From positions 741,038 to 805,037 of the forward strand of contig JAHQJS010000006.1 in assembly GCA_019057385.1 (NCBI GenBank): DNA of 64,000 bases. Direction: 5' to 3'. This document shows, one piece after another, positions 1 to 64,000 of this stretch (within the stretch, counting starts at the first letter, position 1; each line of letters opens with the position of its first letter). This DNA is from Candidatus Borrarchaeum weybense. GTDB taxonomy: Archaea > Asgardarchaeota > Sifarchaeia > Borrarchaeales > Borrarchaeaceae. The position numbers and the translations under genes were made by a program. The notes under the pieces are model-generated. The model worked only from the letters and a program-made list of their open reading frames with translations, made no database searches and was not told the origin of the DNA.

Positions 1-388
1 ATTTCTCACAAAATTCTTTGAGATCGTTCTTATAATCATTATCTTTTGGTTCAGGAATTACAACATAGGCATAATCTGCTCCTTGAAACAGTAAAACTAA
101 TGCTTGCTCTATACCATGTCCAAATGACGGCTCATAGTATGTTTCGACTTTTTTAGTATAACCTTTTACCTCGTAGCCATGTAACCAAAGCTCAGTGGTG
201 TGATCACGTTTTATTCTATGAAATCTGGCGATGTCGAACTCACGATAGAAAAATGATTTATCCCTCCCTTCGCTCGTTCGATAGGTCCAACCTTTCCAGT
301 TCCTTGCAAAACAATCATCCCTGTGTAAATTTGTTAAATAATCCCATAATTTATCGTGAATATTCTTTTCGATGAATTGCTCATCCAT
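1..388 (-). CDS. PD-(D/E)xK restriction-endonuclease-like protein (partial, runs off window)
   Basis: Hand translation from ATG at 388: MDEQFIEKNIHDKLW...EFDIARF...GYEVKG...GIEQALVLLFQGADYAYVVIP; D...ExK...Q pattern. Not in the ORF track. Confidence 0.65.
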   Translation of the reverse strand, partial: MDEQFIEKNIHDKLWDYLTNLHRDDCFARNWKGWTYRTSEGRDKSFFYREFDIARFHRIKRDHTTELWLHGYEVKGYTKKVETYYEPSFGHGIEQALVLLFQGADYAYVVIPEPKDNDYKNDLKEFCEK

Positions 389-404
389 TTGACTCACACT
401 TTTC

Positions 405-1358
405 CTAAAGTAAGTATGACAGTATTCCAACGAGAAATGGAATGACAGTAACAACCTTTACTAAAGGTTTAAAGGGATGCGAGGGTGTATACTCTAATCT
501 GTTTAACAGTGCTTGCGCATTTGCGATTCTATGTTGAAACAATGAATCATTTGGATTTCTTTCAGCCTCTAAATATAGCTTGTTGATTTCAAGTTTCTGT
601 GCGTAAATAAATTCTTTGAGCAACGATCTATATGAAATAAAATGGCGCAAGATTACAATTAGATAAACTACTGGAGTTATAAGGAAAAGTATTGCAATAA
701 CTCCCATATAAAAACGAGGAGATGTCACTTCTAATGATCTAAGCAGTAAAAGTATTAAACATGCACCTGCTGTCAACCATATACAAATGGAAAATATCAG
801 TGAGAGTTTCAAGGAACCCATTTTTGTAAAGCATTCCCATAATGTTTGAAAATCCCAGTTCAATTTTACTTTCTTTAATTCATATCGAACTTTTAATTCA
901 TTTTCGTCCATATGAAATACTACGTAATCGTCGACGTTTTCACCACTTTCTGACAAGTCCTTAAAAATTTGCTGGAGATAAGTCTCAGAATCGGTCAAAC
1001 GCACTGGTTTGGCTTCGCTGTAACCATAATATATGAGAAAAATTCCAACTGCAGCCAACGTCGATAATGCTACCGAATAAAAATACAATCTAGTCGATGG
1101 CGTGTTTAAATCTACTTCAAAAATTACTGATTTTCCTTCGGCAATTGTGGAATTGACCTCATTTATCAGCAATACAAAAAACAAAATTCCTAAAATAAAA
1201 AAAATAATGCCTGCCTTGATATAGCGTTTTGTTCTCTTCGATCTCGTCTCCAGATACGAAAGAAAATTCATATTTTCTAGTTCATTAACATCGATATCAG
1301 CATATATGTCCAAATAGTAGGGAAGTGGCTTCTGTAGTTCAAAAGAAGACATAAGCAT
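405..1358 (-). CDS. Multi-pass membrane protein (about 4-5 TM), unknown function
   Basis: Two pairs of hydrophobic helices plus a hydrophobic C-terminus; co-oriented with the TIR gene. Confidence 0.7.
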   Translation of the reverse strand: MLMSSFELQKPLPYYLDIYADIDVNELENMNFLSYLETRSKRTKRYIKAGIIFFILGILFFVLLINEVNSTIAEGKSVIFEVDLNTPSTRLYFYSVALSTLAAVGIFLIYYGYSEAKPVRLTDSETYLQQIFKDLSESGENVDDYVVFHMDENELKVRYELKKVKLNWDFQTLWECFTKMGSLKLSLIFSICIWLTAGACLILLLLRSLEVTSPRFYMGVIAILFLITPVVYLIVILRHFISYRSLLKEFIYAQKLEINKLYLEAERNPNDSLFQHRIANAQALLNRLEYTPSHPFKPLVKVVTVIPFLVGILSYLL

Positions 1359-1392
1359 CCTCCTTGCAAATACTTAGTTTTTATATTATAAG

Positions 1393-1875
1393 CTATTTAC
1401 CTGCCCGTTTAGCTTCTTTCTCTACCCAGTTACCAAAGTTAGTGTAGCCATCGTCAGACACCCAATCATATGTAGGGTATATTTCTGAAAGGTTCTTGCC
1501 ATCGCTCTTTCTTTTTAATTTGGTAAATGGATTTTTTCCTTTCTTATCAGTTTTCTTATTTTCGTTTTTGAGTTTGTGAATATAAACTCCTAAAAGACCG
1601 TTTCCTTTTTCAAAACTCTTTTTTATCTCATACTCGACCCATTCTCTTTCATATGTCTCTGTTCCTATCAATACAGCTGTAACAGACGTATTTCTTAATG
1701 CTTCGTCAATCAGTTTCATCAACGCTTTATCACCTTTCGTCTTAGCCTCCTCCCAGAGGGATGCGTCCCAAAAACCAGCGTCTTCCCTATCCTTAGTTAC
1801 CCAGCTATTTCTGACTCGATTCGCACGCCATATGTCTCTATCGTAGTGAAAGCTGAAAAATACTCTTCTTATCAC
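1393..1875 (-). CDS. MTH538/DUF1863 TIR-domain protein (Thoeris ThsB-like)
   Basis: RRVFFSFHY..DIWRAN.VRNSW, TSVTAVLIG.ET..R.WV.YEI (catalytic Glu), GNGLLG, YDW..DDGY.NF..WVE. Confidence 0.9.
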   Translation of the reverse strand: MIRRVFFSFHYDRDIWRANRVRNSWVTKDREDAGFWDASLWEEAKTKGDKALMKLIDEALRNTSVTAVLIGTETYEREWVEYEIKKSFEKGNGLLGVYIHKLKNENKKTDKKGKNPFTKLKRKSDGKNLSEIYPTYDWVSDDGYTNFGNWVEKEAKRAGK

Positions 1876-1894
1876 TTTAACACCTCCCTTCCTT

Positions 1895-2332
1895 CTATAC
1901 TAAGATTAGAATACTGAAGTATAATCCTAATACTATCAAAATCACTGTTATTATACCATAGAAACAGCCTAGAGTTATAGAACGCATAATTCTAAGTTGT
2001 GACTGGACTTCATCTTTAAATCTGTAAGCATTCATGTCAAATAAATATTCGTCTGTCTTCAGCCTATTTTTGATAACCCATTCATACAACTTTCTATACA
2101 TTCGTTCCTGCCTTAAGTAGTATGCATCTAAAAACCAAAAAAGAAACAAAGGAATGAATGCAATCAAAACTTGATACAGAGTCCCTTCAAGCAGTAAAAT
2201 CGCAACAACTAAAGTTATAGCCCATCCTTTTATTAAAAATGAATTAAAACCCATTCGCTTTATGATGTCTTGGATTATTTCGGCTTCCTTTAGCATACAT
2301 TCTAGTCTATCTTTAGGCTCCATACTCATCAT
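1895..2332 (-). CDS. 3-TM membrane protein of the family often found next to DUF1863 TIR genes (putative effector)
   Basis: IQDIIKRMGFNSFLIKGWAITLV...LDAYYLRQERMYRKLY motif; 19 bp upstream of the TIR gene. Confidence 0.7.
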   Translation of the reverse strand: MMSMEPKDRLECMLKEAEIIQDIIKRMGFNSFLIKGWAITLVVAILLLEGTLYQVLIAFIPLFLFWFLDAYYLRQERMYRKLYEWVIKNRLKTDEYLFDMNAYRFKDEVQSQLRIMRSITLGCFYGIITVILIVLGLYFSILILV

Positions 2333-2530
2333 CTTTTCATGACAAGGAAAGCATCCCTGTAAAATATCACTTTGTTTTCCTGATTATAATAAATGAAAAA
2401 ATATAAACCTTCTGTTACGAAAACGTATAGCCCGATCTCGCCAAAATTAATACACTAAAGAAATTTTTTATAATTATAGGACGATAAAAAATATAGTTTT
2501 ATCGGTTAAAAATTTATCGTGTCTATGATA

Positions 2531-3013
2531 TCAGCAATCTGAGATCATAAGATCTTCACCAACAACGAGACCAAAAAGAATAGCGACACCAATTAACAGC
2601 ACCCATAAGAATTCAGGATAATCGATTAGCACGAAAAGTTTCACTGGGAGAAACAATAAAACCCTAAAGATAAAAGAACGAACAAGTCGCGCCACCCTAT
2701 CCCAAAACCCTACATCTATGCAAGGATGGAACTTACGGAACTTAGGATCACGCAAAAAAGCATATTCAATTCTATCTATAGAAAATATGGTGAGTTCTCG
2801 ATAAAAAATGCCAAAAAGTGCGAAAACAAGAGCAAAGAAGTGTAACCCTAGACATTTGGAAGTGGTCAAAATCACAATGGAAGCTGATGATGCGACAGTA
2901 GCTATGACGAGTGTTGAGTTCTCCCGTGTCTGCGCTTTATCTCTTATGGTCTCATACTTAATTTTATCCTCATTGTTTTTAGACATCTGAATCCAAATTG
3001 GAATTATGTTCAC
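2531..3013 (-). CDS. Small multi-pass membrane protein
   Basis: About 4 hydrophobic segments; no recognised motif. Confidence 0.6.
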   Translation of the reverse strand: MNIIPIWIQMSKNNEDKIKYETIRDKAQTRENSTLVIATVASSASIVILTTSKCLGLHFFALVFALFGIFYRELTIFSIDRIEYAFLRDPKFRKFHPCIDVGFWDRVARLVRSFIFRVLLFLPVKLFVLIDYPEFLWVLLIGVAILFGLVVGEDLMISDC

Positions 3014-3110
3014 CTTAGATATTTAAATCTGAATAAAAAATGTTCTTCAAATGATCACAGCACAAATTGGATTTTTTGTGCAGGATAGGTGAAATTATCA
3101 GCTTAAACTA

Positions 3111-3833
3111 TCAGGAAGTGATTTTTTCTAACCAATCAATTCGATTCTCTATTTCACTAATCTGTTGTTCAATTTTATTGATTGTTTTTTCTCCAAATCT
3201 TTTCAATTCTTCTATTTTAGCTTTTAAAGCTTGAAGAACCTCTTGATGTTGCGTTTTATGATCTAATTTATTATTTAATAATCTGAAAAACTCGTTTATA
3301 GCTTCAGAGCCATCTTCTCGGTCAAATTTGTCCCTTAGTCTTTTATGAATCATGATCTCTTTTTCCTCAAGCCAACTTTTTCTAACTTCTTTCCCTTCAA
3401 GAATCGGATGCGTCAAAACACGAGAAAAATCCTCCCACATTTCTGGATAATTAACAAATGTTTGAGGGAGATGCTGAGCTATTGAATACCAAATTGCGAG
3501 TCTTATGGTTTGTTTTCCTGCATACCACCAAACTCTACATTCCCATAGTTTATCACTAAAATCCTCTAAGTCGTTTCTTATTTCAGGCGAAATTGAATCA
3601 GGAAAATTTGACCATGTGTTACCATGAAATGTGAAATCTAACGTTTGTTCAATTTCGACCTCAATTCTCCTTTTCACGTTTTTGTAGTCTTCACGAAGCT
3701 CCGACTTTATTGCCTTTTCTAAATTACGTTTCTCTTCCTGTCCTTGAAGATATGGTCTAATGACATAATACCATAATCCAGTTCCAAAAGTCCCCAATGT
3801 TCCAAATGCAATGATTACGTAATACCATTCCAT
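3111..3833 (-). CDS. N-terminal single-TM helical protein
   Basis: Hydrophobic residues 3-25, then a charged helical domain. Confidence 0.7.
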   Translation of the reverse strand: MEWYYVIIAFGTLGTFGTGLWYYVIRPYLQGQEEKRNLEKAIKSELREDYKNVKRRIEVEIEQTLDFTFHGNTWSNFPDSISPEIRNDLEDFSDKLWECRVWWYAGKQTIRLAIWYSIAQHLPQTFVNYPEMWEDFSRVLTHPILEGKEVRKSWLEEKEIMIHKRLRDKFDREDGSEAINEFFRLLNNKLDHKTQHQEVLQALKAKIEELKRFGEKTINKIEQQISEIENRIDWLEKITS

Positions 3834-3839
3834 CCCGCT

Positions 3840-4517
3840 TCACCTATTTTCTTTATCCTTTTTAGCTTGTTCGAGTTGCTCTAATAACTGTTTATTTTCC
3901 TCTTCAATATCTTTGGGTGTGTAAGTTATTACTTTTATCTTTCGAAATCCAGAAGCAATTTTAGAGAGAGAATCTTGTAGCTTTTCAAGATTCTTAACAA
4001 TTTTGTACATAGGTGGCTCCCCAACTTGAGATAATCCGACTAATTCTGAAAAATCAATAGAATATGTTTCTTTAAAGTTCTTACCTATACTATTCTCGTA
4101 AATAACTTCAAATTCAAAGGGGCGGTCAATTTTCTCTTCAAACTTTTCAACCATACTTGTTAAAAAGAATCGTAGTCCTTGGTTAGGTGCTAGGTATGCC
4201 AAACCTTTTTTCATAAATCCTAAATCTGAGAGAAATTTACCGTCTCTATATTCAAAATCAGGATCAATCTTAAATTTTATATTATAGGCTGTATCAAATC
4301 CGATGTTTTGGATGATCATATCTACAAAATTGATCCATTCCTCTCTCGGTTGAGCAATTATGGAGATTTTTGGCTCTGTTTGAACCTCTCTCATTCTTTT
4401 GGTTTCTGAAACCAGTCTCCACGTCAAAAGAGCATACACTACTGTTGCAATAGCAACTATAGCAGAAAATATAATAACAAATGCTCCACTATTTTGGTTT
4501 AAAAACTCTAAACTCAT
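3840..4517 (-). CDS. N-terminal single-TM protein with beta-sandwich-like domain
   Basis: TM ...ATVVYALLTWRLVSETKRMR..QTEP.I..., IQNIG..TAYNI, YLAPNQ. Confidence 0.7.
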   Translation of the reverse strand: MSLEFLNQNSGAFVIIFSAIVAIATVVYALLTWRLVSETKRMREVQTEPKISIIAQPREEWINFVDMIIQNIGFDTAYNIKFKIDPDFEYRDGKFLSDLGFMKKGLAYLAPNQGLRFFLTSMVEKFEEKIDRPFEFEVIYENSIGKNFKETYSIDFSELVGLSQVGEPPMYKIVKNLEKLQDSLSKIASGFRKIKVITYTPKDIEEENKQLLEQLEQAKKDKENR

Positions 4518-4538
4518 CGTTTTCGCCTTAGATCTTTA

Positions 4539-5051
4539 TTATAAAAGAACTGGGCTTCTTAGTCGTTCTCTAACAAATTGCTCGACTTCTTTAAGCAGTT
4601 CTTCATATCTATCTTTATTCTCCTGATTTTCTTCTACAACATTCCTTGCAAACTCTTCATCTACAGAATGTAGATATTCTTCTTTACCAAATAAATATTC
4701 TTTAAAGACCTTAAACAGCCTTTTTAATTCCTCGAAATGATATCTTTCTATAATTACCCGTTCCTGATTAACCATACGCTCTGAATCTTTAAGTTGGTCA
4801 GCAAATGTCTTCAAATTGGACACATTCGGTTCTTCCCATAAAGCATCAGCGGTATTTTTTAAAGTGTCTAAAGATTTCCATAAATCTCTATAAACTTCAA
4901 ATTGAGTCCTTTGCATTCGATCCGCAACTTGACTTCTGAGAACTCTTCGGCTTTTGTACCATTCTAATGTTATGTTAGTTAGCAGTGCAATGAATGAACC
5001 AAAAACTGAAGAAATTATTATTATAATTAATGTTGCATCTATTACCTCCAT
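4539..5051 (-). CDS. N-terminal single-TM helical protein
   Basis: TM residues 7-29 followed by a basic patch and helical domain. Confidence 0.7.
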   Translation of the reverse strand: MEVIDATLIIIIISSVFGSFIALLTNITLEWYKSRRVLRSQVADRMQRTQFEVYRDLWKSLDTLKNTADALWEEPNVSNLKTFADQLKDSERMVNQERVIIERYHFEELKRLFKVFKEYLFGKEEYLHSVDEEFARNVVEENQENKDRYEELLKEVEQFVRERLRSPVLL

Positions 5052-5121
5052 CTTTGTCCCTCCGTACTGTAGATTAAATCAAAAAATCTAAATAATGAAC
5101 TATTCTCTTGTTTTTATAATA

Positions 5122-5904
5122 TTAAAGTTTGGCTCCGTAAGGTTTCTTTATTCGTTCTTTGAGCATGTTTCTTAGTCTATTCAATTCGTGCAGTATTTGT
5201 TCTCTAAACCTTTCGAATTCAAGAATCTCAGGAAGAGAGGCTACTTCCTCTTTCAATGCTTGGAGTTCTCTAAGATACTCTTCCTCTGATAATGAATATA
5301 TTAAGCGATGTTCTAATTCTTGCCTAATATATCCTTCTGACTCGATCCTATTCAAGAAAATAAATTTGGAAATATGATTCCTTATAAGCTCTGTTAATGT
5401 GTTCTTTGCATCTTCGATATTTATGTTAAATTTGTTTCTATTTAGTTCACGTGTTGGTTCATTTGTGAATGTATGCCCATTTGCTTCTACTTTTACTTTT
5501 ATTTTCCTTTCAAACCATATGTCCGTAATTTTTCTGGTCGCATTCTGAAATTTATCGTTATGTGTTGAACAGTCGCTAAGATATAATTGATTCAGTTTAT
5601 TCCTAAGTACATCCTCAATGAAGAGGTCTCTATAATCGTTACGAATAGTATTCCACTGCGTATTTCCGATGCTATGAGGAAGTAAATCATATTTTTCTAC
5701 AAGAGCGAAATAAGAATGCATTTCCTTGTAAAGAGGCACAAATATCTCCTCAACATTCTTTAGAATGTATTCTCTCTTCCAAGCTCGATTCTGCCCCCAT
5801 CTTTGCACTAAATAAGTGCCAATGAAACCGAGAGCTGCACCGATAACTAAAAAGACAAGAGCACTAACAATGGAGGTATCTGGAGTGGCTTGCATTTCAA
5901 TCAC
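5122..5904 (-). CDS. N-terminal single-TM helical protein
   Basis: TM ...VIGAALGFIGTYLVQ, then IFVPLYKEM. Confidence 0.7.
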   Translation of the reverse strand: MIEMQATPDTSIVSALVFLVIGAALGFIGTYLVQRWGQNRAWKREYILKNVEEIFVPLYKEMHSYFALVEKYDLLPHSIGNTQWNTIRNDYRDLFIEDVLRNKLNQLYLSDCSTHNDKFQNATRKITDIWFERKIKVKVEANGHTFTNEPTRELNRNKFNINIEDAKNTLTELIRNHISKFIFLNRIESEGYIRQELEHRLIYSLSEEEYLRELQALKEEVASLPEILEFERFREQILHELNRLRNMLKERIKKPYGAKL

Positions 5905-5999
5905 AACGAAAAAAATATCATTAATGCGCGGTAGATTTCATATGCATTTTTGTACGTTTTGGATAAATTTTGGTACTATTTCAACATTAATTTATACAC

Positions 6000-6353
6000 C
6001 TATATATTATCTTCATCATCGAACTCAAATTCGCATTCACATTCGTGTTCATCTTCATCTTCGTATTCATCCTCATAATCTGTCCAATCAATATCATCTT
6101 TGTTTGTGTTTAATTTTTTGGCAACAGCTTCTTCGAGGTCATTTTCGGTAACGCATATCATTACTGTCTCTTGTGTACCTGCCTGAACTCCAATACCTCC
6201 GAAGGATACGCCTCCTGATTTTCCCTGTGTCCCTGGGAAGCATACCATTTTTGTCTGCTTTTCTTCCTCATCATTCAAATCAACGCACTCTATTTCGACT
6301 TTCTCATCAACTTTCTGTTTTTTACACGCATATTTCTTTTCTTTTTTACCCAT
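6000..6353 (-). CDS. Small acidic Cys-containing hypothetical protein
   Basis: ORF preceded by AGGAGGTGA RBS; acidic tail. Confidence 0.65.
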   Translation of the reverse strand: MGKKEKKYACKKQKVDEKVEIECVDLNDEEEKQTKMVCFPGTQGKSGGVSFGGIGVQAGTQETVMICVTENDLEEAVAKKLNTNKDDIDWTDYEDEYEDEDEHECECEFEFDDEDNI

Positions 6354-6941
6354 ACACTCACCTCCTAACCAGTTATTGACCAGAAAAGGTTAATATTGAA
6401 CATCTGAAAAGGTAAGTTAACACAAGAACAAGTATGATGGCTAAAATTAACTTTACACTATTCCCTTCCGCATAATGATTTGACTTCATTCATTTTATTT
6501 TATTCTTCTTGTCTATTGGTCTTTTTTCTAATGAAATACGTATGTAATTGCATCTTCCATGAAGATAAGACTTCTAAAAATATAAATCTTCCGCATTAAA
6601 AACATACAAAGGGTTAGTCACTACAAGAGAGACGTCGTACAGAAAAAAGTGGTTAGATTTCGACAAAATTAATTAGGTATTTATTAAAAACAACAAAACA
6701 CCAAAGTTCTATCAGTAAAATTCAGAGTGAAGAATGATACTGATAGCCTTTTCCACCAACAAAATGACAATGATGTTTTTCATGCCTCAAAAATCGTTTA
6801 ATGACCTATACTGGTGCCAGAAACTGCTATTTCACGATCATACTGGACATGAAAATAAGTTTAATCCTTGGATAGATACTGTCCCAAAATGACAATAAAT
6901 GAAAAATAGAGGGAATTTAAGTCACCAAAAAATCCCTGTTT

Positions 6942-7208
6942 TTAGAGATTGAAAAATCTGTGTAGTGCTCGTATTATTTTCTGTTTCAGTTCTCTTTCTT
7001 CTTCTTTTTCTTCATGGACTATCCCTGTTTGTAGAAAGATTTTAATTGCATCTTTTATCCTAACTACCTGACTTGGCTTCCTTTTTATCTCAATTGCGAT
7101 TTGATCATCTGGAGTTTCTTTACTGAGTAATTCCAAGATCAGATCTAACTCTTCGTCAGTGTAAGGCTTGTGTGCTTTTTCACTCATTGATTTATCCCTC
7201 CCTTTCAA
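6942..7208 (-). CDS. Small HTH/Myb-like DNA-binding protein (putative)
   Basis: PYTDEELDLILELL...QIAIEIKRKPSQVVRIK. Confidence 0.5.
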   Translation of the reverse strand: MKGRDKSMSEKAHKPYTDEELDLILELLSKETPDDQIAIEIKRKPSQVVRIKDAIKIFLQTGIVHEEKEEERELKQKIIRALHRFFNL

Positions 7209-7290
7209 AATATTGAGTACAAAACTTTTCGGTAATATCTTTTAGTTCTTTGCTATAAAAAGTTTACAAAGAAAAAAGTAAAAGAGGAAG

Positions 7291-8289
7291 TTATTCGAGT
7301 TTTTTGTATCCAAGTTTGGCAATCCCCACCACAATGATCACCGCTGTAACCATAACTGTTCCCAGACACATTCCTCCAACAACTCCTCCAGACTCAATTG
7401 TAACTGTTGTCGATGTTCCACCGCTTCCTGCGTTTGTTGAATCGAATTCGACATATAACTTCACTGAATCCTCAGACGTGCCAAAGGGCAGATCCTCTGC
7501 ACCCATGTTGAATGTGGCTATTTCTGTTGTTCCTGCCTTTATTGTTCCGATGTAGTCTGTATCCCCTCCACTGCTCAACATGGACTCGTCATATGATATT
7601 TCTACGCTCACACCAGTCGCATCTATGGCACCAACATTCTCTAATGTAACCTGTAGTTTGAAATCCTCATTTTCACTTACCCTGTTTGGACAGTCCACCT
7701 CTACTATCTTGACCTTTGCGTATTCTTCAGTTGGAGGTGGAGTCTCCTCTGGCGGTGGTGTTGTCTCATCAGGAGTCTCGTCGGGCGTCTCGTCAGGTGG
7801 TGGCGACGGTGATGTTGTTTCCTCACCTGGAATCTTAACAGTTCCATATGATTGCCAGCCAGTGGCTGATTCTGGGTCGGTAGCTAAGGGCACATCCTCC
7901 TTAAATGATGCACTGTAATAGACTGTGCCTGTTTGTCCTTCATCCACGTCAGATGAATACACATAAATTCCAAAGGTGTATGATATGCTTTCTCCTGCTG
8001 AATCGATCGTCCAATAGCCTGCTGTGTCCTCGTAAGTCTTATCAGGAAACTTCACTCTTGCACCAAGCTCAATATCGTGAACATCCCTCACATCCTCACC
8101 AAATGAATTGACTTTGAACTGCACTTTTACATCATTGTTTGAATCCAGCGACCATTCGCTATCGAAAGACATGGTGATTGTTGTCTGCGTTCCTTTATTT
8201 GTTTCCCAGTTGTCAGCTATGACTGTGCCTGTAAGTAGTAATAAGCCCAATAAAACCATCATTGAGAGTGTTGTTATTTTCCTCCCCAT
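7291..8289 (-). CDS. Secreted cell-surface protein: signal peptide, Pro/Thr/Glu linker, CARDB-like domain, C-terminal TM anchor
   Basis: Signal peptide; PPDETPDETPDETTPPPEETPPP linker; VTLENVG..DATGV; GGMCLGT-TM-KKLE tail. Confidence 0.8.
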   Translation of the reverse strand: MGRKITTLSMMVLLGLLLLTGTVIADNWETNKGTQTTITMSFDSEWSLDSNNDVKVQFKVNSFGEDVRDVHDIELGARVKFPDKTYEDTAGYWTIDSAGESISYTFGIYVYSSDVDEGQTGTVYYSASFKEDVPLATDPESATGWQSYGTVKIPGEETTSPSPPPDETPDETPDETTPPPEETPPPTEEYAKVKIVEVDCPNRVSENEDFKLQVTLENVGAIDATGVSVEISYDESMLSSGGDTDYIGTIKAGTTEIATFNMGAEDLPFGTSEDSVKLYVEFDSTNAGSGGTSTTVTIESGGVVGGMCLGTVMVTAVIIVVGIAKLGYKKLE

Positions 8290-8912
8290 TGTATCACCTC
8301 CCCATCTATCGTTTCTTTCTATTTGTAAAAGGTAAAACCTACTATAAAAGTCCTAAAGCCCCATTATATAACTACTACCTTAAAAATATTACTTCAATAA
8401 GTTCGAAACACCACAGCAAAAACAGAGAGCTGGATTCAATTCAACATAGAAGTTGGGAGCTGGAATAAGTGGAAGAAACAGCTGGAGAGCTGCAAACAGA
8501 CAGTTTCAGCCATATGAATGTATTTTTGGAAGAATATATGAATGATCGTAGATTGAATTTTTCTACTACCGTAAACGTAACCCATCACAAAAAATGATGT
8601 GAAAAATCCAGGGTTAGTCTATTCAACTATCACATGGACATTCGTGTTTTGGACGACTTTTACTTCGTTTAATGACGATTCTGTTGTGATCTATATAATT
8701 AAAAAGAGGAAAAACCAGATTAAAACTTTAGAAAAATAGAAGGAGGTGTGATTTTGATGCTTCTATCCATAACATGTCATATTGTTCAATTAGTAGTCAC
8801 ATATGGCATTATCATTGCATTTAAGGTTTAGTTTGTTTGCAGTCCTTGAGCGACAACGGAATCCATGATTTTCGCCTATAAGGTGATCCTTATACAAGGT
8901 TATTGAGAAATA

Positions 8913-9389
8913 TTAGATTTTTAATTTCTTTTTAATTTTAGCCGTTATTTCATTACCTAAATCCCGTATATCTACCTGCAATTCTTCTAGTATTTGACTT
9001 TGGACACCAAGAAGAATGCCACCTTCACTTAATGATTGTTCTTTTTTACGCATATCCAGTGTCATTTCAAACTCGCGTACCTTAAGAAAAAATTCGTCTA
9101 TTCGTTGATACAAGGCTGGGTCGTCCAACTCTAATAGTGCTCCGACTACTGCGTCGCTTTTTTCTATCCATTGTTTTGCGGTGATTTTTCCCAGTACTTT
9201 TTCGCGTGCCACTGCATATATTTCGTTTAATAGTGGTTCATATACTCGTTCTGAAAGATATCGACGTCGTTTATCACGCTGTCCTAAAAGAAATTGAATA
9301 ACATTAACAGATCCGCTAATGCCAGCTATAACTAATGAAAATATCGTAATCCACAGCCCAAGAGGAATCCCATTATTTGCTTGAAACAT
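8913..9389 (-). CDS. N-terminal single-TM helical protein
   Basis: TM then RRRYLSERVYEPLLNEI, resembling the 5122-5904 protein. Confidence 0.65.
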   Translation of the reverse strand: MFQANNGIPLGLWITIFSLVIAGISGSVNVIQFLLGQRDKRRRYLSERVYEPLLNEIYAVAREKVLGKITAKQWIEKSDAVVGALLELDDPALYQRIDEFFLKVREFEMTLDMRKKEQSLSEGGILLGVQSQILEELQVDIRDLGNEITAKIKKKLKI

Positions 9390-9494
9390 GCTTCATTATT
9401 AAAGCTACAACAACTTAACCTTTCCGTTTGCCAAATCTTGACAAAATCTTTTTTATTCCTTAGTAACATTTAGTGAAATTCAGGAGGGATAAAA

Positions 9495-9725
9495 ATGGTA
9501 AAAGCAGTAGAGATTTTCAAATGCCCTGAATGTCAGAATGAGGACAATGAACAATTTCTTTTTACAGTGGACAAAGAAGGACAACTAAACATATTGTGCC
9601 GCAATTGTAACTGGAAAAAAGGATTTAGACCTATAATAGATTGTTCTAATTGCGGTAGAGAGGTATCCCAGCTCGCCTACAAGTTTTGTCCTTGATGTGG
9701 CTCACAATTACCAGATGAAAGGTAA
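9495..9725 (+). pseudogene. Double zinc-ribbon protein with in-frame TGA in its last CxxC
   Basis: CPEC, CRNC, CSNC, then CP*CGSQLPDER*; TGA at 9693-9695; GGAGG RBS. Confidence 0.55.
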
Positions 9726-10075
9726 TTTATGAAGAGGTATTCACCTAGAATAAAATCTAGTTTATTTAATCTATTATAGAATGCCGAAAATTAGAGTTTA
9801 AAGCTTAAGACTAAAATATCTTTAAAGTTTATCCTACCTAAGTGAAAAGGATGGATTTCACGAGGCGTGCTAAACGGGGCGGATTGATTTCAGCCTCATT
9901 TTTTATTTACTTGAAGATAAGTGGCAAATAAAGTGACCTTTGATGCAACCGAAAGAATATCATTTGAACCGTTTCGCAACTACGTCCATTGTTTGTTTTT
10001 GCTAGTATCACATTAAAGGGGGGATGCCCCCCTAAAAAAAGCTTTATTTGTTAAAAAAGCCAATTGTACAAATAG

Positions 10076-10357
10076 GTGAAAAAAATGGTAAAAATTAAGC
10101 CAATAGAAACATGGGTTGAGAATTATGTTGTTAGTACTATTCCAGGTATGTTGAAACAAACAAGATATTGGCTACAGAAAGGCTTTCCAATGGATCACGC
10201 AATAGAAAACGCAATAAAATATGGACGAGGGCAATTACACGCTGGAATCGGAACGACAGTAACTCCAGAACGGGCAGAAACGCTATTTAGAATGTTAGCA
10301 TCCATTGCTAATGCGATGGCTGATTATTGTAGCACTCTCAAGAATGAGAATATATAG
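10076..10357 (+). CDS. Hypothetical protein
   Basis: 93-aa ORF with AGGTGA RBS; upstream GGGGGGATGCCCCCC hairpin near 10018-10032. Confidence 0.6.
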   Translation: MKKMVKIKPIETWVENYVVSTIPGMLKQTRYWLQKGFPMDHAIENAIKYGRGQLHAGIGTTVTPERAETLFRMLASIANAMADYCSTLKNENI

Positions 10358-10472
10358 AAAATCCATGAAGAGGAAACAGATTTGACTGACTTTTTCGGCT
10401 ATCCTTATTAAGAGGGGTCTGCCTCTCCAGAACGTAATTTTCCAACACCGCACTGTTCCTTCGGGGCAGACT

Positions 10473-10712
10473 CTATTTTGTTCGACCTAAGATCTTTCGC
10501 CTTAGGATTTTAGGAGAGGCTGGCAAGACCTCTCCTTCTGAAGTGATGTAAGGTACTTCAGCATAAATTATCGGCACCCATAAACTCACTTTTGTTTCTT
10601 TTTTCGTCTTGGATTTCAAGCCTTCTGGCATCATCCTACCATGCTTATCATATCGATGGTATATTACTTTTGCACCACTCTTTTTAAAGCACTCAATTAC
10701 CATAAATATCAA
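10473..10712 (-). pseudogene. DUF3303-like protein, truncated after about 33 aa
   Basis: MIFMVIECFK...VIYHRYDKHGRMMPEGLK resembles the DUF3303 N-terminus; the remainder is a structured non-coding segment. Confidence 0.5.
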
Positions 10713-10796
10713 ATGATTACCTCAAGGAGACTCTTATCTTATAGGGGGAGCACTCTGGCTCGTTATCTGCAAATATTTAAAGAATAGAGTAAATAT

Positions 10797-11117
10797 TTGT
10801 TGGAGGGTATTTTCATTTCAACTAAAAATCCTTGTGTTCGAGAAGCCTGTCTTTATGAAGAATTACCAAACAAGAAAGTACGCTGTGGCGTATGTGAACG
10901 AAGATGTGTAATCCTCAACGGAGAGCGAGGATTTTGTAAAACACGTGAAAATATGGATGGCAAATTGTTTACATTGATTTATGGCGATATTTCATCAATT
11001 TCTGCCAATCCTATTGAAAAAAAACCATTATTTCATTTCTGGCCAGGAAGCCATGCACTAACTGTAGGCTCATGGAGCTGTAATTTTACCTGTCCATGGT
11101 GTCAGAATTGTGGAATT
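10797..11117 (+). CDS. amrS: AmmeMemoRadiSam radical SAM enzyme, 5' fragment (interrupted by integrative element)
   Basis: VRCGVCERRC...GFCKTREN...NPIEKKPLFHFWPGS..LTVGSWSCNFTCPWCQN; ends at attL. Confidence 0.92.
11103..11117 (+). repeat. attL core
   Basis: CAGAATTGTGGAATT, identical to 19214-19228. Confidence 0.93.
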
Positions 11118-11193
11118 GATCATAAAGGTATTACCCTATGTTAATACAAATCAATACCTTATTATAATACTTTCAACACAAATCTTTCCTATT

Positions 11194-11484
11194 ATGACTG
11201 AATCTATTTGGCATGAAAAAATTAAAGAGAAACTAGAACAAGAATACCTAAGAAGAGGATATTCCAAACATTCTATTTTTCCAGAATTTACGGTTATTGG
11301 TTCAAATTATAGAGTTGATTTTGCAATTATAACCGATAAAAAACGAATCTGCTATGAAATAGGTTCTGTTAATACTACCAAAGACCGAATGGATAGAATC
11401 TTTGACTTTTTTGATGAAATCAGACATATCCCTTTTCATGCTGATATTTACGATTATTATTTCATAAAAAATAAAAATGACTAA
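11194..11484 (+). CDS. Small PD-(D/E)xK-like nuclease-fold protein
   Basis: WHEKIKEKL...FPEF....YRVDFAI.....CYEIG; ATG at 11194 preferred over the track start, which lies inside att. Confidence 0.6.
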   Translation: MTESIWHEKIKEKLEQEYLRRGYSKHSIFPEFTVIGSNYRVDFAIITDKKRICYEIGSVNTTKDRMDRIFDFFDEIRHIPFHADIYDYYFIKNKND

Positions 11485-11584
11485 CTCAAAGGAATTATCT
11501 CAATATTATTAATATTTTCATTAAACATTATCCTTTAATAATTTAGATGTGATATAAAATTAGACACAAATAAAAAAATGGGGG

Positions 11585-12709
11585 ATAGAAATACCTATTA
11601 ATCAAATTTTTGAATTTAAATCTGACTGGTTTCAATTTTATCAGGCTGTTCTTAGAAATGAGATAGAGGACGAATCCTTTACAAAAAAATATTTAAAGGC
11701 ATATATAGTCGAATCTAATTTCGAATCTATTGATCAACTTAAAGCATATCACCCAGAGTTAAAGAACAAGATCATTGAATCAAAAGAACAATCTTTTTAT
11801 AATATCAAATATGGAACGCATAAATTCTTATATCTCGATACAGAGAACGATCGTTTTTGGGTTATTCATAGTCTAGAAAGACAAGAGGACATTCACCCTA
11901 AAATTGTTGAACTATTCTGTAATAGTTATCTCCAAGATAAAATATATGTTCCAAATCAAATGATGGAGGATTATCGGAAAAATTATAGTAAACAATCATT
12001 AGGAGCGAGCTTAAACTTTAAACAATTGATTGCAGAGAAAGAACCTAAAGACCAACGATTAAGTACAGATGTTTCAGAAGATCTAGAAGGAGAAATTGAT
12101 AATTACGCATTAAGAATATGGCTTAACAGATCAGAAAAAATGGATTATGTACTTAAAAGTTTCAAACAAATTGGATTGCCAATTAATTATAATTATCTTA
12201 ATTATGCCTTTTATAATGAAGATAATGAACTTATTATGAAAGAGAACTTTCATAGAGATGGTAAATTTACGATTAATAAAGGGATAGAACTTATCCAGCA
12301 TATTAATTTTGTTCACAAAGTTAGAGACGACTATAGTTCAAAATTGAATTTAATTGAAGATTACCGTATTGATTGGACGAAAAAAAAGGGTGATTTAATA
12401 AAAATTCTATTTACAAAGAAAGATATAGACCCCAAAAAACTATATCAGAGTTTCAAGTCCTATAAGTCAACCTTTCGAATGATAATTATCCCATTATTCA
12501 AAGAAAAAGACTATTATTTTTTTGATTGTTTAGATACACACACAGGAGGGCGTTTTTCTTTACAAATATCTAAAAGACAAATTCTTGTTAATCTAAAACC
12601 AGATTCATGCGGTAATGTTGTTTTTCGCTTACTCTCCAATTTACAAAAACATATTTCTTCAGAAATTTCAATTGAAATAGATAATCAAGATTTAAAAATT
12701 CTAAATTAA
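11585..12709 (+). CDS. Uncharacterised ~374-aa protein (longer than the track call)
   Basis: Frame open from 11564 (LKAYIVESN...YLDTENDRFWVIHSL...DTHTGG...CGNVVFRLLSNLQ); start is either ATA at 11585 or ATG at 11578 with one extra G. Confidence 0.7.
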   Translation: MEIPINQIFEFKSDWFQFYQAVLRNEIEDESFTKKYLKAYIVESNFESIDQLKAYHPELKNKIIESKEQSFYNIKYGTHKFLYLDTENDRFWVIHSLERQEDIHPKIVELFCNSYLQDKIYVPNQMMEDYRKNYSKQSLGASLNFKQLIAEKEPKDQRLSTDVSEDLEGEIDNYALRIWLNRSEKMDYVLKSFKQIGLPINYNYLNYAFYNEDNELIMKENFHRDGKFTINKGIELIQHINFVHKVRDDYSSKLNLIEDYRIDWTKKKGDLIKILFTKKDIDPKKLYQSFKSYKSTFRMIIIPLFKEKDYYFFDCLDTHTGGRFSLQISKRQILVNLKPDSCGNVVFRLLSNLQKHISSEISIEIDNQDLKILN

Positions 12710-12728
12710 AAGGAGCTGAAATTCTCCT

Positions 12729-13697
12729 TTGATAAATTTAATACAAGTTTTTAAAATTTCTAGTATAACTAAAACACTTAATTTTTTATTAGCATGTTTT
12801 AAGAAAATGCAAAATCATAGAAGAATAATATATGAACTAGATATTTCTCTACAAAATGATTCAAATTGCAAGCCTGATCTATTTTGTCTTTTAGTTGAGG
12901 AAGGTGAGTTTTATTATAGTCTTTTTGAGATTAAAGCACGAACTGTATTTTCAGAAGAGGATATTAATGAGAAGATAAAACCACAATATTTATCATATCA
13001 AAATATAACCGTTAATGATTTAGATGATTATCTCATTCCAAGAATCCAAAATACAACTATCTATATTAATTATTTATTTTATGACTCAGAGCGACAAATA
13101 ATTGATCAAATAATCAACAGTGTACCAATTCAATCGAACGTATATCATTTAAACTTAAATGAACGCCAAATTATTGCCATTCAATCAAATTCAGGAAATC
13201 TTAATGACCAATTAATGGAGAAGATTATAGAGTTATCCCAAGAGACAAGTCTTTGGAATAAAATATATGTTCCTTTTACCTTTAAGGATATCCAAGATTT
13301 TCGAGGAAAAGGGGGAAAGGAAGTAGATATTCATAACAGATCAGGTATAATTCTTGCTGTTAATTTTATGATGTTTGTTCTTTCGAGAAAAATTAGAAAA
13401 GAAGATACACTTTTCCTAGTGGATGATTTCATAAATTATGTATTCCAAAATAATTTTGAGAACTTAAATGTAGGTTGGGAACAAAGAAAAACATTTAAGA
13501 AAAAATTTAGATTATTTTTACAGTTTATTTGTAATGAATTACCAAAAAAAATTGACATTGATCCGATTATTGAGAAAACTGATGGATATTACAGAATTTT
13601 ATTAAGACACACAGCTACATTAGAAAGGAGAATAAGTGAAATCACGCAAGAATTAATCAAATTTTTAAAACAAAAAAGACTACCTGAGTTTTATTGA
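12729..13697 (+). CDS. PD-(D/E)xK nuclease-domain protein
   Basis: CKPDLF.........FEIKAR; operonic with the upstream gene. Confidence 0.6.
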   Translation: MINLIQVFKISSITKTLNFLLACFKKMQNHRRIIYELDISLQNDSNCKPDLFCLLVEEGEFYYSLFEIKARTVFSEEDINEKIKPQYLSYQNITVNDLDDYLIPRIQNTTIYINYLFYDSERQIIDQIINSVPIQSNVYHLNLNERQIIAIQSNSGNLNDQLMEKIIELSQETSLWNKIYVPFTFKDIQDFRGKGGKEVDIHNRSGIILAVNFMMFVLSRKIRKEDTLFLVDDFINYVFQNNFENLNVGWEQRKTFKKKFRLFLQFICNELPKKIDIDPIIEKTDGYYRILLRHTATLERRISEITQELIKFLKQKRLPEFY

Positions 13698-13925
13698 ATA
13701 ATAGATTTTTACAAGCAGTTTCTGGGCATTTTCCTTGAAGATAGAACTTTATGTACCGTATCTAAAAAAAGAATGAATTTTATACCTTAATTATCTAGTA
13801 AAATATCACTTGATTTTAAATACCCATTTTAAATACCTTTTTTCATAACAGGTTACTTTTCCTTATCAAAACAAGTAAATAGTATGTCAATTACCTATCA
13901 TACTAAGATATATCAAAATTATAAT

Positions 13926-14480
13926 CTACTGTTCTACTGAAAACCTCGCAAGTGATTGTTGATGTTGGTAAATATCTTCTGTATATCTTGAAATAAAATC
14001 AGTATTTACTCCTTTTTTTCTATCCTGAGTATATTTTGCATTTAACTGGCAGTCTAAATTATTATTCGGTAATGCTACATCAAATTCATATTGTAATGAG
14101 ATATTATCTTTTATATCCTCCATTTCTATTCTCAATGGAAATACCTGTTCCTGTTCCCATTCGCCTTTCCAATTCCTTCCCTCACATCTCCCCTCTATTT
14201 CTCTATCATTATCAAATATCTTTAGGGTAGGTGCTTCAACGGTTGTGTTTTTTCCACCAGCATTGATAATTCTAATTTTAACCCATAATCTATGTGTATG
14301 GTGTTCACTTTCCATTATCTCAACACTAAATTTTTGTCGTTCTGTAATAAATCGAATAACTTGTATTATCGTTCCACTTGTACCTATTGCACCTAATACT
14401 AAAGCTATTATTGTAGTCAAATCTGTTGTTGATACTGTTGTTGCTGTTTGTGTTGCATTTTGTAACATCATTTCTATCAC
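13926..14480 (-). CDS. N-terminal single-TM protein with beta-rich domain
   Basis: TM IIALVLGAIGTSGTII; IRIINAGGKNTTV. Confidence 0.65.
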   Translation of the reverse strand: MIEMMLQNATQTATTVSTTDLTTIIALVLGAIGTSGTIIQVIRFITERQKFSVEIMESEHHTHRLWVKIRIINAGGKNTTVEAPTLKIFDNDREIEGRCEGRNWKGEWEQEQVFPLRIEMEDIKDNISLQYEFDVALPNNNLDCQLNAKYTQDRKKGVNTDFISRYTEDIYQHQQSLARFSVEQ

Positions 14481-14759
14481 TACTAATTACCCTTTCAATA
14501 TTATTAGATTTCTGTCCTGCTATCTATTTCTTCTAATAAGGTATCTAAATCTTCTATCCAATTACCTAACATCCTATCATTTTTTATACCTCATTTAACA
14601 TTCTACCTATTATTTCTCTATAACTAAAAATTGAGAAAAAACTGAGAGATAGTTTTAGAAAACAAAAAGAGGATTCTTACTTTGGATGCAAAATAATTAA
14701 GTTTAAGATATGTAGAATAAACTCTTTTTTATCCTATTATAGAAAATTAGATCTTGTTT

Positions 14760-15252
14760 TTATATACTTAAGTTCCGTAAATTATCTAATATATCATCTA
14801 TCTTTTGTTTTAATCTCTCTAACTTATTCTTATTCTCTGTAATAAAATCAGTACTGCTCTCTACGTTTATTATCAGATCACGATCAAAAATAGCATTTAT
14901 CTTTTCAACATCAACCTCAATATCAGCATCCACATAAATTTTTCCTAACTGAGATAGAAATGGATCTGTAAGCAAATATAAAATTCCACTGGATCGGATA
15001 AAAATCCAAGCGTTATCATCTAAATTTATAGGCGGAATGGCAAAATCCCTAATGTTCTGATTCTAAAATTTTTATATGTCCTTCAATTTTTAATTTATTT
15101 TGAGTTAATTCAATGATAAGATTCTTTTTGACCTTATCCAATTCTTGATTTCTTCTATCCTTTTCTTTCTTAACATCCCACGCTAAGCCTAATAGAAAAC
15201 CAATAATAACTCCTATTAAACCTGAAATTGTTGGATCTATTTTTAACATCAT
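14760..15252 (-). pseudogene. Frameshifted single-TM protein
   Basis: The 15049-15252 ORF continues in another frame (IRDFAIPPINLDDNAWIFIRSSG...) into the 14760-14975 ORF. Confidence 0.65.
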
Positions 15253-15272
15253 ATTCTCGATCCTTAGAGATA

Positions 15273-15615
15273 TTATTCACTACGTTTCATCTGCTCAGTC
15301 ATAATATCTTTAACCTTTTCTTCATCAACAACTTCTACTTTTACCCCATTTATTCTTACTTCTGCAATTTTTTTATCCTTTAACTTTTCTTTCAACCAAA
15401 AAGCAAATTTGATAATATTTCCGATATTACTAATTATTGTTGTTATTAGAACAATATCTGGAATACCAATTGCTTTTCTAATGTATGTACTCCCATTCTA
15501 CTGTTACATCCTCAGAAATAGATTTTCTTGTTTCTCCTACTGAGAGTTCCTTTGTTTCAAATAACTCAAACTCTAAGGATTTCTCAAATGTTTCAATCTC
15601 TATATCAAATCTCAT
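15273..15615 (-). pseudogene. Frameshifted small hypothetical protein
   Basis: MRFDIEIETFEKSLEFELF...VTVEW, frameshift near 15490, then STYIRKAIGIPDIV...FWLKEKLKDKK...MKRSE*. Confidence 0.6.
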
Positions 15616-15730
15616 GGAAAAAGTCTATGTTTTCTTCTTCTTATTAAAATTATATGGCAAATTTCTAAAAAATTGAAAAATCCCCATTTCACTAATTTTA
15701 TTATATTCAGAAATTCTATATCTTTAAAAC

Positions 15731-16522
15731 ATGTCAATTTTCAAAGACTTAAAAAAATATAAAGAACACATACTCCGCATTGTTGTCCTCATAGTTATAG
15801 TAATAATCGTACCGCTAATTATTAGGTTACTTTTCCCCGAGTTTTTTAATATGTTTGTAATCCCCATAGTTGTCGGATTGATCACATCTGCTATTTGGTA
15901 TTATATAGTTTGGACTCTCTTTATTTATCCAACACAAAAAAGGGCAGAAGTTGTAAAGAAAGCAGTCTTTAAACTATTACTTAACTCTGAGATCCATTAT
16001 CCCCTTGGTGTAATAATTTTTAATCTTCTTCTTAAAGAGGATAAAACACCCGAAAACTTTTATAGGAATATCAAAAGCTATGTAGAGGCAAACCCTCAAA
16101 TATTTCAAGATTCAAATCTCTTAATCAATTATTTGAAAGCCATTTCTTTGGATGAATTTCACCAAGGCTTAATTGAGAAAATGACTCACTTAGATGATCA
16201 CACATGGAACAAAATAATAGATGCTACAATTAACTTAAAAAAAATTCTTAGTGATTTTCACACTCGTTATCCTCTTCATTACTCCAACGCTTGTAACATC
16301 TATCATAACGATCATCGCCATTACCTTCATGTTTCTTGTATCTATATTCTACATCGTTTATTTCCACACATCCAAATTTTTTATTCGCTATTTCTTTTCT
16401 CTTCTTACGTTTCTTCCTTCTCTTCTTATCTCTACTTAGTTCTATCAATTCACGCTTTGCATCTCTTGATATTTTTTCAAGATCAATCTTACTCATTTTC
16501 TTCACTTAAATACTCTGTCTAA
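15731..16522 (+). CDS. 2-TM membrane protein; 3' part probably read-through over an antisense gene
   Basis: Two N-terminal TMs; after ~16250 it overlaps 16248-16505(-) and looks non-protein-like. Confidence 0.5.
   Translation: MSIFKDLKKYKEHILRIVVLIVIVIIVPLIIRLLFPEFFNMFVIPIVVGLITSAIWYYIVWTLFIYPTQKRAEVVKKAVFKLLLNSEIHYPLGVIIFNLLLKEDKTPENFYRNIKSYVEANPQIFQDSNLLINYLKAISLDEFHQGLIEKMTHLDDHTWNKIIDATINLKKILSDFHTRYPLHYSNACNIYHNDHRHYLHVSCIYILHRLFPHIQIFYSLFLFSSYVSSFSSYLYLVLSIHALHLLIFFQDQSYSFSSLKYSV
16248..16505 (-). CDS. Small basic hypothetical protein
   Basis: K/R-rich 85-aa ORF. Confidence 0.5.
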   Translation of the reverse strand: MKKMSKIDLEKISRDAKRELIELSRDKKRRKKRKKRKEIANKKFGCVEINDVEYRYKKHEGNGDDRYDRCYKRWSNEEDNECENH

Positions 16523-16922
16523 CTCAGTTTTACTCAATTTATGGTTCATAATGTTCAATTTAGGTATCCTATGATACCCCCCTACCTTAACATGGTTTTT
16601 AGAAATCAGATAAAACACTACACTTGACTCATTTTTATTAAATTAGCATTAATGATCTTATCTTTCTTCTTATGACCATTACCATTATTATTGCCAAATG
16701 TATCAATCATTTCCCTTTTTTCCCATATTCTGGTTTTTTTGTCGTACTCTCTACTCGCGTCTGAACAACATCCTATATGCAGGCTATAGCCCCATATATT
16801 CATCTCGGTTCAGGAGATTCAGTATCTCCCAATTAACTATTACCTCAGCACCTATATAAACCTTTCGGTTGATATTAGAGCATATTTCCTTATTTTGAAC
16901 AATTTTATGGTATATCTCAATC

Positions 16923-17089
16923 TTATAGTATATCTAATAATTTAGTTATACCAAAAACCGAATAAAATTATACTTTATAGAATATTGTTATACGTTATTT
17001 TGATTTTGTTATACTTTTCAAAAATAGCAGAATAAAAACCTTTTAATCTATAATTAATAAAAAAAGAAAGTGATACAATAATTGTATCA
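16923..17089. repeat. Phased TTATAC direct repeats and palindrome in an AT-rich intergenic region
   Basis: TTATAC at 16946, 16968, 16988, 17009; TGATACAA-TAA-TTGTATCA at 17071-17089. Confidence 0.55.
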
Positions 17090-17147
17090 AAATAGGGATT
17101 AGGGAAGGAACTTTGCGTTACCAATTCGCTTTTCCTTCTCTTTTTTC

Positions 17148-18497
17148 CTACCAGTATTTATTTTGATTATTACCTAGCACATTCTCTACTCGTTCCTCTA
17201 ATTCTTCTATGCCACTTCTCAGATATAATGATGTTACTCTCAAATTGGCATGACCTAACATCTTTTGTATATCTGATAATAACATCCGTTCACCGTGTTC
17301 ATTCTGGGCTTTTTCCCATATCTTAGCTGCGGTATATCTAACATCATGCGGAGTTACCCTGAATCCTACCTTCTTTGAAATTTCCTTGTAATATTTCCAG
17401 ATAGCATTTCTATATGGTCTTTTTCCTTGCCTTGTAGTTATTAGGTAATCATGGTTCGGTCTAAATAACATTCTTTGTTTCATCTGTCTATTCAAATATC
17501 GTACTTGTTCATCGGTCAATGTCAATATTCGTTCCTTTGGAATATTACCCTTTGACTTGCCGTATATCTTTATTCTTTTACTTTCTAAGTCTATATGTTC
17601 TCTTTTTATCCGTGTATACTCTTCTCTTCTCAATCCAAAGTTCAATCCTAACCAAAAAACAAATCTTAGTATCGGATGTCTTACTGTTTTAAATATTGTT
17701 TTTACTTGTGATTCTGTTAATGATACTCTTGTCGTTTCTGTCCTGTGTTCATTACTATAGTTATTTCTGATCCATTTTCTTATCTTTTTTCTAGTCTTTT
17801 TAGATATACATACATCATTTTCTTCATCCCACGTCAAAAAACCAGCTATAGTATATGCCTTGTTCACTAGCGTATTTACTGAATTAGCTTTCTGATCTCG
17901 TTTTGCATCATAAACACCTTTCGTTTCTAAATGATTGAAATATTCTATCATATCACTTAATTCTAACTCTTGAAATCCCTGTTTATTCCTTACTTCAATG
18001 AGATAACTTTCAAAGTCTACTAGAATGGGTATATTGGTTACTAGACTTGAACGCGCAAACTCACCAGAATAATAATAATCTCTTAATATATCACTTAAAT
18101 TTTCTACATCTGTTTTATTATTATTTTCTGGTATCTCTAAGCCAGCTAATTCTATAGCTGTTATCAATGATCCAAATCGTCTTTTGTAAGTAGCTCCATC
18201 TGGTAACTCTTTTCTTCGCAAATCTGGATATTTCGGTACTCTTCCATGTTCTTCAAAGAATTTTACTAAAACATTCAATAATTCTTTATCAGAATACACA
18301 TAGTTTCTAGGTAAATATCCAGCTAGTCTTACTGCTTTTGACCAGCTACCAAAATGCCTTGTATATGTCATCGGTGAAGGATTCAAAGGATTACCTTTGA
18401 AATCCAATGCTTGAGGAACTTTACCATGCTGTTCATGCAAATCTCTTATGTATTGTAATAAAGATTCATCGGTGTATTTATTGTACTTATTCCCCAT
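17148..18497 (-). CDS. Tyrosine recombinase/integrase with two N-terminal homing-endonuclease-associated repeats
   Basis: Catalytic R (GLRREE), K (GKSK), HxxR (HDVR), H (LGHAN), Y (TSLY); two YTD/YSD.ELL...HG.VP...TY.R.FGS...A..LAG repeats. Confidence 0.9.
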   Translation of the reverse strand: MGNKYNKYTDESLLQYIRDLHEQHGKVPQALDFKGNPLNPSPMTYTRHFGSWSKAVRLAGYLPRNYVYSDKELLNVLVKFFEEHGRVPKYPDLRRKELPDGATYKRRFGSLITAIELAGLEIPENNNKTDVENLSDILRDYYYSGEFARSSLVTNIPILVDFESYLIEVRNKQGFQELELSDMIEYFNHLETKGVYDAKRDQKANSVNTLVNKAYTIAGFLTWDEENDVCISKKTRKKIRKWIRNNYSNEHRTETTRVSLTESQVKTIFKTVRHPILRFVFWLGLNFGLRREEYTRIKREHIDLESKRIKIYGKSKGNIPKERILTLTDEQVRYLNRQMKQRMLFRPNHDYLITTRQGKRPYRNAIWKYYKEISKKVGFRVTPHDVRYTAAKIWEKAQNEHGERMLLSDIQKMLGHANLRVTSLYLRSGIEELEERVENVLGNNQNKYW

Positions 18498-19072
18498 TAG
18501 ATCAACGCCTTAACTCCTTTACTGAAATCCCATTTAATTCTACCTATTCCATTTAGATCAAACAAGACATCAGCTAGAATATTCTTGTCAGGATACTCTT
18601 CCAATGGAATATTTTCTTGTTCCCAGTCAAAATACTGAGCTATTCCTTCATCCTCATTTCTGATTGCCTTTTCTAATTCATCAAGACTGATCCAATCTTG
18701 TAGATATTTCTCTTTGAATTTCTCTTGTTGTAATAGTCTCCTTAATCTATTGATAGCTATTTCTCGATTCTTTGTTTCATTCATTTCTTCCAATTGGAGA
18801 TCGGATAATGTTATTGATCTTTTCACTGCCTTTATCTCGTTTCTCAAGTTCTTTTGAATATCTTTAAGTAAATCCATTACTGGATTGATGTTTACTGAAC
18901 TTTGGATAGCCAGCTCTGAATCTGGATAAAATAATATTCCCCTAGAAATAAAGAACTCACAGGCATATCTGACAAACTCTGAAGTATCCATTTCGTTGTC
19001 TTCTGCAAACTTCTTGATTCTTTCCTTTTGTATGGATGATGCTTTCACTACGATATGTTCATTCTTTACCAA
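18497..19072 (-). CDS. Ribbon-helix-helix-like DNA-binding protein with coiled coil
   Basis: HIVVKASSIQKERIKKFAEDNEMDTSEFVRYAC; stop overlaps the integrase start. Confidence 0.7.
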   Translation of the reverse strand: MVKNEHIVVKASSIQKERIKKFAEDNEMDTSEFVRYACEFFISRGILFYPDSELAIQSSVNINPVMDLLKDIQKNLRNEIKAVKRSITLSDLQLEEMNETKNREIAINRLRRLLQQEKFKEKYLQDWISLDELEKAIRNEDEGIAQYFDWEQENIPLEEYPDKNILADVLFDLNGIGRIKWDFSKGVKALI

Positions 19073-19213
19073 TTATTCACACGCCCTTGTTTTAGTTCTC
19101 TAAAAAGTCGTATGGTTATCCAGTACGCGGGATTTTACCCCGTACTTTCATCTCTAATACTCTTTATACCCTAGTACCTATAAATACTTTACGGTTATTA
19201 ATACTTTTATAGC

Positions 19214-19228
19214 CAGAATTGTGGAATT
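19214..19228 (+). repeat. attR core
   Basis: CAGAATTGTGGAATT. Confidence 0.93.
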
Positions 19229-20026
19229 AGCAAAACCGAACCAAATTCACGTCGAACAAACTATATGAGTCCAGAAGTATTCGAAAAAACTATGAAAGCG
19301 AATGATTGCATTGGATCATCGATTAGCTTTAATGAACCTACCCTGCTTTTGGAATACTCTCTTGATGTATTTGATACTGTGAAAGAATCTGGTCTATATT
19401 ATAATACATATATAACAAATATGTACATGACAGAAGAGGCTTTGAAATTACTCACAGAACATAAATGCGATGCGTTTGCCGCTAATATGAAGGGCGATGC
19501 AGAAGTTGTCAAAAAGCACTGTGGTGCTGATATAGAACTCATATGGAGAAACCTAAAGTTAGCAAAGGAAATGGGTGCACATATCGAAGTAATCACACTC
19601 GTCATACCCACAATCAATGATGATGTGCAAACCCTAAAAGAGATTGCCACTCGTATCTATGATGAGTTAGGAAAGGACACACCTTGGCATTGCACTCAGT
19701 TTTTTCCTGCATATAAATCTAGGGAAATAGGACTCAAAAAGAGAACACCAATCGAGACACTGGAAAAAGCCTACGAACTTGGAAAAGACGCTGGTTTGCG
19801 ATTTGTGTATTTGGGAAATGTCCCAAATCACCCTTATGAAAACACATATTGTCCTTCCTGCAATGCGTTATTGATTAAACGGTTTATTTTTGACTCACAG
19901 ATCTTTTTTAATGTTAAAAAAAGAATAGATGATAGAATTGATTTTGAAAAAAGGTGTCCTAACTGTGGAGAACATATTGAAATATTTGGTGAGTTCATTA
20001 GAAAAGAAAAAGGGGTTTTTAGCTAA
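19214..20026 (+). CDS. amrS: AmmeMemoRadiSam radical SAM enzyme, 3' fragment
   Basis: QNCGISKTEP...SFNEPT...HIEVITLVIPTIND...TPWHCTQFFPAY...GLRFVYLGNV...NTYCPSC; in frame with the 5' fragment across att. Confidence 0.92.
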   Translation, partial: QNCGISKTEPNSRRTNYMSPEVFEKTMKANDCIGSSISFNEPTLLLEYSLDVFDTVKESGLYYNTYITNMYMTEEALKLLTEHKCDAFAANMKGDAEVVKKHCGADIELIWRNLKLAKEMGAHIEVITLVIPTINDDVQTLKEIATRIYDELGKDTPWHCTQFFPAYKSREIGLKKRTPIETLEKAYELGKDAGLRFVYLGNVPNHPYENTYCPSCNALLIKRFIFDSQIFFNVKKRIDDRIDFEKRCPNCGEHIEIFGEFIRKEKGVFS

Positions 20027-20047
20027 GTCTTTATGAAGAAGGCTTCG

Positions 20048-21577
20048 TTAATGGACCATAACTAACTCGGGATGACGTCGCTCATAATAGCGGATATATG
20101 CTTTTAGAACTTCGATCATTGCACGGATTCCCATCTTAACTATAGCCTTATGACCTATTTCGCTGGCAACCACTCTATAATTTCTGTCCATGTGTTTAAT
20201 GTTGTGTCTCCAGCAGTCCAATAGAATACGAGCATGGTATGGTGTCATATTGTCTGCTATGAACGCTCTGGAGTTTTTCATACTTGTAACCTGCATCGGG
20301 ACGAAGAAAAGTGGTATATACAAGTGAGGAAATGCGTCAAGTCTTTTTATTAGTTCAATAGTATCTTTCATTTCATCTGGTCCTTCACTGGGAAGTCCTG
20401 ATACTAATGTACAGACATTCGTCCAACCCAAATTGGCACAAGTTCGTAGAGCGTCGTATATCATGTCTGGATATTCTTCTGATGAGAAAGGAAGGGCTTT
20501 ACCATGCATTATTTCTTCAATTGTTTTAGAGCATCCTGTTTCGATTCCTGGTTGACATCCATAATACCTATGTCCTTTGCTTCGGAGGTATTTAGTTAAT
20601 CGTTCAAAAAAGTCTGGGTCGAAAGCCATTGGTGCTAAAGTCGAATGGGTTACAAACACCCGACTTATGCCAACATCCTCAAAGAGTGTTTTGTAAAGAT
20701 TCATTATAGCATCTTCGTCCGGGTAGAAGTGCTTTGAGTTGGAACCATATAAGAACACATCCTCTGACTGTAGACACATAGAATTATCACGGCTTCCCTT
20801 AGCATTTATTTTTGCATCATGCAATATTTTTTCAAGAGGGAAATCTCGCATCTTTCCAGCAGTGTTCGGGGCACAGAATTTACATCCTCTCCCGCATCCT
20901 CGTGAAATCTCCGTATAAGTGCCAAGCGCTGGACCCTGTATTAGAGGCACATCTTTTGGTTTTACTTGTCTTCCATAAAACACTCTTCTGTCAAGGCTTC
21001 CATTATTTTCCGGGCTTGCAAGTTGGCTAAAGAGTTCTGGAATTACATATTCTCCTTCGCCGATTACTAAATGATCTATACCAAATTTATCCATGTGAGC
21101 TTCGACTTCCCATGCACCTGGGCCGCCCATAACAACTTTAAATCCATATTTATTCTTTAGTTCCTTAACTTTTCTCATTAATCTAAAATATTCGATTCGG
21201 TTATGTGGAATGCCCTTAAAAATGGTGCTCCACGTTGATGTAGCAGGACCGATGCCCAATGGGTCTTCTGCTGAAATACCAACGATTTTTGTATTCTTGT
21301 TTATCAACTTATCCAAATAAAGCGAATGTGTAACTTTTACTTGTTCTCTGGAAAAACCACTCTGTATACATGTTGCTTCAATGGTCCTAAGACCGAGAGT
21401 TGCCCGAACTAAAGTTCCATCAGGGTAAGCTGGTTCGAGTGGGCAAAAGAACTTGAAGTAAATCCAGTGTGGACATATATTTTGTGGTAAACAAGCGCCA
21501 AATCCGACGTATGGGATCCCATTGTAATCGCTTGTTAGTGATAGATCTGAGGTTAATACGATTTCTGCACGTGCCAT
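20048..21577 (-). CDS. B12-binding-domain radical SAM protein
   Basis: EISRGCGRGCKFC; VVMGGPGAW, GEGE. Confidence 0.85.
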   Translation of the reverse strand: MARAEIVLTSDLSLTSDYNGIPYVGFGACLPQNICPHWIYFKFFCPLEPAYPDGTLVRATLGLRTIEATCIQSGFSREQVKVTHSLYLDKLINKNTKIVGISAEDPLGIGPATSTWSTIFKGIPHNRIEYFRLMRKVKELKNKYGFKVVMGGPGAWEVEAHMDKFGIDHLVIGEGEYVIPELFSQLASPENNGSLDRRVFYGRQVKPKDVPLIQGPALGTYTEISRGCGRGCKFCAPNTAGKMRDFPLEKILHDAKINAKGSRDNSMCLQSEDVFLYGSNSKHFYPDEDAIMNLYKTLFEDVGISRVFVTHSTLAPMAFDPDFFERLTKYLRSKGHRYYGCQPGIETGCSKTIEEIMHGKALPFSSEEYPDMIYDALRTCANLGWTNVCTLVSGLPSEGPDEMKDTIELIKRLDAFPHLYIPLFFVPMQVTSMKNSRAFIADNMTPYHARILLDCWRHNIKHMDRNYRVVASEIGHKAIVKMGIRAMIEVLKAYIRYYERRHPELVMVH

Positions 21578-22028
21578 GTAAATTCACCTGCCCCTTAAGA
21601 CAAGAAAGTTTCGTCATAGTTCTGAATAAATAGATAGGATTCTATACAATAGTTAACGATCATTTTTAGTACACAATTACATTTTCTAATTTGTATTAAT
21701 TTTACGTGAGTACTATCGAGGTCTAAAACACGTTAACCGATATTTTAGCAGTTGTATCATTAACTTGTATTTAAGAATCTTTTCTATTTCATACACTTAA
21801 AAGTATATAAATAGTGCGATTTTGGAGTATATAGTGCTATATAGCGCTGCGATATTGGAAAAAACGTCAATAAGTATAATAGTCTTATCATTTGGGTAGA
21901 AATCTTTCACATCAATTACGAGTAAAAGTCGTTGTTTATCTCTACCATAGAGTAACAACCACCATTTAATTTTTATATTAAAACTTATGACTATAACTCT
22001 CCTTGAAAAAAATTGAGGGATAGAGTTA

Positions 22029-24956
22029 ATGCAAATTAGCGCAAATCTGGCTCAGTATACAAGTTTATTCGTTATTATTTTAGTGATACTTGCTGTGATC
22101 ATTGTTTGGAAGGAAAAATGGATTATTGGAATGGCATTTAGAAATTTCAAACGAAAAAAAGTCAGAAATACGCTGACTGTTATAGGTGTGCTCTTTAGTG
22201 TTGCTATGTTGGTAGGGTTTAATATAGCAAGACAAAATGTGACAAGTACATTTTACAATACTATTGAACTTGCTGCGGGTAAATTAGATCTTGAGGTTAC
22301 GAGAGCTGATGGTGAGCCATTTCCAGAGGACCTAATGCATCTTCTTGACGATATAGATGGCATTGAAGCGTATGCCCCAAGAATTCAGCGTTACTGTGTG
22401 ATTTACGTTCATGATAGCTGGAATTCTACGATGGCTACAGTTATTGGAATAGATCCAACATTGGACCAAGCTTTTGGAGACATCTTTGACATTAATGGAT
22501 CTCAACCAATCAATCACCTAGTAACTGATGGTAATGCAATTGTTTCGGAATCATTAAAGGATGGTATTTCTGGAGAACAAGATGAAAAAATTGTGAATGC
22601 ATCAATAGGAAATAAACTTAACATTAAATACTATCATGATCCACCACGTTCCCGATCCAAAGGATTTAATATTGCTGCTTTTGCGGAAGGTAAGGGAAAA
22701 ATCGCTCAAGTTGGCTATGGGCGTGTTGTCATCGTAACTTTAGATAGTGCTAGACAATTTACCAAAACTTGGCGTAAGATTGACAAAATAATAGTAAATC
22801 TTGAAGAAGAAAGTAGAAAAGATTACAAAGCCGTTATAGCTGATATAGAAGTTAAACTCGGTAAAGATTTCAGAGTTGACGCAGTTAGAGAAAGTTTACT
22901 GGCGGTTGCAGAAGGCGCGGTATCGGGTTTTGACACTGCTTTGAATTGGGCTGGATTAATTACCTTATTGGCGTCTGTATTTCTAGTATTTAATAGCATC
23001 GTGATGACAGTAACAGAAAGGCGTTACGAGTTAGGCATAATGCGTGCTATCGGCATGTCAAAATTTCAGGTGTTTCGTCTAATTTTATATGAGGTAATTA
23101 TTTTAGGTGGAATAGGATCTATTATAGGTTCATTTGGAGGAGTCTTAGTTGCTCATGGAATAACTACTTACGTTTCAAATACAACTGTTTATGGCTTTCG
23201 AGTCATAATAGAGTCTGTTGAGCTAGATCCTTCAATTATTTTTAGTGGTTTTATCATGGGCTTTCTTTTTGCAGTTGGAGGTGCCCTTTTCCCGCTAGGA
23301 TCCGTAGTCACTATGAAAGTCGTTACAGCTTTACATGGTGATTCCCACGAAGCCGGAAAGAGGAAAATTTCCCGTGGATTATTAGTTGGCGGCATTATAT
23401 TAGCTATAGTAGGATTCGGATTACTCTTTATAGCCCCATCGATTCCTGCAGCTAACTTATCTGATTTCTTGTCTATAACGCTCTTATTATGTATCTCTGG
23501 GGTCTCAATAGCGGTCTCAAAATACAATAGAAAAGCAGCCAGTCTTGTCGCAGGGATCGGTCTTACTGCCACTGGAGCACTCATTACAATAACCGCGGTT
23601 TCCTATTTGAGTGAGATCGTTTTACTTGTTGGAAGCATAATTCTCTGCGGATCACTTCTTAGCATTGTATCGCGAGGCTTTTATCGATTATTGAATAGTA
23701 TACCTGCCTTTCGAACAGTTGCTAAAATTGCTAGTAGAAACCTAACACGCCGTCCTCTTCGATCAACTCTTACATTTGGAATTTTCACGATCGCGATCTC
23801 TCTCTCGATCTTATTTGCATCAATTAACTCAGCTGTTGATATAGGTATAACTCATTACATTGAGGAAGGACTCAATATGGACTTAATAGTGACAACAAAT
23901 ACTGGTGCTCCACCAACTCTAGCAGGGAATCTATCACGAATTGAAGGTGTTCATTGGACGAATGACACGCCTACAGAAGAATGGAGACCTGGTGTAAGCG
24001 TAGCTGAACTATCTGGGGCAAAATTTGAAATCTGGGATGAAGGAGAGACCTCTTTATTAGTGGCTGTGAATTCTTCAACCTTTCCTCTTGCTATTGAACA
24101 GGATTTAATCGAGCCTAATCCGAATACGACAGATATCGTTGCCCTCTTTGACCAATTAGGAGGAACAGGAGATAATAAGTGCATCATAAGTGATAGACTT
24201 GCAGAGGAACTTCATGTGAAAGTTGGTCAAAAAACCAAACTTGAAATATCTGCCCATGGAAATTCTACAGAATTTAAAATCATTGGTATTGTACACAATG
24301 ACTTGATTGGTTACCCGAAGGGTGGATATTTCTGCATTATTGATATAGAAAAATACTATGATTTCGGTTTTGATGATGATGTGCATGTTTTTTACGTTAA
24401 ACTTCGAAATCACCATTGGAATGGAACGGTCGTTGATCAAGATAAAGTTGCACAACAGATTCTTGATTTATATGGCGATGAGTATAATCTAAGTATTATA
24501 AAGACAAAAGACATCGTAGAAGAATGGCGGGTGAACGTGACAGAAACTACGCAATTTATGGCTGTTCTTTCATCGTCATCTATCATAATAGCTTTACTTT
24601 GTTTAGCTACAACAATGATACGAATTGTCCAGGAAAGACAACGTGAAATCGGATTGCTTCGCTCTGTTGGATACTACAGATCCGAGATAGTCAAACTCCT
24701 TCTTGGCGAATCATTACTCTTAGCTGTTCTAGGACTATCAGTTGGGATCATAAACGGCTATATTCTGGCTGCAAGCTATCTCCCACATTTCAAGGAAATC
24801 GGTTTCACGCCGTATGAAGTGACATTCGTGTTTCCAGCTCTTCAAACTATTATAGTGGCCATTCTCGGGATAGTCGTTGCGACAGTAGGTACCGCTTTTC
24901 CAGCATACAAAGCACTTCGGATGAGTCCTGCACAAGCTGTACGATATACGGGCTGA
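22029..24956 (+). CDS. FtsX/MacB-like ABC transporter permease (duplicated)
   Basis: ERRYELGIMRAIGM and ERQREIGLLRSVGY; many TMs. Confidence 0.9.
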   Translation: MQISANLAQYTSLFVIILVILAVIIVWKEKWIIGMAFRNFKRKKVRNTLTVIGVLFSVAMLVGFNIARQNVTSTFYNTIELAAGKLDLEVTRADGEPFPEDLMHLLDDIDGIEAYAPRIQRYCVIYVHDSWNSTMATVIGIDPTLDQAFGDIFDINGSQPINHLVTDGNAIVSESLKDGISGEQDEKIVNASIGNKLNIKYYHDPPRSRSKGFNIAAFAEGKGKIAQVGYGRVVIVTLDSARQFTKTWRKIDKIIVNLEEESRKDYKAVIADIEVKLGKDFRVDAVRESLLAVAEGAVSGFDTALNWAGLITLLASVFLVFNSIVMTVTERRYELGIMRAIGMSKFQVFRLILYEVIILGGIGSIIGSFGGVLVAHGITTYVSNTTVYGFRVIIESVELDPSIIFSGFIMGFLFAVGGALFPLGSVVTMKVVTALHGDSHEAGKRKISRGLLVGGIILAIVGFGLLFIAPSIPAANLSDFLSITLLLCISGVSIAVSKYNRKAASLVAGIGLTATGALITITAVSYLSEIVLLVGSIILCGSLLSIVSRGFYRLLNSIPAFRTVAKIASRNLTRRPLRSTLTFGIFTIAISLSILFASINSAVDIGITHYIEEGLNMDLIVTTNTGAPPTLAGNLSRIEGVHWTNDTPTEEWRPGVSVAELSGAKFEIWDEGETSLLVAVNSSTFPLAIEQDLIEPNPNTTDIVALFDQLGGTGDNKCIISDRLAEELHVKVGQKTKLEISAHGNSTEFKIIGIVHNDLIGYPKGGYFCIIDIEKYYDFGFDDDVHVFYVKLRNHHWNGTVVDQDKVAQQILDLYGDEYNLSIIKTKDIVEEWRVNVTETTQFMAVLSSSSIIIALLCLATTMIRIVQERQREIGLLRSVGYYRSEIVKLLLGESLLLAVLGLSVGIINGYILAASYLPHFKEIGFTPYEVTFVFPALQTIIVAILGIVVATVGTAFPAYKALRMSPAQAVRYTG

Positions 24957-25087
24957 ACCTCTCCTTTTCATAATTATCTTAAACATCCTCAAAGATTTCA
25001 AGCAACCCTTTTTTCCTTTTTCTTGAAATTCTTTTCGAAAACAAAGACTAATAAAAAATAGTTCGTATTTTGGTTTGGTGAAAAAAT

Positions 25088-25579
25088 TTGAATGTCACTT
25101 GTCCAATGTGTGGAGCACAATTCAACTCTCCTGAGGAATTAATAGCTCATGTTAAGAGCGAACATGGCATTGAAATAGATCAAGACTTTATGAAAAACTT
25201 AATGGAAGGAATAGGTACCCTTTTCGCTGATATGTTTAGCGGAAAAAGTGATATGTCTTCTGATGAAGAAGAAGATAATAAAGAGGCCGATCCTAGTTTA
25301 TTTTTTGGAAACATGATGGAGCAGTTGATGAAGACTGTAACTGAAAGCTTACAAAATATTAATACTGATGACACGAACCAAGGCCTACCAAATCCTTTTG
25401 CGATGATGATGAAAAACATGTTTGACCAGGCAATTCAGACTGAACCCGAGTCTAAAGATGAGCCTCCCTCTTCTAGTACAAATGAAGATGATGCTATATT
25501 CAAAGAAAATTCTATAGAAATACCTTTCTCGTCCGATGATGACGAAAAAAAGAAAGATAAAAAAGAAAGTAATGAATGA
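25088..25579 (+). CDS. C2H2 zinc-finger protein with acidic low-complexity tail
   Basis: CPMCGAQFNSPEELIAHVKSEH. Confidence 0.75.
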   Translation: MNVTCPMCGAQFNSPEELIAHVKSEHGIEIDQDFMKNLMEGIGTLFADMFSGKSDMSSDEEEDNKEADPSLFFGNMMEQLMKTVTESLQNINTDDTNQGLPNPFAMMMKNMFDQAIQTEPESKDEPPSSSTNEDDAIFKENSIEIPFSSDDDEKKKDKKESNE

Positions 25580-25638
25580 TATCTATAAGGGTATCTTGAT
25601 TTCTATTTTAATTCTGATCAACTTTTGAGGATTTTATC

Positions 25639-27285
25639 ATGTCTGACGATTATGAGTTGTGGTTTAATGAAGCCTTCGACAAAGGAGAACTTGGGAATTA
25701 TCGCGGTGCTATTGAACTCTATAAAAAGGTCGTTGAAGCAAAGCCAGATTATCAGGCGGCTTGGTTTAACATGGGGCTCATGTACAGCAATATCGAAGTT
25801 TACGACGAATCAATTGAATGCTACAAGAAGGCGATTGAATTAGATCCAACGGACGGTGCAGCATGGGATAATCTTGGATACGTCTACAACAAGACAGGTG
25901 AGTATGAAGAATCGATCCGTTGTCACAAGGAAGCCATTGAAAAACGACTCCCAAATGCAGCTAATGCTTGGAATAATTTAGGGATAGCGTATCATAACGT
26001 TAACGATTTCAAGAACGCCGAAGATGCTTATAAAAAGGCAATCGAGTTAGACCCTGGTTTTAACTTTCCATATCGTAACATTGCTGACGTTTACATCGAC
26101 AATTCTGAATATCAACTTGCTGAACAGTATTATAAAAAAGCACTAGAAATTGATGAGGAATATGTCTCCGCATGGAATGGTTTGGGAAATGCCTATTGGA
26201 ACCAGAATAATTATGAAGACGCAAAAAAGGCGTATAGAAAAGCAATAGACCTCGATCCAACTTTTAAATTTGCATGGAAGAACATGGGTGATTTACTCGT
26301 CGAACTTGGCGAGAATGATGAAGCAGTTGAGCATTACTTGAAGACTTTGGATTTGGATACGGGTTATATCTCAGCTTTAAATGGGTTAGGCAATGCTTAC
26401 TACAATCATGGAGATTTTGAAAATGCTAAAAAAGCTTACGAGAAAGCATTGGACATAGATCCGAATTATAAGTTCGCGTTACGAAACCTTGGCGATCTCT
26501 TATATGATGAGATAAAGTATCAAGAAGCAATCAGTTATTATGACAAAGCATTAGCCATCGACCCAGATAATGTCGTTATACTGAATTCTTTAGCTAACTG
26601 TTACTATGGCTTAGATCAATTCGCGAAAGCGAGAGAAATCTATGAAAAAGCGTTGGAAATAGATCCAGATTACAAATTTGCGATGGCTAACATTGGTAAT
26701 CTCCTTTACGCACAAGGTAACTACACTGAAGCCTTAGAATACTTCAAGAACGCTATAGAGATAGACCCTGACTACGTATTTGCAATTAATGGCTTAGGAA
26801 ACACTTATCTTGAACTTGGTGAGTATAAAAAGGCTAGTGAAAGTTATCAGAGACTCCTCGACAACAATCCAGAAGATGAAGACGGACTCATTAATATGGG
26901 AGTCGTTCATAGTCGTTTGGGAGAGTATTCTAAATCAATTGAATATTATTCAAAACTTATCGATCTCAAAGAAGCTAAAGAAAGGAGTCCTCCCAGATTA
27001 GTCATAAAAAATCTGGCTCTTTCCTATGAAAGTCTTGGAGAATTGAATAAGGCAGCAGAGTCTTACCAAAAAATAATCTATCTTTGGCCATCAGACGCGG
27101 AGGGCCATTATGATCTTGGAATGATCTATAAAAAAATGGGTGAGGATAAGAAAGCAGAAGATGCCTTCACTAATGCCTTAGAGTTTGACCCGGAAACATA
27201 TGAATCGAAAATACGAAATGAAGGTTTAAGTCCAGAAGAAATTCTAGGCAGACAATTGTTGATGAACTTCCAAACTAAAAAATAG
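25639..27285 (+). CDS. TPR-repeat protein
   Basis: Many 34-aa AW.NLG..Y...YKKA.E.DP repeats. Confidence 0.92.
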   Translation: MSDDYELWFNEAFDKGELGNYRGAIELYKKVVEAKPDYQAAWFNMGLMYSNIEVYDESIECYKKAIELDPTDGAAWDNLGYVYNKTGEYEESIRCHKEAIEKRLPNAANAWNNLGIAYHNVNDFKNAEDAYKKAIELDPGFNFPYRNIADVYIDNSEYQLAEQYYKKALEIDEEYVSAWNGLGNAYWNQNNYEDAKKAYRKAIDLDPTFKFAWKNMGDLLVELGENDEAVEHYLKTLDLDTGYISALNGLGNAYYNHGDFENAKKAYEKALDIDPNYKFALRNLGDLLYDEIKYQEAISYYDKALAIDPDNVVILNSLANCYYGLDQFAKAREIYEKALEIDPDYKFAMANIGNLLYAQGNYTEALEYFKNAIEIDPDYVFAINGLGNTYLELGEYKKASESYQRLLDNNPEDEDGLINMGVVHSRLGEYSKSIEYYSKLIDLKEAKERSPPRLVIKNLALSYESLGELNKAAESYQKIIYLWPSDAEGHYDLGMIYKKMGEDKKAEDAFTNALEFDPETYESKIRNEGLSPEEILGRQLLMNFQTKK

Positions 27286-27429
27286 CGATATAAGTAAATA
27301 ACGTTTAGAAACAAATGATTTTCAAGGACACATTGCGTTAATTTTCACAAGTCATTTTTCAATCATTTTAATGGAAATTAAAAAAAGAACGTTTATTGCT
27401 TTTGCGAATTGTACTTCACATTAACCCAT

Positions 27430-27591
27430 TTACTCTTCAATAATCTCCATTATCACAGAAACATGCACTTTCGCTGTCTCTTTTGCCTGTGTAGTCTTTT
27501 TAAAATCCTCAATAATTTGCAAAAATGGAGGCGCTATCGATGAAAGAGCACCTTCAATTTCATAGTTTACACTATAGACCTTCCTTGACAT
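27430..27591 (-). CDS. Small hypothetical protein (53 aa, below track cutoff)
   Basis: MSRKVYSVNYEIEGALSS...VSVIMEIIEE*; GGTGA RBS upstream. Confidence 0.55.
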   Translation of the reverse strand: MSRKVYSVNYEIEGALSSIAPPFLQIIEDFKKTTQAKETAKVHVSVIMEIIEE

Positions 27592-27851
27592 AATATCACC
27601 AGTAGATAGATATATCTAAAAATTCACAAATTTCATAAGGTAAAATGAACGTTAGCTATCAAGGACAAAGAGCATTAGATTAGTATAAAACAATTAGTTT
27701 AGTTACATATTTCCTCTAAACTAAGATATTTGCAATATCATGATAAAAGTAGAATATTTATCTGATTGTAGTGGCTAAAAGTGAATTTCTGAATTGAAAA
27801 CCGAAAGAAGAAGACAATCCTAAAAAACCTTATTTCAAGAGTTGCAGAAAG

Positions 27852-28601
27852 ATGGGTAAAATCGATGGATGCGAACTGTGTGATGCCTATGATGATTGCC
27901 TCCATGATAAGGTAGTTAATAATGTTGTTAATCATAAAATCTTTCAGGATGAATGGAAAACAGTTTATAAGTCAATGATGCCATCAAAAGTGTTGAGTTT
28001 TTTAAGAGCTCAGGAGAAAGCACTACGGAAAAAAAATGAGGATGAATTTGGCAAATTTGACTCCCATAAGTTACGTGTGTGTATTTTTATCAATGCGCTA
28101 GGTGCATGGCCAGGAAAGAAGATAAGCAATACCCTCAGAAACTCTTTGATAAAGGAAGTACAAAAAGCAGTAGACTTTATCCCAACACTTGAAACTCAAT
28201 TAGATGATTCAACCGTAAAAACCCTCGTAGACTTGAAAAATCATCAGAAAAAACAAGAGTTATATCAACAAGAAGAAACTGTACAACGTCTTTTACAAAC
28301 TTCTAAAACCCTTAGAGAAAATTCTAAAACAAATCTTGGTGCGAGGTATGAGATTAACCGAGAAATCTCAGAATATTTAAAAGAAGTGCAATATGCAAGT
28401 CCACAAGTAGCAGAATATTTTCTTGAGGAAGGAAATGATTGGTACAATTTAGCTCAAACCTCTGAGGCAAAATGGGTTGAAGCATCAATGGAATGGATTG
28501 AAATAGCGAAACTTATTTTTAATCGACTGGAATGGACTCAAGAAGTTGAAAAATGTGAAAAAATAATCTATCATCTCAAAAATTTGCCCAGTAGTGGTTG
28601 A
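27852..28601 (+). CDS. Hypothetical helical protein with N-terminal Cys cluster
   Basis: CELCDAYDDCLH, then a helical region. Confidence 0.7.
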   Translation: MGKIDGCELCDAYDDCLHDKVVNNVVNHKIFQDEWKTVYKSMMPSKVLSFLRAQEKALRKKNEDEFGKFDSHKLRVCIFINALGAWPGKKISNTLRNSLIKEVQKAVDFIPTLETQLDDSTVKTLVDLKNHQKKQELYQQEETVQRLLQTSKTLRENSKTNLGARYEINREISEYLKEVQYASPQVAEYFLEEGNDWYNLAQTSEAKWVEASMEWIEIAKLIFNRLEWTQEVEKCEKIIYHLKNLPSSG

Positions 28602-28651
28602 GGCATAGATTTATTTATGTTTAACAGAATTTTAATCTTAAAAAATACAAG

Positions 28652-28891
28652 ATGAAAGAGATGTCAGAAAAACAGATTCTGGAAGAGAAGATAAAACGTC
28701 TACTTAAATTATCACGAGAAGCTATGAGTCTTAGTTCAGAAATATTTAGGGATGTTGTCGCCCCTAAGAATGTTCTTCAAAAGTTTACTGAAGTAGTAAA
28801 CGGAATAGGACTTGCCACTAAAATTCTAACAGGTCAAAAAATCGAACTTCCAAAAGAATTTCTTGAAAAGAAGAAAATTGAGGTGGAATAA
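28652..28891 (+). CDS. Small helical protein (paralog A)
   Basis: MSEKQILEEKIKRLLKLSRE; similar to the next gene. Confidence 0.7.
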   Translation: MKEMSEKQILEEKIKRLLKLSREAMSLSSEIFRDVVAPKNVLQKFTEVVNGIGLATKILTGQKIELPKEFLEKKKIEVE

Positions 28892-29092
28892 TTGTCTGAG
28901 CAAGAGTTGAACGAAAAACTCAAGAAGTTAATGGGCCTCTCCAAAGAAATCGTGGGGCTCACTGGAGAAATAGCAAAAGATTTAGCAGATGTAGCTCGTA
29001 AAGAAGCAGCAAAAACGCTGGAAGAGATTATGGTTGGCATTAAAAAGACAATGGATACTCTAAGTAAAAAGCCCGATAAACCTCCAGGCTAA
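28892..29092 (+). CDS. Small helical protein (paralog B)
   Basis: MSEQELNEKLKKLMGLSKE; GAGGTG RBS. Confidence 0.7.
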   Translation: MSEQELNEKLKKLMGLSKEIVGLTGEIAKDLADVARKEAAKTLEEIMVGIKKTMDTLSKKPDKPPG

Positions 29093-29227
29093 TCTAAATT
29101 CCCCTTATTTTTTTAAATTTAGTTAATTCATTTGCTTTTGAATCCATTAAAAGAACTTTTTTTAAGCATGTGTAGACTACATCTAATAGTGTAGAGCATA
29201 GACATTATAATTTTTTGAGGATTAAAA

Positions 29228-32200
29228 ATGGGAGTAGACGAAAGAAGCGCAAGTTTTGAATCCGCGCAATGTGTTCATTTACAAGACAAACCTTACATTA
29301 ATGAAGATTTTTTCAAGTGTGGAGTTATTCACGAGCTGTTACCTTCAGAGAGGGTTGATGGACTTTGCCAAACGAAGATTTGGAGAAAATGTGAGTATAT
29401 TTATGATCCTACGCGAGCTTGGAAAGAAGGGAAATGGCGTGACGTAGTTGGGCTTGATGTTGTAAAGCGAGAACTTGTTCAAAAAGTTCAGCACCCGCTC
29501 TTGTTTTATAAAAAATATTCAACTACTGGCGTATTACCCCAAAAGGTTATACTGCTTTTTGGGCCAGATGGTTGTGGTAAAGCTCGTTTATCCAAGGTTT
29601 TAGCTCATGAAAGTGGAGCCCATTTAGAAACACTTATTCCAAGAGAAATAGATCGATTAAAAACACTTGTTGAAGAAGCTAAAGAGCCTACGATAATATT
29701 CCTTGATGAAGTTGACATGGTTGCACAACCAGTCGAATACTTCCAACAGAGATCCTTGCCACTAGCACGCGATCCTGTATTGGTCCTGATGGACAGTATA
29801 GAAACATTAGACGAAACTAATAACCCTGTCGCACTAATTATGGCGACAGACCACCCAAAGTTAATCTTACGAACTTTACTTAAACAAGATTACATACCGG
29901 AGATTATGTATGTTCCACCACCTACTCTTCAAGAACGTGAGGAAATCATAAGGAAGTTTCTAAAGAGTCGTCCTCTTAAAGACGTTGATTTTAGCCGATT
30001 AGCTGAACTTACCAGAGATTTTTCAATTTTAGATATTAAGAAGTTCATTAGAAACTTAGAGCTTGAATGGCTAGAACGATCATTTAAAGAGCCGCAACCT
30101 GTCGAAATAACGATGTCGCAACTTCTACGACAGATCAAAGACGTCGTCCCCTCGCTGTCAAACGCCCTAATATCCCAATATGAGCAAGCAGCAAAACGTT
30201 GGGGTGCCATGGAAGAAGAATTACGGAGAAAACGTGAGAAAAAACTGACTTGGGAAGATGTCGGAGGTTATATTGAAGTCAAAGAACAATTAAAAGATAT
30301 TGTTGCTGTATTAGAGGAAGCTAACGAAACTGTTTCTCAATATAATTTGAAACCCCCTTCTGGAATCATTCTTTATGGGCCTCCTGGTTGCGGAAAAACG
30401 TATATAGCTAACGTATTAGCATCTGTCACAAAGGCGAACTTTCATACTGTAACTGCGGGCTCACTTTTGTCTAAATGGTATGGAGAAGCAGAACAAAATA
30501 TTACTGAGTTATTTGCGACAGCAAAAGTTGATCCACCAAGCATTATTTTCTTTGATGAATTGGAGGGATTATTTCAAACTAGGGGTGAAGCATCCCCAGT
30601 TCACAGTAGAATCGTTTCTGTGTTCCTTCAAGAACTCTCGAACTTAACCCCAGAAGATAGAGTCATTGTGATTGGCGCTACAAATAGACCACAAGACGTG
30701 GACATGGCATTTTTACGTCCTAGACGATTTGATGAATTAATTGGCATAGGACTTCCAGATCTTGAAGCGAGGAAGGCGATTTTCAAAGTTCATACGAAGG
30801 ATATGCCATTAACTGATGACATTGACCTCAACTTGTTAGCAGAGAAAACAGAGATGTTTACAGGAGCCGAAATTGCATTTATTTGTGATACGGCACGAAA
30901 AGCTGTTGCTAAAGAAGCTTTGAAGTCAGGATTTAGAAAAATAAAGATGGAAGACTTCGTCCAGCAGATCATTCAAGCCAAGCCGGGATTAACTGAAGAC
31001 GATGTGAGGCTGTTTAATGAAGCACAAGAAAGGTTCGGTAGGCGAAAATATGCTCCAAAGAAGAAAATAATTGAGAAGGAAAAAGAACTGAGTTGGAAAG
31101 ATGTTGGCGGTTACGCAGACGTAAAAGATTATATGAAAAACCTTGTGAAGATCCTAGAGTCAGAAGAATTGTTTGAAAAGTACGGACTCAAGCCCCCGAA
31201 AGGTTTACTCTTATATGGTCCTCCTGGCTGCGGTAAAAGTTACCTTTCAAAAGTTTTAGCTGCTGAAACTGATGCCAATTTTAAAGTTATTTCAGCAGGT
31301 ATAATGATGAGCAAGTTTTATGGTGAAACAGAGAAACAAATCCATGACTTATTCGTCCAGGCACGAAGAAACCCACCAACAATTCTGTTTTTTGACGAGT
31401 TAGAAGGTCTTTTTGTGCGAAGAGAAGCCATAGGAACAGGTTTTTCAGGTCATAAAACAGCAGTCTCTACATTACTAACCGAACTGAGCGAATTAAAAGC
31501 AGAAGATCGTGTATTAGTTATAGGCGCAACTAACAGACCTCAAGATATAGACCCTGCCTTTCTAAGACCAGGACGCTTTGATGAAAGGATTGGTATAGGA
31601 CCGCCTGACTTAACAGCACGGAAAGCAATCTTTGAAGTCCATGTAAGAGGTATGCCTTTGGCTAAAGATGTAGATTTCGATTTTTTAGCATTAAAGACCG
31701 AAAAATACACGGGAGCGGAAATTGAGTATATTTGCAATCAAACCAGAAGAAAGGTTGCTATAGAAGCTCTAAAATCAGGATTTCGAGAAGTAAAGATGGA
31801 AGATTTTCTTAATCAGCTTGAAGTTACAAAATCAGGCTTGTCACAAGAAGACATTCGACTATATGAAGAAGCACAGGAACGATTTGAAAGACAATTAATA
31901 TCTATAAGCAAGCAGAAGGTCTGGGAAGATGTCACTTTTGAGCAAATAGGCGGTTTATCAGAAGTTAAGGAGTTTCTGAAGAATTATGTAGGTTTTTTGG
32001 TGCAGCATTTTGATACAGTCCGAACTTCTGGATTATCATCAAGAGGCGGTATTATTCTATTTGGACCACCAGGTTGTGGAAAGACTGTTTTGATCAAAGC
32101 GGCTGTTAGAGATGCGAATGTAAACTTCTTTAAGTTTTCAGCACTTGAATTAAGGATCGCTGGTGGTTTCAACAAATTCAGCGATATGCTTCGCGACGCA

Positions 32201-32734
32201 GAAAAAGTAGCACCAAGCATCGTTGCTCTAGACGATTTAGAATCAACTAAGTCAATCGCTACACAAGATACTGCAATGTTTATTGCTTCAGAACTAGAAA
32301 AAATACCAAAAGAAACCCCACTTATAGTATTTTGTGAAACGAGTGATCTAGCGGGTATGGAGTATATCATGCCTGTTATAGAATATATCTTGCCTGTACC
32401 GCCGCCTAATGCTGAAGCTCGCAGAGAGATATTGGAAATCAAGACAAAAAAACTAGATCTTGAAAATGTCGATCTTGTAGAATTAGCGAGGCAAACAAAA
32501 TACTTCACAGGAGCGGATCTTGAGAAATTATGTAGGGAAGCATTACGTATTTCATTCACAAAACAGACAAAAGGAAGAATAACTATTTCTATGGATGACT
32601 TTCGCCAAGCATTAGCCAAAGTCGAGCCTAGTCTTTCAGAGGAACAGATAAACAGTTTTCGAAGACAAATGCCAAAAATTCAACAAAACAAATTTCCTTT
32701 AAGAAAGCATGTCTCACAGGACCTTTACAGCTGA
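29228..32734 (+). CDS. Cdc48/p97-clade AAA+ ATPase with four AAA modules
   Basis: Walker A GPDGCGKA, GPPGCGKT, GPPGCGKS, GPPGCGKT; Walker B DEVD, DELE, DELE, DDLE; SRH ATNRPQD.D.AFLRP.RFD in modules 2 and 3. Confidence 0.9.
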   Translation: MGVDERSASFESAQCVHLQDKPYINEDFFKCGVIHELLPSERVDGLCQTKIWRKCEYIYDPTRAWKEGKWRDVVGLDVVKRELVQKVQHPLLFYKKYSTTGVLPQKVILLFGPDGCGKARLSKVLAHESGAHLETLIPREIDRLKTLVEEAKEPTIIFLDEVDMVAQPVEYFQQRSLPLARDPVLVLMDSIETLDETNNPVALIMATDHPKLILRTLLKQDYIPEIMYVPPPTLQEREEIIRKFLKSRPLKDVDFSRLAELTRDFSILDIKKFIRNLELEWLERSFKEPQPVEITMSQLLRQIKDVVPSLSNALISQYEQAAKRWGAMEEELRRKREKKLTWEDVGGYIEVKEQLKDIVAVLEEANETVSQYNLKPPSGIILYGPPGCGKTYIANVLASVTKANFHTVTAGSLLSKWYGEAEQNITELFATAKVDPPSIIFFDELEGLFQTRGEASPVHSRIVSVFLQELSNLTPEDRVIVIGATNRPQDVDMAFLRPRRFDELIGIGLPDLEARKAIFKVHTKDMPLTDDIDLNLLAEKTEMFTGAEIAFICDTARKAVAKEALKSGFRKIKMEDFVQQIIQAKPGLTEDDVRLFNEAQERFGRRKYAPKKKIIEKEKELSWKDVGGYADVKDYMKNLVKILESEELFEKYGLKPPKGLLLYGPPGCGKSYLSKVLAAETDANFKVISAGIMMSKFYGETEKQIHDLFVQARRNPPTILFFDELEGLFVRREAIGTGFSGHKTAVSTLLTELSELKAEDRVLVIGATNRPQDIDPAFLRPGRFDERIGIGPPDLTARKAIFEVHVRGMPLAKDVDFDFLALKTEKYTGAEIEYICNQTRRKVAIEALKSGFREVKMEDFLNQLEVTKSGLSQEDIRLYEEAQERFERQLISISKQKVWEDVTFEQIGGLSEVKEFLKNYVGFLVQHFDTVRTSGLSSRGGIILFGPPGCGKTVLIKAAVRDANVNFFKFSALELRIAGGFNKFSDMLRDAEKVAPSIVALDDLESTKSIATQDTAMFIASELEKIPKETPLIVFCETSDLAGMEYIMPVIEYILPVPPPNAEARREILEIKTKKLDLENVDLVELARQTKYFTGADLEKLCREALRISFTKQTKGRITISMDDFRQALAKVEPSLSEEQINSFRRQMPKIQQNKFPLRKHVSQDLYS

Positions 32735-32766
32735 TTTTGGAAATTCCCCTTTATTTCTTTTGAAAT

Positions 32767-33519
32767 CTAATTTTTTTCTGCTTTTTTTTGCAGATCTTTT
32801 TGAAGTTCAGCGTTTTGATACTTCTCAGGATTCTTTAAATAATCTTCAATAACGGTAAGTTCTGTAGTAGACATTTTATCTGCTAACCAGCCAATTCCCT
32901 TCGATTTAAATAGAATTAGTGAATGAAGAGCAACACCATGTTGTTTTGCAATGTCAGACGCACCTTGTTCTCTATCAAGTAAAACAACCACAGCATTGAC
33001 ATTGACATCTCTTAACCCTCTTCGTTCTACTTCAAACTTTACTTGTTCAATGCCGATAAGTTTGCTATCAAATTTTGTTACTAAATCATCAACAATAACA
33101 AGGCTATCACTATCCGTCAGTTCGCCCTCTAATAGCGCATGCTCACCATATTGCGTTATTACTGTTTGGAGGTCATTTAAAGTTCTAACACCTTCTAATT
33201 TTCGTGTAAATGTAGCTGGGATACCATCAACAATCGTTATTGCTGTTGCGATAGGTATTCCTGCCATTGCAACCCCTACAACTTTGGTTATTCCTGGAAT
33301 CTCTTGCCGAATCATTTTCCCTAAAGCAATTCCAACTTTCTTAAGAAGATCTGGAAAAGAGCATAAAGGACGTAATTGAATATAGAAGGGACTCCATATC
33401 CCTGAGACCAATGTCCAACCTTGCGGCTCATCTCTGTACCATGTCCTGATAAGTCGTTTCTCATATAATAATTCCATTATTTCTTTTCCAAGAAGTTCTT
33501 TTTCTTCAGCCCACGTCAC
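32767..33519 (-). CDS. pyrE: Orotate phosphoribosyltransferase-like
   Basis: LVSGIWSPFYIQLR, GVAMAGIP, VIVDDLVT, LLDREQG. Confidence 0.8.
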   Translation of the reverse strand: MTWAEEKELLGKEIMELLYEKRLIRTWYRDEPQGWTLVSGIWSPFYIQLRPLCSFPDLLKKVGIALGKMIRQEIPGITKVVGVAMAGIPIATAITIVDGIPATFTRKLEGVRTLNDLQTVITQYGEHALLEGELTDSDSLVIVDDLVTKFDSKLIGIEQVKFEVERRGLRDVNVNAVVVLLDREQGASDIAKQHGVALHSLILFKSKGIGWLADKMSTTELTVIEDYLKNPEKYQNAELQKDLQKKAEKN

Positions 33520-33731
33520 GTTTCTGACCTCATTAACAGCGTTTCGAAACTCATCCTTAAAAAAGATAATTTCGTGTTTTCTATTTATATTTTTGATGAT
33601 AAATAAAGGAATTAAATTCTTCAGTAACTCTGTAGTGACAATTCAATATTAGTTTTAGAATATGAGGATTGTGAACATCAAGATTTTTAAAAAGATAATG
33701 AAATACTTTCAATTATACTTGTTAACTGAAA

Positions 33732-34145
33732 GTCAACTACTCCACCCTGAAGGGTAGGGGCTTGAAAAAGTTCCCATAACGGAGTAGGAGATTAGCCTAA
33801 GTGATGTCTCCTCTAGGGTGGAGGCAGATGTGCTCGGTTCGAGGCTGAGTGTCTGAAAATCACCGTGGGATGTCCCCCAGTCCCGCGCTCTGAAAGACAT
33901 GATGGACGCACTAGGTCGTTATCCCGAGACTTACACCATCATCATGTCCTGTGCCTGCCTCAACATTGGCGATGGGGACTTACTCCCTTGGTGTTGGGAG
34001 CGACGGGACTTGAGAGTACCCGTCATTAAAACACCACCTGATGTTAGGTTCACAAACCCCTGTGCTCATAGAAAGGGTTGTGTGAGAAATGCCCGACCTC
34101 AATTTTTCTTCGCCCTGAAGGGCTGGAGTCTACTTGAGGTAATCT
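33732..34145 (+). mobile_element. Non-autonomous IscB-type IS200/IS605 derivative retaining an omegaRNA (HEARO-like) scaffold
   Basis: GTCAACTAC left end plus CCCTGAAGGG hairpin; GGACTTGAGAGTACC (iscB start MRVP) then ORF lost; right-end hairpin near 34110-34140. Confidence 0.8.
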
Positions 34146-34306
34146 TATCAACAATATTTCTTTTTAAGAAATATGTTAGCATTTTCTACAAAGTTAATGC
34201 AATTGTACAAAAGAGTAATGCTTTTATTATAGAACTTACTGCTGTCTTTGAGTCATTGAAATCAAAGAAGCAGAATCATCAACATTCAATAAGGAGTAAA
34301 AGGAAA

Positions 34307-35278
34307 ATGGGTAAGAAGAAAAACAAAACGCGGATTTTTTTTGCTACAGACATCCACGGATCAGAAAGGTGCTTTAAGAAATTTATTAAAGCTGGCGAAT
34401 TTTATAAGACCGATGTATTGATTATGGGTGGCGATATAACAGGAAAAATGGTAGTCCCCATTGTTGATCAAGGTAATGGTACATGGGCAACCAAATTTGC
34501 AGGTTCCTCACATTCTGCTTCCAACAATGACGAACTTGAGGATGTTAAAAAAAGGGTTCGTGCCGCTGGTTTTTATCCATATATCACTAATAAACAAGAA
34601 GTTGAAGAACTTAACGCCAATCCTGAAAAATTAAAGAAGTTATTTGAAGAATTAATGATCGAATCAATGGAAAGATGGATAACATTAGCAACTGAGCATT
34701 TGAAAGACAGCGAAGTAAAGTGTTTTATTTCTGCAGGAAATGATGATACTTATTCAATAGATCCGATTTTGGGTAGTTCGGATGTTGTGATGCATCCAGA
34801 CGAGAAAGTAGTAATGATTGATGACATCCATGAGATGCTCTCCACTGGGAAAAGCAACATGACGCCATGGGCGTGTCCTCGCGATGTAACTGAAGAAGAA
34901 TTAGCAGAGCATATCGATGGTTTAGTAAGTCAAGTAAACGATCTAGAAAAATGTATTTTCAATATTCACGTCCCTCCCTATGGCACAGGAATTGACTCAG
35001 CACCCGAGTTGGACGAGAACCTGAAACCAAAACTTGCTCCAGGTGGAGGTACGATTTCGATTCCAGTTGGAAGTAAAGCAGTTCGCTCTGCAATTGAGAA
35101 ATACCAGCCGTTATTAGGGCTTCATGGTCATATTCACGAATCTAAGGGATATTTCGAAATTGGAAAGACAAAGTGCTTTAATCCTGGTAGCGAATATACT
35201 GAAGGCATACTACGGGGTCTGATTGTAGATGTCGATATTAAAAAGGGAGTAAAAGATTTCATGTTTACCTCTGGTTAA
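34307..35278 (+). CDS. Icc-related calcineurin-like metallophosphoesterase
   Basis: TDIHGS, GGDITGK, GNDD, H.PP, HGHIHES, NPGSEY; true start at 34307 after AGGAG. Confidence 0.9.
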   Translation: MGKKKNKTRIFFATDIHGSERCFKKFIKAGEFYKTDVLIMGGDITGKMVVPIVDQGNGTWATKFAGSSHSASNNDELEDVKKRVRAAGFYPYITNKQEVEELNANPEKLKKLFEELMIESMERWITLATEHLKDSEVKCFISAGNDDTYSIDPILGSSDVVMHPDEKVVMIDDIHEMLSTGKSNMTPWACPRDVTEEELAEHIDGLVSQVNDLEKCIFNIHVPPYGTGIDSAPELDENLKPKLAPGGGTISIPVGSKAVRSAIEKYQPLLGLHGHIHESKGYFEIGKTKCFNPGSEYTEGILRGLIVDVDIKKGVKDFMFTSG

Positions 35279-35291
35279 TTCATAAACTATT

Positions 35292-36146
35292 ATGGTGAAT
35301 GATATGGTTCGAGCAACGCTAGATGACGATGAAATGTTTAAGCATGGATTAAATATAATTGAAGCCGCTGAAAAGCAAGGTGTATACTTAAGGCTACTAG
35401 GGGCTATGGCAATACGAATGCACATTCAAGATACAGAATTCATGGATCTATATGATAAACTGAGTCGTCTTGGTTTAGATGCAGATAAGAAATTCACAGA
35501 TATTGATTTCGTTGCCTACAAAAAACAACTAAAAAACCTCAGGAAAGTCCTTGAAAACGAGTTAGGATTTATTGTTGACCGAATGATGCTCCAGTACTTG
35601 CGGGATCGAGGACGTTTGATTTACTATGAAAAAAACAATGCCTATCATATAGATGTGTTTTTTGATAAACTTGAGTTCTCGCATAATGTTCATTTTGGCA
35701 AGGATCCTAAGAAAGATGGGCGGCTTCATCTTGACTCTCCAACAATCCCACTTGCGGATATAGTCCTACAAAAAACACAAATCCATCGAATCAATGAGAA
35801 AGATATTAAAGATCTCATCATATTGTTGAGAGCACATGACCTCATTGCAACCGATAATACAGATGAAACCAATCTAATAAATATCAAATATATCGCAGAA
35901 GTGTTGGCTAACGATTGGGGTTTCTGGAAAGACGCAACTGAAAACCTTGACAAGGTTAAAAAATTTTCAGAGAAATATTGGAAGGAAGAATTAATTAGCC
36001 AGGAAGATATGACTGACGTATTGAACAAAGTTAACACCATTCTAGAAATCATTAAAAATGAGCCAAAAACAAAGAATTGGCAAAAACGCGCAAAAAAAGG
36101 CGAAAACAAACAATGGTGGAGAGACGTAGAAGAAGTAGAGCGTTAA
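35292..36146 (+). CDS. Nucleotidyltransferase-fold protein (pol-beta superfamily, putative)
   Basis: LRLLGAMAI...TDIDF...IDVF; K.Q....NEKD.KD. Confidence 0.65.
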   Translation: MVNDMVRATLDDDEMFKHGLNIIEAAEKQGVYLRLLGAMAIRMHIQDTEFMDLYDKLSRLGLDADKKFTDIDFVAYKKQLKNLRKVLENELGFIVDRMMLQYLRDRGRLIYYEKNNAYHIDVFFDKLEFSHNVHFGKDPKKDGRLHLDSPTIPLADIVLQKTQIHRINEKDIKDLIILLRAHDLIATDNTDETNLINIKYIAEVLANDWGFWKDATENLDKVKKFSEKYWKEELISQEDMTDVLNKVNTILEIIKNEPKTKNWQKRAKKGENKQWWRDVEEVER

Positions 36147-36223
36147 CTACGTATTTTATCTTCTTATTTCATTTTATTGGTATAGATTAACAAGAATTTA
36201 CGTTTCTAAGTTAAGTGTGATAA

Positions 36224-36478
36224 TTATTTCAATCTTTCTTCTAAAATGGATATTCTTTTTTCAAGAGTTTTAGTATATTCAATAAGAGTCTGTAACAACT
36301 GGGTCGTATTATTCAAGTATTCAAGATGTGCATTCAATTCTTGATTGATTGCAGAAAGGTTTTGTGGTGTAGATGTTTCTGATGATTCCATAGCACTCTT
36401 AATCTCTTCGACTTTGGTGCGAAGCTTGTTCCATGTTGTTTTAAGAGTGTTAAGATAATCTTGGAGGCTTTTTGTCAT
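36224..36478 (-). CDS. Small coiled-coil protein
   Basis: MTKSLQDYLNTLK...LEKRISILEERLK; likely start at 36478. Confidence 0.6.
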   Translation of the reverse strand: MTKSLQDYLNTLKTTWNKLRTKVEEIKSAMESSETSTPQNLSAINQELNAHLEYLNNTTQLLQTLIEYTKTLEKRISILEERLK

Positions 36479-36795
36479 CCTGATCAACCTTTTCGGATAA
36501 TAAAGGACATTCTCTAAACATATTGTAACTTGACTGTTTATATGAGTTCTTGGTTGAGGATTTATCTCACAACATTTAATTTTGTATAATTGAATTTTTA
36601 ATAGCAAGACATTGCATGTTTAAGAAACATGTTTAGAAAACAATGTTTAAAAAATTTTAAACATTTAAATACTCAAAGGCGTTTAGGCTTACAAGAATCC
36701 TATAATCAAGTTATAATAGTAGATATCGCTCATCTATTAACTCAAGGGCTTTATTTTTCTACCTAAATCAAGAAAATGCAAAATGGTGATCATTC

Positions 36796-38424
36796 TTGAC
36801 GATACTCGCATATGTTCTCGCTAGACTCTGCCCTGATACAAGTGAGGAAGTTCTCGAAGACTTAAGCAATTTAGATATGGTTGATGAACTATCAATCATT
36901 CAAGGACCTTACGATGTTTTAATGAAAATTAAAGGGAGAGGTGCCAAAGAAGTCAATACATTTGTCGAAAGCTTAAAAATGATGGACTTCGCGGAAGTAG
37001 TAAAATATCCAAGAGTTCGTACGCTAAAGAAAAAATATGAAACAACGCGTATCGATATGGAAAAGCTATCACCTGAAGAACGTATTGAGAGCTTTGCCGA
37101 AGTTATAAGAGGATATCTATCAGAAGAAGCCATCGAAGAAGCAAGCCGTTGCGTTCAATGCCCGAAGCCATTTTGCGAAACTGGCTGTCCACTAGGTATG
37201 CCCGTTTCTTCTTATCGTGAGGATCTAGATGCTCGTGGCTATTTGGGATTAATAGCTAGCGGGCAGTTTGAAGAGGCATATCGCTTAATTCTCACGACTT
37301 CCCCAATACCCGCTACTCTGGGGCGTGTCTGTCATCATCCCTGTGAGGACTTATGCGTATTAGGTCATAGGGGTGAGCCTGTTTCTATATGTCGACTTAA
37401 GCGATTCGTTGCGGATTATATGTATGAACAGGAAAAACATCTCGCCTATACTACACGTGATATCTTCCGCGAATTCATTAGTGGAGTAGAAAAGAAAAAA
37501 CAACGAGTTGCTGTTATTGGATCAGGACCTGCAGGCTTACAAGTTTCATTTGATCTCGCAGGATTAGGCTATAATATAACACTCTTTGAGGAGCTTGAGG
37601 TTCTTGGGGGCATGTTAAGGTGGGAGATCCCAGAATATCGCTTACCAAAAAGTGTGCTCCAGAAGGAGATTAACAACATCTTGAATCTCGGCATTGAGGT
37701 ACGGACAAATACGCGTATTCAAAATATCGATAATCTTTTTGAAGAAGGCTACGACGCCATTTTTATCGGTGTGGGCGCCCCGATGTCTAAAAGTCTAGGA
37801 CTTCCAGGCGAAGATTTGCTTGGTGTATATCCCGGCGAAGATTTCTTGAAAGACGTAAATCTTGGAAAATATATTGATTTTACCGGAAAAAAGATAGTTA
37901 TAGTCGGAGGAGGAAATACTGCACTCGATTCCGCAAGAACATCACTACGTCTTGGTGCAAAACAAGTATCTATTGTTTATCGAAGAAGGAGACCACAAAT
38001 GCCGGGACATAGTCACGAAATTAGTGATGCAGAAGCTGAAGGTGTCCTTTTATTTTTCCTCGCCGCACCCTTGAAACTTATTGGAGAAGACAAACTTGAA
38101 ATGATAGAATGCATTCGCATGAAACTTGTGGAAGCTGACGAAAGCGGACGACGACGTCCAATTCCAATTGAACACTCTGAATTTTTAATTGAAACAGATG
38201 TGTTTATGCCAGCAATTGGACGGGGTACGGATATCGATTGGCTGAACAGTCTAGAGCTTAGCGAATGGGGTACCATCCCTGTTGATGAATTCGGTGCCAC
38301 GTCACGACCAGGTGTGTTTGCTGGCGGTGATGTAGTCAATGGTGCCTCGGTAGTTGTAGAGGCGTTAGCTGATGGAAAAAGAGCAGCACAAGGTATTCAT
38401 AAGTATTGCCAAGAAAAACTATAA
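36796..38424 (+). CDS. GltD/SudA/NfnB-like Fe-S flavoprotein with N-terminal Lrp/AsnC ligand-binding (RAM) domain
   Basis: AYVL...GPYDVLMKI N-domain; EASRCVQC..PFC..GCP, GRVCHHPCE..C, GSGPAG, GGGNTA, YRR, FAGGD. Confidence 0.88.
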   Translation: MTILAYVLARLCPDTSEEVLEDLSNLDMVDELSIIQGPYDVLMKIKGRGAKEVNTFVESLKMMDFAEVVKYPRVRTLKKKYETTRIDMEKLSPEERIESFAEVIRGYLSEEAIEEASRCVQCPKPFCETGCPLGMPVSSYREDLDARGYLGLIASGQFEEAYRLILTTSPIPATLGRVCHHPCEDLCVLGHRGEPVSICRLKRFVADYMYEQEKHLAYTTRDIFREFISGVEKKKQRVAVIGSGPAGLQVSFDLAGLGYNITLFEELEVLGGMLRWEIPEYRLPKSVLQKEINNILNLGIEVRTNTRIQNIDNLFEEGYDAIFIGVGAPMSKSLGLPGEDLLGVYPGEDFLKDVNLGKYIDFTGKKIVIVGGGNTALDSARTSLRLGAKQVSIVYRRRRPQMPGHSHEISDAEAEGVLLFFLAAPLKLIGEDKLEMIECIRMKLVEADESGRRRPIPIEHSEFLIETDVFMPAIGRGTDIDWLNSLELSEWGTIPVDEFGATSRPGVFAGGDVVNGASVVVEALADGKRAAQGIHKYCQEKL

Positions 38425-38697
38425 ACCCAATATCATCTTTTCATATTTCTTAGACTATTTCTCTATTTTTGATGTGTGATTTATTACACATTTTTCTATA
38501 GAAAAAATGTTTTTCTTTAGAATCATATAAGATCAAATCATTGCTCTAACTCGTGGTTTTTTGAAATTGAAACTTCTCGTTTTTCTTTATGCTGTATAAA
38601 CTATGTATGCAGATTTGTTCATCATCGCACAAGTACATACATTACTTAACAGAGTTATATCATCAATAGCACCCTAGAGCGGGGCAATCAAACCTAA

Positions 38698-39258
38698 ATG
38701 GTGGACAATCAGATGGGTCATCAATTCGTATTTCGTATTTCAGACAGATCAATTGGTTTAATAGGTCTCTGTATAACGGTGATGGGGCTTTTCCTGCCCT
38801 GGATGATCTGGCCAACACCTTACTATGCTCTCCGAGAGCAAGTATACGCTGCAACAGCATCGTGTATTTACCCATATTATACAATCTGGGAATTAGGCAT
38901 CACAGGCGCTGGATGGCAAACTTCAATAGCGACACTGATCGCTGCATACGCACTCTTTACGGAAACAAAACGACGCCCAGGATTTCTGTCAGTCAGTAGT
39001 TTAATGATCTTTTACAATGTAGGGTCGATTCTGGCAATGTTCTTCATGTATTATGATTACTACTATTATTACACACCTGTCATCGGTCCAGGACCCTTCG
39101 TAAGTCTCGTCGGAGGAATATTCTTTTTACTATCTGCCCTGATATCACAAACTCGAAGAAAAAGTGTAAGTTTTTGTAGAAAGTGTGGCTCTAGTCTCTT
39201 GAATTCATATCAGTTCTGTCCCTATTGCGGTGAAGAAACGGATACAGAGCAAGATTGA
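38698..39258 (+). CDS. Membrane protein with C-terminal zinc ribbon
   Basis: About 4 TMs; FCRKCG...FCPYCG. Confidence 0.75.
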   Translation: MVDNQMGHQFVFRISDRSIGLIGLCITVMGLFLPWMIWPTPYYALREQVYAATASCIYPYYTIWELGITGAGWQTSIATLIAAYALFTETKRRPGFLSVSSLMIFYNVGSILAMFFMYYDYYYYYTPVIGPGPFVSLVGGIFFLLSALISQTRRKSVSFCRKCGSSLLNSYQFCPYCGEETDTEQD

Positions 39259-39401
39259 AAACAACACAAAAAGAAACCTTCTTTTTTTCTTATTCTCTTT
39301 TTGATTTCATGAAAATCTAAATAAATCATTTGATCTACCTGTTTTCTTTAGACGAGAACCAATTTCTGTGAAAATAGTCTGAAACTTGATGCGGTGAATC
39401 A

Positions 39402-40484
39402 ATGCATGACGAAATTAATGAAATCATTCAAGATTATGATATGAATAAGATCACAATAGGTACGATTGGCTCTCATTCAGCCCTGAATATTTTTAAAGGG
39501 GCAAAAGAAGAGGGCTTCCGTACTATTTGTCTTTGTAAAGAAGAAGATCAAATTACATATCAAAGATTTCCGGTAGCTGACGAAATAATAATTTTAGATG
39601 ACTTTAAAGAACTGTTAAACCGTGAAGTCCAGGAAAAATTGAGACGCCTAAACACGATTCTTGTGCCTCACGGCTCGTTCATTGCCTATCTAGATCTAGA
39701 CGAGGTCATTAACGATCTGCAAGTGCCTATGTTTGGAAACCGGCACCTTCTGCGGTTTGAATCTAACCGAGAAAAACAGAAAATATGGCTTCAGAAGGCT
39801 GGATTAAAACAGCCTAGAACGTTTACCGCTCCTCATGACATAAATGGGTTGACTATTGCAAAATTTCCAGGCGCAAAAGGCGGAAAAGGTTATTTTCTAA
39901 TAAATACACCAGAAGCCTTCCAAACAAAAGCGAAAGACATGATTGAGAAAGGATTCATGAAAAAAGAAGATATGGACCAGATTTACTTACAGGAGTATAT
40001 TTTCGGTGTGACAATCTATCCTTCTTATTTTAATTCGCGGCTTAACAATGAAGTTGAATTATTATGCGTAGATAGAAGATATGAATCTAGTATAGATAGC
40101 TTAGGGCGAATTTCTGCGAAAGAACAACTGAATATGAATAATCTCACGCCAACGTACACGGTTGTTGGCAATATCCCGATAACCATAAGGGAATCTTTAT
40201 TATCAGAGTATATCCGAATGGGAGATAATGTGACCAAAATTTCAGAAGAAATCGCACCTCCTGGCATCATAGGACCTTTTTGTCTTGAAACTATAGTTAC
40301 AGATGTTCCCGAGATATTTACCTTTGAAATTTCAGCAAGAATTGTTGCAGGAACAAATGTTGGCATAGGAATTTCTCCATATGCTTATGTAAAGCACGGT
40401 GAGGAGATGTATATGGGAAAAAGAATCGCCAAAGAGTTAAAGGTAGCCATCGCAAAGAAGAAACTTAATATGATTGTTACATGA
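39402..40484 (+). CDS. purP: FAICAR synthetase (formate-AICAR ligase)
   Basis: GSHSALNIFKGAKEEGF, PHGSF, GAKGGKGYF, DRRYES, FEISARIVAGTN. Confidence 0.92.
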   Translation: MHDEINEIIQDYDMNKITIGTIGSHSALNIFKGAKEEGFRTICLCKEEDQITYQRFPVADEIIILDDFKELLNREVQEKLRRLNTILVPHGSFIAYLDLDEVINDLQVPMFGNRHLLRFESNREKQKIWLQKAGLKQPRTFTAPHDINGLTIAKFPGAKGGKGYFLINTPEAFQTKAKDMIEKGFMKKEDMDQIYLQEYIFGVTIYPSYFNSRLNNEVELLCVDRRYESSIDSLGRISAKEQLNMNNLTPTYTVVGNIPITIRESLLSEYIRMGDNVTKISEEIAPPGIIGPFCLETIVTDVPEIFTFEISARIVAGTNVGIGISPYAYVKHGEEMYMGKRIAKELKVAIAKKKLNMIVT

Positions 40485-40495
40485 TGGCGGTTAAA

Positions 40496-40554
40496 AGTCA
40501 CATTTATGACCATTTCGGAAAATAGTCACATTTATGACCATTTCGGAAAATAGT
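40496..40554 (+). repeat. Perfect 28-bp tandem duplication
   Basis: AGTCACATTTATGACCATTTCGGAAAAT x2 (40496-40523, 40524-40551) plus AGT. Confidence 0.95.
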
Positions 40555-40566
40555 ACTTAATAGTAG

Positions 40567-40839
40567 GTCAATTACCCCACCTTAAAGGGTAGGGGCTTGG
40601 GTCGTGAGATCTGAGAGCAATTAGTTGATTAGCCTAAGAGAGGTCATATAGTGTATGACGGTATCTACGTTATCAGGAGAGTTAAAGAACACACCAAGGG
40701 ATGCTTCTCTAGTCCCTTGCTCTGTAAACGGTGGTTTAAACAGAGAGGAAACGCTCAGTGATCATCGTAGAGTACTGACTGATAACCTTGGCGAAGAGAA
40801 CCAACCTCCTGTGACGCACGTTAAAGGAGGAGATAGGAC
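40567..40839 (+). ncRNA. IscB omegaRNA scaffold
   Basis: Structured region between left end and iscB; mostly near-identical to 47087-47365(-). Confidence 0.8.
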
Positions 40840-42042
40840 TTGAGAGTACCTATCTATGTGTTAAACATCAGGGGGCAACCGCTTATGCCTACCACACAAC
40901 ATAACGGAAAGAAGTTATTACAAGAAGGCAAGGCACACGTTGTTCAGCGATGTCCTTTCACCATTCAGTTGAACTATGCCACCGGAGAGGCGATACAACT
41001 GATTAAACTGGGAGTGGATATTGGATTTACTGAAATCGGATTTAGTGCCAAGACCGATACGTTAGAAGTCATCAGTGGGACCTTAAGCTTGCGCAAGGAT
41101 GTTTCTGACAAGCTAGAGGAAAAGCGTAGGTATCGTAGAAACCGTAGAGGCAGATTAGGGTATCGACCACCACGATTTGATAACCGAACACGACCTGAAG
41201 GATGGTTAGCCTCTAGCATTCAGCACAAACATGACTCACATATTCGATTAGTTGAAACACTTGCAACACTGCTACCGATACCCTTCAGAAAAGTAGAAGT
41301 GGCGAATTTCGACACACAAAAAATGCAGAATCCAGAAATTACAGGAGTAGCATATCAGCAGGGCACACTTCAAGGCTACGAAGTCAGAGAGTATCTGTTA
41401 GAGAAGTGGGGGCGAAAGTGCGCCTATTGTAGTAAAATAAACATGCCCTTAGAAGTCGAGCATATCGTCCCGAAAAGTAGAGGTGGAACTGATAGAGTGT
41501 CGAATTTGACGATCGCATGTAGGAACTGTAATCTAAAGAAGGGGGATAAGACCGCCGAGGAGTGTGGCTATCCAGACATCCAGATGCAGGCAAATAAGTC
41601 ACTTAAAGCAGCCGCATGTATCAATAACATTCGTTGGAGGCTAGTAAAACAGTTAGATGCAGAATATACCTACGGATACGTCACTAAATACCAGCGTAAC
41701 AAGCTAGGGCTGGAAAAATCACATGTTAATGATGCGTTTGTCATTGCGGGAGGCACAACTCAAGAACGGTGTAGACCGTATGAGGTTGTTCAGGTGCGGC
41801 GCAATACTCGTTCACTCCAATTGAATAGAAAAGGTTTCAAACCGTCTATTAGAAGACAAAGATACCCGTTACAACCGTATGATCTTGTAAACTTTGAGGG
41901 TAGAACCTATAGAGTAAAAGGTACTCATTGTCTTGGAAAGCGAGTTATTTTAAAAAATGTTAATGGAAAAGATAAAAGCGTATCTATCAAAAAAGTAGAG
42001 TTGGTTAAATATGGGAAAGGATTATTATTTAACTTATGTTAG
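40840..42042 (+). CDS. iscB: RNA-guided endonuclease IscB
   Basis: PLMP, RuvC-I GVDIG, bridge helix RRYRRNRR, RuvC-II EVANFD, HNH EHIVPKSRGG..NL...C..CN, RuvC-III SHVNDA. Confidence 0.95.
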   Translation: MRVPIYVLNIRGQPLMPTTQHNGKKLLQEGKAHVVQRCPFTIQLNYATGEAIQLIKLGVDIGFTEIGFSAKTDTLEVISGTLSLRKDVSDKLEEKRRYRRNRRGRLGYRPPRFDNRTRPEGWLASSIQHKHDSHIRLVETLATLLPIPFRKVEVANFDTQKMQNPEITGVAYQQGTLQGYEVREYLLEKWGRKCAYCSKINMPLEVEHIVPKSRGGTDRVSNLTIACRNCNLKKGDKTAEECGYPDIQMQANKSLKAAACINNIRWRLVKQLDAEYTYGYVTKYQRNKLGLEKSHVNDAFVIAGGTTQERCRPYEVVQVRRNTRSLQLNRKGFKPSIRRQRYPLQPYDLVNFEGRTYRVKGTHCLGKRVILKNVNGKDKSVSIKKVELVKYGKGLLFNLC

Positions 42043-42110
42043 TCTAAACGCCTCTTTCCTCCCCACCCTAAAGGGTAGGGGCTTCCAGAGGCTGGAGTCG
42101 TGAATAAAGT

Positions 42111-43289
42111 ATGCTTGATCGAAATGAAATCCTTGGTTTTTTAGAGAAATATGATCCTGAAAAAATTGCGATTGGATGTGTGGCCTCACATTCTGCTCTC
42201 GATGTCGCTGATGGAGCCCAAGATGAGGGCTTCGAGATGTACGCATTTTGTGAAAAAGGCAGAGAGGCACCTTATACTAGGTATTTCAAAACGCTATACC
42301 ACCAGGATCGCTTAGTAAAAGGTGTAATCGATTATCCTGTTGTACTCGACAGTTTTAAAGAACTTGTCGATGATTATGATGATAAGTGGTTGCAATTCAT
42401 ATACCTCAACAATATCGTGTTTATTCCTAATCGTAGCTTCGTTGTTTATTGCGGAAAAGATGAAATTGAAAATAATTTTGTGGCTCCAATAGTAGGCACC
42501 CGAAACATGCTACGTATTGAAGATCGTGAGTCAGAGGAGTTCAATTATTACACCCTAGCAGAAAAGGCGGGCATGCGAATACCAGAGAAACTGGATTCAC
42601 CAGAAGAGATCGACGAAATTGGACTAGTAATGGTAAAATTAAAACACGCAAAGCATCGCCTCGAAAGAGGCTTCTTTACAGCCGCTAGTTTTAAAGAGTA
42701 TCAAGAAACCTCAGAACGACTATTGAGCCGCGGAGTGATTACGAAGGAAGATCTTGAGCAGGCAAGAATTGAACGTTATGCAGTTGGTCCTGTCTTCAAT
42801 TTTGATTTCTTCTACAGCCCAGTTAGCGAGAAACTGGGAGAAGAGCCATTAGAGTTATTGGGGATTGACTGGAGATTTGAAAGTTCACTGGATGGGTTCG
42901 TACGACTTCCAGCAGCACAGCAACTTACTTTACAGGACTTCCAAAAGGATCCCGTTTACAATGTGGTCGGTCACAATTCCTGCACATTAAGAGAAAGTCT
43001 CCTTCGATACATATTTCCCGAAGCTGAGAGATTTGTTAAAGCAACTAAAGCCTATTTTGATCCAGGTATAATCGGCAGTTTTACCATTCAAACGACCATT
43101 GAGGAAGACATGAAACCAACTACTTATGATATTGCAGTGCGAATAGGTGGTGGGACGAACGTCCATATGTATCTAGGGCATCCATATGGTAACATTCTTT
43201 GGAGAAAGAGAATGTCTTCAGGAAGACGAACTTGTCTTGAGGTGAAAAGAGCGATCGAGAAGGATATGCTCGACTTAATAGTCACATAA
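42111..43289 (+). CDS. purP: PurP-family paralog (FAICAR synthetase-like)
   Basis: [41 protein letters not shown]. Confidence 0.85.
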
Positions 43290-43309
43290 TTTTCAGGAAA
43301 GATGATAAA

Positions 43310-44128
43310 ATGGGATTAACTAAAAGAATTGTTCCTTGCCTTGATGTTCTCGAAGGAAGAGTTGTAAAAGGGATAAATTTTGTTCAACTTCGAGATGCAG
43401 GAGACCCTGTAGAGCAGGGCAAATCTTATTCTGATCAAGAAGCAGATGAACTTGTCTTTTTAGATATTACTGCTTCGCATGAAAAACGTGAGATCACGAA
43501 GGAAATGGTGAAGAAAGTAGCTGATGTAGTCTTCATCCCATTCACTGTTGGTGGAGGCATGCGCACTATAGAAGACATAAGAGGTATCCTAGAAAGCGGA
43601 GCAGATAAAATCTCTCTTAATACTGCCGCCGTTGAAAAACCTGAACTCATTACTGAAGCTGCTGAGATCTTTGGCACCCAGTGCATCGTAATAGCTATTG
43701 ATGCTAAAAGAAGATTTATCGAATCTGAAGCAGAAGCAGAGGGTCGCATTATAAGAGAGACAGAAGATGGACGCCCCTGTTGGTTTGAAGTTGTAACCTA
43801 CGGCGGTCGAAAACCAACTGGCAATGATGCACTAAAGTGGGCACAACAAGTAGAAGAATTAGGCGCTGGTGAAATTCTTGTGACAAGCATGGACAGGGAT
43901 GGCACAAAAATCGGCTATGACATCCCAGTAACTAAAGCTATGGCAGAACTGACAAATCTTCCTATAATTGCCAGTGGAGGCGCAGGAAATCCTGAACATA
44001 TGTATGAAGCATTGGTAGAAGGAAAAGCAGATGCCGCTCTTATTGCGTCGATAGTACATTATGGAATTTACTCTATACGCGAAATCAAAGAATATTTAAA
44101 AGAAAAAGGCGTTCCTGTACGTTTATAA
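43310..44128 (+). CDS. hisF: Imidazole glycerol phosphate synthase cyclase subunit
   Basis: [41 protein letters not shown]. Confidence 0.97.
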
Positions 44129-44137
44129 TACATTTAC

Positions 44138-44851
44138 TTGAATTTTTTTAGGTGTGTTGTAGTGCCTGAATTCAACAACAAAACAATTGAAGAAATCCTC
44201 AAAGAGGTCGATTTTGAAAAAGGAAATGGACTAATTCCTGCGATTGCACAGGATTATAAATCCAAGAAAGTACTTATGCTAGCATACATGAACGAAACAG
44301 CCCTTAGAGAAACTCTAAAAACAGGATATATGACCTATTGGTCGCGTAGTCGCGGTATTCTATGGAAAAAGGGAGAACAATCAGGTAATAGACAAATAGT
44401 TAAAGAAATGTTTGTCGATTGTGACAATGATGCACTCGTCTTTCTTGTTGAGCCTCTAGGGGCAAGCTGCCACAAAGGGTTTTTTAGCTGTTTCTACAGA
44501 CAAATAGATACCACAGGACTAAAGCAAATAGAAGAAAAGATATTTGATTCAGACGAGACATATGCTACCAGCAAGGTTTTGGACGAGGTCTATGAGATAA
44601 TAAAAGGACGTATTTCATCTCCTAGACAGGACTCTTATGTTTCTGGATTAGCTACAAAGGGTACAAATGCAATATTCGGAAAGGTCAAAGAAGAATTTGA
44701 AGAAATGATGGACGCGATTAAAACTGATGATCTGCCTCATATAACTCATGAGATTACTGATCTGTTATTTCATGTATTAGTCATGCTCGCACATCGAGGA
44801 GTAAATTTAAAATCGATCTATCAAGAATTCCAACGAAGGAAAAAGCATTAG
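44138..44851 (+). CDS. hisIE: Bifunctional phosphoribosyl-AMP cyclohydrolase / phosphoribosyl-ATP pyrophosphatase
   Basis: WSRSR..LWKKGE.SG, DCDND, ASCHKG..SCF; KVKEE, HEITDLLFHVLV; start may be GTG at 44162. Confidence 0.93.
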   Translation: MNFFRCVVVPEFNNKTIEEILKEVDFEKGNGLIPAIAQDYKSKKVLMLAYMNETALRETLKTGYMTYWSRSRGILWKKGEQSGNRQIVKEMFVDCDNDALVFLVEPLGASCHKGFFSCFYRQIDTTGLKQIEEKIFDSDETYATSKVLDEVYEIIKGRISSPRQDSYVSGLATKGTNAIFGKVKEEFEEMMDAIKTDDLPHITHEITDLLFHVLVMLAHRGVNLKSIYQEFQRRKKH

Positions 44852-45640
44852 TAACCTCTCTATTTCCAGAAATCAAATTACTTGATACGTTGGGGTGGGG
44901 GAATTGACAATTTCTATATTCCATATCTTTTTAACTAATTCAAACTTTTACTATAAAATTTTCTTTAATTCTTCTTTTTCAATTACATCATCTATTGCTT
45001 CTTGAATATTTCCTTTCTTGAACAAAAGTTTCATCCCTCTTTTTTTTAGCCTTTGTATTCCCTTTTTACCAATATTTGCAGATATAATTACTGCACAGTC
45101 ATGAAGTAAATCATATACATCTAAGGTCTTTAAATGTTGCATCGTTTTTTCAAATGGATTATTTCTTTTTTCAATTAACTTAAATTGCTTCCCATCAGTT
45201 TCATAAATAAATATTTGTGTTGCTCTACCCAACATCTTTTGAAAAATATTTATTCCATCATTGGTAGGAATAGCAACCTTTATGAGATTTTTTTTGTTCC
45301 CATCCATTTTCTTAGCCCCTATAGTTTTATATTCAAATAAGGACTCTTTAAAGTGCTTTATTGCACAAATATTTCTTATTTTGGATATTCAGTGAAAGAT
45401 AGAATTGATTGTATGCACTCCTTCTTTTCTAGGCAACGCCCAAATGCGTATCTACTATTTTTCAACGAGAGCGGTATTGTAGCGGTCAAAATGTAACTCT
45501 TTTGACCAATTAACTCGGACTTTGGATGACCGAACTCATGAGACTACCGATTTGTTATTTCATTTATTAGTCATGCTTGCACATCGAGGAGTAGATCTGA
45601 AATCAATCTATCAAGAATTCCAGCACAGGAAAAAACATTA
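44743..45640 (+). repeat. 108-bp imperfect direct repeat of the hisIE 3' end (44743-44850 and 45533-45640)
   Basis: 13 mismatches in 108 bp by hand alignment. Confidence 0.9.
44951..45307 (-). CDS. NifB/NifX-family (dinitrogenase FeMo-cofactor-like) protein
   Basis: KVAIPTNDG..I...LGRA....IYE...RNNP...CAVIISANIG. Confidence 0.8.
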   Translation of the reverse strand: MDGNKKNLIKVAIPTNDGINIFQKMLGRATQIFIYETDGKQFKLIEKRNNPFEKTMQHLKTLDVYDLLHDCAVIISANIGKKGIQRLKKRGMKLLFKKGNIQEAIDDVIEKEELKKIL

Positions 45641-45877
45641 AGTAGAATATCTTTTCTTAATATCAGTAGACTCTAAGAACAGAGATATCTCTTTTTTATC
45701 AGCATTCAATAAAGATCTCTTTATATTTTCTTGGTTTTTTTCTGTATTTTAACATATACTGCTTCTCGAAAAAAATACACTCGAAATAGTAATTTTAACA
45801 ATAAGAGAACCAGTTTCTGATTTATTATCACCTCGAAAGAAGACCTCCCGACATGTTGGGGGGATGAATTGGGTCTC

Positions 45878-47086
45878 TTAGTTGTTTTCAAACATAAATA
45901 TTAATCCTTTTCCATATTTCAACAGTTCTACGTTTTTGATACTGGTGTTGACCACTGCTCCATTTGAATCACATAATCGTACCCATGCTCCATAATTGAA
46001 TATGCCTTTGACTTTGCATAGTTTTCCATTATAGGCTACCAAATCATGTGGTTGCAACTGGTATCTCTTTCTCCTAATAGACGGTTTGAATCCTTTTCTA
46101 TTCTTCTGTAGCGAACGATTATTGCGCCTGACTTGCATAACCTCATACGGGCGGCAGCGTTCTTGATTGGTTCCACCAGCAATGACAAACGCATCATTAA
46201 CATGAGATTTTTCTAAACCTAACTTATTGCGCTGGCATTTGGTGACGTATCCAAACGTATAATCTGCATCTAATTGCTCTACTAACTTCCAACGAATGTT
46301 ATTCAGACATGTCGGTGCTTTAAGAGACTTATTTGCCTGTTGCTGGAGGTGAGGATAGCCAAACTCCTCGGCAGTCCTTTTTCCTTTCTTTAGATTGCAG
46401 ACTTTGCATGAGATCGTCAAATTTGATACTCGATCTGTTCCGCCTCGGCTTCTCGGAACGATATGCTCGACTTCTAAGGGCACGTTTATTTTGCCACAAT
46501 AGGCGCATTTACGTCCCCACTTCTCTAACAGGTATTCTTTGACTTCATAGCCCTGAAGTTCACCCTGCTGATATTCTATTCCTGTAATTTCTGGGTGCTG
46601 CATTTTGTGGGCATCAAAATTCTCCACCTCAGCCCTTTTGTGGGTGATCGGTAGCAGTGTTTCAAGCTTTTCAACTAATCGAACATGTGAGTCATATCGA
46701 TGCTGAACGCTGGGTGTTAACCATCATTCAGGTCGAGTTCGGTTATTAAATCGAGGCGGTCTATATCCTAATCTACTTCTACGAGTTCTACGATACCTGC
46801 GTCTGTCTGCTAGTTTGTTAGACACATTTTTCCGCAGCGTTACTTTGCCACTGATGACTTCTAACTTATCGGTCTTGGCACTAAATCCGATGTTCGTATA
46901 TCCTAGGTCCACTCCGAGTGTAATAGGTTGCCTAGTTTCTCCAGTGGCATAGCTTAACTGAATGGTAAAAGGACATCTCTGAAAAACGCGTGCCTTCTCC
47001 TCTTGTAATAACTTCTTTCCTTTGTGTTGTGTGGTTGGCATGAGCGGTTGCCCCCTCATGTTCAACACATAGATAGGTACTCTCAA
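45878..47086 (-). pseudogene. iscB: iscB with a single in-frame nonsense codon
   Basis: RTRPE*WL versus RTRPEGWL in the intact copy (GGA>TGA at 46724-46726); both track ORFs share a frame. Confidence 0.9.
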
Positions 47087-47365
47087 GTCCTATCTCCTCC
47101 TTTAACGAGTGTTAAAGTCGGTTGGTTCTCTTCGCCAAGGTTATCAGTCAGTACTCTACGATGATCACTGAGCGTTTCCTCTCTGTTTAAACCACCGTTT
47201 ACAGAGCAAGGGACTAGAGAAGCATCCCTTGGTGTGTTCTTTAACTCTCCTGATAACTCAGATACCGCCATGTGTGTTTCACCACGACCTCTCTTAGGCT
47301 AATCAACCAATTACTCTTGTTCCTCACGGGACAAGCCCCCCTCACTTGTTAGGGGGGTGATTGAC
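47087..47365 (-). ncRNA. IscB omegaRNA scaffold
   Basis: Mostly near-identical to 40567-40839. Confidence 0.8.
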
Positions 47366-47417
47366 AAGTTAGGGTTTCACTTGTAATTATTACAAGTAAG
47401 GGTGAGTTGTGGTGTAT

Positions 47418-47630
47418 GTGAACTACCATCCAACAAGTTGAATGGCTTCCTGCTTCATAGACGACCTGCGGCATCTCCAACCGTACCTTTGACGGTATCG
47501 GCTTAACACAGACTTTAAATCGGACAGTCTCTGCCCTACTGTGTCCCCTTCCAGACCCACTTGGCTTTATGGCATACAGGGTTCAGAAGGGTACTCGCAT
47601 GCCGACCTCTTGCCTGCAGGTAGACACAAC
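47418..47630 (-). ncRNA. Stand-alone TnpB reRNA-like scaffold
   Basis: ...GAAGCAGGAAGCC...GGTAGTTCAC end resembling the tnpB right end at 53322; no ORF; TATA-like TTTTAATA near 47649-47656. Confidence 0.65.
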
Positions 47631-47774
47631 CAAATGTATAGGAACATCTATTAAAAGTTACAGAGGCCTATGTGAAAGTGAAATTACGTGATGCTTATTA
47701 ATAAAAATGAAATTGGATGCTCGAATACATTCGGTAAACTCTCCAGTAACAAAATGTAGGTAGGGAGTAAAATA

Positions 47775-48716
47775 GTGGAATCATCACTTAATCAGATATG
47801 GGATACACAAAATCTCATTCTTGCATTAGTAAATGATTTTTCCCCAATTAGTTCGATAAAACTTCAGAAATTGTTATTTCTCGCTCAGTATAAATCTGAT
47901 CTTCCATTAAATTTAGTTTATGCACCTTTTTTGTACGGCCCGTTTTGTGTTGAACTTTCAAATGAAATCCTTCCAGCATTACGAAAAGAAGGTCTTATTC
48001 AAACAATTCGGTACAGAAAAGATCAAAAGAGTCCAACTCTTAGAAACTATTCTTTGACAGAATTAGGGAGAGAAATGATGCAACAATGGCTTACAAATAA
48101 CATGGAACTATATAGGAGTTATAAAAGATTCATTGACATGTATAAAGAAAAGAATACCGAGAAAATCATCTCAGAGAGTTATGATATATTTCGTAAAACC
48201 GTAACTCCTCGTCTACTTTATTTCAACCAGCAGATGCTTCACGAAAGTATGAATCAATTAGAAAGTAGTAGAATAAACGAAAAAATTCGATTAAAAATTC
48301 CTCTGGAGCCTGATATGATCAGCGATCCCATTTCCGAATTTATTTTGGAGGATCTCAGGGAGTCTATACCTATTTTTTTGTCTAAGAATGAATTATCTAC
48401 CGCCTTCAAGAAAGAAATGATAGGATTAGGCACATCAATCAAAATCTATGGCAATTTCCATCAACATCTAAGAGAAGACGGCTCAGAACTTATTGGATTA
48501 TTTTCAAATAAGTTTTTTCATAAAAACTTAGAATTTATTCAAGAAAATGGTGATTATGATATTATCTGTAAACTTACAAAGAATGCAGAAATATGTTATT
48601 ATGATGACTTCTTAGGTCATATCTGTGAAGTAGGGGGAATTATTGTAGAAAAGAACCCGCTTATCATAGAGCCGGTTTATATTTTAGGATATTATCCAAG
48701 AGAATATCAATCCTGA
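47775..48716 (+). CDS. SocA/Panacea(DUF4065)/YwgA-like winged-helix protein with C-terminal extension
   Basis: SSIKLQKLLFL...YAPFLYGPFCVEL...YSLTELG. Confidence 0.65.
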   Translation: MESSLNQIWDTQNLILALVNDFSPISSIKLQKLLFLAQYKSDLPLNLVYAPFLYGPFCVELSNEILPALRKEGLIQTIRYRKDQKSPTLRNYSLTELGREMMQQWLTNNMELYRSYKRFIDMYKEKNTEKIISESYDIFRKTVTPRLLYFNQQMLHESMNQLESSRINEKIRLKIPLEPDMISDPISEFILEDLRESIPIFLSKNELSTAFKKEMIGLGTSIKIYGNFHQHLREDGSELIGLFSNKFFHKNLEFIQENGDYDIICKLTKNAEICYYDDFLGHICEVGGIIVEKNPLIIEPVYILGYYPREYQS

Positions 48717-49231
48717 AGTTCTGTCATAAATTGCGTTAATGCAGCGAATACATCGTTCACATTTTCCCCGGTTTTCGCACTTGTTTCTGTATAAACAACG
48801 CCATTTTGCTGTGCAAATTGTTTTGCCTCTTCCTGAGTTACAGCACGTAAATCTTCAAGATCTGCTTTATTACCAATGATTAAAAGCGGGATGTTGCCAG
48901 TTTTCCCACGAACTTGTTCAACCCATTTAGCGAGGTTTGTGAAGCTTTCACGCCGGGTTACATCAAAGACTACAAGTCCTCCGCTTGATCCGTCGTAGTA
49001 TGATGGCAATAGAAAATGAAATCTTTCTTGTCCCGCAGTATCCCAAATAGAGAGCTTGACTTTTGTGCCTCCGTCTAAAGTGACCATCTTTGTCGCGAAA
49101 TTGACCCCAATGGTCATTTTATAGTCGCGCTGGAAGGAACCGTGCACGAAACGGAACATAAGTGACGTTTTACCGACCGCTGCGTCTCCTACAACTATTA
49201 CCTTGAAGATAAACTTATGACCTCTCGACAT
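48707..49231 (-). CDS. Rab-like small GTPase
   Basis: GDAAVGKT, TIGVNF, WDTAGQERF, NKAD, TSAK; no C-terminal prenylation Cys; likely start at 49231. Confidence 0.93.
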   Translation of the reverse strand: MSRGHKFIFKVIVVGDAAVGKTSLMFRFVHGSFQRDYKMTIGVNFATKMVTLDGGTKVKLSIWDTAGQERFHFLLPSYYDGSSGGLVVFDVTRRESFTNLAKWVEQVRGKTGNIPLLIIGNKADLEDLRAVTQEEAKQFAQQNGVVYTETSAKTGENVNDVFAALTQFMTELQD

Positions 49232-49566
49232 CTTTACACACTCTTTTATATTGCCTTGTGATAAAAAATTGTAATGGTGTTTCATATATTTTTCTTATGT
49301 TAATGAGTTTTAAACGAGTTTCAAATTTCTGTTTTGACCTCAGTTTTTTATTTAAACGGCATATAAAAATTAAACACATTTTAGACTAATTATAAGAGTC
49401 TAATACCATAAAACGACCTGAAATAAGATATATGTTGCACTAGAAAACAAACACTTACTATAAAAAGTCTATTTTGGAAGATTCAAAAATTGTTCCAAAA
49501 CATTGATGTAATAGATTGATGGATTTTTAATAATGAATATGGCTTAAATAGAGGGGTTCTCTTTAC

Positions 49567-50049
49567 ATGGTATTCAAAAATGTACCTGGTACAACAACAA
49601 AATGGTTTATTGATGTTCTAGAAGCGAAACCTGGTAGTCTTCACTCTCATATTTATGTGGGAATAAGAAAGGATGGAGAAGAAAAGCAAATATTCTTGGA
49701 CTCAATAGCTTACCTTGTAGACTTGCTCGTGAGGGAATTTGAGGATGGACGAAACTTTATTGGGCTACCACCTTTAACGACTAAAAGGGCTGTAAAAACT
49801 ATAGCTGACTATTTTAATCTTGGTGATGACTTCAGTAGTGACTTAGAGTATGAATATCTACGATTCATTAAAGAAGAAGGATTACCTGGTCCTTCTGTTA
49901 TGATTACGGCACGTGAAATAACAGAAATCTATGAAAGATCTTCACAGTTAAAGAGCAAAATTTACGCAACAAAAGCAACCACTGATGAGGTTTTAGAAGA
50001 AGCAATGGAACAGCTAGAAAGTGAAGATGAAGATGCACAAGAAAAATAA
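49567..50049 (+). CDS. Hypothetical protein (paralog A)
   Basis: MVFKNVPG.T.W.I...DSIAYLVDLLVREF...IGLPPL; similar to the next gene. Confidence 0.75.
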   Translation: MVFKNVPGTTTKWFIDVLEAKPGSLHSHIYVGIRKDGEEKQIFLDSIAYLVDLLVREFEDGRNFIGLPPLTTKRAVKTIADYFNLGDDFSSDLEYEYLRFIKEEGLPGPSVMITAREITEIYERSSQLKSKIYATKATTDEVLEEAMEQLESEDEDAQEK

Positions 50050-50079
50050 GGGAATATTTCGCTAAAGAGAGGTTATTCT

Positions 50080-50568
50080 ATGGTTTACAAGAAATTCCCC
50101 GGAAGTACACTACAATGGTCAATTAATCTCCCGGAAATAGGGAGTAGAAAGTTGAGGATGCATTGTCCTGTTTCTGTATTGATTAAAAGAAATAGAGAAG
50201 AAATGCATATTCTTATAGATTCACTCGCTCATTTAGTAGATTTACTCATTCGAGAATTCGATGAAGAGAATGGTCTTAACCTCATAGGAGTTCCTCCACT
50301 TGCGTTTAAAAGAGCCTTTATTTCTATTAGTGATTATTTTAGTCTAGATGATGATTTCATTTCGGAACTCGAATGGGAATATTTTAAATTCGTAAAAGAA
50401 AGCGGAATTGAAAGCCCTTTTGGGGTTATTACACCACACAGACTAGCTGAGTTATATGAACGCTCAATGACGCTAAAGAAAAAACTGAGTGGAGAAGGAT
50501 CCAAAGTGGATGATTTAAAGGATGCGATTACCATAATCGACACGCATATAAAAATGCTAGAATCATAA
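50080..50568 (+). CDS. Hypothetical protein (paralog B)
   Basis: MVYKKFPGSTLQW.I...DSLAHLVDLLIREF...IGVPPL. Confidence 0.75.
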   Translation: MVYKKFPGSTLQWSINLPEIGSRKLRMHCPVSVLIKRNREEMHILIDSLAHLVDLLIREFDEENGLNLIGVPPLAFKRAFISISDYFSLDDDFISELEWEYFKFVKESGIESPFGVITPHRLAELYERSMTLKKKLSGEGSKVDDLKDAITIIDTHIKMLES

Positions 50569-50589
50569 GAAAACCTCACAACTCAACCA

Positions 50590-51654
50590 TTAAGGAACTT
50601 CTAACCGAAATTCTTTTCGAAGGTTTTTTACGGCTCCCATCATGTTTTTTAATTTTGCTAACGTTATATTGTAGGCAATTTCAGATGGAATAGCAAACTT
50701 TAGATTTCCAAACGCGCAGTCTGGGTCAATTATGAGATTTTCAATTCCATAGCGATTTGAAGCTTTTAATATCCGTGACCTAACGTCCTTTTCGGTTTCT
50801 ACAGCACGTTGCCAAGGTACTTTCCCTCTTCGAATGTCCTCCAATAAAAGTGGATCAAAAACTGAAGCGAGGCATCCATAACCAATCATTTTATCATAAC
50901 TTTCTAAATCCTGTTTTGTATATGCCTTTAGATTGTCAGGGTTGTTTACAAAATCGTGATCAAGATACAAGACATTATCAAGTTGAAGAAGTAGTTTAGA
51001 AATTGAAAAGATATCATCACATACATGTATCGAAGGAATAGCTCTGGATACTCCTTTAAAAACAATATCAAGGCACTTAAGTGCAAAATCTTCCTCTATC
51101 GCGAACTGAGCTATAGCGAAGTTCAAAATATGTTCATAAATAGTGACTATTGCGACCCCTTCTTTATCAATATCATAAACAATTTTTTTGATTATATAAG
51201 CTAATTTCTCTACAATATCTGGCATTAAAAGTGCGGGCATATCTGCTATTTTAATAAAATATGCCAGAGTAAAAGGACCAGTAACATAGACTTTTATGCC
51301 ATCTATTTTTGTGTTAAATCCAGCATTCTCAATATAATTTTTAGTCCATATTAACTCAGGAAGAACAAAAGGTTCACGAGGAGGGATAAGATCTCCTATA
51401 ACGTGTGTAATTCCGTTTTTTATTTCGATCCCACAATTTTGCTCTGCTAAAGGTTCCAAAAACATCAGACTCATATCTTCGAGCTGGGGTACTATCGGAA
51501 AGTCAATTTCTAAAGATATTTGATCAAAAAGAATCTGTTCCATATTAGCTTGAGTTTTATCTAAAGGAAAGCTATCCACAATAGTTGTTTTCAATTTCCC
51601 ATGCAGGTCACTAGAGTTTCTTTGTTGTATCATTCGCAGGTTCCTCAGTTTCAT
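50590..51654 (-). CDS. Cobalamin-independent methionine synthase core-domain-like protein
   Basis: VTGPFTLA, SIHVC, IDPDCAF, KLKNM. Confidence 0.75.
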   Translation of the reverse strand: MKLRNLRMIQQRNSSDLHGKLKTTIVDSFPLDKTQANMEQILFDQISLEIDFPIVPQLEDMSLMFLEPLAEQNCGIEIKNGITHVIGDLIPPREPFVLPELIWTKNYIENAGFNTKIDGIKVYVTGPFTLAYFIKIADMPALLMPDIVEKLAYIIKKIVYDIDKEGVAIVTIYEHILNFAIAQFAIEEDFALKCLDIVFKGVSRAIPSIHVCDDIFSISKLLLQLDNVLYLDHDFVNNPDNLKAYTKQDLESYDKMIGYGCLASVFDPLLLEDIRRGKVPWQRAVETEKDVRSRILKASNRYGIENLIIDPDCAFGNLKFAIPSEIAYNITLAKLKNMMGAVKNLRKEFRLEVP

Positions 51655-51932
51655 TCGTCAACACTGCATATCAAACCATGATAAAAACATAGTAGGATAG
51701 GCCCCCAGGAAAAAACAACTGGTAACTCAATTAATAGAAGTTCATTAGAAATCTCCACTCCGATATTGAAAAAATAGAAAAGAAGGGGTATCGAAACGAT
51801 CCATATAAGCAACAATAATGTCGAAAATTTATATCTTTTTGATAAATCAAGGAGTAGCAGTAATAACGATTTAATTTCTGTGAGAATATATTTGAGTTCT
51901 ATAATTAGTTTCGTTTTAATATTTTCAGTCAT
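51651..51932 (-). CDS. Small membrane protein
   Basis: Hydrophobic ORF overlapping the start of the next gene. Confidence 0.45.
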   Translation of the reverse strand: MTENIKTKLIIELKYILTEIKSLLLLLLDLSKRYKFSTLLLLIWIVSIPLLFYFFNIGVEISNELLLIELPVVFSWGPILLCFYHGLICSVDE

Positions 51933-52111
51933 CTGAGGTTTCCCCTAAACCATGATAAAGATCGGTAGATACTGTCCTGAATACATCTTCTAACTATAAG
52001 AATGAATCTAACTAGACTCATTCAAAATTCGATCTTATCATTTTGGGCTGTATATTAAACAAGTAATAAACTGAAAAAATAGTGCATGAGAAAATATAGA
52101 GAAACATACTT

Positions 52112-52378
52112 TCATTCGTTTTCCAGTTCTAAGCCTGATGTAGGTTTGAAATAATTTGCTATCATATGATAAAACGTTTTAATCTCTTTGAATAAATAGT
52201 TAAAAAAGAACCTCGCATTATCATATAGCTGAATACCTACAACGCTCTCTAAAATCTGTTTTAATGTATAAACGATTATTGTAATTGTACTAATAAAAGC
52301 TCCAATGCCAATAATGCTTACCGTTATGTTAAAACCGCTGAAACTCAGTATTCCACCAAAACCAATAAACTGAAGCAT
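52112..52378 (-). CDS. Small membrane protein
   Basis: Hydrophobic N-terminus; GGCGA RBS-like. Confidence 0.45.
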   Translation of the reverse strand: MLQFIGFGGILSFSGFNITVSIIGIGAFISTITIIVYTLKQILESVVGIQLYDNARFFFNYLFKEIKTFYHMIANYFKPTSGLELENE

Positions 52379-52498
52379 ATTTCTCGCCTTATTTAATGGT
52401 CAGGTTGTTTTAACGTATTAATTTTAATTAAATATTTTGGTAAAACTGTTCGTACAATTCCCCTCCCCTTGTTAAGTAGTTGGTTACTTTGTATCTTA

Positions 52499-53032
52499 TT
52501 AATCTTCTTGCCCTGATAATTCTCCGTAGAGTTCTGCTGCTTGCTCTAAGACGATTCGCAATTGAGTGATTTCAGGATTCTTATCAAGAAGTGCAGGTAA
52601 AATACATATGAGAAAACGCCGTGCAAGACGAAGTGATGGACTTTTTAAAATAGTTTTTTGAAAGGAATTCTTAAAATAGTTGATTCCTGATTTAGAAATC
52701 TTAATTGAATTGTTAGCGTGATGAATAATCAGGTTTGAATGAATCAGTGAATGTAAATGATTAGAAAAAGCATCTTGATTGGGAATTCCATAAATAGATT
52801 CTGTCCCTAAAATACATTCAATGAATTGAACTATTTCGTATAATTCGTTCTTGGTTAAAATTCGCCCCTCAACTAAAGAGAGGATGAAGAGTATCTCATC
52901 TTTTTGCGAGAGTTTACCGTTAGATATTAAATTCGGATCTAGTTCTTCTTGTGATTCTATAAAGCTTGATAGCGCTATCTGTCGAAAATTTGGTTCCCTT
53001 TGTGAATAAGCTGGTGTCTTCAAATATTTCAA
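52499..53032 (-). CDS. Winged-helix-like hypothetical protein
   Basis: ILFILSL...LTKNEL...HLHSLIHSNLI....IKISKSG. Confidence 0.5.
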   Translation of the reverse strand: MKYLKTPAYSQREPNFRQIALSSFIESQEELDPNLISNGKLSQKDEILFILSLVEGRILTKNELYEIVQFIECILGTESIYGIPNQDAFSNHLHSLIHSNLIIHHANNSIKISKSGINYFKNSFQKTILKSPSLRLARRFLICILPALLDKNPEITQLRIVLEQAAELYGELSGQED

Positions 53033-53321
53033 ATTCCTAATTCCTTTATTTCCTGTTTAAAGACTTTTATCGGTTGCTTATATATTGACGGAGAGTTGGG
53101 TGAAACTGAAAACAACTTCTATTATCAATCCTAGAAAGGATGTGTCGGTTTTTTTTGGTACTAGCGAATAAAAAACGATGAGATGCGTTAAGACAACTTA
53201 TTATAACTTAATGTTTTCTATCTTCTTTGTTAACAATTTAATAAGTCATTAAAACTAATAATAGTGAAATTTTTTTTCTTACAAATACGATTGGGTGGAG
53301 TTTTTTATTAAACCTACATTT

Positions 53322-54783
53322 GTGAACTACCTCACGCTAAAGCAGTGAGGCTTCCTGTTTCTGCGACCATACTTGCCTCAACATAGGCTATCTGGTTCAG
53401 ATAGTCCAACGTTAACGTAGAGGTATTAGTCTCCGCAGGCGTAACTTCGGTAGGTCCCCTACCTAGCATTCTATGCCCTTCGTGTTCTATTACACAACTG
53501 CTGTTATAATCACGATCTATCACCAGACCACAATGATGACACACGTAAGTACGTTCGGCTAAACTCATGGGGCGCTGGTGACCGCACCGCGAACAGGTCT
53601 TGGTGGAGGGGAAAAAACGGTCAATTTCCACCGGTGTTTGCACCTTTATTTCAAGCATGCGAATTATTCCACCGAGGCTGGTTGACAGCATTCTTCTACC
53701 CCACAGGCGTTGCCACGAGCGTAAATTCTCGTTTTGATAACATATCATTTGGAAATTAGTACACAAGAAATGAACTAGTTTATTGCGAATGTCTCGTTTA
53801 ATATTGGTAGTTTTGGCGTAGGCTTTGAGTAATTTATATAGCGTTTTCCACCAGTTCTTACTGCGATACTGCTTACGACCTAATTGTTTACATAATTGCT
53901 TTATACGGCGCGTAACTGGTACTTTGTATTGTATACGTATCCCGTTCGAAAGCGATAACTGGTTTTTTACCCCAAAATCAATACCAATTGACTGTGCTGG
54001 CACTACCATCGCCGGACTGTGTTTTCGCGGAGTATAGGTAGTTATGGCCACGTAATAATCACCATGCTGGTGAAGGAGCGTAGCATTGGCACATTCACAA
54101 TTAGGCGGCAACTGTTCCAATCCGTTGACACGCAGTTTTTGCGGTATCTTTTGAAACTGCATATATTTGCCGTTGATAAGCTTGTAGGTATTGCCGTACT
54201 GCTTGAGCGGGATGGAATCCACATGGGACTTAAACTTCAAGCGTCCAATCTTGTGACCCTTAGTTTTCAGACGCGCTAAGCCGCGTATATTCTGTTGGGT
54301 GCGTGTTATAATACTTTGACGCATGTGTGACGATAACTGCCTCAATTGGCGTCGCTCAAAGTGGTCTTTAACCTTCACTGGCACGACTGTTATTTTATCA
54401 TCGATGGAAAATACGTTAGGATGGCCAACGCAAAAATTGTACAGCCATTTCGCCTCCAAAAATAAGAGTTTTAAGCGAGTTAATGAGTCTTGGTTTAAAT
54501 GCGAGCGGTCTAGCTTGACGGTATACACCCGGCACTTCATGTGTTTACGCCGCTCCTTAGTGTCCTTTAAAGTAGCTTTGATCTGCTGGTTCTTTGTTAA
54601 CATGACACAAGTGCTCCGAACAACTTATAATAACTCGTTAATAATATACAACACAATCGCTCACTTTTTGTACTCCAACTGTTTTTATAAACACAGCATA
54701 AATTCTCACAAAGTTAAAAAATAGCCTATCCTTACACCATTTATCCCCAAGCTAAAGCAATGGGGCTTACTTGTGTCTTAACG
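53322..54783 (-). mobile_element. IS1341-type (TnpB-only) IS200/IS605 element
   Basis: Right end GGTAGTTCAC at 53322; end hairpins CCTCACGCTAAAGCAGTGAGG and CCCCAAGCTAAAGCAATGGGG; left boundary approximate. Confidence 0.85.
53332..54603 (-). CDS. tnpB: RNA-guided endonuclease TnpB
   Basis: RuvC-I GIDFGVK; PSTKTCSRCG...CHHCG zinc finger; RuvC-III DRDYNS; atypical RuvC-II YQNENL. Confidence 0.92.
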   Translation of the reverse strand: MLTKNQQIKATLKDTKERRKHMKCRVYTVKLDRSHLNQDSLTRLKLLFLEAKWLYNFCVGHPNVFSIDDKITVVPVKVKDHFERRQLRQLSSHMRQSIITRTQQNIRGLARLKTKGHKIGRLKFKSHVDSIPLKQYGNTYKLINGKYMQFQKIPQKLRVNGLEQLPPNCECANATLLHQHGDYYVAITTYTPRKHSPAMVVPAQSIGIDFGVKNQLSLSNGIRIQYKVPVTRRIKQLCKQLGRKQYRSKNWWKTLYKLLKAYAKTTNIKRDIRNKLVHFLCTNFQMICYQNENLRSWQRLWGRRMLSTSLGGIIRMLEIKVQTPVEIDRFFPSTKTCSRCGHQRPMSLAERTYVCHHCGLVIDRDYNSSCVIEHEGHRMLGRGPTEVTPAETNTSTLTLDYLNQIAYVEASMVAETGSLTALA

Positions 54784-54868
54784 ATGTAAGGTTGAAAAAT
54801 TATATTAAGGAAATTCTCCTAACATAAAGAAAAGAAATCATAATAAAAAATTAATGAGGTCATAGACC

Positions 54869-55627
54869 ATGTCTAGTAATGACGTTAAAATCAATGTAAG
54901 TGAAATACAGGCTGAAAAACCATATGTACTAATTGGACTTCCTGATGTTGGCTTGATAGGGGTCATCAGTGCATCCCAATTAATTAAATCTCTTAACATG
55001 AAACCAATAGGGTCTATTGACTCAGAGCAATTACCTCCCATCGCTGTTATCCATGAAACGATACCTATGGCTCCTCTAAGAGTATATGGTGCCGAGAATG
55101 TCATCCTTGTTGTTAGTGAAATTCCGTTACCTCCTACTCTTATACGCCCATTCTCAAAAGCAGTAGTGAACTGGGCAAAAAGATTGAACCCAACTGCTGT
55201 TCTCTCTCTCGCCGGTATTCCAGTACCCAACCGGATGGATATTGAACAACCTGGCATATATGCTGTCTCATCAGGAGGACCTGCAGCAGCTATTCTTGGG
55301 GATTTAGAGTCGATACAAGTTCAAAAACTTGAAGAAGGTTTTATGGCAGGACCATATGCTTCTATACTTAATAACTGCATAACAGAGGCTGTGCCAAATA
55401 TAACGTTTCTAGTTCAGTCTCATATGAATTATCCTGACCCAGGAGCTGCTGCCATATTGCTGGAAACTGTCGCAAAATTCCTGAATGTCACAGTCGATGT
55501 CGAACCATTGCTTGAACAAGCAGAAGAAATCAGACTTCGAATGAGAGATACAATGAGACGGACTAGCGACACCATGCAACAAGTTGATAAAACACAAGAA
55601 TACGAAATTCCCGCTTTCTACGGCTAA
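54869..55627 (+). CDS. PAC2-family proteasome assembly chaperone
   Basis: IGLPDVGLIG, PLRVY, YPDPGAA, VEPLLEQAEEIR. Confidence 0.9.
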   Translation: MSSNDVKINVSEIQAEKPYVLIGLPDVGLIGVISASQLIKSLNMKPIGSIDSEQLPPIAVIHETIPMAPLRVYGAENVILVVSEIPLPPTLIRPFSKAVVNWAKRLNPTAVLSLAGIPVPNRMDIEQPGIYAVSSGGPAAAILGDLESIQVQKLEEGFMAGPYASILNNCITEAVPNITFLVQSHMNYPDPGAAAILLETVAKFLNVTVDVEPLLEQAEEIRLRMRDTMRRTSDTMQQVDKTQEYEIPAFYG

Positions 55628-55639
55628 GGGGGTGTAAGA

Positions 55640-56083
55640 ATGTCAAAAAAATCAAAATCCATTGTAAGAATGATGGATGAATTATTTGAAAGGATGGAAA
55701 GTTCCATAAATGAAATTCTAAGAAAAGGCTTCCTGAAACCCTCTTTTGATTTACGGCACTGTTGCCTAGAGCCACTTATCGAGATTAGTGAAACCGCTGA
55801 TAACTTAATCGTCGTTTATGATTTGCCTTATATTCGCTCGCCAGACGACATTGAGATCAAAGCTACGCCAACTTCCTTAGAACTAGACGCACAATTTAAA
55901 GAACCAGTAAAACTCGAAAAATGGGGAACTGTTCAGAAGGAGACAGAGTTTAAGCATTATCATCACGTGATCAGGAAACTGCCTGTGGAGGTTGTTCCTG
56001 ATAAAGCAACATCTCGATTTAAGCAAGGGTTACTGGAGATCACTCTTCCGAAGGTTAAGCCTCATAAAATTAAGGTTGAATGA
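55640..56083 (+). CDS. Small heat-shock protein (Hsp20)
   Basis: EPLIEISET...DLP...LPVEV.PDKA.SRFKQGLLEITLPK. Confidence 0.9.
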   Translation: MSKKSKSIVRMMDELFERMESSINEILRKGFLKPSFDLRHCCLEPLIEISETADNLIVVYDLPYIRSPDDIEIKATPTSLELDAQFKEPVKLEKWGTVQKETEFKHYHHVIRKLPVEVVPDKATSRFKQGLLEITLPKVKPHKIKVE

Positions 56084-56287
56084 GGTCTATCCGACAAAAC
56101 CTCTTTTTTTAATTTCATGTCCTCATGGCGGACGTATATAAAACTACTTGTTATTCAATAGGAAAAGTAACACCTATAGTTTTCTTAAATAATGCAGAGC
56201 ATTTATATTGCCTCTTAACCAATAACCAATAGAATCAACATTGATCCTTTAAAAGATGAATTTCTCAATAATCAAGAGGTTAAGTAG

Positions 56288-57661
56288 TTGGAAGAAGAGC
56301 TACCAGTTTGGTGCCAATTAAGAAAAATACCTATGCAACACTCTCCGGAAGATGCAATAGAGTTTGCAAAAGGAAGGATAGATAGATTTGCAAGACGTCA
56401 GTTCTGGAATGTTAGAGGAGCTGAAGGTAAAGATTTACTTGCAGGACATATCCTTCTAAGGGTTGCTGTTGCCACAGATCCAAGACTTAGCGCTTGGCTA
56501 GTAGAATTTGAAGGCGATCTTTTTGATTATCGATTTAGAAAGGCGTCATTCTCAGATATTATCACAGTAATGCGCTATTTTCTTGGAAACGATAATATTA
56601 TGCTACTCAAAGACCTTGAAGAAAAAATTGATATGCAAATAAAAAAAAGATATTCACTGATTGAGATCGGAGAATATTCAAAATACATCAAAAGAAGCAC
56701 AATAACTCGTGATGGACGTATTACTATTAAAAGAGAGCGACAGAATGTTACACTTCCAAAAGGTTTAAGAAAATATGTTGGTGTTCACTTTACAAAAGTT
56801 CCAACAGTAGTGGGTAAAAGACAGGTTCTATTGCTAAAAGGATGGGCTATTGCCCCTATTTTTGTCTTTCGAGGAACTATTAAACGTGCATTTGAAACTG
56901 AATTAAAAACTAAACTTGAAGGAATTCAAGATCAAATTAAATCTGATAAATCTCTTAAACCGATTATACGAGAACTTAGAGACCATATTAAAATAAATGA
57001 AAAAGCTTTTGTAAAGAGATTTGAAACAGAAATTAGTCCTACTGGGAGACTTTATCAACGTTTTGATCTGTTTCCTGAGTGTATGAACCAATTAATCTCC
57101 ATCCTCACCGAAAAGGGTCACTTAGGACATGGAGAACGCTTACAACTAGGTCTTTTTTTAAAGAAACTAGGAATGCCATTGGAAGAGCAAAAACACTTCT
57201 GGTATCAAAAAGCTGTTGATAACATAGGCTTGACGTTTGAAGAATTTGATAGCAAAGTTGGTTATACTATTGATCATCTTTATGGACAGGCAGGTGGTGG
57301 GACGGATTATGAAGCCCCGAAGTGTGAGACGATTATAACAAGTTATTATTGTGCATTCGCCCAAAAAGCTGCAGATGAGATTATGAAAAGGATACAAACT
57401 GAATTCGAAGAAAAGGATAAACCAACAAGATTTAGTCAAGTTTTAGATGACTTAATGGTAAATTTGATGAATAATGAACCACGAAATGCGTGTGCAAAAC
57501 TTTTCGAATTAAGGTACGGCAAAAGAGCCAAAAAAATTGCGCATCCCATTGGCTATACTCTTTATGCAGCAAAAATCCTAAAGGAGAAAAAGGAAAAGAA
57601 AACCGAAGAGAAAAAAACTACAAAAGCTGAAGTAAATGCAAATGCGAATGAAAATGAATGA
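56288..57661 (+). CDS. priL: DNA primase large subunit, eukaryote-like
   Basis: FPECM...HLGHGERLQLGLFLK..G...YTIDHLYG..G..TDY...C..I....C; N-terminal GHILLR...WLVEFEGDLFDYRF. Confidence 0.88.
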   Translation: MEEELPVWCQLRKIPMQHSPEDAIEFAKGRIDRFARRQFWNVRGAEGKDLLAGHILLRVAVATDPRLSAWLVEFEGDLFDYRFRKASFSDIITVMRYFLGNDNIMLLKDLEEKIDMQIKKRYSLIEIGEYSKYIKRSTITRDGRITIKRERQNVTLPKGLRKYVGVHFTKVPTVVGKRQVLLLKGWAIAPIFVFRGTIKRAFETELKTKLEGIQDQIKSDKSLKPIIRELRDHIKINEKAFVKRFETEISPTGRLYQRFDLFPECMNQLISILTEKGHLGHGERLQLGLFLKKLGMPLEEQKHFWYQKAVDNIGLTFEEFDSKVGYTIDHLYGQAGGGTDYEAPKCETIITSYYCAFAQKAADEIMKRIQTEFEEKDKPTRFSQVLDDLMVNLMNNEPRNACAKLFELRYGKRAKKIAHPIGYTLYAAKILKEKKEKKTEEKKTTKAEVNANANENE

Positions 57662-57694
57662 AAAATAATTCATATTTCAATTTCAATTTCCGGT

Positions 57695-59095
57695 TCAATT
57701 TCCTTGTTCATTCAATTTTTTTAGAAGACCTAATGCCTCTGGGTAATTAGGATCCAATTCTAATGCTTTTTCTACGCATTTTTTGGCTTTTTGGTTATCT
57801 TTTAGTTTATCATAGGCAACAGCTAGTTCATACCAGACTTCTACATCTTGGTGATCGATCTCAACTACTTTCTCAAAGCAATCAATGGTCTTTTGATAAT
57901 CTGCCAATTTCTTGTGCGCAATCCCCATGTAATACCATACATTGATATTCTGCGGTTTTTCCTTTATAATTTCTTCGTAGCATTCAATTTCTTCAGTTGT
58001 CTGACCTAGTGAGCGGTAAGCAGATGCCATGTTAGACCTCGCTTGTGGATGATGAGGGTTAATCTCCAGTGCTTTCTCGAAGCACTCAATGGCCTTCTGA
58101 TAGTCTTCCAGTTTATTATAAGTAGCCCCCATATTATTCCATGCGTTAGAATAATGTGGATCAATTTTAACTGCGCTTTCAAAACTTTTAACTGCGTTCT
58201 GATAGTCTTCTAATTTATAGTAGTCAATACCCATGTTGTACCAGGCTTTTTTATATTGAGGGTCGATTTCTACGGTTTTTTCATAGCATTCGATTGCTTT
58301 AAGTAGATCACCTAAATCTTCATAGGTGATACCCATATTGTACCACGTTTCCACATTCAAGGGGTCAATTTCGACTATTTTCTTATTACATCTTAGAACA
58401 TTTTCGGTATCATCCAGCATGCTGTATGCTTTTTCTAAGATATCCCACGCTTTTGTATCGGAAGGATCCAACTTGACACCTTTTTCGAAATACTCTTTGG
58501 TTTTTTGGGGATTGTTCAGTTTAAAGTAGGCAAGTCCCATGTTGAACCACGCCATAACGTACAATGGGTCGATTTCGACAACCTTCTCAAAGTATTCAAT
58601 TGCTTTTTCATAATTTTCTAAGGGGTGAATATAAATAGATCCCATGTTATTCAAAGCTGCGATGTTGTTTGGTTCAATTTCAAGAGCTTTTTCATAGCAA
58701 TCTATTGCCTCTTCAAGATAGCCTAAGTTACCGTACGCTACTCCCCTGTTATACCAGGCGTTGATATTATTAGGATCTATATCAGCTATTTTTTCACAAC
58801 ATTCGATGACTCTATGATAGTCCCTTAACGCATCGTAGGCGGAACTCATGAGAATCCATGCATTCATATTTTGAGGATCTAGCGTCACTGCTTGTTCATA
58901 GCACTCAATTGCTTCTTGAAATTCGCCTAATTTATCATGAGCGGCTCCTAAATAATACCATGTCTTGCTATCAGGATTGATTTCTACAGCTTTTTTAAAG
59001 CACCCAATTGCTTTTTGAAAATCTCCGGATTCTGCATGATCATGTCCAATGTTAGACCATTCTGAAGCGGTTTTCCCCTCAATTTTGTCTGGCAT
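57695..59095 (-). CDS. TPR-repeat protein
   Basis: Many W.NMG..Y..L..Y.KAI.C.EK..EIDP repeats. Confidence 0.92.
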   Translation of the reverse strand: MPDKIEGKTASEWSNIGHDHAESGDFQKAIGCFKKAVEINPDSKTWYYLGAAHDKLGEFQEAIECYEQAVTLDPQNMNAWILMSSAYDALRDYHRVIECCEKIADIDPNNINAWYNRGVAYGNLGYLEEAIDCYEKALEIEPNNIAALNNMGSIYIHPLENYEKAIEYFEKVVEIDPLYVMAWFNMGLAYFKLNNPQKTKEYFEKGVKLDPSDTKAWDILEKAYSMLDDTENVLRCNKKIVEIDPLNVETWYNMGITYEDLGDLLKAIECYEKTVEIDPQYKKAWYNMGIDYYKLEDYQNAVKSFESAVKIDPHYSNAWNNMGATYNKLEDYQKAIECFEKALEINPHHPQARSNMASAYRSLGQTTEEIECYEEIIKEKPQNINVWYYMGIAHKKLADYQKTIDCFEKVVEIDHQDVEVWYELAVAYDKLKDNQKAKKCVEKALELDPNYPEALGLLKKLNEQGN

Positions 59096-59261
59096 TTGAA
59101 TCTCCTAATTTCCTCATATAATAATGACACATAAACCTTTTCTACGTGCTAATTATAGATCATGCTCTGAATCCTCTATTACAAATTCTAAAAGAAAATG
59201 GGACAATAAATTATAATCAAGAAACGGTGTTAAAGATGTAAACGCAGATTAAATGGTAGCC

Positions 59262-60608
59262 TTAATTTGCACCGGCTATTCTTGCGTTGTTAATCTTAAT
59301 AGAAGGTATTAATACACCTGCTTCTTCTCTATAGTCCTGCGATATATCAGAAATACCATTTAATAAATCAAAAACATGAATTCCAATCATTGCATTTTTA
59401 ATAGGATGTTTTATTTCACCGTTTTCAATAAGGAACGCCTCTGATAAGAGTCCTGAGAGTCTTCCACTTACAGGGTCTGGTGAATCATGTAAAGCCAAAA
59501 TAAAAACTCCTTTCTTTGTTTCACTTATTAGTGTGTCAAGGCTATGCTTACCAGGTGTTATTCTTAGATTATTACATGAAATTTGTGGCAATGTGTTATA
59601 TCCAAGTCGCATAGAGTTTCCAGTACTTGTTATAGAATCTTTTTTAGCAGTATATGTGTCATAGAGATAGGTACGTAATACCCCCTTTTCTATGATTTTT
59701 TGACGAGTTTTTGGATTTCCTTCTCCATCAAATGGCAAACTCCTAAACCCTGCTGCAACAAGTCCATCATCAATAACTGTGAGCTGTTCCGAAGCAATAG
59801 TTTTTCCTTTCTTATCTACTAAATATGTCCGCTTTTGTTGGACTGCATCTGCGTTCGCAGCAACTCCAACAATGCTGAAAAACAGCGGATAGATCGCATT
59901 TTGGAATAAGATAACCGGAACACTCATCGTCTCTATTTTTTTACCCCCAAGCATATCACAGGCTCGTTTAGCAACGGTTTCCCCTAACCATTGTGGTCTT
60001 AGATTTTTAAGTTGTCGACTACTTGATAAATCAGAATTGGTAGCCACTTCACCTTCGGTGTTTTTTGCAACTGCTGAAGCTGAAAGCATTCCAATCGTGC
60101 TATCTGAACTGCATTCACTACCAAGCGAATTCATTAGTACACGTTGTTCCCGTGTCATACTAACAGTCCCATCAAGTACAACAGAACTAGCATTACAAAG
60201 CCCAGCATCTATAATCTGCTGCCCTAAATCTATTACTTCTTCAGCTGAACTATTCGCAATGTGATCATCATATAGTTCTTGTACATTTGGGAGCGGTTTC
60301 GGATCAGGTAATGACTCAAAATCAGGATCTGGGCTACCTAATCTCATTGATGATACGGCTGCATTAACTATCCTTTCAATTTCATCCATCTCATTAAGTG
60401 AGGCCGCATATGAGAAACCATATCGACCTGCATTATCGTAAACTCGCACAGCTATACCACTGTCTTCAATATTACTTACAGTTTTTATTGCATTTTTAGC
60501 GAATAATAATCTTTGACTAATTACCTTTTGTGCAAAAATCTCTGTTTGGTATACTTTACTTGTTGCAAATTTAAGAGCCCTTTCTGCACTCGCGAATAAA
60601 TTGTCCAC
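59262..60608 (-). CDS. pmbA: TldD/PmbA family protein (PmbA-like, no HExxxH)
   Basis: GIAVRV..G..GF, IDDG...FDGEG.P...IIEKGVL..YL, STGN, IENGEI..PI. Confidence 0.85.
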   Translation of the reverse strand: MDNLFASAERALKFATSKVYQTEIFAQKVISQRLLFAKNAIKTVSNIEDSGIAVRVYDNAGRYGFSYAASLNEMDEIERIVNAAVSSMRLGSPDPDFESLPDPKPLPNVQELYDDHIANSSAEEVIDLGQQIIDAGLCNASSVVLDGTVSMTREQRVLMNSLGSECSSDSTIGMLSASAVAKNTEGEVATNSDLSSSRQLKNLRPQWLGETVAKRACDMLGGKKIETMSVPVILFQNAIYPLFFSIVGVAANADAVQQKRTYLVDKKGKTIASEQLTVIDDGLVAAGFRSLPFDGEGNPKTRQKIIEKGVLRTYLYDTYTAKKDSITSTGNSMRLGYNTLPQISCNNLRITPGKHSLDTLISETKKGVFILALHDSPDPVSGRLSGLLSEAFLIENGEIKHPIKNAMIGIHVFDLLNGISDISQDYREEAGVLIPSIKINNARIAGAN

Positions 60609-60686
60609 AGTATCACCAGCCAGCCAATGTGCAATAAAACCAGAGTTTTTAAATATTTATTTACTTTATGACACAATCATACAACG

Positions 60687-61397
60687 TTGTATGTGAGGCA
60701 TATGTGCTTTGAGTGTTATTTATTAGCCGTTGTCCCCCCACAAGCAGGGCCTATTAGCGATTTTCTTAATTTCATCTATTGGGTCGGCTCCCTTGTATGC
60801 TTCCAATGGGAAGTTGCAACTTTTAGAGTTGGAGCATATTATTTACCTGTATGCTCTGGATGTTTAGGAATTTATGCTGGCGCGTTGATTGGTTTTGCAA
60901 GCCTTCCAAGATTGTCTAATCTGTCAAAACAATTATTTCAACTTAGATTTGCAATCCCTCTAATGTTACCTCAATCAGTCTATTTCTTTATCTTGAATTT
61001 TGAGCGGTTCTTCCTTCATTCCTATCCGATTCCAGGAATAAAGGAAATCTATTTTGTAATGGGATTGCTTTTCGGTTTTGTTTTATGCAATATTGCTTTT
61101 AGACTCGCCCTAATAGAAGATGAGTTTCACCCCGCCGTTGATCAACATCTTACCAGATTTGTAACATATTTAGGCTGGTTATTTCTTCCTGGCGTTTTAA
61201 TAGGCATTGTCAGCATAATGCTTGGACTTGTTTTACTTGGATATGCAGTTGATATGCTTCTTCTGGTTCTAGGAAGTCTTTCTTTTCTTTTAGGATTAGG
61301 AATTCTTCTAGTTTTAATAGTAGGCTTCTCTCTTCGATTTGCAGTGGGTTTATTCAAGACTTCTTATGATTATTTTACGCAAGATCGCTCTAATTGA
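60687..61397 (+). CDS. DUF2085-like membrane protein
   Basis: VCFQ....F......PVCSGCLGIYAG; multiple TMs. Confidence 0.75.
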   Translation: MYVRHMCFECYLLAVVPPQAGPISDFLNFIYWVGSLVCFQWEVATFRVGAYYLPVCSGCLGIYAGALIGFASLPRLSNLSKQLFQLRFAIPLMLPQSVYFFILNFERFFLHSYPIPGIKEIYFVMGLLFGFVLCNIAFRLALIEDEFHPAVDQHLTRFVTYLGWLFLPGVLIGIVSIMLGLVLLGYAVDMLLLVLGSLSFLLGLGILLVLIVGFSLRFAVGLFKTSYDYFTQDRSN

Positions 61398-61699
61398 TCT
61401 ATATGCAAATACCCGTGTTTCTTTTTATCTAAAAAAACTCTGGACAATCATATACACGTTCAAGTTTTTTAGAAGCTAATGCTTTGCAGTTTTATAAAAA
61501 AAGATTTCACAAACCTTATTCAGCGTAGCAATCCTGCTCGCTAGATAACGTCGTTTTCGACAAAAAGGTATTACTCTGTTATAGCTTTTTGTATCACGCA
61601 TCGGTGTTTAAATCAGCGCGCGCGATTGTATTGACATAATGCTGTCTATAGCTCTATAGAGTAATCAAGAGCTATATAATAAAGTGGACATTTTTCTTG

Positions 61700-61718
61700 C
61701 AAAAAAAGGCTTAAATAG
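61700..61718 (+). promoter_or_regulatory. BRE/TATA promoter upstream of the ncRNA candidate
   Basis: CAAAAAAAGGC-TTAAATA about 22-28 bp before the structured RNA. Confidence 0.55.
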
Positions 61719-61738
61719 TTTTAACTATAAGGTATGGA

Positions 61739-62026
61739 TGGCAACTTGTGATCGGTAAAGAACCTTAGACGGAAAGAAAAACTGACACAAAGAAACATGG
61801 TGAAGAATCGGCCCTGAACTATGAAGTAAGTGTGTACGGCCGGACAGGATTCTGGAAAGATAAGGGGAAGATCGAGAATGAGCCTTAGAGGAAAAATCAA
61901 ACTAAGGTGAAGTGTAAGCCGTAGCACGAAAGTGAAACGGTTGTCGACTGAGAGGTCGAAAGCACGCGCGACGTAAAAATCGCGTAACCTGGAGCGAGGA
62001 AACCAAAAAGGCACAGCGGGTTGCCA
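61739..62026 (+). ncRNA. Unassigned ~290-nt structured ncRNA
   Basis: Closing stem TGGCAACTTG/CGGGTTGCCA; several internal hairpins; GC-rich relative to flanks; flanked by promoter and T-tract. Confidence 0.7.
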
Positions 62027-62027
62027 C

Positions 62028-62066
62028 TTTTCTTTTGGGATGTTTTTTTAACATCCTTTTTTTTTG
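62028..62066. terminator. T-tracts with GGATGTT/AACATCC hairpin
   Basis: Lies between the convergent ncRNA candidate and lipS1. Confidence 0.6.
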
Positions 62067-62081
62067 AAAACAGCTAAATAG

Positions 62082-63077
62082 TCAAGTTAAGATGTCGCTG
62101 ATGATAAGCGAGCAGCAGAGTTCTTTATGAATTATTTTAAGGTCAAGTGACTGTGCTTCTTCTACACCCGCATCGGTGATATAAGCAATTCCGTTTATTC
62201 CAGCTCGAATTGCGAGAATGTCAGTTTCTTCCTTGTGATATCCCTTTGGTCTGGCACAGCCTAACATAACTGGCTTATCCTGAAAAGTCAAACGTGCTAT
62301 AGTGATAATTTTGGCAATGGTTTCAGGTGATGGTGGCGTGACATTCTCCATTGGTGTTCCTTCTAGGGGCATTAATGCAACTATCACAATGGCATCAGGG
62401 TCATATTTAGACAGCATTTCTAATGCATTGATTTCTCCGTCTAGAGTGCCGTAATTGAGACCAACGACGACATGTGGTACAATTGGAATGTTAAATTCCT
62501 TAAGAAGTCTAATAGATTCTTCATATTTCTCGGGTGTTGCGTTTATATGGTAAACTGTTTCAATTGTGTCTTGACTGGCGATCACATCAAGCATAGCGGC
62601 ATCAATATGTGAATCTGCAAGAATTTTCGCGGTTTCCTTGTCGATAAGTCCTGTATGAACAACGACTTTTAATCCAAAACGTTCTTTTATAACTTTTAGA
62701 GCATTTGTATACTTTAAAAGAGGGACAAATCCGTGTTTATTTGCGCCTCCACTAATTAAAACACCCTTAGAACCCTTTTTGCTAAGTTCTTCACATAATT
62801 GAACTAATTCATCAGGAGAGCGTGCGGGTTTCATTGATTCTAGAATTTTAGACTGACAGTGATCGCAATTAAGAGCACATGCAGTTCCTGTAATACTTAT
62901 AGGCACAAAGGCGTTCGGAGATTCCTGCTTAAAACTTTCAATCTCATAATGAACTATGTTGGGAGCATAATTCCATAACAGGTTTCCAAAGTTTTTTCTA
63001 CGAAGATTAAAAGCATTTTCCATGTATTTTTTAAGTTCTGAGGAACTAGAGTTCAGAATCATCTTTGCTTGCGACAT
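62082..63077 (-). CDS. lipS1: Radical SAM protein, archaeal lipoyl synthase LipS1-type
   Basis: CALNCDHC plus GCAR and C-terminal CC motifs characteristic of LipS1. Confidence 0.75.
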   Translation of the reverse strand: MSQAKMILNSSSSELKKYMENAFNLRRKNFGNLLWNYAPNIVHYEIESFKQESPNAFVPISITGTACALNCDHCQSKILESMKPARSPDELVQLCEELSKKGSKGVLISGGANKHGFVPLLKYTNALKVIKERFGLKVVVHTGLIDKETAKILADSHIDAAMLDVIASQDTIETVYHINATPEKYEESIRLLKEFNIPIVPHVVVGLNYGTLDGEINALEMLSKYDPDAIVIVALMPLEGTPMENVTPPSPETIAKIITIARLTFQDKPVMLGCARPKGYHKEETDILAIRAGINGIAYITDAGVEEAQSLDLKIIHKELCCSLIISDILT

Positions 63078-63191
63078 TGAAAACAGTGATTTAGAAGTGA
63101 TAGGCGCACATCCTCTTGTTTTAAAAAACTGAATGAGTTCGGGAATTATGATATCGGGATCGAATAAAACTATTTCCTTATATCAAATGAA

Positions 63192-63230
63192 GTGAACTAC
63201 CTCACGCTGAAGCTGTGGTGCTTTCTTGCT
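63192..63230 (-). mobile_element. TnpB-element right-end remnant
   Basis: GTGAACTACCTCACGCT identical to 53322-53338. Confidence 0.7.
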
Positions 63231-63447
63231 TAGTTATCGTAAGTGGGTTATAAGAGAATCAAAGTATATTTCTCCTTAAATCGGCTATAGACTAATTATT
63301 GCTCTTTATTCAGTTTCAACAATCATTTTATTAGAAGAGAATAACTTTAGTGTCAAGGCTGATGATTGTCTTTTTACCGATATACATTCTATTTTTTGTA
63401 TTAAAAGAAGCAAAGTATCTAGTTAGAACTAAATGGAGGTAAAATCC

Positions 63448-64000
63448 ATGAAAGAAGTAAAGATTCAGTTACCGGTTAAAGATCTTCCAAAAAGCTGGTA
63501 TAATATTATACCTGATCTTCCACAACCGCTTCCACCACCTAAAGAACCTGAAACAGGACCTTCTCGACTTGAATTTCTCTCTAAAGTCATTGTTAAAGAA
63601 TGTTTAAAACAAGAGTTTTCAGATCAAAGCTGGGTACCAATACCTGAGGAATTAAGAGAGTTATATATACAGGCAGGTAGACCAAGACCACTACGTCGAG
63701 CTAAAAGACTTGAAAAATTACTGAAAACTCCAGCACATCTTTATTGGAAGAGGGAAGATTTATCACCAACAGGAAGTCACAAAGTCAACACTGCACTAGC
63801 CCAGTTATATTATGCAGTACAAGAAGGTGTAGAAGGAGTAGTTACTGAAACTGGTGCTGGGCAATGGGGTACTGCATTGTCCTATGGTGCAAGTTTGATG
63901 GAATTACCATGTGTAGTTTTTTGGGTACGTAACGTGCATGATTGGAAGGTCGATCGAAGAACTCTAATGAAAATGTATGGCGGTGAGGTTCATCCTTCGC
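63448..64000 (+). CDS. trpB2: TrpB2 (tryptophan synthase beta-like), partial
   Basis: Hand translation: WYNIIPDLPQPLPP...KRE..SPTGSHKVNTA.AQ...TETGAGQWG. Confidence 0.92.
   Translation, partial: MKEVKIQLPVKDLPKSWYNIIPDLPQPLPPPKEPETGPSRLEFLSKVIVKECLKQEFSDQSWVPIPEELRELYIQAGRPRPLRRAKRLEKLLKTPAHLYWKREDLSPTGSHKVNTALAQLYYAVQEGVEGVVTETGAGQWGTALSYGASLMELPCVVFWVRNVHDWKVDRRTLMKMYGGEVHPS

Follow-up and report, generated by a model that had tools for sequence, protein, structure and literature searches.

An integrated element of 8,096 bp (11118–19213; 8,111 bp with one core copy) splits a radical SAM gene of Ca. Borrarchaeum at codon 107 of 372, within the 64,000-nucleotide stretch of DNA analysed here (the window). 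We consider it likely that the gene was interrupted recently, by the selfish and probably reversible insertion of a small cryptic integrative element of this Asgard archaeon. That the window holds an integrative element carrying its own integrase, as the original prediction proposed, is borne out by the repeats at its two ends, by empty sites in relatives and by the domains of the integrase.

The two parts of the gene lie on the plus strand and together cover one family profile. The 5′ part (10797–11117, 107 codons), from an amrS-family radical SAM paralog, matches TIGR04337 positions 4–91 (84.5 bits), is collinear with intact orthologs at L014 952–2070 and L015 1492–2613, and ends directly 3′ of the motif CNFTCPWC-QNCGI. 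Its frame continues for 9 codons into the element (DHKGITLC), to 11144, and then meets a TAA stop. The 3′ part (19229–20026, 265 codons plus the stop) is 88% identical to the gene of a sister genome, G004, and, when read from 19214, matches TIGR04337 positions 87–330 (136.3 bits). These matches confirm the initial description of an amrS-like gene that breaks after CNFTCPWC and resumes 8,111 bp further on. Both halves are indeed free of stops and frameshifts, and the element does not offer a replacement gene end: a TAA at 19199–19201 closes the frame of the 3′ part on its upstream side. Beyond the gene and outside the element, a B12-binding radical SAM gene (20048–21577, minus strand; TIGR04013-like, 79.6 bits) is encoded convergently.

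Both junctions carry the same 15-bp direct repeat, CAGAATTGTGGAATT, forming the attL core (11103–11117, plus strand) and an identical attR core (19214–19228, plus strand), 8,111 bp apart from start to start. The window holds exactly two copies, against a chance expectation of 0.03, and the whole 4.18-Mb genome also has only two. Joining the gene in silico over one copy gives a 372-codon frame that contains ...CNFTCPWCQNCGISKTEPNSRRTNYMSPE... and is 87–88% identical to G004, the peptide across the junction being identical; the proposed restoration of the gene in frame by recombination between the repeats thus holds at the level of the reading frame. The window has no tRNA gene as a target.

In two sister genomes (G004 and G001, Ca. 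Borrarchaeum, Asgard), the target gene is uninterrupted, encoding 372 aa and 373 aa, respectively. The core is present as a single copy in the intact G004 gene (15/15) and matches at 14 of 15 positions in G001, the sequences across the junction being ...CPWCQNCGISKTEPN... and ...CPWCQNCGISKTAPN.... The convergent B12-radical-SAM neighbour is kept at the same position in both. The element, which is single copy in its own genome, is missing from this site in the two relatives, as is its integrase, for which only 28–30% paralogs are found there. Its composition is also foreign: it is AT-rich, with a GC content of 27–33% versus about 37% for the host.

An assembly or binning artefact that joined unrelated DNA inside the gene is highly improbable. 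The source is a metagenome-assembled genome with an estimated contamination of 7%, which would allow for such an error, but one 34.6-kb contig from run X1 spans the element and both junctions at even depth, contigs from runs X2, X3 and X4 each cross attR or attL, and an exact 15-bp duplication with in-frame restoration is unexpected of a chimera. Overall, independent contigs from four runs, belonging to two studies, show the integrated state. The second study contains a variant of the element, about 95% identical, at the same site; occupation of the site may thus go back further, or extend more widely, than a very recent insertion would imply. The initial suggestion of an element family that targets this radical SAM site found no further members: in our survey, the variant was the only other instance, and it is a version of the same element.

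An exact join of 11102 to 19229, the mark of an excised form, was present in no contig in a search that covered Logan assembled contigs only. We rejected a weak joint in X4 (11035 to 19327) as evidence of excision; it has 29 letters on its shorter side and probably stems from the intact gene of a relative. Among the listed runs in which the region occurs, none is an RNA dataset.

The element encodes an intact integrase of 449 aa (17148–18497, minus strand), composed of two homing-endonuclease-associated repeats (PF18780, 2.6e-26) followed by a PF00589 tyrosine recombinase domain (3.8e-22), an unusual architecture for which HNH_repeat domains are paired with a tyrosine recombinase. Residues R290, H384, R387, H416 and Y425 are invariant in the family alignment A1; this check covers the R...H-x-x-R...H/W...Y set, with the β-hairpin lysine lying outside it. 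The nearest solved structure, XerA (4a8e), corresponds to the catalytic domain only. Exhaustive HMMER searches returned relatives of the same architecture at about 30% identity, which are the nearest full-length ones, plus one 66% fragment; a word-indexed search gave matches to the repeat domain only, and a degenerate-pattern scan of genome contigs found no close relatives of the integrase.

The integrase gene is preceded by a gene for a 191-aa protein (18497–19072, minus strand) whose stop overlaps the integrase start. This preceding gene is intact, and its translation is coupled to that of the integrase. Its product has an N-terminus that resembles ribbon–helix–helix (RHH) proteins through a sub-threshold NikA-like match and shows homology (E 1e-4) with the protein preceding a paralogous integrase in G004; the product is a candidate excision/directionality factor or repressor. 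Close to the ends of the element, the box TAATACYYT occurs twice on the left (within 11125–11173: 11125–11133 on the minus strand and 11165–11173 on the plus strand) and twice on the right (within 19155–19207: 19155–19163 and 19199–19207, both on the plus strand). These four boxes, which make up half of the eight matches in the window and are no more than 60 nt away from an end of the element, are candidate arm-type binding sites.

These features suggest how the element would have come to lie where it does. The integrase would have recombined attP on a circular form of the element with the gene's 15-bp attB, and binding to the TAATACYYT boxes probably falls to the HNH-associated repeats, the RHH protein or both. 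Such an insertion, recent and selfish, would inactivate a gene that the host can spare in the short term, and the element could still excise precisely, restoring the gene. Such reversibility would follow from site-specific recombination itself and is hence no evidence of a regulatory device.

The remainder of the element is cargo. On the plus strand, a 96-aa ORF (11194–11484) has no Pfam, PHROG or PADLOC match and has a homolog (79% nucleotide identity) on a decayed related element, L029 (2952–3242), whose integrase is truncated; a frame open for 381 codons (11564–12709) matches phrog_22469 in its C-terminal half (E 9.5e-14); and a 322-aa ORF (12729–13697), likewise without a Pfam, PHROG or PADLOC match, has a language-model lead to MJECL32-like clusters only. 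On the minus strand, a 184-aa ORF (13926–14480) without a significant match in the same three resources has an N-terminal stretch whose hydrophobic character, judged by eye, suggests an anchor in the membrane, and is followed by a series of short ORFs up to about 17124. Searches for cargo function in Pfam, PHROGs, PADLOC and a protein atlas gave no usable assignment. The claim that several cargo genes are frameshifted is borne out for one of them only, the 381-codon frame, whose ATG at 11578 is shifted out of frame by a single base in a G5 run (11580–11584).

Could the element instead be an immobile remnant, integrated once and since deprived of excision, so that the gene is permanently gone and its halves look whole only because lesions have yet to accumulate? 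The frameshifted start of one cargo gene would fit such a history, as would the existence of the decayed relative with its truncated integrase. Replication, capsid or transfer genes were not recognised in the element by Pfam, PHROG or PADLOC, and the attP-specific 19-mer GCCAGAATTGTGGAATTGA had 0 matches in IMG/VR and, in JGI metagenomes, 5 unrelated chance matches. Against this, the integrase is full length with all checked catalytic residues kept, the RHH gene is intact and coupled to it, the two cores are identical and arm-type boxes are retained at both ends. We therefore regard a remnant as rather unlikely and an insertion that is probably still reversible as the better account.

The original prediction raised a further possibility, a switch controlling the AmmeMemoRadiSam enzyme, and held that an intact second amrS would make the case a simple knockout. 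Such a gene is present elsewhere in the genome (C4:917859–918836), scoring 367 bits (366.7) against TIGR04337, whose curated whole-protein cut-off is 220 bits. Intact orthologs of the split gene reach 224–230 bits (230.5 and 223.7), just above that cut-off. Given this difference (367 versus about 225 bits), the split gene is a divergent paralog. The genes for AMMECR1 (on C8) and Memo (on C7) are single-copy and linked to neither radical SAM gene. With a canonical amrS in place, and with G004 and G001 uninterrupted and devoid of the integrase, control of the AmmeMemoRadiSam enzyme by this element is not upheld.

A domesticated switch could still act on the paralog itself, regulated excision by the RHH–integrase module turning it on in some cells or conditions. 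In bacteria, regulated excision has been demonstrated for skin in sigK, for the nifD element with its XisA recombinase and for phage regulatory switches such as the Listeria comK prophage, and there the interrupted state is conserved. The element described here is similar in that it interrupts a reading frame, brings its own recombinase and would rebuild the gene by precise excision. A switch would also be compatible with an occupied site in two studies; moreover, a whole recombination module beside a cargo gene with a frameshifted start, together with whole gene halves, is also expected of a domesticated switch.

The state of the halves does not separate the two readings. Their dN/dS is 0.14 versus 0.17 for the intact ortholog pair, and amino-acid changes on the G000 branch number 14 versus 12, with no excess. 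As predicted, neutral decay is not seen, but a dN/dS of 0.14 is compatible with selection and, to the same degree, with a recent insertion: undecayed halves are equally expected after a recent insertion because the changes specific to the branch match those of the intact sister in number. What speaks against a switch is, first, that in contrast to the bacterial cases the interruption is not shared across the genus, the occupied site being found only in near-identical or about 95%-identical populations, and that a paralog, the canonical amrS, is present in the genome.

Second, the RHH–integrase module recurs in a paralogous element in G004, which sits in a thioredoxin-reductase-like gene lacking codons 32–194 (163 codons). 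With these codons lost, that gene cannot be restored, which shows that this element family does destroy genes. A regulated switch is accordingly quite improbable, and a selfish insertion remains our preferred explanation. Around other integrase relatives (L029, L030 and L120–L123), no split genes were found, on contigs that are short. A Radical_SAM gene beside P0050 proved unrelated to the split gene. A scan for direct repeats and fused ORFs at three paralogous integrases on C7 gave nothing convincing and recovered the known case. The 48 spacers of the C4 CRISPR array match neither the element nor the rest of the genome.

Among described archaeal elements, those integrated in Thaumarchaeota (Krupovic et al. 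2019; PMC6563490) are alike in being small, flanked by short direct repeats, equipped with a tyrosine integrase and composed mostly of genes of unknown function; they too were checked against empty sites of relatives, and some have protein-coding targets. All 14 of the protein-gene integrations in that study are 3′-distal (PMC6563490), whereas the Borrarchaeum insertion falls at codon 107 of 372, behind the catalytic Fe–S motif, without a replacement end, and its integrase has two N-terminal homing-endonuclease-associated repeats. Insertion in the middle of a gene is unusual for archaeal elements, and this counts against the explanation that we prefer.

Elements of Atabeyarchaeia, for which reads showed that circular and integrated forms co-exist (Valentin-Alvarado et al. 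2024; PMC11529989), share the Asgard host, the tyrosine integrase, a short att sequence (11 bp, against 15 bp in Borrarchaeum) and a size range from a few kb up to tens of kb. Their hosts belong to another class, and the Borrarchaeum element, known from contigs, is likened to them by description. With regard to integrase type, the gene remains whole after integration and the att core lies outside it, as for non-suicidal pNOB8-type integrases and unlike the SSV type (PMC7253208); the N-terminal HNH_repeat pair and the RHH partner gene set the Borrarchaeum integrase apart from the pNOB8 type.

Separately, we observed that orthologs of the split gene in three genomes of Asgard lineages related to Atabeyarchaeia (G012, G026 and G036) have a predicted bulge–helix–bulge (BHB) intron 6 nt upstream of the att position. 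As a BHB, we required two 3-nt bulges with a 4-bp helix between them, flanking helices and a cut after the second bulge nucleotide, and this arrangement is found here: the central helix GCCC/GGG(T/C) is fully paired (4 of 4) in each of the three genomes, with ATA and A(G/A)(G/A) as bulges; the outer helix has 4 bp in G012 and G026 and is weak in G036, and the inner helices differ in sequence among the three. In the Atabeyarchaeia-2-like gene (L026, about 10005–10062), the predicted intron measures 53 nt. Restoration of CP(W/Y)CQN in frame in each genome supports the predicted splicing.

Translational bypass of these short inserts was rejected, since a matching landing codon is missing and, in G012, a stop falls within the frame downstream. 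A role of the intron as protection against the Borrarchaeum integrase was also set aside: in species with the intron, several positions depart from the Borrarchaeum att core, so recognition by this integrase is not expected in any case. BHB introns are known in archaeal protein genes from cbf5 of Crenarchaeota (PMC2738675), which the predicted introns resemble in being short intervening sequences with bulge–helix–bulge bounds, inside a reading frame that their removal restores. They differ from these in lying in a radical SAM gene and in Asgard lineages related to Atabeyarchaeia, and would extend the splicing of protein-coding RNA from crenarchaeal cbf5 to intron-rich Asgard lineages.

Mobile elements of Asgard archaea have barely been described. 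The element reported here points to a family-level module in which an RHH protein accompanies a tyrosine integrase that is itself fused to homing-endonuclease-associated repeats. This module is found repeatedly among Borrarchaeum genomes and, in contrast to most elements of archaea, inserts midway along protein genes; the element also provides a clean set of attL, attR and attB for studying how such an integrase reads its site. A more far-reaching idea, which we hold to be a long shot, is that this is a reversible Asgard switch of a radical SAM paralog and, more broadly, that, in Asgard archaea, intervening sequences repeatedly settle in the DNA encoding CxxxCx(W/Y)C-QN of this radical SAM subfamily: the element with its integrase in Borrarchaeum and, 6 nt upstream, BHB introns in Atabeyarchaeia-related lineages. 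We know of no gene-interrupting excision switch in archaea; should excision of the Borrarchaeum element turn out to be regulated, archaea would have their first counterpart of the gene-interrupting switches of bacteria.

Two copies of the 15-mer CAGAATTGTGGAATT, at 11103–11117 and 19214–19228, bound the insert that splits the amrS-like radical SAM gene; chance predicts 0.03, and the 4.18-Mb genome holds no further copy. The left frame (10797–11117) corresponds to positions 4–91 of TIGR04337, the AmmeMemoRadiSam radical SAM model, and extends 9 codons into foreign sequence before a stop. The right part (19214–20026) corresponds to positions 87–330, its frame closed on the upstream side by a TAA at 19199. 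Joined in silico across a single repeat, the halves give a 372-codon frame reading ...CNFTCPWCQNCGISKTEPNSRRTNYMSPE... The coordinates and sequence statements of the original prediction, which proposed a possible excision switch controlling the AmmeMemoRadiSam enzyme, were borne out: the repeat pair, the two gene halves, the TAA and the in-frame join are as described, and, on the sequence, the possibility that excision would rebuild the gene is real.

The host is an Asgard archaeon from marine sediment with a genome in 8 contigs, the window lying on C6 (741038–805037), and the orthologs in two genomes of its genus are uninterrupted: 372 aa in Ca. Borrarchaeum yapensis (88% identical across the C-part) and 373 aa in genome G001, both sharing the junction peptide of the join and, as convergent neighbour, the B12-binding radical SAM gene. 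Each intact gene contains a single att core (15/15 bases in Ca. B. yapensis, 14/15 in G001), which is the classical proof of insertion. An assembly artefact was rejected, as a 34.6-kb contig from run X1 covers everything at even depth and separate contigs of three other runs (X2, X3 and X4) cross a junction; the runs covered were in the form of assembled contigs, in which rare variants are lost. A second study (X4 record 20, 11067–12141) contains a variant of the element, about 95% identical, that crosses the left border, attL, so the occupied state is not limited to one sample.

The element itself (11118–19213; 8,096 bp) is present once in the genome, at 27–33% GC versus about 37% for the host. 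At its right end lies a translationally coupled pair of minus-strand genes encoding a protein of 191 aa whose N-terminus is RHH-like (18497–19072) and a 449-aa integrase (17148–18497), in which two homing-endonuclease-associated repeats (PF18780, 2.6e-26) are combined with a tyrosine recombinase domain (PF00589, 3.8e-22). Integrase residues R290, H384, R387, H416 and Y425 are invariant in an alignment with four full-length relatives, retrieved by exhaustive HMMER search, and one fragment; among solved structures, archaeal XerA comes closest. Of the eight TAATACYYT matches in the 64-kb window, four lie no more than 60 nt from one or other end of the element and read as putative arm-type protein-binding sites.

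Neither family searches nor other annotation searches gave a usable assignment for the cargo. Several cargo genes had been described as frameshifted; the one demonstrated case is a 381-codon frame (11564–12709) whose ATG at 11578 is displaced by a single base at a G5 run (11580–11584), as a frameshift mutation or a start prone to slippage would produce. No replication, capsid or transfer genes were recognised in the element, which is therefore best called a cryptic integrated element. A word specific to attP, the junction of a circular form, was absent from IMG/VR, and JGI metagenomes gave chance matches only. The host has a CRISPR array on another contig (C4:148433–152109; 49 repeats of 37 nt, ATTTCAATCCTTATTACTTAAGGAATTCTTTTGCAAC, and 48 spacers of 37–46 nt); none of the 48 spacers has a match in the element or in any other part of the genome.

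Tyrosine integrases and short direct repeats are familiar from well-described archaeal integrated elements, and elements with att motifs of about 11 bp and co-existing circular forms are known from the Asgard Atabeyarchaeia (PMC11529989). In Thaumarchaeota, 14 of 68 integrated elements use protein genes, in 3′-distal regions (PMC6563490), whereas the target here is mid-gene, beside a catalytic motif. This target and the integrase architecture are what is new. The repeat–recombinase fusion occurs in several metagenomic proteins found by exhaustive HMMER search; the literature searched by the name of the PF18780 repeat domain yielded no paper.

The same Fe–S motif is interrupted in another manner in three Asgard genomes, which belong to two other families: a short insert splits the aromatic codon of CxxxCx(W/Y)C at a point 6 nt upstream of where the att core lies in Borrarchaeum. 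The inserts measure 29 nt in G012:C66 (locus L025, about 10807–10840, minus strand), 53 nt in the complete 2.76-Mb genome G026 (C1; L026, about 10005–10062, minus strand) and 52 nt in G036:C144, from the genus of Atabeyarchaeia-1 (L028, about 2919–2975, plus strand). They match the archaeal bulge-helix-bulge (BHB) motif, with a central 4-bp helix GCCC/GGG(T/C) and bulges of 3 nt, ATA and A(G/A)(G/A). Two of the three genomes also have an outer helix of 4 bp (ACAT/GTGT), and the inner helices are unrelated in sequence. A cut placed behind the second bulge nucleotide would bring CP(W/Y)CQN back into frame in each of the three, and the inserts look like putative BHB introns in a protein-coding gene. 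The Atabeyarchaeia-1 ortholog carries no insert, and among 400 genomes of the phylum, scanned by pattern, these three alone have it. In the insert-bearing lineages 92–95% of tRNA genes have introns, while the paper describing this reports none in protein-coding genes (PMC11291895); elsewhere, BHB introns of protein genes are known from cbf5 of Crenarchaeota (PMC2738675). The sequence of the att core is particular to Borrarchaeum, and the proximity of inserts and att core probably reflects conserved sequence at the motif, not a functional link.

Two further irregularities occur among the orthologs. In the complete 3.58-Mb genome G040 (C1; L027, about 10046–10074, minus strand), an extra T (TTTTTT in place of the TTTTT that would encode CNFFCPWC) shifts the frame at the same motif; a sequencing error, a pseudogene and a slippery site are the candidate explanations. 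Orthologs of one family, which includes the genus of a 3.6-Mb complete genome, contain a single in-frame TAG close to the N-terminal end of the match (G031:C180:208–1236, G141:C81, G142:C138 and G144:C214), probably upstream of the true start.

On paper, the element works in the same way as bacterial gene-interrupting switches, but of two features that define those switches, a conserved interrupted state and regulated excision, the first is absent here. The target is not the canonical gene. Intact orthologs of the split gene reach 230.5 and 223.7 bits on TIGR04337, barely above the cut-off of 220, whereas a second, intact gene in the host (C4:917859–918836) scores 367 bits; AMMECR1 and Memo, one copy each, are unlinked to either. 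The split gene, about 39% identical to the C4 copy, is thus a divergent amrS-family member, of a subfamily widespread in archaea and bacteria at 50–58% identity. The original prediction had held that an intact paralog would point to a simple knockout, and the C4 gene is such a paralog, although its sequence is distant enough for it to have a different substrate. Neutral decay of the halves, also named as contrary evidence, was not seen: dN/dS against Ca. B. yapensis is 0.14 overall (N-part 0.08, C-part 0.16), compared with 0.17 for the intact pair, Ca. B. yapensis and G001, and lineage-specific amino-acid changes number 14 in the host and 12 in Ca. B. yapensis, with G001 as outgroup. With no sign of relaxed constraint in either measure, either the insertion is young compared with a dS of about 0.4 or selection is continuing; the data do not tell the two apart.

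Integrase paralogs in the same-genus genomes are only 28–30% identical. One, of 455 aa with the same repeats, belongs to an element of about 2.8 kb in Ca. B. yapensis (contig C27; L128, 8700–12010) with two small ORFs and an RHH-like protein homologous to ours at the N-terminus (E = 1e-4). It sits inside a thioredoxin-reductase-like gene, identified by eye from GxGxxG and CATC motifs, that is intact in the host (C5:77404–78384). The broken copy retains residues 1–31 and 195–327, the break falling just before GxGxxG; residues 32–194 are missing, and with 163 codons gone, excision cannot restore the gene. A second Ca. B. yapensis paralog is intergenic. The host has three more such integrases (27–32% identical) within 100 kb of contig C7 (572315–573631, 592911–594104 and 670707–672146), and a decayed relative on a 3.5-kb metagenomic contig (JGI 3300009034), with a 213-aa integrase fragment (66% identical, without repeats) and a homolog of the element's 96-aa cargo ORF, does not adjoin the radical SAM gene.

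The gene-destroying relative favours a picture of selfish elements that choose targets loosely, rather than one of evolved switches. An integrase-bearing integrative element in an amrS-like gene is confirmed by its repeat pair and the empty sites, and the switch reading is unsupported, with the uninterrupted orthologs, the intact paralog and the gene-destroying relative weighing against it. We consider it likely that a selfish element, probably still mobile and representing a new variant among archaeal integrative elements, inserted into the gene recently.

What the first reader, a model, noticed from the sequence alone, without database searches (positions are those of the whole stretch)
61739..62026. 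Unassigned ~290-nt highly structured ncRNA with its own promoter and terminator
Seen: 10-bp closing stem; internal stems GAATC/GATTC with GGCC/GGCC (61805-61852), CCTTAG/CTAAGG (61883-61907; a second CCTTAG at 61763 offers an alternative pairing), AGCCGT/ACGGTT enclosing CAC-GAAA-GTG, TCGAC/GTCGA and CGCGA/TCGCG; A-rich linkers and many GGA motifs. A TATA box is correctly spaced upstream and a T-tract follows. I could not find RNase P (GAGGAAAGUCC), SRP helix-8 or OMEGA signatures. Inference: candidate novel Asgard structured RNA.
Basis: partly seen in the sequence, partly recalled or inferred. Interest (0 to 1): 0.75.

Follow-up and report, generated by a model that had tools for sequence, protein, structure and literature searches.

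The report
New folded RNA gene in Borrarchaeum
The gap between two ordinary genes holds a real, separately transcribed ~290-base folded RNA that matches no known RNA family, is found only in one genus of Asgard archaea (Candidatus Borrarchaeum), shows up in environmental RNA libraries, and has an intricate fold whose function is still unknown.

Summary
Window 61738-62032 (+) is a single-copy non-coding RNA gene of about 295 nt. It has an invariant archaeal BRE/TATA promoter and an oligo-T terminator.

- **Family:** it matches nothing in Rfam 15. The genome's true RNase P and SRP RNAs lie on other contigs.
- **Distribution:** homologues were found only in Candidatus Borrarchaeum (nine sequences, eight clearly different). 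All sit between the same DUF2085 and radical-SAM genes. Nothing convincing turned up in about 150 other Asgard genomes, or in pattern scans of a metagenome collection and of species-representative genomes.
- **Structure:** covariation supports a two-domain fold. 96.5% of cells pair, against 30-38% in slid controls, and 18 pairs carry compensatory changes against 0-6. The fold includes a loop-to-bulge pseudoknot. A K-turn and a loop-E motif are inferred, not shown.
two (CCTTAG/CTAAGG and GAATC/GATTC) are not conserved. The "domain V-like" hairpin is a variable insertion.
- **Expression:** in four metatranscriptome studies, contigs of relatives cover 61748-62024 and not the flanks of the stretch laid, with one exception.

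Best reading: a stable, abundant RNA that acts in a protein complex, probably bound by L7Ae. Its function is unknown. The scan noted this same stretch once before, in an overlapping window.

The parts
61617..61699 (+). Upstream block conserved across the genus: CGCGCGCGAT, TTGACATA, CTATAG-NN-CTATAG, GAGCTATATAA, AGTGGACA. Presumed regulatory region of the RNA gene.
   Evidence: Nearly invariant in 6-8 homologues, while the rest of the intergenic gap is poorly conserved. The longer motifs are unique in the 4.18-Mb genome. A regulatory role is inferred.
61701..61718 (+). Core promoter: A-rich BRE plus TATA box (AAAAAAAGGCTTAAATAG).
   Evidence: Identical in all 8 different homologues. It ends 20-21 nt before the first base of P1, so the start site is predicted at about 61738-61741.
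61738..62032 (+). The RNA itself, about 295 nt in this genome and 266-301 nt in homologues. GC 0.47 against 0.33 and 0.25 in the flanks; 66% purine.
   Evidence: Metatranscriptome contigs cover 61748-62024.
61739..61749 (+). P1 5' strand. Pairs with 62016-62026 and closes the molecule.
   Evidence: 11 bp, 100% paired in 9 sequences, 2 compensatory pairs.
61752..61756 (+). P2 5' strand. Pairs with 61871-61875 and closes domain 1.
   Evidence: U-A to C-G compensatory change in 3 sequences.
61763..61766 (+). P3 5' strand. Pairs with 61862-61865.
   Evidence: 2 compensatory pairs.
61785..61835 (+). P4-P5 arm:
- P4: 61785-61789 with 61831-61835.
- Invariant internal loop: RRGAAA (61790-61795) opposite RAGUAAN (61824-61830), a loop-E / sarcin-ricin-like AGUA/GAA motif.
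- P5: 61796-61800 with 61819-61823.
- K-turn candidate: bulge G61802 A61803 A61804, G61805.A61817, A61806.G61816.
   Evidence: P4 has 3 compensatory pairs and P5 has 1. The tandem G.A positions are invariant, while L1, L3, -1b and 3n vary. The K-turn and loop-E assignments are inferred from motif consensus.
61808..61813 (+). Pseudoknot 5' strand (UCGGCC, in the P5 loop). Pairs with GGCCGG at 61838-61843, just 3' of P4.
   Evidence: 6 bp, 100% paired in 9 sequences. L089 carries C>U together with G>A at the paired positions, and the same changes break the nested alternative.
61879..61886 (+). P6 5' strand (UGAGCCUU). Pairs with 62008-62015 (AAGGCACA) and closes domain 2.
Evidence: 3 compensatory pairs.
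61890..61891 (+). P7 5' strand (GG). Pairs with CC at 62003-62004.
   Evidence: GG/CC becomes GC/GC in L085 and GAC/GUC in L089.
61906..61989 (+). Three-way junction of domain 2:
- P8: GGU 61906-61908 with ACC 61987-61989.
- P9: GUGU 61912-61915 with GCAC 61962-61965.
- P9a: hairpin with a GAGA loop, 61945-61958.
- P10: hairpin, 61966-61971 with 61980-61985.
   Evidence: P10 has 4 compensatory pairs, and expressed relatives add 61969C>T with 61982G>A and 61970G>A with 61981C>T. P9 reads GCUG/UGGC in L089. P9a has 1 compensatory pair. P8 is invariant, so it cannot be tested.
61917..61942 (+). P9b: variable extra hairpin AGCCGU-AG-CAC-GAAA-GUG-AA-ACGGUU (the 'domain V-like' hairpin).
   Evidence: Absent from G004, G002, G001, L075, L086, L094 and L089. 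L085 has a different hairpin here. It is kept in two expressed relatives and missing in a third.
62028..62058 (+). Terminator region: T-tracts TTTTCTTTT (62028-62036), then hairpin GGGATG-T7-AACATCC (62039-62058) shared with the convergent radical-SAM gene.
   Evidence: The T-tracts are conserved in all homologues. The hairpin is present only in G000 and G004.

Best explanation
This is the gene for a previously undescribed, lineage-restricted, highly structured non-coding RNA of Candidatus Borrarchaeum (Asgard archaea).

**Transcript (partly shown).** It is transcribed from its own BRE/TATA promoter and ends at an oligo-T terminator. The primary transcript begins and ends flush with an 11-bp closing helix, P1.

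**Fold (shown by covariation).** P1 carries two domains.
- Domain 1 is a long irregular arm: P2, P3, P4, P5. The P5 terminal loop pairs with a bulge just 3' of P4, forming a pseudoknot.
- Domain 2 is P6 and P7 leading to a three-way junction. The junction carries a GAGA-tetraloop hairpin, a hairpin with a conserved GUAAAA loop, and a slot where extra hairpins come and go.

**Mechanism (inferred).**
- The invariant G.A/A.G tandem after a 3-nt bulge above P5 is a K-turn. It kinks the arm back so that the pseudoknot can form, as the K-turn does in the SAM-I riboswitch. It is bound by L7Ae.
- The invariant AGUA/GAA internal loop is a loop-E platform for a protein or a tertiary contact.
- The RNA works in trans as the stable core of a ribonucleoprotein (scaffold or protein-titrating RNA). 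Its expression is controlled through the unusually conserved 100-nt region upstream of the promoter.

**Odds.** I put about 0.9 on 'real, expressed RNA gene of a new family', about 0.6 on the K-turn, and about 0.35 on the scaffold or titration function. The confidence figure given for this explanation refers to the first, core claim taken together with the covariation-supported fold.
For: **New family**
- No Rfam hit at gathering score or at E <= 10, for three divergent homologues.
- RNase P and SRP RNAs lie elsewhere in the genome.

**Stable chromosomal gene**
- Single copy in the genome.
- The neighbourhood TldD, DUF2085, RNA, convergent radical-SAM is the same in every genome and in seven metagenome contigs from other collections.
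- In G003 the contig ends right after DUF2085, so the locus is unassembled rather than missing.

**Own transcription unit**
- Promoter and terminator are invariant.

**Structure**
- Folding energy z = -4.13.
- 58 pairs, 96.5% paired against 30-38% when slid.
- 18 pairs with changes on both sides against 0-6 when slid.
- 0 of 500 shuffles reach the observed values on four of the five measures.
- Pseudoknot: 6 of 6 bp kept in all nine sequences. L089 has one compensatory pair, and the same changes break the competing nested helix.

**Not coding**
- Homologue lengths are 266, 275, 276, 281, 297 and 301 nt, so indels are not multiples of three.
- Two minus-strand frames are open at once, which is a composition effect.

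**Expression**
- 23 RNA runs in 18 studies hold words of the stretch.
- In four laid runs from four studies, contigs of 98-242 nt and 85-97% identity cover only 61748-62024. Depth is zero over the 238 nt upstream and 260 nt downstream that were laid.
- These contigs carry compensatory changes in P10.

**K-turn**
- G61805, A61806, G61816 and A61817 are invariant, while the positions a K-turn leaves free do vary.
- An L7Ae gene is present.
Against: - No experiment or partner protein links the RNA to any function.
- The K-turn has an unusual -1b.-1n position (U/C/G opposite A). A second register (tandem G.A without a bulge) is not fully excluded.
- The pseudoknot rests on a single compensatory event, in L089.
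- All homologues come from one genus, so many 'changes' are inherited together. The shuffle control overstates significance.
- The RNA evidence is assembled contigs of relatives, not reads of this organism. They cannot show the ends or the strand.
- One 643-nt contig in X3 starts inside the RNA and runs about 450 nt past its 3' end. This could be read-through, antisense of the neighbour, or DNA in the library.
- One contig with a 93%-identical radical-SAM gene has an LRR gene, not the RNA, next to it.
Confidence: 0.8

Rival explanations
1. It is a new ribozyme or a ligand-sensing RNA that acts without a dedicated protein. The pseudoknot, K-turn, GNRA tetraloop and invariant A-rich internal loops would form a catalytic or ligand-binding core. 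A sub-version of this reading takes the AGC-containing 'domain V / U6-ISL-like' hairpin as the active site.
For: - The fold is about as intricate as those of ribozymes and large riboswitches: two domains, a pseudoknot, a GAGA tetraloop, and invariant unpaired purines.
- The P9b hairpin shares AGCCGUA...ACGGUU, a G.U wobble and a GAAA loop with group II domain V (sequence; comparison from memory).
Against: - The domain V-like hairpin is absent from 7 of 9 homologues and is replaced by a different hairpin in L085. It cannot be the conserved active site.
- It has a 2x2 internal loop instead of the 2-nt bulge, and shorter helices than domain V.
- Rfam Intron_gpII (domains V and VI) and U6 give no hit at E <= 10.
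- The transcript ends sit flush with the promoter and terminator, so there is no sign of self-processing.
- No gene lies downstream on the same strand for a riboswitch to control.
Confidence: 0.12
2. It is a trans-acting base-pairing regulator or a sponge. The conserved purine-rich unpaired stretches (GGAAAG, GAGGAAAAAUC, GAGGAAACC, CUGAGAGGU) would pair with pyrimidine-rich targets such as mRNA leaders or the 16S 3' end, or would soak up an RNA-binding protein that recognises GGA or GAGG.
For: - 66% purine, with several invariant GGA and GAGG motifs in loops and junctions.
- Apparently abundant in RNA libraries.
- An elaborate conserved upstream region suggests regulated expression.
Against: - No complementarity to 16S or 23S rRNA beyond chance: no 10-mer, and 9-mers at the shuffle expectation.
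- Most of the molecule is locked in covarying helices, which is unusual for antisense regulators.
- No target was identified.
Confidence: 0.15
3. It is a very divergent member of a known archaeal RNA class. Candidates: an H/ACA-like or C/D-like guide RNA (K-loop hairpin with an internal 'pocket' followed by ACA), an RNase P/MRP-like or SRP-like paralogue, or a domesticated IscB/TnpB guide scaffold.
For: - The P4-P5 arm looks like one H/ACA hairpin: lower stem, two-sided internal loop, 5-bp upper stem, K-loop, then an invariant ACA at 61844-61846.
- GUGAAGA...CUGA resembles C'/D' boxes.
- The same window holds two true HEARO RNAs.
- An earlier scan note reports a ~295-nt three-hairpin H/ACA RNA in other Asgard genomes.
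Against: - The long-range helices P1, P2, P3 and P6 covary. That is incompatible with tandem H/ACA hairpins.
- The ACA lies 19-20 nt from the top of the pocket, not 14-16.
- No rRNA site matches the pocket, even at 3+3 bp.
- There are no terminal C and D boxes.
- No Rfam hit to HgcG, HEARO, RNase P, MRP or SRP at E <= 10.
- Canonical RNase P and SRP RNAs exist elsewhere.
- No IscB or TnpB ORF is adjacent.
- The 5' and 3' ends are paired, leaving no free guide.
Confidence: 0.05
4. It is not an RNA gene. It would instead be a protein-coding ORF on the minus strand (61721-62014, 97 aa), or merely the 3' UTR, terminator or antisense region of the convergent radical-SAM gene.
For: - A 97-aa minus-strand ORF exists.
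- One RNA-library contig runs beyond the 3' end.
Against: - The ORF has no Pfam match.
- Length differences between homologues are not multiples of three, and two minus frames are open at once.
- Substitutions are compensatory in helices.
- The invariant promoter points along the + strand.
Confidence: 0.03

Closest known systems
Large orphan 'ornate' bacterial ncRNAs, above all OLE RNA (also ROOL, GOLLD, raiA motif)
   Same: - Independently transcribed, abundant, several hundred nucleotides long.
- Many covarying helices interspersed with invariant unpaired nucleotides.
- Function not deducible from sequence.
- OLE RNA also contains a K-turn that a partner protein must recognise (PMC9723947).
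   Different: - No sequence or model similarity (Rfam).
- Archaeal, and restricted to one genus.
- Half the size of OLE.
- No co-located partner-protein genes; OLE sits with oapA.
- The presumed K-turn binder here is the general archaeal protein L7Ae.
SAM-I riboswitch P2 K-turn with P2-loop/J3-4 pseudoknot (design principle, from established structural knowledge)
   Same: A K-turn in a hairpin arm lets the terminal loop fold back and pair with a strand next to the base of the arm. Here the P5 loop CGGCC pairs with GGCCG just 3' of P4.
   Different: - Not a cis-acting leader: no downstream gene on the same strand.
- No SAM-I hit in Rfam.
- Much larger, two-domain RNA.
- Ligand binding is untested.
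Archaeal H/ACA guide sRNA hairpin (e.g. Pf9; three-hairpin Pf7/Afu4 = Rfam HgcG RF00064)
   Same: - Lower stem, two-sided internal loop, short upper stem capped by a K-loop, then an ACA triplet.
- Overall length is similar to the three-hairpin forms.
   Different: - ACA spacing is 19-20 nt, not 14-16.
- The 'pocket' is an invariant AGUA/GAA loop-E-like motif with no rRNA complement.
- The hairpin loop is tied into a pseudoknot.
- The molecule is closed by long-range helices rather than being tandem hairpins.
- No HgcG hit.
U4 snRNA 5' stem-loop / box C'/D' K-loops (15.5K/Snu13 and L7Ae binding sites)
   Same: Canonical stem, 3-nt bulge, tandem G.A/A.G, a very short non-canonical stem and a small loop. 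The sequence GUGAAGA...CUGA is one mismatch from RUGAUGA...CUGA.
   Different: - No terminal C and D boxes.
- No antisense element to rRNA.
- No U4/U6-like pairing partner known.
- No Rfam hit to any snRNA or snoRNA above noise.
Group II intron domain V / U6 internal stem-loop
   Same: The G000 hairpin at 61917-61942 starts with AGC, pairs it as A-U, G.U, C-G, and ends in a GAAA loop.
   Different: - Present in only some members of the family.
- 2x2 internal loop instead of a 2-nt bulge.
- 6+3 bp instead of about 9+5 bp.
- No flanking intron domains and no RF00029 or U6 hit.

Membership tests
RNase P RNA (archaeal, RF00373) / RNase MRP | CR-I (GAGGAAAGUCC) and CR-V (ACAGAA...) forming the P4 pseudoknot; match to the covariance model | tested here: not met
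   No hit at E <= 10. The genome's real RNase P RNA scores 207.9 bits at C5:351144-351523 and carries GAGGAAAUUCC and ACAGAAAG.
Archaeal SRP RNA (RF01857) | Match to the model (helices 5, 6, 8; Alu domain) | tested here: not met
   No hit at the locus. The real SRP RNA scores 168.6 bits at C3:11011-11326.
HEARO / IscB-IsrB omegaRNA (RF02033) and TnpB guide RNAs | Match to the HEARO model; an adjacent IscB, IsrB or TnpB gene or transposon end; a free guide segment at one end | tested here: not met
   - Two true HEARO RNAs elsewhere in the window score 121-127 bits. This locus gives no hit at E <= 10.
- The neighbours are DUF2085 and radical-SAM genes.
- The locus is single-copy and syntenic.
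- Both ends are paired in P1.
Archaeal H/ACA guide sRNA | K-turn or K-loop in the upper stem | tested here: inconclusive
   A K-loop-like motif sits above a 5-bp upper stem with invariant tandem G.A. Protein binding was not tested.
Archaeal H/ACA guide sRNA | ANA/ACA box 14-16 nt 3' of the top of the pseudouridylation pocket, directly after the lower stem | tested here: not met
   The ACA (61844-61846) lies 19-20 nt from the pocket top. It is separated from P4 by the pseudoknot strand.
Archaeal H/ACA guide sRNA | The two pocket strands are complementary to an rRNA or tRNA site flanking an unpaired U-N | tested here: not met
   No site in the genome's own 16S or 23S rRNA, even at 3+3 bp with wobble allowed. 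tRNAs were not scanned.
Archaeal H/ACA guide sRNA | Architecture of one to three consecutive hairpins with no enclosing long-range helices | tested here: not met
   P1, P2, P3 and P6 are long-range and covary. No HgcG hit.
Box C/D sRNA | C box (RUGAUGA) near the 5' end and D box (CUGA) near the 3' end forming a terminal K-turn; a 10-12 nt antisense element upstream of D or D' | tested here: not met
   - The 5' end has GUGAUCG and the 3' end has no CUGA.
- No rRNA complementarity of 10 nt or more.
- Only noise-level snoRNA hits.
Group II intron domain V / U6 ISL | AGC-triad hairpin with a 2-nt bulge, conserved in all members, next to domain VI or within an intron or snRNA context | tested here: not met
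   - The hairpin is absent from 7 of 9 homologues.
- It has an internal loop, not a bulge.
- No RF00029 or U6 hit at E <= 10.
K-turn motif (structural motif, not an RNA family) | Canonical stem, 3-nt bulge, tandem trans-sugar/Hoogsteen G.A and A.G pairs, non-canonical stem; bound by L7Ae-family proteins | tested here: inconclusive
   - The sequence pattern and the pattern of variation fit: G.A/A.G invariant; L1, L3 and 3n variable.
- The -1b.-1n pair is N.A, which is unusual.
- L7Ae is encoded in the genome.
- The 3D geometry and binding are not testable here.
Y RNA / Ro60 RNP | A Ro60 (TROVE) protein in the genome, usually encoded nearby | tested here: not met
   No TROVE match in a genome scored 100% complete.

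The most novel reading that the evidence does not exclude
The RNA is the core of an Asgard-specific ribonucleoprotein machine with its own activity. Either it is a new natural ribozyme, or it is an L7Ae/Nop5-type particle built on a U4-5'SL-like K-loop that acts on other RNAs. That would make it a third kind of L7Ae-dependent archaeal RNP beside C/D and H/ACA particles, in the lineage closest to eukaryotes.
Probability: 0.1. Interest if true: 0.9.

Novelty: categorically new. Interest (0 to 1): 0.68.

Why it matters
- **Few such RNAs are known in archaea.** From general knowledge, not tested here: beyond rRNA, RNase P RNA, SRP RNA and guide RNAs, archaea have almost no known large, intricately folded non-coding RNAs. 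Asgard archaea, the closest prokaryotic relatives of eukaryotes, have not been mined for them.
- **This one is well supported.** It has a defined promoter, terminator and covarying two-domain fold with a pseudoknot and likely K-turn and loop-E modules. It is abundant enough to assemble from small sediment metatranscriptomes.
- **It is directly testable.** Options include L7Ae binding, chemical probing, pull-downs and structure determination.
- **Possible payoff.** It could reveal a new RNP or ribozyme.
- **Limit.** It is known from one genus only, so its general importance may be small.

Tried and rejected
- **Known families.** Rfam at gathering score and at E <= 10 on G000, L089 and L085 gave only noise. 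A HgcG search of the whole genome found nothing.
- **RNase P or SRP identity.** Rejected, because both lie elsewhere.
- **Wider homologues.**
  - Full-length model R1 on the class (6 genomes) and on 150 genomes of the phylum: nothing outside the genus.
  - Domain-1 model R2 on 150 phylum genomes: best outside hit E = 0.015 per genome, not credible.
  - Pattern scan of metagenome contigs: 31 loci, only 3 real.
  - Pattern scan of species-representative genomes: only the three Borrarchaeum-clade records.
- **Model building.** A filters-off search failed internally.
- **H/ACA guide.** The pocket has no rRNA target.
- **General antisense to rRNA.** At chance level.
- **Y RNA.** No TROVE protein.
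- **Minus-strand ORF.** A composition artefact.
The CCTTAG/CTAAGG and GAATC/GATTC stems, and RNAalifold's CUG/CGG plus CCGG/CUGG helices, are contradicted by homologues.
- **CUG/CAG helix.** A possible 3-bp helix (61782-61784 with 61845-61847) is invariant and so untestable.
- **Same-class genome G005** (80% complete): only a 44%-identical radical-SAM paralogue, no DUF2085 match and no RNA hit. This is uninformative.
- **Literature.** Two full-text searches found no description of this RNA.
Full report
**What is there.** The stretch 61738-62032 on the + strand lies in a 684-nt gap. Upstream is a DUF2085 membrane-protein gene (60687-61397, +). Downstream is a convergent radical-SAM/BATS gene (62082-63077, -). 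The stretch is 47% G+C and 66% purine, against 33% and 25% G+C in its flanks and 36% for the window. As single-stranded RNA, the + strand folds at -84 kcal/mol. Shuffles average -65.8 (z = -4.13), and none of 200 folds as well. The minus strand is weaker (z = -3.09).

**Not a known RNA.** Rfam 15 finds two HEARO (IscB omegaRNA) genes elsewhere in the window and nothing here. At E <= 10 it gives only noise for this sequence and for two divergent homologues. The genome's RNase P RNA (207.9 bits, C5:351144-351523, with canonical GAGGAAAUUCC and ACAGAAAG) and SRP RNA (168.6 bits, C3:11011-11326) are elsewhere.

**Who has it.** The sequence is single-copy in the 4.18-Mb genome.
- DNA search of 40 relatives found full-length homologues only in three same-genus genomes, at 85%, 81% and about 71-76% identity.
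- In the fourth same-genus genome (69% complete), the contig ends just after the DUF2085 gene, so the locus is not assembled.
- A pattern scan of metagenome contigs added one new sequence.
- Following the neighbouring radical-SAM gene into other assemblies added four more, two of them clearly more divergent (L085 and L089, about 190 bits against 300-324 bits for the others).
- The radical-SAM orthologues stop at 83% identity. The next proteins are about 51% identical, from Thor-, Loki- and Hel-archaeal records. The clade is therefore isolated.
- Record titles name it Candidatus Borrarchaeum / Borrarchaeota.
- Wherever the locus is assembled, the order TldD, DUF2085, RNA, radical-SAM is kept. 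The one exception is a 2-kb contig where an LRR gene follows the radical-SAM gene.
- Covariance models of the whole RNA and of domain 1 found nothing credible in the other family of the class or in 150 genomes spread over the phylum.
- A degenerate pattern scan of about 185,000 species-representative genomes returned only the three Borrarchaeum-clade records.

**Transcription signals.** AAAAAAAGGCTTAAATAG (61701-61718) is identical in all eight different homologues. It ends 20-21 nt before the first paired base, which places the start at about 61738-61741. The 3' strand of the closing helix runs straight into conserved T-tracts (62028-62036). The promoter and terminator thus bracket the closing helix with little to spare. 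Upstream, about 100 nt (61617-61699) are almost invariant while the rest of the gap is not. This block holds CGCGCGCGAT, TTGACATA, a CTATAG-NN-CTATAG palindrome, GAGCTATATAA and AGTGGACA, and its longer motifs occur nowhere else in the genome. I read this as a dedicated regulatory region. That is inference.

**Structure.** With nine sequences I tested a structure drawn from pairings that survive in all of them. On the model-based alignment, 58 pairs in ten helices are 96.5% paired. Sliding the 3' partners by 1-3 columns gives 30-38%. Eighteen pairs show changes on both sides, against 0-6 when slid, and none of 500 column shuffles reaches the observed values on four of the five measures. The sequences are close kin, so the shuffle figure overstates significance. 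The slid controls and the number of distinct compensatory pairs are the stronger argument.

The helices are:
- P1: 61739-61749 with 62016-62026.
- P2: 61752-61756 with 61871-61875.
- P3: 61763-61766 with 61862-61865.
- P4: 61785-61789 with 61831-61835.
- P5: 61796-61800 with 61819-61823.
- P6: 61879-61886 with 62008-62015.
- P7: 61890-61891 with 62003-62004 (GG/CC, GC/GC or GAC/GUC).
- P8: 61906-61908 with 61987-61989 (invariant).
- P9: 61912-61915 with 61962-61965.
- P9a: 61945-61949 with 61954-61958, GAGA loop.
- P10: 61966-61971 with 61980-61985.

The P5 loop (UCGGCC, 61808-61813) pairs with GGCCGG (61838-61843), two nucleotides 3' of P4. All six pairs hold in all nine sequences. In L089, a C>U in the loop is matched by G>A in the partner, and the same L089 changes break the nested helix that RNAalifold first proposed.

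**Motifs (inferred from consensus, not tested).**
- *K-turn.* Above P5, the sequence N-GAA-GA ... GA-A fits a K-turn: 3-nt bulge G61802-A61804, then G61805.A61817 and A61806.G61816. The four G/A positions never change. The positions a K-turn leaves free do change: L1 is G or A, L3 is A or C, 3n is U or G, and -1b is U, C or G. The alternative register, tandem G.A without a bulge, fits these changes less well. A K-turn here would fold the loop back towards the base of the arm, where its pseudoknot partner sits. The SAM-I riboswitch uses the same design. The genome encodes L7Ae.
- *Loop E.* Between P4 and P5, the invariant loop RRGAAA / RAGUAAN contains the AGUA/GAA signature of the loop-E (sarcin-ricin) motif.

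- The local CCTTAG/CTAAGG hairpin exists only in G000. In all sequences GAGCCUU pairs with AAGGCAC (P6).
- GAATC/GATTC is broken in three homologues.
- The AGCCGU...ACGGUU hairpin (61917-61942) is an insertion. A second first-stage note on this stretch called it domain V / U6-ISL-like. It is absent from seven of nine homologues, and L085 has an unrelated hairpin at the same slot. It is present in two expressed relatives and absent in a third. It is therefore a variable peripheral helix, not a conserved active site.

**Not coding.** The 97-aa minus-strand ORF has no Pfam match. Homologue lengths differ by amounts that are not multiples of three, and in several sequences two minus frames are open end to end. 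That is what a purine-rich + strand produces.

**Expression.** Twenty-three RNA-library runs from 18 studies hold 7-13% of the sampled words of an 801-nt stretch, of which the RNA makes up 36%. I laid four runs from four studies: two salt marsh, one sediment and one unspecified.
- Eight contig pieces, 85-97% identical, cover only 61748-62024. Depth is zero over 61500-61742 and 62040-62300.
- Seven of the eight contigs are 98-242 nt long and lie wholly inside the RNA. One carries sequencing adapter directly before 61748.
- They show the compensatory pairs 61969C>T with 61982G>A and 61970G>A with 61981C>T in P10.

Caveats: these are assembled contigs of relatives. They cannot show the strand or the exact ends. 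One 643-nt contig begins inside the RNA and continues about 450 nt beyond it. Still, an RNA of a rare archaeon that assembles from libraries of 100-370 million letters while its neighbours do not is probably abundant and stable.

**Other classes considered.**
- *H/ACA.* The P4-P5 arm resembles an H/ACA hairpin, and an earlier scan note reports a ~295-nt three-hairpin H/ACA RNA in other Asgard genomes. Here the ACA is 19-20 nt from the pocket rather than 14-16. No 16S or 23S site fits the pocket even at 3+3 bp. The long-range helices exclude tandem hairpins. HgcG does not hit.
- *C/D.* There are no terminal C and D boxes, and no rRNA complementarity beyond chance.
- *Y RNA.* There is no TROVE protein.
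- *Guide scaffold.* There is no IscB or TnpB gene, no repeat copies and no free guide end.

**Most likely function.** *Shown:* a conserved, independently promoted, structured RNA that is very probably expressed. *Inferred:* it is a stable ribonucleoprotein core. L7Ae locks the K-turn and pseudoknot, the loop-E motif and the A-rich junctions serve as protein or tertiary-contact platforms, and the RNA acts in trans under a dedicated upstream control region (about 35%). Alternatives are a base-pairing or sponge regulator (about 15%), a ribozyme or ligand sensor (about 12%), a divergent known class (about 5%), and not an RNA gene at all (about 3%). The remainder is unassigned.

**Novelty and score.** The RNA belongs to no Rfam family. 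I found no description of it in two full-text literature searches. Its nearest analogues are the orphan ornate bacterial RNAs such as OLE, which also needs a K-turn for its protein partner (PMC9723947). I rate it a new RNA class of unknown function. It is interesting for its structural intricacy and its Asgard host, but it is limited to a single genus.

Noticed in passing
window 40567-40805 (+) and 47121-47365 (-): Two full-length HEARO (IscB/IsrB omegaRNA) matches, 126.8 and 121.4 bits. The window therefore carries OMEGA-type mobile elements unrelated to the RNA studied here.
   Followed up: no
window 61617-61699: An almost invariant ~100-nt block upstream of the RNA's core promoter: CGCGCGCGAT, TTGACATA, CTATAG-NN-CTATAG palindrome, GAGCTATATAA, AGTGGACA. 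The longer motifs are unique in the genome. In G000 the central dinucleotide of the palindrome reads CT where most homologues have AG.
   Followed up: partly
G000:C5:332567-335232 and C5:335393-340196: The rRNA genes are much longer than the Rfam models: SSU match 2666 nt for 1478 positions, LSU 4804 nt for 2987. This suggests large insertions, either introns or expansion segments.
   Followed up: no
window 62039-62058: A hairpin GGGATG-TTTTTTT-AACATCC followed by a T9 run lies between the RNA's T-tracts and the stop of the convergent radical-SAM gene. It is present in G000 and G004 and replaced by other sequence in the remaining homologues. It may be a shared bidirectional terminator.
   Followed up: no
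L093:1411-2146: One metagenome contig has a 93%-identical radical-SAM orthologue followed by a leucine-rich-repeat gene instead of the RNA. Either the locus is rearranged in that organism or the RNA lies elsewhere.
   Followed up: partly
window 61856 onward, run X3, record 5: A 643-nt metatranscriptome contig starts inside the RNA and runs about 450 nt beyond its 3' end at lower depth. This could be read-through, antisense of the radical-SAM mRNA, or DNA in the library.
   Followed up: no
L045:1319-1368 (-) (G027:C23): A 50-nt hairpin in a small-genome Asgard relative resembles the P4-P5 K-loop arm (GGUGGUAGA...CCCUGA) and was hit weakly by both models, at E about 0.004-0.009. It could be an unannotated K-loop sRNA, or chance.
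   Followed up: partly
L085:1-808: A TnpB-type gene (OrfB_IS605 / Cas12f1-like domains) lies about 2 kb from the radical-SAM gene in one Borrarchaeum-clade contig. This fits the abundance of OMEGA elements in this lineage.
   Followed up: no
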